From Hormiphora californensis (lineage: Eukaryota > Animalia > Ctenophora): a stretch of DNA of 64,000 nucleotides. The position numbers and the translations under genes are program-made. The notes below the pieces were generated by a model. That model had not been told where the DNA came from, made no database searches, and saw nothing but the letters and a program-made list of their open reading frames with translations. The stretch covers positions 6,262,001 through 6,326,000 of the forward strand of contig CM035356.1 of assembly GCA_020137815.1 (NCBI GenBank), in the 5' to 3' direction. Of this stretch, positions 1-64,000 are shown in pieces (position 1 is the first letter of the stretch; each line of letters begins with the position of its first letter).

Positions 1-7458
<7,458 letters not shown>

Positions 7459-9333
7459 TAACATTAGCCTTTCCACACAACTCCAGATCCCTCAATACAT
7501 GCCTGCTAGTCCGGGAGAGGGGAATGAGTGGCTTGTAAACAGGGGGGGGGGGGTTAAACCTAAAGGTGTGGCTGGTAGGGGTGTAACATCTAAAGGGTCT
7601 TTGGGGGTCCAGTTGTTCATCTGGTTGTAATTCCGCTCAATCTATACTAAATCTATAGCTAACAGCAACAATAATTTGGTTTCATTTAGGTGGCTCTTAG
7701 CACGGAATACAGCATACAACAGAAGAATTAGCCAAAGTGGCCACGATCATTTGAATTCGTCCTTTGCACGTCAAATTTAGTTTAAATCTCCACTCAAAGA
7801 AACTATCGGAGATATAAACCGCATGAGGTGTGAACTATTTTGAGTCCTCTTGTTAAGCATCGGCCATCGATCGCAATATGCAGACCCGACAGTGTCGGGC
7901 CAATACACAAAATAAGCTACAATGCAGTGCTGATGATTAAGAAGGGAGCAAAACAAATCCCAGTGGCACAGAAAACAGAAAACATCATCATGAAAAGTAA
8001 ATTGTCGTATACAATATATAAATCAAAAATTCTCACAGAGAACAACATCTATAATAGCGGGTTTACATCCCCACTTGCTCTCTTTCTCATCTGCTCCTCC
8101 AACTTCTTCTCCCCAAAGAACCCTTTTTTCGCCCCCAGAGTCACCCTCCAACATGAGCCTCTTTGCCACTTCCCCCAAAAAAGGGTCGGCATCAAGTAGC
8201 TGGGGCCATTGAAAATCCAGTTCTTGTTGCAGGTGTTGGTCTCCCGCTTTTGTGCTCCCGCAGTACCTTGATTTTTCCGTGGAGTCGACCACACTCCCGA
8301 TGCTGTCCGCTACCCCTTCTGTTGAATTGTTATTGCAAACAAATCCAGGGTAGCAGTTCCAACAAAAGGATTTGTGCACTGTGTTCGGAACTCCTCCAGT
8401 AGCAGAGTTGAAACTTGAACTAATGTCCTTCTCTCAGCCGCTCCTTCAGCTTTGTTAGAGTTGTACACGGTGCTTATCAGGGCCGTTTTTATCTGCACAG
8501 CCAGGGAGAAATAAGCAACTTTTTCCTCACCGCTGTCCGAACAGAGTGCTCAGCAGGGACGGCGCTGGGCCTTCGGCCCAGCAAGTCTCTGGGTGTCCGG
8601 GACCAGGGGCGGTAGCCTCGGTCAGGGGGCTGCTCAGAGCACTCTGTTCTGTGCTCATAAAATAAATCCAACACATACCCATCAATTATTATTATTATTA
8701 TTCAATCTAATTCAATACATATAACAATAACAATTGAATACATATTGACACTCCTTTTAGCGAGTAATAAAACGGTTGTCCGGTAAAAAGTACATGTTAT
8801 GCTGATGCCGATTCAAAAGTCCAAGAGGTAATTATATATAGATTAGGTACTGTAATAATAAATAGTAAGTTGATAGATAGATAGTTAAATAAGGGTAGAT
8901 ACTTAGATGATTAACTAGGGGATAACTAGGGGTAGAAAAGATGCAGAACAGCTAAATATAGCATAGTAAAATAAATTAGTATAGTCGCTGAGTCAAATTA
9001 AGCTGTACAGTTAAAACAGATTTTAAAATAAATAGAAAAATAGAAATTACCCTCACATACATGCTCATACCCAAAAGTATACAGTACACACACATACACA
9101 CACACACACACACAAACACACAAAAAACACACTCACACAAACAAGCATGTCCGTAAAAAACACAGACACAGAGTCACACATGACACAGGAATAGTAATAA
9201 GTTAAGATAGGATATTATTATAAGTAGTATTAATGATTTAAATAGGCAGTGAAGTGTGCTTGGCCAGCGGGTTGTAAAACTATGTTATTTTAAGTGGTAG
9301 ATAGGCTAATTAAGTAATTAGGTGAGGATAAGT

Positions 9334-12300
9334 TTAACTGGTAAGGAGCTCATCATTAAAAGTGGAGTTTTCTGTGACCTCATAAACAAGCTTTCTAAAC
9401 TTATGCTTAAGGTTTCTATCTCTAGAAAAGATAAGTGCTAGGTGGAAGTTGCCAGTGCAAACCGAGACCACACGACACTGGTCCCTAAGAGCCGATACCG
9501 CCCCGACAGCTGGACATTGGAAGAGCTTGTGGAAGGGTGAGTCGTGGTGCATGCCGCATTCAAGGCCGACAAAGTTTTGAAATCTTAAGCTATGCCCGTG
9601 GATGTAGTCCATAGTCAACGAAGAGTGCCTTCTGTCCATACTCCTATTGGTAAGAGGGGCTATGGAAACCGCTTCAGTATCCACAATAGATCGTAGCTCT
9701 TCAACCGTCGTAGTAGGAGAGTCGTCAGCAGAGATGTTCGTGATGTTAGCCTTGACGTGATCGTCCCACAATTTGTGCGTGAACATGTCCATAGTGTCCC
9801 GGGAATAGAGAAACTCTTCCGACTCATATGACAGTAGATCGCATGATCGAATAAATGATCGTCTCCGTCCCGTTTGAGATTCCGCTCTCTGTGCAGTCCA
9901 ATGGAGATACCTTTTAGTTTCCACAATATGTCCATAGAAAGGGTGGCTTGCCTCATGCTCAATTTGGAGCAATTTAGCAGTCATGGTGTCTCCCGCTGTA
10001 AGACCTTTTAGGACAAACTTCGTTGTGAGTACTGTCAAAATAATCGGTAGAGGGGGTATACCAATAAGAAGGTCAGCTAGTGTTTTCGAGATGTGAAATT
10101 GGCTTCCAATAATCTTCAGTTTAGCCCTTGCAATTAGATCGTTAAAACTGTCCAATCTGTTACGAAGCCATAGAGGTGCTCCGTATAGAAGTTTGGTAAG
10201 GATTACCATTCGGAACAGGAGCGAGAGGCCGTTGTTGTTTATTCCAGCTAACCTGGTAGTCCCACCCGACAGCTTACTCCAGGAATTCCAACACTTTTGC
10301 AAAGTGTAGACAGCATGCTTTTTAAAGCTCAGGTCTGTGTCGAGAATGATTCCCAGCACCTTGCTAGAGTCCGTGTAGAGAATTTCTCTGGGTCCAAGGT
10401 ACATAGGTTGTGGGGTAGATGATACTTCTTGATTCCTTGGGTGGATCACGAGAATCTCAGTTTTCCCTCTGTCGCAATTGATGACCAATCTCCATAGACG
10501 GCACCATTTCTGGATGTAATTGAGCACGCAGGACAGAGCTGTTTCACATTGAAGTTGATCTCCGGTTATTACAACCGTGCCATCATCAGCGAACTTAAAC
10601 GTTTCGCATCTTTCTCGGGCGTCCTCGGGTATATTCTTCGTTTCTAAGAGATCCGAAACGTATATGATGAATAGCACAGGGGAAATGACTGCCCCCTGCG
10701 GTAGCCCGATAAGAGTGCAGTTCCGGGGAGAACCAATTTTACCGTTTATCTTCAGCTTCACTTTTCGTGATGACAAGAAACAATTTACCAGACGTAGGAT
10801 GTTCCCCTTTATTCCAGCTTTATAGAGTTTGTAAATTAGGCAGGGGATGGGGACGCTGTCGAAAGCCTTTTCGAAATCCAAGAGAAGTAAAAAGGCAGTT
10901 GCTTTTCTCCGTCTGTTCTCGTGCAGTGTAGCCAGGAGACGGTATAAGTACCGTGTTGTGTTTCGTATGGGAAGAAAACCTTCTTGCTCGTCTTCCAAGA
11001 TGTTTTCCTCGTAACAATGAGCCCTGATCCTCTTATCCATAACTCGCTCAAACATTTTACCAACATAGCTTCCAATTGAGATCGGTCGAAAAGATCCAGG
11101 TTTAAGGTAAGATGATTTTCCTTGTTTCTTGATAAACGATACTATGGCTGTTTTCCATGGCCAAACCGAGGTAACGAGGCAGTTGGTGAAAAGTTTTGCC
11201 AAGAACATCCTTGCTAAAGGGCCAAGGTGTTTCAATGTCACGGGGTGTACTCCATCTCCATCTGTAGATTTGCTTCCACTGCCCTGTGCCGATATGGCCG
11301 CCATGATTTCCTCTGGTTGAACCTGCTTATTTAACTCGCTCTCTACCTCCTCATCCTCTCGTAGAAAAGAATCCACTTCCTCTTGTATGAATTCATAGTG
11401 TTGCTCGTCAAATTGATGATTCCTCAAATGTTTTCCACCGAAGAACGTGTCGAACAGGATTTGCTCCTTATCCCTAGGATCGTGCCGTAAAACTCCGTCG
11501 TCATCCAAACATCCAATAAAGTTTTCATCAGGTGTGAGGAATATTGATCGATACCGCTTCCAGAATATGTTAGTCTCAGTAACGTTCAGACCAATCAGTC
11601 TATCGTGGATCCATTTGTTTTTCCCCTCGATAAGGCTCTCCTTGAACAGTAGTTTAGCCTCTTCAACAGCAAGTCTGTTAATCCAAGTTCTTCGGTAACG
11701 GTATTTTTCCTGAGCATGTTGTAGATTTTTCGATAGTACGGTCAACTCGGGTGTCCAGTAGGGCTTGCTGTGCCGGCACACTGTTTTCAGAGGGATGTAT
11801 AGGTCTGAGGCTTCTTTCATGAAACTTAAAAGCTGTCGAAACATTTCATTTGGATCTTGTGAATCACAGCTTTGTAGGCAGCATTCGACGTGAAATTTCC
11901 ACTTTTTCCAATCTGCGTCCTGGTAATTGTAGACCTGTGTCCTCCGGTTACTCGCTCTAATAGTCCCGATTGATGATAAGACAGGAACATGTCCTCTTGC
12001 CGGTGCTCCCGTAAAAAGGCATAAGCCGTCCTCTTCATCAGTCCACGGACCATCGATCGCTAGCCCTGCTCCCCCGAACCGCAGTCCCAGATCAATAACA
12101 CTCCCTCCATTAACACAGATAAAAGTGTTAGAAAGTGGGGAGAGAATATCTGCTCCATACTGGTCACAGAAAGAATCGAGTAGGTGTCCACTTTGATTGT
12201 ATACCTTATCACCCCACGGAATTCCTCTTGCGTTGAAGTCTCCAAGAACATGAAATACCGGCACTCCGTTTCGTTTGCAGAATTCCCAGGCTTCCTGTAC

Positions 12301-12642
12301 AGACTTCAACAGAACCGACAAGTTATTGTCGGGACTGCTATACACAGATGCAAACATCATAGGTCGCCCAAGCACAGTCGCTATAGCAAAGATAGCTGCA
12401 ACATTAGTTTTCTTCAAACTCGTAATTCGATGAGGATGAAGGCTAGTAGCGATTGACAGTGAGACTCCTCTATCCGCGTCTATTCCAAAGGTGAGCATAT
12501 TCGTAAAAGCAGTCATTGCCGGAACGCAGCCAGTTTCCTGTAGTGCGAGTACCGACAATCTCCTATCGGCACTATAGTGGTCTAAAGCAATAAGTGATTG
12601 CTTAGAGAGACCAGAAATGTTAATCTGTCCGAGACTAAACAT
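9334..12642 (-). CDS. LINE ORF2: AP-like endonuclease plus reverse transcriptase, degenerate C-terminal zinc motif, no evident RNase H
   Basis: EN motifs QINISG, LQET, SVYSSP, GDFNA, TF..SVIDL; RT motifs FRPISI, QEGF, LDFEKAFDSV, GLPQGAVISPVLF, FADD, KVLGIILD. The likely ATG at 12642 overlaps the end of ORF1. The frame is open for about 1100 aa. Confidence 0.95.
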   Translation of the reverse strand: MFSLGQINISGLSKQSLIALDHYSADRRLSVLALQETGCVPAMTAFTNMLTFGIDADRGVSLSIATSLHPHRITSLKKTNVAAIFAIATVLGRPMMFASVYSSPDNNLSVLLKSVQEAWEFCKRNGVPVFHVLGDFNARGIPWGDKVYNQSGHLLDSFCDQYGADILSPLSNTFICVNGGSVIDLGLRFGGAGLAIDGPWTDEEDGLCLFTGAPARGHVPVLSSIGTIRASNRRTQVYNYQDADWKKWKFHVECCLQSCDSQDPNEMFRQLLSFMKEASDLYIPLKTVCRHSKPYWTPELTVLSKNLQHAQEKYRYRRTWINRLAVEEAKLLFKESLIEGKNKWIHDRLIGLNVTETNIFWKRYRSIFLTPDENFIGCLDDDGVLRHDPRDKEQILFDTFFGGKHLRNHQFDEQHYEFIQEEVDSFLREDEEVESELNKQVQPEEIMAAISAQGSGSKSTDGDGVHPVTLKHLGPLARMFLAKLFTNCLVTSVWPWKTAIVSFIKKQGKSSYLKPGSFRPISIGSYVGKMFERVMDKRIRAHCYEENILEDEQEGFLPIRNTTRYLYRLLATLHENRRRKATAFLLLLDFEKAFDSVPIPCLIYKLYKAGIKGNILRLVNCFLSSRKVKLKINGKIGSPRNCTLIGLPQGAVISPVLFIIYVSDLLETKNIPEDARERCETFKFADDGTVVITGDQLQCETALSCVLNYIQKWCRLWRLVINCDRGKTEILVIHPRNQEVSSTPQPMYLGPREILYTDSSKVLGIILDTDLSFKKHAVYTLQKCWNSWSKLSGGTTRLAGINNNGLSLLFRMVILTKLLYGAPLWLRNRLDSFNDLIARAKLKIIGSQFHISKTLADLLIGIPPLPIILTVLTTKFVLKGLTAGDTMTAKLLQIEHEASHPFYGHIVETKRYLHWTAQRAESQTGRRRSFIRSCDLLSYESEEFLYSRDTMDMFTHKLWDDHVKANITNISADDSPTTTVEELRSIVDTEAVSIAPLTNRSMDRRHSSLTMDYIHGHSLRFQNFVGLECGMHHDSPFHKLFQCPAVGAVSALRDQCRVVSVCTGNFHLALIFSRDRNLKHKFRKLVYEVTENSTFNDELLTS

Positions 12643-14033
12643 GATCGTTGCAACGGGTAGAGTACTCAGGGCATGCCATAGTGTTAGCAGAGTGATGTCG
12701 GTTTCTGTTATCCTTCCCACTACAGTTAGGACAGCTTAGGCCGGAACGGTTGCGGTTTATGATGATTGGACATTCGGTTGGAACATGAGAAGGGTCACTG
12801 CAATGAGGGCACTTGTACTCATTCCTACACCAGGCGGCCGGGTGTCCATATCGCCAACAGTTTTGGCATTGAGCAGGAGTCCTTCGTTGTTTCGATATGT
12901 ACTCCCGCAAACGGAAGACACGGTTTCCAATAAAAAGAGTCTTCCCCATGACATGATCTCTGTCCTCCTTAGATTCAAAAGTAAAGAGATAGCAGGGACG
13001 AGGCTTTCCGTCGCGTCCCTTCAATCTGACTGCCTCCATTGCGATTCCGCTGAATTCAAGTGCCCATGCCTCGGTAACTTGGTCGTCAGAGATTTCTGGT
13101 TCCACATAGTCTATCACCGCTTTCCTATCATCAGATACTCTGGAGTTCATCATTAGTGTTGCCGTCGTTGTCACATCATTTCCTTGGAAGGGGCCACCGA
13201 AGTATGAAGGGTCCCAACCGTTCACCACCTTTTGTGCTTCAAGGGGAGTAATAAGCTCTAGGAGGAGAGTGCCGTGTTTGGTCGGCTTGCACTGAACAAT
13301 TTCCACACGGGAGTAGTACTCATTAAAATAGTGCATGGATATGTGGCCTTTAGTTAAATACTTAGAATACTGAATAATCACGGATACCTTTAATAATTAC
13401 TGTTTTAGTGGGGTCACATGGAGAACGTTTAACATTAACTCTATCTTTAACTTTAACAGACAACACAGGCTTCGAAGCTTTAGTAACAGTGATAAATTCA
13501 TCATTACCCTGATTAACAATAGCGTTATTTGTACCATTTGCATTATTAGTACCATTAGAGTCCTGATTTACTCTGATTTCCGACTCATTTGCTGCCTGGG
13601 AATACGTTAACTCACGCCGAACTCCTAACTCCTCCTTGACAACATCTCGTATAACACTTTTAACATCATTCCTAACATCATTTCGGATCATTTCCCTCAA
13701 ACTTTCCAGTTCCATTTGAAGATTACTACCAATTGGATTTTGATTAATGTCCTTATTACACGTTTCGAAAACGGATTCGTTCAGTTTGTAGCTTGTATAT
13801 AACAGATCCCATAATTGGGTGTCGGTGATGGCCGGTTGCGTTTTACCTTGACGCGTAGTGGGTTTTGCAGCGTGGTTATGCCCCTTAGTAAGGGCGTTTA
13901 GGATGTCCATTGACTTCAGAGTTGCTGTGAGATCATCGAATTGCTGCCGGAGGTCGGGTGTGACATAGGGATCAGGTGGTCGACATTGTTCAGAGCTATC
14001 ACTGTTAGGGCTATCACCCTCGTCATCTCTCAT
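12635..14033 (-). pseudogene. LINE ORF1 (coiled-coil, RRM-like region, three CCHC knuckles) split by one frameshift at about 13370
   Basis: ORFs 13362-14033 and 12635-13381 overlap; knuckles CQNCWRYGHPAAWC, CPHCSDPSHVPTEC and CPNC..H..C. Removing 7 nt at TATTC-AG-TATTC joins them as ..IRDYSKYL.. Confidence 0.85.
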
Positions 14034-14056
14034 TCTACGGCACCTAGAGGCCAGGC

Positions 14057-14098
14057 CTCAAATTAATTTGTTTAAAGTAGTGTTGAAAAGTTTGAAAC
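14057..14098 (-). other. Genomic copy of the ctenophore spliced-leader exon
   Basis: Minus strand reads GTTTCAAACTTTTCAACACTACTTTAAACAAATTAATTTGAG, matching my recollection of the pleurobrachiid SL (3' end AAATTAATTTGAG). It is not followed by a GT donor, so it is not an SL RNA gene. Confidence 0.85.
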
Positions 14099-14111
14099 AA
14101 TAAGCCTACTA

Positions 14112-14332
14112 AAGGAAAACCCAAGCAACAATAGCCCTCACTTGGGTTTTGTGAAACTTCCCACGGTCATTGCTCCACCCCCTGATGAGATAGATACAAC
14201 AATACAATACAATACAAAATAAACATTTATAGTCCGCTCTTTAACTGTCCGTTTTACGGTTCAGCACAAGTGAATGATCGTGGGAAATTTCACAAAACCC
14301 AAGTGAGGGCTATTGTTGCTTGGGTTTTCCTT
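14112..14332. mobile_element. MITE with about 60-bp TIRs and TA TSD
   Basis: AAGGAAAACCCAAGCAACAATAGCCCTCACTTGGGTTTTGTGAAA.. and its reverse complement at the right end; TA at 14110-11 and 14333-34. Confidence 0.85.
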
Positions 14333-15434
14333 TAAACGACTGATGGGGTGAGACTTGAGAGTCTGCAGGCCGCAAGGACCGAGACGTCCCGTAGAAACGT
14401 CAGAAGGACAGACAAAACGAGAGGTGCGCGCGTTTTTATAGATTCAATTCAAAACGCGGCGCGGGTTATATTTGCGCGTTACAAATCGTGACAAAGTGCT
14501 GACAACAACTTTTAATAAGATATGGCGTGTCGCGCGTCACGTTATTGTATTCCTCCATAGAGTTCCAAATTTGAAAATGCAGTCCATCCTTCCAAAATAG
14601 TGACTGCATTAGGGAAGATAAATACACATGGGCTATACCATTCCTAGTGCACCAGTTTTCAACGCTGATGGCCTCATCAACCTTCGGTTGGTTCAACTGA
14701 ATAACAACGTACGCCCCACTGCCCACTGTCCTGATAGTCTAACAGTTATACTGTGTGTATTTGCCATGGAAACTCAGTATTCACTGACCCTCTTTCCGCA
14801 GTTCAATTATCACCCTTCTCAGTTACCATGGGAACCCGTATTGTCCGAGACCCTAGATTCTTGATTCTAGAACTCTGAGTGTATGAGTGATAGCATGAGT
14901 GGGTGAATTCCACTGCCTTCATTCCCAAGGAATATGATTGGGACCATAAATGGTCCAGTACTGACAATTTTAAGACCAGTCTCAGACTGACGACAGTCTA
15001 GAGGGTAACCTTTTGTTAAACCTTGTTTAGTTGTTTGTCATTAGGTACCTCCCAAACACCGTCTTACTCTCTCACTATTCTACACAACTCCTAATTATAT
15101 CATTTAATAAATAGGAGCCCCTTCCAGATATCTCCCTCTCTCTATCTATCTCTCTCTCTCTATCTCTCCCTCTCTCTCTCGGTCCACTACACGCACCACT
15201 CCCGCATGGGGCCGTAAGGTCCCATGCGTGAGCAGGGTTAAATCCCCCGAGCCCGGATCCTGTTGGATCTGAGGGCCCGGAGGGCCTGCGGAGTAAAGGT
15301 AGGTAAAACAATGTACATAGGGGTAAGTTGAACAATGTACATATGGGTTAAAGTAAGGGGAAAACATTTAAAGGGGAGTTAAAGCTCATGGTGGCTCTCT
15401 CTCTCTCTCTCACACTTTCTCTCTCTCACTTTCT

Positions 15435-15467
<33 letters not shown>

Positions 15468-15530
15468 TCTCTCTCTCTCTCTCCTCTCTCGTCTTCTCAT
15501 CTCTCTCTCTCTCTCTCTCGTCCTCTCTCT

Positions 15531-16212
15531 GGCACAGTGGGTGTTCGGGGTGTTCTCCAGTCGGGACCCTGAGCTGATGATCACTGTTTATAAAACCCTG
15601 GTCAGAAGCTTGATGGAGTACTGCTCACCATTGTGGAGCCCGCAAACTGTCGGTGACATCCAACTGCTCGAGTCTGTTCAGCGGGGCTTCACAGCGAAGA
15701 TCTCCGGTATGAAGGATCTTGACTACTGGCAGCGCCTGGAAGCCCTCGACTTGATGTCTTTGCAAAGACGACGGGATAGGTATGCAGTGCTAATCATGCA
15801 CAAGACTTACCGTGGGCTGATACCGAATGAAACCGATATTAGCTTCAACCGTACCTCCCGCCACGGTGTCAAAGCAGAGATACCTGACCTGTCAAGGGTG
15901 AAGAGCAAAAGAACTTGCACACTGTATAGCTCTTCCTTCGGTTCCATTGGTCCTAGACTGTGGAACTGTCTCCCGGATGATCTGAGGGAGATCGAGGACC
16001 CCGATTTATTTAAAAATAAGCTGGACCTCCTTCTCCGTGATATCCCAGACCGTCCCCCTACACCTGGATATCAAGCACCAAACAGAAACTCTTTGTATGA
16101 CTGTGTGTTGGAGCCAGTTCAAATAAAACGGTGTCCGAGTCCTGGGATGAACCTGACGTATCATGAACGAAAAAAAAAACAACTCAAAAGTATCACAAAT
16201 GTGTAGTAAGTA
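15531..16212 (+). mobile_element. 5'-truncated CR1/L2-group LINE fragment (C-terminal part of ORF2 plus 3' end) embedded in a (TC)n tract
   Basis: YKTLVRSLMEYCSPLWSP, LESVQRGFT, YWQRLEALDLMSLQRRRDR, GPRLWNCLP; ends with ..GTAGTAAGTA; TC repeats on both flanks. Confidence 0.9.
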
Positions 16213-16223
16213 TCTCTCTCTCT

Positions 16224-16308
<85 letters not shown>

Positions 16309-16333
16309 CTCTTCTCTCTACTCTCTCTCTACT

Positions 16334-16384
<51 letters not shown>

Positions 16385-17060
16385 CCTCGCTCTCTCTTTC
16401 TTTCCCTTTCAATCTCTCTCCCTCTCGTACCCAGAACAATAATTACAAGGAGGGGTACCATGTATCACGTGATATAATGTCCCACGTGGTGCCGGGCAGT
16501 GGTCCGGAAATGCCCCCACATCCGGGGTGGTAAATGGTGCGTTGCCATAGCAACTGGGTCCGTTACTATGGTTACCATGGGACTCAGTTGACCTCATTAC
16601 ACACACACGGCCATTGTAACCCTAGAGCAGCACAAAGAGATGGCCCGCCCCTTACTGCATGCTGCAGTACACTTCAGCAACAAAGAATAATAAATTATAT
16701 TGTACGGTAGCAAAAAATATCATTTATATATCACTTGTTAATAAACACTTTACACATAACTTTCACAAGATCACATAATTTTAGATTGGTAGATACAATC
16801 ACTTAACTCTGTACATCACAGTCTCATCATGCAGTTGTCAGGCCAAATATTGTGAGATAACCAGAATATATACCAGCCCTAATAAACCCAGACCCACCAC
16901 CCTATAAACTTAATATCACATCCCCCTAACACACCAGACTTGACAGTGTCTAACGGTCATCAAATAAAAATAAAGATAAAAACTGACAAAAAGAGAGAAT
17001 CTCCCTCTCATCTTTTTAACCTAAAACTCAGCACCCCCAGAAAACTTCTTTATCTAAATC

Positions 17061-27412
<10,352 letters not shown>

Positions 27413-27458
27413 GGTGTCGATTTTTGGTGGTTCATTACTATTAAATGATGGTTAGATA

Positions 27459-27680
27459 AAGTCGGATTTTTTGAAACTGTCACCCCCCTGAAATAACAAA
27501 ATTTGCCATATCTCCGGTTCCTGATAAGATAGAGACTTGAAATTTGGAGGTTCGGAAGAACTTAGCAAGATCTTCGTAACCTCCAAATTTCAAGTCTCTA
27601 TCTCGTCAGGAACCGGATTTATGGTCATTTACGAAATTTGAAAATACCCAGGGGGGTGACAGTTTCAAAAAATCCGACTT
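27459..27680. mobile_element. Palindromic 222-bp MITE with TA TSD, just upstream of the ANKRD26-like ATG; second copy at 29894-30115
   Basis: TIR AAGTCGGATTTTTTGAAACTGTCACCCCCC; internal inverted arms CCGGTTCCTGA..AAATTTGGAGGTT. Confidence 0.9.
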
Positions 27681-27741
27681 TAGTAGAAGAAATGCAAGAT
27701 AGAAAGAGATTTCGAGAATAGAGATTTTTTTTTGAAAATTC

Positions 27742-27887
27742 ACTAACCCCAACACCGATTGGCATCACTTTCCAACAGCCGAAGAGAAGCTGCCGAAGAG
27801 AGAAAGGGGGTAACCATATGAAGAGTTAATCGCGATGAGTCTCATTCACATTGGGTTCGATCATTTGCCCCCGGTGTTGGGGTTAGT
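27742..27887. mobile_element. Small MITE with 16-bp TIRs
   Basis: ACTAACCCCAACACCG / CGGTGTTGGGGTTAGT. Confidence 0.6.
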
Positions 27888-27899
27888 AATAAATAAATC

Positions 27900-29413
27900 T
27901 TAAAATCACTCAAATATTACAATAAATAAATAAATAAAATCTCACACATGTTTCAAATATTGAAGTCCATATTTTCCAATCCTGTTGGGGCGTACTTTGT
28001 ACGGCATCCTCTTAATGACCTTAAGGTGGCTACCAGTAGGCAGAACCTGAGCCGCCTTCTGATTGCCGCCAAAGCCTCACTGTAGATTTCTCCGTGTTTC
28101 TTTTCAATCAGTTTGGCTGTCTTCTTAATCGCTCTGTCCATTTCAGGGCCAACACCACCTGTTGTGGTAAACACTAGTGGAGAAAAGGTCCCACCCTCGA
28201 CAATCTGGACTCGTCTCATGTAACAGGTCTTCTTGGACTTCTCGTGGTTTTTGTACAGAGATGATGGCTTGATATTGAGATAAGAAGCTGCCATCGGGTG
28301 ACAGACTCTGACATCCATGTAGGACATCTGGTCAGGAGCCCACAATCCCATGCATACAATGTCCATACGGGCGTCTCTGTCTGTATTTGCCCAAGGATAT
28401 TGCTGCATTTCTTGGTCGTAATCCTCACATGGTTGTAGGAGTTTTTCAGTTTTTATAGACCTGACACCAGCGTAGGATAAGATATCAGCAAAGTTGTCTC
28501 TCAGGCGGTCGTGTCTGTAGATTGTGTAACCACCTTTGTGACAGGACAATGCGTGATCGGCACTGTTACTGGACCCACATGGGCATTTGGAGGGGAGATC
28601 GAGAAACGGTAATCCAAATCGAAGGTGCATCGCATCGACAAACTCTTGTTTGGTCAGGTGATGTCCATGTGCTTCGATGGGTCTTGCTGTCAGCCAAGAG
28701 GATGCCCCAGGTTCTTGGTTTAGTGATTGTAACCGGTTTTCCGTGTCAGTCATCCTTGCTTTCAGGGATTTCACCTGGACAAGATGTCTTTCGATTGTAC
28801 TTTCTTCGCATTCCTTGGTTCTCTCTCTGGTGATCTTTTCGATTTTGTCTATCGTAGGACCATCCAGTTCTTCATCTGAGAGAAGGTGCTCCACTAATGG
28901 GCCTGTGCAGTGGAGAGAATGCTCGTATGCAGTGTCAGCCGAGAGCATTGGGTTTTCAATTCCTAGACCCCCCATCTTGACGGGTAGAGCGATAAGTTCC
29001 CGTTGCAGATCCGTTACATGTGAGCCGAGCAGAGATGGAATGAATTCGTGGCGGATGATGTTCTCTAGGGGTTCAAAGAGTAATCCGATTCCAGGAACTG
29101 TGCGTTGCATATAACTCCATTTGAATTTGAAGCTCCTTGTGTAGTTTGCATAAGCAACGTGTGGGTCAGTCTTGGTGATTGTCACTAGGTTTTGAAGAGC
29201 TTCGGCCCACTTGGTCACTTCACCAGATACATATTCCTTCTTGTAGGTTTCCGAACCTATGACCGCCCCAAGATGGCGATTGCCTGTTGTAGTAATAGTC
29301 ATTCCTGTATCACTAAACATATCCTCTGCTTCACTCAGATGTTCGAGTTTTACAATCAGCACACATTTGTTAGGATTTATAATGTATCCGTGAGCTGGAC
29401 CTTTGGTAACCAC
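27900..29413 (-). mobile_element. 5'-truncated CRE-clade-like non-LTR retrotransposon (RT C-terminus, CCHC and restriction-like endonuclease); ORF 27953-29413
   Basis: GPAHGYIINPNK, RHLGAVIG, LPVKMGGLGI, GASSWL, CPCG..DHALSC, RHDRLRD, RMDI..DVRV, EKSKK..Y, FSPLVFTTTGG; short 3' UTR with (TTTA)n. Confidence 0.85.
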
Positions 29414-29441
29414 AAAAAATGAACAAAAACGGGAAATTTGC

Positions 29442-29724
29442 GGGCGCGATTATAATCTGGGTGCCTTGCAGCGTGTTTACAGGTGCGCGCTGCCAAAAAA
29501 GTACACCTACAACCACTTAGACCGACTTTTTTCAAACGGCTATAGCCGCGGAACCACATGGCCGATTTGAGTGAACTAAACGGTATCTGATAGAGAATCG
29601 ATAGCCCTAACCGATAACCCCAAACGAAACCCTAACCCGACCCTAACAACAGCCCTAACCCGTCTCGACCGCCAAAATCCATGAATTGTTAGCAATGGAA
29701 GGCACCCAGATTTTAACGTTTTCC
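29442..29724 (+). mobile_element. About 275-bp dispersed repeat with imperfect sub-TIRs and degenerate telomere-like (CCCTAA) units; further copies at 30918-31190, 31194-31466 (tandem) and 45174-45226 (ends only)
   Basis: Left end GGGCGCGATTATAATCTGGGTGCCTT, right end AAGGCACCCAGATTTTAACGTTTTCC, internal CCCTAACC variants. Confidence 0.8.
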
Positions 29725-29893
29725 GAAATGGGCCGAACCTGGAATTCGTAATATAGCGCGCGGAACAGAAAGAGCCAAAATTTGGCAGCGCTTCGATTCA
29801 CAACTCGCGCATTCCATTTCGCGAGGTCGTTTGCATCGCATTTAAGGCGATACGAGGTCTGTTTTTTATTTTTTCGCGTTCGCGTCCTTTCTA

Positions 29894-30115
29894 TACTCGG
29901 ATTTTTTGAAACTGTCACCCCCCTGAAATAAAAAATTTGTCATATCTCCGGTTCCTGATAAGATAGAGACTTGAAATTTGGAGGTTCGGAAGAACTTAGC
30001 AAGATCTTCGTAACTTCCAAATTTCAAGTCTCTATCTCATCAGGAACCGGACTTATGGTCATTTAAAGAAATTTGAAAACTCTAGGGGGGTGACAGTTTC
30101 AAAAAAATCCGACTT
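29894..30115. mobile_element. Second copy of the 222-bp palindromic MITE
   Basis: Near-identical to 27459-27680. Confidence 0.9.
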
Positions 30116-30117
30116 TA

Positions 30118-30269
30118 TAGTCCATTTTTTTTCAACTGTTCACCCCCCAAAGTCGTGCGCGGAATTGTTTTGCGCGTTTATCACATGTTAACGTGTAGCG
30201 CGCGCCACCCAAATTCTAATTTTTATTAAATTTCAGATTTTGGGTGAACAGTTGAAAAAAAATGGACTT
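30118..30269. mobile_element. Related TA-flanked MITE abutting the previous one
   Basis: TIR AGTCCATTTTTTTTCAACTGTTCACCC / GGGTGAACAGTTGAAAAAAAATGGACT; shares the TA at 30116-17. Confidence 0.75.
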
Positions 30270-30804
30270 TAAAAACTCGGAAAAACTAAAAAGTAACCGA
30301 TCGTGGTCGGTGGTGTGGGTTTGAAAAGCGCTGCCTTATCCCGGTATCTGGGGCCAGCAGCGTTTGCCAAGGTATGCGTTTATTATCTGAGACCCCGGTG
30401 TTCGATCGCTGTTTCCAAAAAGTTTGATTTTGCCCGGATCACCAAAATCTTTGCCAGAGACGGAGCTGACCGTACGTCCACCCACTGGGTCCTGCTCGTG
30501 GGGGAACTGCCCCTATGGCCTACACCCCCGCCGGCGCTGCCCCCTGCTCTACGCTAGTGGGGGAATCGGCCCTGATCTCTCCAAAGCACCCAAAGAGACG
30601 ACCGGGCTGAGAGTTTTGGTGTATGTGTAGACGATTTGCTGTGATTTGCTGTTAACAGCAATTTATTCTCATGGACTGTGTAATTGCGTGTTTTTACTAT
30701 TTACCTTCTACAAATAATTTCAATAGACTTTAAAAAGGTGCCGCCTTTAACCGCGGGTTTTCTACCCTGTTGGCGGAGCCCTATGAGCTCTCTATGTTTT
30801 TATA

Positions 30805-32199
30805 AACTAGAGTACCCGTTTGCTGGGAACCCGTGACCTGGTAAATGGTAATTTATCCTCATATAACCGGTGACATTTGTGTTTGATTTTGAAAAGATAA
30901 ATTAATTTGTTTGTTCCGGGCGCGATTATAATCTGGGTGCCTTGCAGCCTGTTTACAGGTGCGCGCTACCAAAAGAGTATAGTTAGACCGACTTTTTTCA
31001 AACGGCTATAGCCATGGAACCACATGGCCGATTTGAGTAAACTAAACGGTATCAGTTAGAGAATCGATAGCCCTAACCGATAACCCCAAACCAAACCCTA
31101 ACCAGACCCTAACGGATAGCCCTAACCCGTCGCGCGCGCCAAAACTACGAACTGTTAGCAATGAAAGGCACCCAGATTTTAACGTTTTCCGTTGGGCGCG
31201 ATTATAATCTGGGTGCCTTGCAGCCTGTTTACAGGTGCGCGCTACCAAAAGAGTATACTTAGACCGACTTTTTTCAAACGGCTATAGCCATGGAACCACA
31301 TGGCCGATTTGAGTAAACTAAACGGTATCAGTTAGAGAATCGATAGCCCTAACCGATAACCCCAAACCAAACCCTAACCAGACCCTAACGGATAGCCCTA
31401 ACCCGTCGCGCGCGCCAAAACTACGAATTGTTAGCAATGAAAGGCACCCAGATTTTAACGTTTTCCTTTTCCGTTGGTTCCTTAGAGCAATGAGTAATAG
31501 TAGGAGCGCGTTACAATTTTGGCGAGGCGGGTAAATCATTTATTGTAACGCGCGAATTTTCCCAAAAAAGCGCTGCTTTTTTACGCCGCGCGCGGAACCT
31601 AGAATTACGCGCGCAGTGTAAAATTTTAAAATTCATTGTATTGAAAATTTCCTCTACTCCCCAACGACGAAAAATTCCAAATTCGTGAATTTAGAATTAT
31701 AAGAACTCCGGTCAGTTCTCATCTTGCCAATCCGTTTTCCGGGAACCCCTGGCCAAAGGAAATTAAAATTCACATAACGACCAAGTTTCATATCGATTGG
31801 ATAAGATTTTGGGTGGCTACGGTGAAAAATATCGTATTTTTGGCATTTTTAACTTTCCCGACGCGATTTACGACCCTTAAACATTGAGTTACGGGAAATC
31901 GTTATCATGTAAAATGAAGTTCAAACGATTCTCTTTCCCCACTATTGCGTTAGTTTTTTGATTTAGAGCCGTTTTCAGGGTCTTAGAAGCGTTTGAAAAA
32001 TGTAAGTCTTTTTGTCGCAATGACGTCACCCCGTGACGTCACTGTTGTAAAGATCGGATCAAAAATCTGAGCCCGTACTTACACCCGCCTTGGTCCAAAG
32101 TACCAGTGTAAAAATTTTCAGGGGTCTAGCTCAAAAACTGTAGGAGGAGTAGGGAGAAAACAATTATCGGACTAACATTTTGGAATTTATTATATGGAT
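30805..32199 (+). mobile_element. Possible non-autonomous Helentron/HINE-like element with the tandem 275-bp repeats nested inside
   Basis: Starts AACTAG.., ends ..TTTATTATATGGAT, with internal AAGTTTCA..TCGAT and AAATTTTCA..CTAGCTC motifs reminiscent of such elements. Boundaries are uncertain. Confidence 0.4.
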
Positions 32200-32481
32200 T
32201 TCCAGTTTTAACTTTTTCACAATAAAAAAAGAGGTAATCTCGAGGTGATCTTGAGGTACTTGTCGAATGCGGGAGCCGGGAGGAAGAGAGGTTAGGTTTG
32301 CTCATGCTCTCAAGTATTTTGATATGGTAGTGGAATAATTGGAATCAGCTAGCGCCTAGCGGACTGACTGACTAACGTCTAACGCGTGTTATGTTCTAAC
32401 CCTTCTTTGGCTGCATGCAACAAGAGGCGATCGAGCAAGGCTTCCTTTGCATCTCCACGTGATCTCCAGGGGACCCCGTTC

Positions 32482-32528
32482 GTTTAAAGTAGTTTTGAAA
32501 AGTTAAAAACTATTCAAATTAATTTGAG
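32482..32528. other. Rearranged spliced-leader relic: inverted 5' part plus forward 3' part
   Basis: Reverse complement of 32482-32510 is GTTTTTAACTTTTCAAAACTACTTTAAAC (26/29 identical to the SL at 14057-14098); then TATT and forward CAAATTAATTTGAG. Confidence 0.7.
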
Positions 32529-32618
32529 CACTGACGACTTTGTTTCTGCTTTGTTTGATTTGATTTAGTTTTGATCCTATTTCTAACAACTGCCACTCCT
32601 CATTAGGATAATAGTGGT

Positions 32619-39278
<6,660 letters not shown>

Positions 39279-40126
39279 GGATGTTGGAGGAGGCAGGGAA
39301 AAGAACAACTAAACTAAGCTACTGTGTAGTGTGTGGTGTTGTGCGAGAGGGGGATAATGAAACGATTATTTTGAGAAAAAGGACAAGTTATGTTATTTAT
39401 TCGAAGAAGATTATCAAACTGAGGGCTAGATTATTTTCCTAAATCGGTTAAGGTGGGGTTTAGTTTACACGTATGCTGTTTTATATAAAAGATACTTTAC
39501 TTAGAGAAATTGGATAGAAGAATTGGAAAGTGCTCTTGGGTTATTTGTGTTATGTCGGGGTACATCTATTACCTATAACACCGGGATCAGGGGTGGGTTT
39601 AATAAGCCGCATGTTGCCGCGTTTTATCTGAACTGTATCAGGCTCTGAATTCTGTAGTTTGTGTGTGTGTGTTAGTACGAGTTAGTGAGAGTGATTTTGT
39701 GTGAAATTGAGGGATTGTTGTGAGCCTTTTTGTGTGTCGCTCTAGTTCCCTTTATCATGTGGAACGAAGAATAATACTAAGATAGTAAATTCTAGAATAT
39801 TATTTATCAAGTTTTTGTTTGGGCATCTTAGAGAATTATCTTGTTACTCTAGAGAATTCTATATCAGCATTATATATCTCATGTTTAGAAGCAGCCAGAC
39901 GTGTCTGGGAACATTTGTACTTCTGTATGTGACTGTGAGTGTGACGTTTGACGTGAGTGTGTGATGAGTGTGAGTGAGTGTGTGTGTGTGAGTGAGTGTG
40001 TGTGTGTGTGTGTGAGTGTGGGATGTGTGACGTTTGTGTGTGATATGTGTGACGTTTGTGTGTGACGTGTAAGTTTTAGTTATTACATAGCATTTATGAT
40101 GGGCAGGATTCCCATTTTACTGTCAC

Positions 40127-40235
40127 CAGGAACCGACCGAACCAGGAGATACTGGTCCCTGATTGGCCGATAACCAGTCACGTGATCTAAATAACGAGCT
40201 CTGATTGGTTGTTTACTTGTTTCGGTCGGTTCCTG
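40127..40235. mobile_element. 109-bp MITE with CAGGAACCGACCGA TIRs; inverted copy at 48442-48550
   Basis: 14-bp TIRs; internal two CCAAT boxes and a CACGTG. Flanks are CATTTTACTGTCAC on both sides for copy 1 and TTGTAGAT/TTGTAGAG for copy 2. Confidence 0.9.
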
Positions 40236-41810
40236 CATTTTACTGTCACATTTATTGATCTTGGTGAGGGATTGGCCACCGAACATTGAAACATTGTCAG
40301 TGAGTTACTTTTTATTGTGTTTTTTTCTCGCCACCCCTTCCATAGTTCAACAAATTTGACAGTATTGGTGTGCTCAGTAGGGCTAACTCCCTATTGAGGG
40401 AGTGATGTAAGCCCCTGGGCACACATACACTGTCCCTATTTTACACATATACCCCCTATAGATTAATATATATTGCTATTTAAGCACTGTCAGGGTAGCG
40501 CCACTACATCACGTAGTTGACATGTTCCCAGTCTGTCAGCTCCCACACACCAGGTGGGGTTGACAGGTTGCATGTAGCATGGCAGATCACTACACGTATT
40601 ATAGTGGGGCGCCCTGTTTAGGTACAACTATTGGAAGTGAGGCAGTGTATCTCCTCCCTATGCCACCCATATAATGTTAGACTGTGTTAGAACATAACTA
40701 ACACCCATATAATGTTAGACTGCACCATCGTGCCTTGATGATTATACTGAGTAGAGAGAGAGTTCACGTGATCAATATATACGTGAACCCGTGCACGTTG
40801 TAAAAATGGGAGAGAACAACAGGAATCTTTTTTGAAAAATATCCATAGTTTTTCTGTGGAAACATGACTATTATCCTGCATTGAATCCCTGCTGTTCTCT
40901 CTCATTTTAAGAGAGAACATTTTTGAAAAAAAGAACAAAACGATAACGAAAAAAATGGTTCCATGACTGTTTCTTCCTCCCTCCAGCAGTAAAACTAAAC
41001 CGAGTACGGTATATCGCTGGAAAGGAAGTGAAACAATCATGATATATGATTAGAAGTAGAAATATATATTTGTGTGTGTTACGGTTCCTCAATTAAACCT
41101 CCTATTATTAGGTCGATAGTTGGGATATAATGGAAGATATATGTAAATGACGACACTGTAAATTCAGTGAATAAGATTATTATGAAGGGTTGTAATTGTC
41201 TTTAATAGGTTTTAACACGTTTATTGGTTCTTATTGGTACACGACATGTTAGATTAATTACTAATTTAATAATTGAGGAAGATAATTGGCATTCACAGTC
41301 CATGTCAGTTTGTGCAAAGGGCCGCAGTAAGATAGTTATTTTAACTAAAGAGAAAGAGAGAGGGGAGAGAGAGTCAGAGACAAGATGGAGAGAGAGGAGG
41401 GAAAGCGATAGAGCTGAGGGGAGTAAAAGTTTTTTGGCCCTGTTTTGTACGCCATGACTGAGTCACCATGTGTAATACGTATAGACAGCAATCGTGCAGA
41501 GTTGGTCACATTGATACCTGAGTGAGATCGACCTCGCGCGCGACTGAGATCTATCGAATCTTACATACATATCTCGCGAAGCGAGAGTAGGTGGCAATGG
41601 TACCAACGTGCAGAATAAGATGTAATATGAGGTTGCAATGTGACATTGGCAATCTTATGAGAGTCCCTTATTTAGTTACCCACCCTGTATGTCATACAGT
41701 TTGACCGTTTTCTATTGAAATTCTAGTTTCATTTTGTTTGTTGTGGCAGACTTTCAATCAGTACAAGAATCACAATATGGTTACTGCTAAAATCTGTCTC
41801 AATTCGATTA

Positions 41811-42032
41811 CTGTAAAACCATTTATTTTCGCGGGAAATTAATTTTCGCGGATTGGCCTAGATTGGCTTCTGGTGGTCCCTGCAGGGCCCTGACGACTTC
41901 AGCGTACCAGGAGTTGCCGATGAAGGAGTAGTTCACTCCTGGTACGCTGGTGAAGTCTTCAGGGACCACCAGAAGCCCTAGTCTAGGCCAATCCGCGAAA
42001 ATTAATGCCCTCGAAAATATATGGTTTTACAG
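41811..42032. mobile_element. Palindromic MITE with TA TSD
   Basis: TA|CTGTAAAACCAT..CGCGGATTGGCCTAG / CTAGGCCAATCCGCG..ATGGTTTTACAG|TA. Confidence 0.85.
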
Positions 42033-42259
42033 TATTTACACAACTGCTATACAAATCACACGTGGTTCACACGTAAAATTCTCCAAGAAAGAAGGGGGAT
42101 TGACGCACGTGTTCCCTCTCAGTGTCTTTCTGTAATGTCTCATTAATTCATCCTTGTTTTTTATTGTTTTCACCCTCTACAACTCTCCCTTCTTCACTCT
42201 CTCAATCTCATCCAGTCTCAACGCAGGGTTCTATAAATTTAGAGTTTTGACCTCTCTTT

Positions 42260-43742
42260 CTACTCTGCTTTCTTCTTCTTTCCAATTTTCATCTTCTTAC
42301 TGCACAATTTCTTCCAACTCTCAGCATCTCTCTGGTTTTGTTTGGTCACTGAGCTGAAATCCAGCTGTTTTAGTGTAGGAAGGGTACTGAGAACGAAGTG
42401 TCGATATCCCTCCTGATTCTCTATTGGGTTACCTGAAATAGGTTAATTAATTAAATAATTTAGTAATTAATTAATTACATGTTTAGTTTGGAAATCGAAG
42501 AATGAACAATGCAATTATGGAGAGGGAACATGCAGTAGCCCACATACCGTGAAGGGTTAAAGTTCTGAGATGTGGTAGACCGGACAATTTCTTAATCTCT
42601 GCTAGGTTGCAAATGTGGTTGCCGTGAAGGTACAGGGTCGTTAGGTTGGTAAATTCTAGGATCACCTGTGGGGGGACAAGAGTGAGATTCTCACTGAGAA
42701 GAAAGGTATAGCGTCAAGTATAGGGCAATTTGCAGTTGACTGTCCGTAAATTTAGTCCAACGTTGAATGTGTGCTTTCGCCTTTCAGGCCAATGCTCTGG
42801 CCTCGGACAGAAGGTGTGCCACACAGCAGCTGTGGAATTGGCGAATTGCAGGGCGTCGCACCACATTTGTTTTGGTAGCAACGCGCAGCAACACAAATCA
42901 GTCGCGCTGAGCACTTTTGACATTATCAAAGTATCGCGCGTTCCTGAAAGTTAAATTTTGAAGCTGAGATCGAACTTCATGAACCAGCCGATTCGGAGGC
43001 CAGAGTTTCATCAACTAATGAACATGAACAACAAAATGCAGATATTTCAGGACATTGAAATATCCTCGAAAGCTGTTTCAGCGTTTCATTTCATACCCAT
43101 CAGTTTTCAGCGGAACGCAGATCTCAAAAATCATATTTGCCATCGGCCAACACTCTCTCTGCAGTCAAAACTCACACACGCATCTCGAGCAGCAAGCATA
43201 GTTCTATCTACAACATATGACTATGCAGCACTAGGTGGCATCACATACACACAAGCAGAACCCACCTTGTCTAATGTCACCAGTTCATTGAAGGAGAAAT
43301 CCAACCAGCTGATAGCGGAGGGTTGGAAAACAAGGGCTGACATTGTTGGACTGAGATCAGATATTTCAGAGAGGGAGTTGTTGTTATATCTGACCGCTGT
43401 AACAATTTCTGTATAGCCTTCCTGGGTGAGGGTCTGTGTTTGGTTAGTGCTCTAAATCTTTAAACATCTCAACTAGTTTTCACAGTCCCACCGATTTAAA
43501 AATTGAAATCCTTTCTCACTTCTCACACCACTCAAACTCATAGCGAGGTTTTAGCGGAGTTTCCCTCAATACTAATTTCATTTTCCTAGGTCATACTAAA
43601 TCTTATTCTCCCTACAAGGGTTTGGTACCTTCAACTTTGTTCCCTTTCTTGGTTCTTCTTCCAAAGAGTCTGTAAGGGTCGCCAGGTTCTTGAACGAGAA
43701 ATCAAGCGGCGGCGCAACCGCGTTCAGCGTCCGAACCGACAT
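42260..43742 (-). CDS. LRRC51: Leucine-rich repeat-containing protein 51
   Basis: Exons 43629-43742 (APPLDFSFKNL..EEEPR), 43266-43421 (ISWLDFSFNEL), 42548-42665 (LYLHGNHI..LRTLTLHG) and 42260-42432 (NPIENQEGYRHFVLSTLPTLKQLDFSSVTKQ). Confidence 0.9.
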
Positions 43743-43906
43743 GGTCTAAGAAGTTGGAGTTTTAGAATTTATTTGGAGTTTAGGTTAGGGCCAGGCAATG
43801 AAAATAAGGATACGCATTCAGAATACTTGTACAGAGAGTTTTTTAAATTTATCTAAAAATAATAAAATTTCTGTACAAAACAAGATAATTTACATTTCTG
43901 CTCTCT

Positions 43907-44935
43907 TCAGATTGCCTCGGAGAACACTGAAAACTCAGATGATTTAGGTTTAAAGAATCCCAAAAACCTCTCTTTGAGATGTGGTAGTATGTCCTTCATT
44001 TTACCGTTCAAATGCTCCACTCGATCACCCACATCAATGATATCAAATAACTGCGCCTCCCGCTCCGCTATCTCGTTCATTCCCCCAAAAATCCTCAAAT
44101 CACGAGGATCGAAATAGATCTCGGTTCGGGTGCCAAACAGAACTCGGTTAAGGTTGTGTAGAGCTGTATCGCGATTTAGTTTGAGAAGATGACGATAGAA
44201 AATCAGTATGCAATCTCTCAACCATTTTGAGTCTGAATAAACATAACCAAGTTCATCTTCCGGGGGATCAGGGAAAATTCGGTGAATTGTTTCCTCACTT
44301 TGTAGTGAAAGAGGAACCGTCTGGTATGGCTCATCAAGATAATAACCCGCTTGTTCATTAAAATGATAGTCCGTTTTCAGAATATTGCCGTGTCCCAACT
44401 TCCCTGCAACCACTTCACGAGTCAGCGTGGAAACAAATGGAACTAAAAAGTCGTTGGGTTGGAAAGACACCTCTCGTTTGAGGACTAAGAGTTGGTTTGA
44501 CTGAACACACACAAACACAATATTGCTTTCCTCGACCAAGACAGCATTGTTGCAGTAAACCCTCACACCTTTCTTGGCAAGTGCACCTAACTTCTCAGGT
44601 TGAAATGTAGACACCGCAATGTCTTGGTGGGTACACACACCATGGTGTATAAGTGTGGCTATAATGTGCTTGGTAAGTCGTCCCCCGCCGATAAACCCAA
44701 CTTCTAGACGGTGTTTTGGGGTGAACCCAGGGAGAAGCAGTTCACCAGTCTGACCAACTTGATTTGCAATGTTCAACATTCCCACAAGGTATGTACTCTG
44801 GGCACACGCGTGTAGAAGAAGTTCGAAGGAACGTTTCTCAAGTTGAAGAAGAGCTTTCTCTGAGTCATCAAGGTGCTTGTGTAGGGTTAGGGAGGGTAGA
44901 CCATAGGTAATGTCTTCTTCAGCCGTCCTAACCAT
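43907..44935 (-). CDS. NOXRED1: NADP-dependent oxidoreductase domain protein 1-like (P5C reductase/F420-oxidoreductase Rossmann fold), single coding exon
   Basis: 342-aa open frame with VGFIGGGRL and YCNNAVLVEESNIVFVCV; acceptor-like TTTCAG 1 nt before the ATG. Confidence 0.75.
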   Translation of the reverse strand: MVRTAEEDITYGLPSLTLHKHLDDSEKALLQLEKRSFELLLHACAQSTYLVGMLNIANQVGQTGELLLPGFTPKHRLEVGFIGGGRLTKHIIATLIHHGVCTHQDIAVSTFQPEKLGALAKKGVRVYCNNAVLVEESNIVFVCVQSNQLLVLKREVSFQPNDFLVPFVSTLTREVVAGKLGHGNILKTDYHFNEQAGYYLDEPYQTVPLSLQSEETIHRIFPDPPEDELGYVYSDSKWLRDCILIFYRHLLKLNRDTALHNLNRVLFGTRTEIYFDPRDLRIFGGMNEIAEREAQLFDIIDVGDRVEHLNGKMKDILPHLKERFLGFFKPKSSEFSVFSEAI

Positions 44936-46061
44936 TCTGAAAATAAGGTCAAATCAGATGGAATCCATCGACTTTTAAAAGAGATGCCCATTTTGACTAG
45001 CCACCAATGGCGATTTCTCTTTTCAACGGCCATGACTGATCAAATCAATCTGATCCTGATCGCTTTTTTTTATAAAAGCAGACAGCGGTCGACGGTCGTA
45101 CTTGTGATCACAGATTTTTTCACCAAAAATATGCTCAGAAATTTGCATCATGCCCTCATCTAAGGACAGACGTGGGCGCGATTATAATCTGGGTGCCTTG
45201 AAGGCGCCCAGATTTTAACGTTTTCCGACAGAGTACAGACGTCATTGGCGGGGCGGACATTGCTAGTGGACATTGCTCTTAATTAAAAACGTTCCCTGTT
45301 GCTAGCTATGTTTTGAGGATCTTGCCGCATAGTCCCTGGACATTTCCGTGCGGGTGTGACCGCCGAGTGCCGACTCTGACGACTCATATCAAACAAATTT
45401 TTGTTTGGATGATAAAGTACCGCGGGCTAACGAAGACCGTTTTGGCATATATGCTACCGCGACCGACCCCTCGGCAATGCGGGATAAAGCAGACTGCAGA
45501 GCCTTTCAAACTTCAAAGCACTTTTTTGGCAAAAAAAACGTTGCTGACCCCCGACGCGCGGGATAAGGCAGCGCTTTTCAAATTTAACTTTTTTGACGTT
45601 TAAATTTAGAAATTCAAACGCGCGCGCTTTGAGAACGCGCAAATAATTTCCGCGCATTTACTTTTTGTCAACAGCATGGTGTTGATATGGTTGGATTAAG
45701 AAGATTCAGACGAATTAAATTGCAGACTGAAATGAATATATTGTTTTACAAAATATTTGATTCAAAACTGAACAGGATAATCTAAATCCTCATCCTGGAT
45801 CAAAATTGAATTTAGATTAGATTTTTCAGAGCATTGGCTTGACAGTGACTGGACCAGATAATTGTGCAACGTTTTATACTTATATCTCATTTTTTTGAAC
45901 CAGTTCAGCTAAGAATTATTGTCTCTAATATACTGTTTCAGTTTTATCGTTATACACTCAACCTGGCAGTCTCTATCACATACTCTTTTTTACAACAACA
46001 TTTTCAGTCACAATTTTTTCCATCTTAATATCTCATTATATTTAAAATTGTCTCAGAAGAA

Positions 46062-53906
<7,845 letters not shown>

Positions 53907-54409
53907 CTGTAGAGGGGAAGAGATTAACAGAAGAGATTGAGGGAATGACAGAAATATTAACAGGAGAGGTTGAGGGAATGAAAGAAGAGATTAACAGAAG
54001 AGATTGAGGGAATGAAAGAAATATTAACAGGAGAGAATTGAATGAATGAGAGAAAGATTTTAAACAGAAGAGATTGAATGAATGAGAGAAAAGGATAAAA
54101 AGAGGTAGCTTGTTAGTGGCAGAACTCGCACCAACATATTGTATAACAAAGCCCCCCCCCCAGTAAAATAGAGCACCCCCCCCACCCCCAGTAAAATAGA
54201 GCCCCCCCCACCCCCGGTAAAGATTCTTATCGGATTCATTGTGTTACAAAAGCATGATATCATTTAAGAGAGAAATGATAACTTACTTTTTATATCCGAA
54301 CTTTTATAAAAATCGAAGCAATAATTGAGCAAAAATCAAAACTACAAAGAACTACAAACTACAAAAACTACAGCTACAGAATGTCCACCACCTCCCAGCC
54401 TCCTCCCCA

Positions 54410-55378
54410 CTAAAACTTCCCCATATTTTTGATCGGCAGGACATTGACCACAGAGCTCTGCTGTCCACCCTGGAACCCCCTCCTAACAGCCTTGGTCCTC
54501 GCCCATACCCCCACATGACCTGCACTCTGTATCAATGGTATCAGGTGGGTAGCTATGAAGGCCAGGAAGTCTCGACCTGTGGTGAAGGTGGCTTGGTGTT
54601 CAGGGGCACTACCCAGGTAGGAGATTGAGAATATCAGGGTGATAACATTCATGGCCACCATCGCGAGGGTATTAACTTTGAATTGGAGAGCCGGTCTGCT
54701 GACTGCTGTTCTCTTCTTGATTATGTGCACTAGGAGAACAACCAGGAGAATCACACCCAAAACCAGAGAGATAATATTGACGATGTGGCGTGCTTTCAGA
54801 CCACTCATAAGAATGGAATCAGGATTGCTGCTGATCAGCTCTTGTGTGGGTCTGAAACACCAGAATGAGAGCTAGGATCTGGATCAGGAGAGGAAGAGGA
54901 GGGGAACAGTGGACAGGAATGATGATGAAGATCACGCCAAGGTGGATGGCTGAGGTGATGATTACCGGGATGAAGAGAGGAGAATTTAGCTGTTACCATG
55001 ACAACTAATTCCAAACAGAATCACCAGGTAGACCTCCCCTGAGAGCAGGTGAGATAGGGAGGTCAGGAGGGTGTGGGCCCATGTATGGGTAGGAGAGAGG
55101 TATGGAGGGAGGGTGGAGGAGAGGAGGAAGGGAGTCAGGATTACCGGGAGGAGGATTAACCGGAAATGATCGACTAGCGAAATACCGAGAAGTAGAGTTT
55201 CTTGGAACCCAGTACACCGACCCCGCCAGTGAAACCGAACCACCCACGGGCTCACGAGGACGCCAACCAGAAATAGAAGGATAAGGAGGATAGATAGGAA
55301 GTAATTTAGGAAGATATCACCACCATTTCCGGGTCGTATTGGGGCTCCAAACAGGACAACTTCACCGAACACCGCCAT
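54410..55378 (-). pseudogene. Intronless 7TM/GPCR-like gene with at least two frameshifts (pseudogene or assembly indels)
   Basis: Hydrophobic helices in ORF 54986-55378 (three TM-like), an intervening frame (LFIPVIITSAIHLGVIFIIIP) and ORF 54410-54808 (three TM-like). Confidence 0.55.
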
Positions 55379-55554
55379 GACAATCTGTAACTTTATGTAG
55401 AGGAAGTTTGGAGGAGAAGTAACACTTTTCAATATCAACCCCGAATAGTAAAGGAGTCTGAGTCACAATCAAGACAGGGTGGTTTAGGTGCGAAAACGAG
55501 ACAGCTCGAGCGATATGGGGGAGGAGGAGGACAGTTTGATAGGAGTCAGAAAGC

Positions 55555-55652
<98 letters not shown>

Positions 55653-55777
55653 AAAGAAAGAGATAGATGGTGGGACGTCAAAGAGCAATCGTTAGTGCAC
55701 CACCTGCCCATATATCCATGACAGCTGGAGGAGCCTCTCAAAGTCAAACTACTGCTCATATATAGGGATAGGCTGAG

Positions 55778-55853
<76 letters not shown>

Positions 55854-56326
55854 GGAAGAGAGGACTATAAAAGATTACAAATAGGAATATAACGTACAAG
55901 GATCTGCAAGATGATCTGCAGCTTCTCTATATTAACAGTATCGCCATCTCGAAATAATGCTAAGGAGAGTTCGTCATTTATTTTATTTTCTAACAGCTGC
56001 GTGATGGTGCAGAGAATAAAATAGAAAATATTCAACGGCAAAATACAATACCGAGACTTTTCGAATTTTGGGCACCAGCGTGTTTGCCCACCACCACCCT
56101 GACCCCCCATCTCGGTCCCTGCTTACTTGGTTTGTTGTCTCCCTGTTCCACCTTTCTCGTAGTCTCCCCAAATATCAAACTCTTGTCTCGCACTGAAACA
56201 AGAGAACTAAATATTAAATGGAACAAGTTACAGATCATTACATGTTACATATGACGTCAGCAATGTAACACTCAACTAGTTACAGCTGTAAATATAGACT
56301 TGTCACTAACTGACTCAGACAGACAG

Positions 56327-57158
56327 GGGGGGGGGGCGGCTGAAGTTTTTGAAGTTTTTGAAGTCAACTTCAAAAACTTCAAAGAGAAACTTAGGGTGGA
56401 AAACTTCAAAAACTTCAAAAACTTCAAAAACTCATATCTCCTTAACCGTTGGAGGTAGACCCTATGTTGCTTCATAACTCTTATATAAACTTGCATATTC
56501 CGAACAAGATACACCCCTTTAAAAAGCCTATAGTCACTCATAAACCATTAAAACTGATCTAGCCCAAAAAAAGTCATGCGCACACACAAAATTATAAAAA
56601 TATCACATTATCCCTCGAATTAGATGAGGTAGAGACTTCATTTTGGTACGTACCCCCACTAACTCGAGGCCGCTGATGATTTTGGTGTCCATATTTTTTT
56701 TCACTACTCCCTTCATTAAAAAATTGCATTTTGTAAAACTTGCAAAAAGGGTGTGGCCCCCAAAAAAATTTTTGAAAATTCACTTCATAATTTTTAAACA
56801 CTTTCTTAGCATTTTCTAGGCAATTTTTTGAGTTATAGAATGAAAATAAAATCGGTTTTTACAAAAAAATTATATTTTTACACCAAATTGTACCATGGAT
56901 TTCATGGCTAGGAATCATTGTAAATATCCTAATTTGTGGTAGAAAAAGGGCAGAAAAGGACGGATAACTTTGCCACAATATGTATTAAGTATGAAACTAA
57001 CCTAAATAGGTGTAATAATAGTCATTGATAGCATATAAAAGTATTTTAGAGTTTTTGAAGTTTTTGAAGTTTTTGAAGTCAACTTCAAAAACTTCAAAAA
57101 CTCAAAAAGTAGGGTGGAAAACTTCAAACTTCAAAAACTTCAGCCGGCCCCCCCCCCC
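56327..57158. mobile_element. Non-autonomous DNA transposon with poly-G/poly-C TIRs and 8-bp TSD
   Basis: G-run CGGCTGAAGTTTTTGAAG.. / ..CTTCAAAAACTTCAGCCGG C-run; TSD ACAGACAG at 56319-56326 and 57159-57166; 9-bp subterminal repeats. Confidence 0.85.
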
Positions 57159-57321
57159 ACAGACAGTTTTACAGCCAGACATTGTTACACTATTCTAAGA
57201 CATTATCATTATCAATACGGAAAGTAATCAAAACTACATAGTTGTCATATCGCTCATGCGATAGTCTCTAGTGGATTCCCGCAAATCCAGGCACTCTGAG
57301 CCTGCTAAAAGATGCAAGTTA

Positions 57322-57813
57322 TCAATTACCAGAAGTTTTGAGGGTGTAAGGAACATCTTTCTTTCCATCCTCACCATTGTTATGGGCAGGACTAATAAGG
57401 GCAGCATGAGGGGTGTTACCAACATTTAACATGGCAGCCACCTCAGATTTCTCTAACAAACCGTCCTTATTTACATCATACCTGGAAAGAATACCGTGAG
57501 TTAGAATAGTGAAGTCTGAAGAGTTTATACCAGGATAATCCTGGATAATTCAGGTCCTGAAGAGAATATAGTGAAGAGATGAGAGGCGCCAACAAAACGA
57601 GGAGTGTTAGCCCCGTACCATTGTTTCCAAAAAACGTGGCCGGTTGGTGGCCGGTGAGATGACGCGTTTAGTTTTACTACTTTACAGAATTTGACATTTG
57701 TTAAAAGTCAATTAGACCCAGCGTGGACAGAATAACGAAATTCAAAACAGAAATACACAAAGTAAATGGGCAGTGCAGGGGCTGGGGCAAATAACAAGCA
57801 GACAGCAAATACA

Positions 57814-57892
<79 letters not shown>

Positions 57893-58823
57893 TTTATAGA
57901 AAAGATAGAAAAGCTCGTAATGGCCCCCACCCAGGGCTCTCACCCAGGGTTGTGTGTGGAGAGAAAGGGAGAGCTTGCTAACCTAGATCTTACACATCTG
58001 TCTCTCTCTATTTTTCTATATTTATTCCTCTCTACAACTCTCTAGATGTACAACTCAACTCAACGCCCTCTTTCTCTCGTATACACAGAGTCACGGGCGA
58101 ATTTGAATAAATCAGGGCTGAGATAGGTGATGGAGAAAGGACTATCCGATGGATACGTGTCACGTGAGATAAAAAGGCACGGGGTGGACCACAACGAGAT
58201 GGTTCATAGACAACTCTATGAACCATCGTTGCATGAGCCCTATCTAGCGGCTCCGATCCGATCTGAATGGGGGATAGGAGGAGGGCGTAATCTTTAAAAG
58301 TGACACCAGTCATATTCTTCTACAGTCGGACACCGATTTACCGGGATGCTCGGGGAATGAGTTTTTTTCCGGTAAATTGGGTCCAGTCGTACTAACTTAT
58401 CAATAAGAGCAATGACATCCCTTGAATACTGTGCAATCCGATCTGCTGTGATGTGAGATCCAGATGATTCCAGCAAGAGATCCCGCATAAAGTCCTTCAT
58501 CTCACCATATTGAAGGTGTCCACTGCCATCCCTGTCATACGTTGCAAACACCTGTGAAGAGAAATGGAATCAATTTTGTGAAAATAAGGAATATTATGTA
58601 AAATGTAAATTTTGTATAGTTAAATGGCAAATGAGTGAACGATCATATTCTTCATGTAATGGGAGTTGAGACGATTATACAGAAAAATTCGAAAGGTAAT
58701 TTTCACAGAATTCAGCACTCTTTCTCAAATCTTCTGCCCTCTCTCTCTCACCTGTTCAAATTCTGAAGTGCTAAGAATAATTCCACCATCCCTTATCTCC
58801 TTGAGCGTGCTTCCTCGGCGCAT
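57322..58823 (-). CDS. EF-hand calcium-binding protein (calbindin/calretinin-like); 3' end uncertain
   Basis: Exons 58752-58823 (MRRGST..SEFEQ), 58397-58551 (YDRDGSGHLQYGE) and 57322-57481 (YDVNKDGLLEKSE). It may instead splice on to exon-like pieces at 55897-56192. Confidence 0.7.
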
Positions 58824-59153
58824 GGTGCTGATACTAGATCAACACTAGATCTATGTATGTTCTAACCTGCCATCTTGACAAAACAGTTATTTAATTGGAA
58901 TTATCTGAATGAATTAGGGTTGCTAGGAAACAATGTTGCTAGGAAACAATGTGGGGGGGAGTGCTAGGAATGAATAGAGTTGCTGGGAAACAATGTTGCT
59001 AGAAATAATCGGGGAGTGGTAGAAATCAATGGGGGAGTGCCGCAACAGAGGACGAAGGACGTGCAGATACTCGCAACACTACCAGAACTTAAAATTCAAC
59101 ATGCCTGGTATAGATACCATCGAACTCTCCCTTTAACTTCATCTATGTGCTAT

Positions 59154-59251
<98 letters not shown>

Positions 59252-60316
59252 GTTCTCTAGTTGAAGCCAATGGTTGACCATGTGCACACATTATAATGAC
59301 TTTGTCTCCGCCGTGTAGAGGGAGAGCAGCTAGGGAAGAAGGTGGGGGGATGGGAAGATGTAGAAATAACAGGGAGAACCTTTCATCCAGTCTTCAGAGA
59401 TGAAACGTGATTTGAGGGACAGTCAGGATACATCGAGTGAGAAATAAAAGGGGGGGGGGGGCAAAATGATCATCATGGTCATACGTCTTTAGTAGAAGGA
59501 CACATCTAATCTGCTTTTGAACAGACACACACAAAGAGGAAGTAAGAGAGCAAATTAAATCCTTTCGAACACGTGAACTAGCACATCCCCCCGTACATTT
59601 TAATGGTTTGTAGACGCGGACATAAAGATGGAACACACCGACAGACACATCTGGAAACTTTGAAACTTTTTCAGGGGATCCCCCTGCGATCAGGACAGGA
59701 TTTAAAGTCACTTCAAGATATTATACTTCCTGGATTTACAGTATAAATTACAGTTTTCACGACAAAACTGTTAATTGATATGGTTCACATGTTTGATAGT
59801 TATATATTCACTCAATTAGTGATGGTGCTACAGTAACCAGCAACTACCCAATTATAACTGCAATTACTATCGGATGCAGACAGCTAGCAGACAACCTGCA
59901 CCACACCACTCCCTCCTGCACTGCAGCTCTTTTAGTTATGTTGCATGGGAAATATATTAGGCCTGATAATAAATCGGGTTAGCAGTTCGAAAATGCACGT
60001 ACAACTAGCCCATACATATATTGTTTTCTGGAGTTTATATCATGGTTAATTGCATATGTGTTCATGCACTGTTCAGATGCACTGTTATCTAATTTCAACC
60101 ACTAAATGTATTTTCATACCCATTTCTATTTCGCCTTGTAAATATATTTTGCTTCATATGAGATTATCTGTCGTGTTTCAATGAAACTTTCATGCTGGTT
60201 GGCGAGTTCTCTCCATTTCTATTTTGAACCGTTTGAATTTTATAGTTGCTTGTTAATTTTATGCTTTTTAGAAACAGATTTAAATGACATATTATCTATT
60301 TACTCGTTCATGTATA

Positions 60317-61777
60317 CAGTCGGACCCCGATTTAACGGCCCCCGATTTAGCGGCACCCCGATTTAACGGCAGGATAAATTTCCCCCAACAATTTTTTGAA
60401 ATTTTTTTTGAAAATTTTTTGAAAATTTTTTGAAAATTTTTTGAAAATTTTCCAAAGGTGTTTCAACCACGTCCGAATCTTGTTTCGAATCAGTGCATCT
60501 TATTGCAGGTCTTACCCGTAATTAGACGGTTCGAAACGAACAGATATGTGATCCCCATGAGGCCAATCGAGTCGCAATTTTGACGCTTGTTAAACTGGCC
60601 CCATGGGGATCACGTATCGGTTCGTTTCGAACCGTCTAATTAGCGACAGGACGTGCGATAAGATGCACTGATTCGAAACACGATTCGGACGTGGTTGATA
60701 TATCTTTGAAAAATTTTCATAACTTTTTTTTGGAAAATTTTACAGAATGATTGTCAATGCTTTGATCGGTGCTCCCCATGAATTTTCAGAGAAAAAGATA
60801 TTTTGAAATTCGAATTCTTCCTCACCCCGCTTAAAGGGCCTAAAAACCCAACTTTTACTTAATTATTTTGAACACTACATCGTAACAAGCATGCTATTGG
60901 AGTCCCAAAAACATAGGTTCACGCCCCACCCGCCCAATGTGAGCCCAGGGGGAGCCCCTCAAGTTGGGGCCCATTTGGGGTCCCCTTGTAAACGCGCTTG
61001 TACTCCTTGAAATGCTAACAATATGATCCTCTCTGAAATTTGAAGTTTTGGGTAAAATTTAGCCTTGTGTTTCAGGTGAGTACATAATCTTTCTTGTCTC
61101 TGTATTCTGGTAATTTTTCTCCTAGTTTTGATATGCTTAAATAATAATTGATGAGAAAGATTATGAAATCTACTAAAACACAAGGATAGTTTCTATCCTA
61201 AATTTTATATTTGAGAGAGGATCATATTGTTAGCATTTCAAGGAGTACAAGCGTGTTTACAAGGGGACCCCAAATGGGCCCCAACTTGAGGGGCTCCCCC
61301 TGGGCTCACATTGGGCGGGTGGGGCGTGTACCTTAGGTACAGTACCTATGTTTTTTGGGACTCCAATAGCATGTTTGTTACGATGGAGTGTTCAAAATAA
61401 ATAAATAAAATTTGGGTTTTTAGGCCCTTTAAAGTGCCCCGATTCGGCATGGTATCACGTATCGGTTCGTTTCGAACCGTCTAATTAGCAGCAAAACATG
61501 CGATAAGATGCACTGATTCGATATACGATTCGGACGTAGTTGATATACCAGTACACGTACCTTAGAAAATCTTTAAAATTATTTTATTTTTCTAACCAGA
61601 AATGATCATGTAATCAATACATGGACATAGCATTTACTTAGAGGTGTTTTAGTATAGTATTTTGGACAAAAATAGGGTTTTATGGGCCAAATATGCTCTA
61701 CCCCGATTTAACGGACACCCCGATTTAACGGACAAAACCCTTTCCCCCGAGGGTGCCGTTAAATCGGGGTCCGACTG
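60317..61777. mobile_element. Non-autonomous pogo/Tc1-type element (CAGT ends, TA TSD) containing nested palindromic elements
   Basis: TA|CAGTCGGACCCCGATTTAACGGC..GCCGTTAAATCGGGGTCCGACTG|TA; subterminal CCCCGATTTAACGG repeats; internal inverted repeat at about 60443-60700. Confidence 0.88.
60834..61429. mobile_element. Nested about 600-bp fold-back MITE with TA TSD
   Basis: AAGGGCCTAAAAACCCAA..AGCCCAGGGGGAGCCCCTCAAG..ATCCTCTC inverted against 61213-61429. Confidence 0.85.
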
Positions 61778-61892
61778 TACATTTAATAAATGCAGTCTGC
61801 GTAGTGCGTAGAGTCTACGGTAGGAAAATATTAGACGGAGTAAAGCTTTATAACTCTCATACATTATATTCCTAATTTCTAATTCTAAGAAA

Positions 61893-63981
61893 ATGTTGCT
61901 CCTGTTATTCCTGATGATGCCCGGTCTGACCCCCCTGGTGGATGCTTTACAGTGCTACTCTTGCTCAACATACTCGTCTGATGAGATGGAGGTAAGGGAG
62001 GGAGGAGAGGGGTGCTATCTACAGCTAAGGGAGGGTGTAGGTGAGGTGCTTATAGCTGTTTCAAGATCATTGTCCCGTCTAGACTTGTACTGTTTGTTAC
62101 ATTTTCCCTCCTCGTTGACTATCTCGGCCTCCTTTTCGCGAGCTCCGTTTGAATAAAACAACCTCCTCGCAGATCCTGGTCCGTGAAGGGCACACATAAC
62201 AATTTCCCTTCTCACTAGGTTCTGGTCCGTGAGGGGCACACGTGGGAGAGTGGAGCTGCCGTCCTCGACAGGGCATGTCAGGAGGGGGTGATGGTGGAGT
62301 GTATGAGCTCGCAGAGGAAATGTGTCAATGCAACCGTGAGGTATAGTGAGGTACCGTGAGGTACTGAGAGGTACAGTGAGGTAGAAGTACAGTGAGGTAT
62401 AGCCTGTCTGGCGGCGCCAGACCCCGATTTTATTCTTTAATCTGAGCGTACTACAGTGCGCTCGGATGGGGTCAGACAAGGTATACAGCAATTGGGAGAT
62501 TAAATCTATTAAAACTTCTGGACCACAGACAGCACCGTACTGAAGTTCTCACTGCCGTCTGTGGTGCCTCTAACTTCCGAGAACGGAACTTGGGTAGCCT
62601 TTAAAATAAGCTTTTAGAAGATTCTCCCAATAGAATCTGTGGTAACAATAAAAGGGTGCAACAATGACGCTTCCTTTAAAATTAAAATCAGTGGCATTGC
62701 GGCATAGCAACTTAGAGCACTTAGGAAATTGAACAATGAAAAATGAAGTCGTGCCAATAAAACAATTCAACGTTTGTCGTTAACTCTCTCCCTCAATCCA
62801 GGGCGTATTCAGAAAGGGATGTTGAAATTGGGCAAGTTCGATATTATGATTGTGCAGGACCATGGCTGGTGGCGGCACTATGCGATAAACTAAGTGAAGG
62901 GATCTCAATAGGTAATCAGTGTGATAAACTAAGTGAAGGCATCTCAATAGGTAATCAGTGTGATAAACTAAGTGAAGGGTAATCAGATAGAATGTGGATT
63001 GTGGCCTGGGTCAAATAGGGGGGGGGGGGTTAAACCGGGGGACTGGAACAAGTTTACCGAGACGAGAACTAAGAAGATACTCGATAAAATACCCCTGGCA
63101 TGAATAATTATTTTTCTTCAGGTTTTAGTTTAAACTCAACCACATGTACCAGGGACTGGTGCTGGGGAAACGGGTGTAACTCACCATACCCTCCAAAAGG
63201 TGATTATAGATTGGTAATGATCAATAAACTTAACTTATCTACCTCTCACCAGACCCGGCCCGACCAGCTTCTGCTTGGAGGGTGCTGGTGGAGGCTTAAA
63301 CCATGAAGAGTAGGAACTATATTTTGACTCTTTTATTTCTCAGATTCGATTACAGACAGTCCACCAGATGAAAAAAGGACCCCCGGCCCAAGTGCACCAA
63401 CAACAGCCGCGATTACAGAAACCAGGCCCATTGAGAACAAATTAGGAGACTTGCCGGAGGACAACGAGTTAGAAACTCAGAACGACCAGGAAATAATATC
63501 AGAACCAGATGAAATAGATGAAACTCCGTTGAATACTACCTCGGACAGGAATCAAAAACCAACGGAAGGTAACCTAACCACCTCGCAACCACAGGACACC
63601 ACAACACCCTGGGAGACAACATTCCCACCTACCATCTCCCAAACTACCGGGGGAAGGGGTTATACTGCTGGTAATGAGACAGATTGGGAGTTGAGTGCAG
63701 TGGTTGTAACAGAGGAAGAAGTAGAGGAGGAGGAAGATGACGAAAAAGAAGATGAAGAAGACGTAGTTGTCAAGGCGACGCAACCGACTCAAGAAGTTGT
63801 CCCCAATGGAAGTAATGATGAGGATCAAGGAGATGAACAGTTGGATAATGAGGTTGTTATTGGTGATCCAGAACAGACAAAGAAAGTAGAAGGAGATGAA
63901 AAGACTTCCAATGCCGCTAAACACTCGGCTAATTTTATCGAATTTTTGGCAGTTCTTTTAATCTTAACCAATTTTGTTTAG
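61893..63981 (+). CDS. Secreted/GPI-anchored Ly6-uPAR (three-finger) domain protein with an acidic Thr-rich stalk
   Basis: Exons 61893-61991 (signal peptide and ALQCYSC), 62219-62340, 62802-62911, 63122-63199 (CWGNGCN) and 63344-63981 ending SNAAK..FLAVLLILTNFV (GPI-signal-like). Confidence 0.8.
62881..62986 (+). repeat. About 2.7 x 39-bp duplication of a Ly6-gene exon end plus donor
   Basis: Unit TGYGATAAACTAAGTGAAGGSATCTCAATAG|GTAATCAG. Confidence 0.9.
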
Positions 63982-64000
63982 AATTACATTGTACGATATT

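Follow-up and report, generated by a model that had tools for sequence, protein, structure and literature searches.

In the window, the whole 64,000-nt stretch of Hormiphora californensis DNA analyzed here, an APE-type LINE retrotransposon directly adjoins a spliced leader (SL) exon. The explanation that best accounts for this arrangement, to which we assign a probability of roughly 0.65, is insertion of the LINE into a copy of an SL RNA gene, where the exon meets the intron, which would make the leader target DNA and not the element's own head. This explanation is drawn from one LINE copy. Taken together, the readings that place an SL intron behind the tail of the element are very probable. 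Table 1 gives the features of the locus and of its surroundings.

Table 1. Features of the LINE locus and its surroundings, numbered from the first letter of the window
Feature	Position	Strand	Remarks
Flank beyond the intron start	8510..8636	-	G+C-rich hairpin region, then A-rich stretch and 7-nt repeat; the repeat may be a duplication bounding the entire SL-RNA-derived unit
Predicted SL RNA intron start	8637..8678	-	From folds and null tests; no homologue found
Hairpin, 6 bp	8656-8637	-	Fold prediction
U-rich Sm-like stretch	8666-8657	-	8/10 T, interrupted, between stems
Donor GT and exon-pairing segment, 12 nt	8678-8667	-	Fold prediction
Spacer TGATGG, 6 nt	8679..8684	-	Filler, or the exon end duplicated in degenerate form
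(AAT)6 tail	8685..8702	-	Likely 3' end of the element; TRF period 3, 6 copies
LINE 3' UTR	8703..9333	-	Between ORF2 stop and tail
ORF2, 1102 aa, APE endonuclease and RT	9334..12642	-	Pfam Exo_endo_phos_2 and RVT_1
ORF1, C-terminal CCHC knuckles	12635..14033	-	Frameshift near 13372-13385
LINE 5' UTR, 23 nt	14034..14056	-	Starts GC, not GT; two TAG (ending 14044, 14035)
Spliced-leader exon, 42 nt	14057..14098	-	42/42 against the 3' 42 nt of the leader of Hormiphora; likely the left half of the SL RNA gene copy that served as target
MITE, 225 nt	14110..14334		TA ends, long inverted arms; 11 nt upstream of the leader
Second, older leader relic	32479..32528	+	Leader 1-32 inverted (28/32, E 2e-6), then leader 29-42 forward (14/14)

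An earlier reading of this DNA, made from the sequence only, had described a 42-mer (14098-14057) separated by 23 nt (14056-14034) from the ORF1 ATG at 14033 on the minus strand, and all three are present as it claimed. Its identification of the 42-mer as the ctenophore spliced leader held up on comparison with the published leader: the 42-mer is identical to the last 42 of the 44 nt printed for Hormiphora californensis in PMC8527503. The two bases 5' of it are TT versus GA in the published leader, and the 5' end of the leader at this locus lies no more than 2 nt from the published 5' end. The last 29 nt of the 42-mer occur once in the window with up to 3 mismatches allowed (0 of 100 shuffles matched), and leader positions 29-40 (window 14059-14070) form a perfect 12-nt palindrome. 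In a run from the same species that is only guessed to be RNA (X22; 506 records), cover was found in 3 of 30 bins, all over the leader, from which contigs extended into mixed, unrelated sequences. Given this restricted cover with unrelated continuations, together with the identity to the published leader, we take the 42-mer to be the leader of H. californensis itself. As expected, searches for the exact leader pattern gave 0 matches in viral contigs and 0 in prokaryote contigs. The leader is abundant in its host, with 718 copies in the ~110-Mb Hormiphora genome and a presence on 56% of Iso-Seq reads (PMC8527503).

The assignment of the element to the APE-type LINEs was also upheld: ORF1 carries knuckles, ORF2 combines an APE domain with an RT in Pfam and in its PDB matches (L1 ORF2p, TRAS1 EN), and the element ends in a simple-repeat tail. 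A Pfam search of ORF2 gave no RNase H match. Neighbors of ORF1 in the Atlas included zf-CCHC and X-element nucleic-acid-binding clusters, and tblastn with an intact relative (P0074) matched ORF1 in two frames. ORF2 is without 14 aa near 9564, including the first Cys of its C-terminal knuckle, that are present in the sister protein P0077 (88% identical). Because of the ORF1 frameshift and the residues missing from ORF2, we judge from the sequence that the copy at this locus is dead. A relative with 48% aa identity (L004) has a (TAA)6 run at the same position as the window LINE's tail; the tail is thus a family feature, and the flank beyond it lies outside the element. At the other end, the 5' UTR is, as had been pointed out, too short to resemble a normal promoter-bearing UTR. 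The contig encoding P0077 is 5405 nt long, where an intact element without leader would be 5414 nt, which weakly suggests that a short 5' UTR is shared by the family. The first 10 to 17 nt of the LINE are complementary to the last bases of the leader (14040-14063, minus strand), and a modeled fold-back hairpin of the one on the other could hide the AG/GC junction. This fold-back was not better than shuffles (z 0.82), and structure predictions at the LINE 5' end gave nothing ribozyme-like or stable (z 0.69 to 0.95).

The sequence-only reading had held that an SL intron and Sm site after the tail would point to insertion into an SL RNA gene, and the search for such an intron behind the tail was therefore named beforehand, although the fold cut-offs were chosen after the site had been seen. 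Behind the tail, the minus strand reads in order TGATGG, GTATGTGTTGGA, TTTATTTTAT, and a 6-bp hairpin, with the donor G|GTATGT starting six bases behind the tail. SL RNAs are expected to carry a donor after the exon and an Sm site between stem-loops (PMC7986045, PMC3795323), and GGTA is the conserved motif of their exon/intron border (PMC3795323). When the LINE is taken out, the reconstructed empty site has a GT donor directly after the exon within a GGTA border, and the donor is predicted to lie in a stem-loop with a further stem-loop downstream. Folded together, the leader and the first 12 nt of the flank give a single helix of 17 bp (-15.2 kcal/mol) that contains the donor, 6 bp being formed within the exon and 11 bp contributed by the flank in register. 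With 12 nt of flank, and with the tested site itself counted, folds as low as this were reached at 9 of 7235 GT, 4 of 1649 GTA, 2 of 442 GGTA, and 1 of 138 donor-type sites in the window; of the four low-folding GTA sites, the other three lack the combination of U-rich stretch and hairpin that follows the donor here. Seven or more T in 10 nt were present at 23/1649 GTA sites, and a hairpin as low as the downstream one (-9.4) at 49/1649. Extended to 50 nt of flank, the fold reached -25.4 versus -14.2 ± 2.75, with 2 of 1000 two-base-block shuffles as low, and 30-nt windows holding a GT start this good were rare (28/4264). The rank of the fold weakens with flank length, to 31, 73, and 144 of ~7234 GT sites at 16, 20, and 25 nt.

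Part of the expected SL RNA layout was thus recovered behind the tail, in the form of a donor pairing in register with the exon, a U-rich stretch, and a hairpin, but the Sm site is non-canonical: no AT4-6G was found within 150 nt of the tail. The Sm sites of Hydra and Schistosoma are also non-default (PMC7986045). An Rfam search gave no SL family match and only a sub-threshold miRNA match on the MITE, and a second copy of the intron start was found neither in the window (up to 2 mismatches) nor in 89 loci. From folding alone, the flank behind the tail is predicted to be the start of an SL RNA intron.

Insertion into an SL gene copy would proceed as follows. The endonuclease would cut at or beside the SL donor, and TPRT from the UAA tail would put the element behind the exon, its GC replacing the GT donor. 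From an active copy, the Pol II promoter of the SL gene would then drive a capped RNA consisting of the leader, the 23 nt, and ORF1, with no trans-splicing involved; given such co-transcription, the element would have no need of a promoter-bearing 5' UTR. The LINE family would be expected to prefer the SL donor site, because an exact chance insertion is unlikely with several hundred sites in a genome of ~110 Mb (Hormiphora figures). The target may be an SL pseudogene or an SL-RNA-derived repeat, given its dispersed location between two host genes and the MITE next to it. The earlier claim that the LINE "begins" with a leader was not confirmed: the two adjoin, but the 3' flank suggests that the leader belongs to the target. 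A broader proposal, that a ctenophore APE LINE family independently evolved cutting at SL donors, shed its promoter and 5' UTR, and came to be expressed as a forged trans-spliced mRNA with the promoter, cap, and leader of its host, is tentative, and we hold it at slightly worse than even odds.

Other copies of the leader and of the LINE were sought in DNA reads. Contigs leaving the reference at 14098 with mixed upstream flanks numbered 13, 15, and 22 in three DNA runs, and those leaving at 14057 with mixed downstream sequence numbered 22, 24, and 27. The latter are not exon-plus-GT genes, because the base after the leader differs from the window's G; with mixed flanks on both sides, leader copies are therefore dispersed, many of them being something other than SL genes. 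A few positions in the ORF1 contigs do not agree with the window, and one contig has a 6-nt deletion; this variation shows that other LINE copies exist. Contig depth over ORF1 versus flank (1209.6 versus 128 in run X5; 183 versus 19 to 41 in run X2) suggests that there are several in the genome, depth not being a copy number. Among the matches listed, one variant ORF1 contig keeps its identity to the UTR up to 14049, and an alternative 5' end or a leader-plus-GT contig was absent from those matches (24 of 308 loose ends, 32 of 3517 pieces), which proves nothing either way.

Of the competing explanations, the one that survives best combines targeting of SL donors with an element RNA that is itself headed by a leader, acquired by trans-splicing or by co-transcription, whose cDNA leader would anneal to the target exon. 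It draws on the same 3' flank as insertion into an SL gene, the 5' junction is seamless and without filler, and transposon RNAs are trans-spliced in Hydra (PMC12220107). Against it, one copy cannot tell this combination from the simpler insertion, nothing in the data requires trans-splicing, and ORF1 had no cover in run X22, a run only guessed to be RNA in which missing cover is not evidence of silence. We consider this combined explanation unlikely.

The sequence-only reading had proposed instead a leader that the element RNA gained by trans-splicing and that was copied along with it up to the cap, read-through transcripts possibly being re-spliced at the AG of the leader; insertion would then have been at a random site, and the resemblance of the 3' flank to an SL intron would be chance. 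Several observations fit this proposal. The 5' end of the leader lies close to the published one (within 2 nt), leader-headed copies outside SL genes are common in the DNA runs, and the LINE is co-oriented between two host genes, making read-through possible: it lies between a coiled-coil/ankyrin gene that ends near 17064 and a PP4R3 gene that starts near 7460, all on the minus strand (gene ends placed by eye). The second relic shows the inverted-then-forward layout of twin priming, a mechanism described in PMC12016303. Elsewhere, about 30% of Hydra transposon Iso-Seq reads carry the leader (PMC12220107), and dinoflagellate retrogenes are re-spliced at the AG of their relic (PMC5585692, PMC12014239).

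The proposal is nevertheless probably wrong, and we rate it as improbable. It would require the donor, its in-register pairing with the leader, the U-rich stretch, and the hairpin to stand 6 nt behind the tail all by chance, when pairing of this quality alone is as infrequent as the 28/4264 windows given above. The terminal AG of the leader forms a GAG, a rare splice acceptor in general, and 0 of 7 predicted host acceptors are GAG, while the two TAG in the 23-nt UTR would compete as acceptors. That the leader holds a single AG is at chance level, being expected in 39% of shuffles. An SL-relic retrocopy would have unrelated flanks and no SL intron at its locus, whereas here an intron-like flank follows the tail. 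The case made by the modeled 3' flank against a trans-spliced head is strong but not complete.

The second relic is followed after 90 nt by the ATG (32619) of a host gene with two RRMs that is rich in introns. In a gene model drawn by eye, this gene spans 32619 to about 39100 on the plus strand, with RRM_1 in two exons and a Gly/Tyr tail, and is hnRNP/Musashi-like. It has at least 7 predicted introns, and the 7 acceptors predicted by hand comprise 6 CAG and 1 AAG. Before the gene, a rival candidate for the trans-splice acceptor is the U-rich TAG at 32568. The relic fits the kind of SL-relic retrogene reported from dinoflagellates (PMC5585692, PMC12014239). A route from trans-spliced RNA to DNA thus exists, but it suits the LINE locus less well than insertion into an SL gene does.

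The repeats around the locus bear on a further alternative, 3' transduction, in which transcription of a master copy, sitting in an SL gene at another locus, began at the leader and ran past the tail into the SL intron, and a single retroposition event brought the whole co-transcript, from 14098 to 8517, to the present site. The 7-mer abutting the leader (14105-14099) recurs behind an A-rich stretch at 8516-8510, 162 nt beyond the donor (such a 7-mer was present in 17 of 1276 control windows), and the site is intergenic and outside any SL array. The repeat could bound the whole co-transcript, retroposed at once; it could equally bound a 204-nt SL-RNA-derived retrocopy that the LINE entered later, and an older SL RNA retrocopy of this kind fits it just as well. 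Transduction would moreover require priming away from the element's own tail, and the 7-mer is weak. We think it distinctly improbable. The last alternative, a one-off template switch, as reverse transcription was ending, from a long-UTR LINE RNA to SL RNA or to an mRNA that had been trans-spliced, recalls the LINE/snRNA chimeras that reportedly occur in mammals, but it leaves the 3' flank unexplained, requires a landing exactly on the exon end, and finds little space for a long UTR in the P0077 contig, and is highly improbable.

At the junctions of the LINE itself, no significant target duplication was detected, the best candidate being an 8-mer (P 0.29). The spacer TGATGG resembles the leader end plus GT weakly, 4.4% of control windows scoring equally high; it may have arisen by copying of the exon end and later damage, or as filler accompanied by a 1- to 2-nt duplication. 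Farther out, a multi-hairpin, G+C-rich region at 8520-8656 (minus strand) has an 18-bp closing stem and could be the rest of the SL RNA, the body of an SL-headed SINE, or another insertion. The MITE is highly repeated in three DNA runs, including one from a related organism.

The nearest named proteins to ORF2 are from Pleurobrachia (58%) and Mnemiopsis (40%). In a quick RT tree of 78 rows, from which P0001 and P0055 were omitted as too short and in which L004 was not included, the element fell in a 60-row clade (100) without named reference elements; Pleurobrachia and Mnemiopsis proteins were again the nearest named rows, and rows bearing RNase H fell outside the clade. The leader was absent from 80 metagenome loci of LINE relatives (6 of them close), the best match having 2 mismatches in the last 14 nt and the six close loci 3 to 5. 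Nine viral loci examined encode distant RTs. L004 has no donor after its tail, and any SL-donor specificity is therefore not clade-wide. AT-rich stretches ending in TTGAG were seen upstream of ORF1 in L002 (37-50), L005, and L006 (940-970) and at the 3' end of the L003 contig; they may be leaders of other hosts, are too short to call, and were not used. An N-terminal PHD-like finger is present on ORF1 in P0094, L001, and L002, and the ORF1 of the window is without one.

The closest parallels in target are NeSL of nematodes and CRE/SLACS/CZAR of trypanosomatids, which like the window LINE sit in SL genes in the same sense as the leader (PMC3636483, PMC4640811). For CRE and NeSL, co-transcription with the target has been proposed in PMC3636483, which itself states that experimental data are lacking. 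These elements have one ORF with a C-terminal restriction-like nuclease and a tandem-array target in other host phyla, whereas the window LINE has two ORFs with an N-terminal APE and a dispersed target in a ctenophore. With two ORFs and an N-terminal APE, the window LINE does not belong to the CRE and NeSL clades, which are defined by a restriction-like endonuclease and a single ORF. Keno, TRAS, SART, and R1, from the Tx1 and R1 clades, are APE elements that are also target specific. Such elements share with the window LINE the APE, an ORF1 with CCHC knuckles, and insertion into multicopy RNA genes, but the accessible text of PMC4640811 gives no SL-gene target for them. Like the window LINE, dinoflagellate SL-relic retrogenes have a leader in DNA just upstream of an ORF, but they are host genes without a downstream SL intron, whereas the tail of the LINE is followed by an intron-like stretch (PMC5585692, PMC12014239). 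Hydra transposon transcripts (PMC12220107) and Cer1 of C. elegans (PMC3315495) show that transposon RNA is able to use a host leader, but the available portions of these sources concern RNA only and describe no genomic leader junction, and full-length Cer1 RNA is not trans-spliced (PMC3315495). A literature search, with subscription papers and Repbase reports mostly outside it, found no APE LINE that is inserted at SL genes and none that carries a leader in the genome.

If the broader proposal of an APE family that evolved to cut at SL donors is correct, the LINE would be an SL-gene parasite of another nuclease class than CRE/NeSL, and such parasites might explain some of the leader copies that lie dispersed by the hundreds in ctenophore genomes. 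If the family is donor specific, targeting of SL genes would have evolved a further time, in an animal of an early-branching lineage and through an APE in place of a restriction-like nuclease. It would then offer a convergent case for how elements gain specificity for a target and lose their promoter, as well as an APE with a short target for study. The flank also provides a candidate intron and Sm site for the SL RNA of ctenophores and would help to sort the 718 leader copies into genes, pseudogenes, and retrocopies. More generally, a leader before a LINE is no proof of trans-splicing until the 3' flank has been checked.

The rest of the window was surveyed with a Pfam scan of the 140 longest of 202 frames. 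Upstream of the LINE, the gene with ankyrin repeats and a long coiled coil comprises one 5.4-kb exon (21535-26994, minus strand) and small exons down to about 17064; the PP4R3/SMEK gene occupies 1-7470 on the same strand. A fragment of the RT C terminus of another LINE lies at 15388-16206 (plus strand) between CT microsatellites (P0061, E 1e-9). An ORF of 455 to 498 aa at 27956-29449 (minus strand) has repeats on its flanks and no Pfam match; from CPCG and RHD motifs seen by eye, we take it to resemble the C-terminal part of a retrotransposon with a restriction-like nuclease. Next to it, a repeat of 276 to 283 nt is present in three copies within 29442-31469, two of them in tandem at 99%, and an intronless 342-aa ORF with an F420_oxidored domain is found at 43907-44935 (minus strand).
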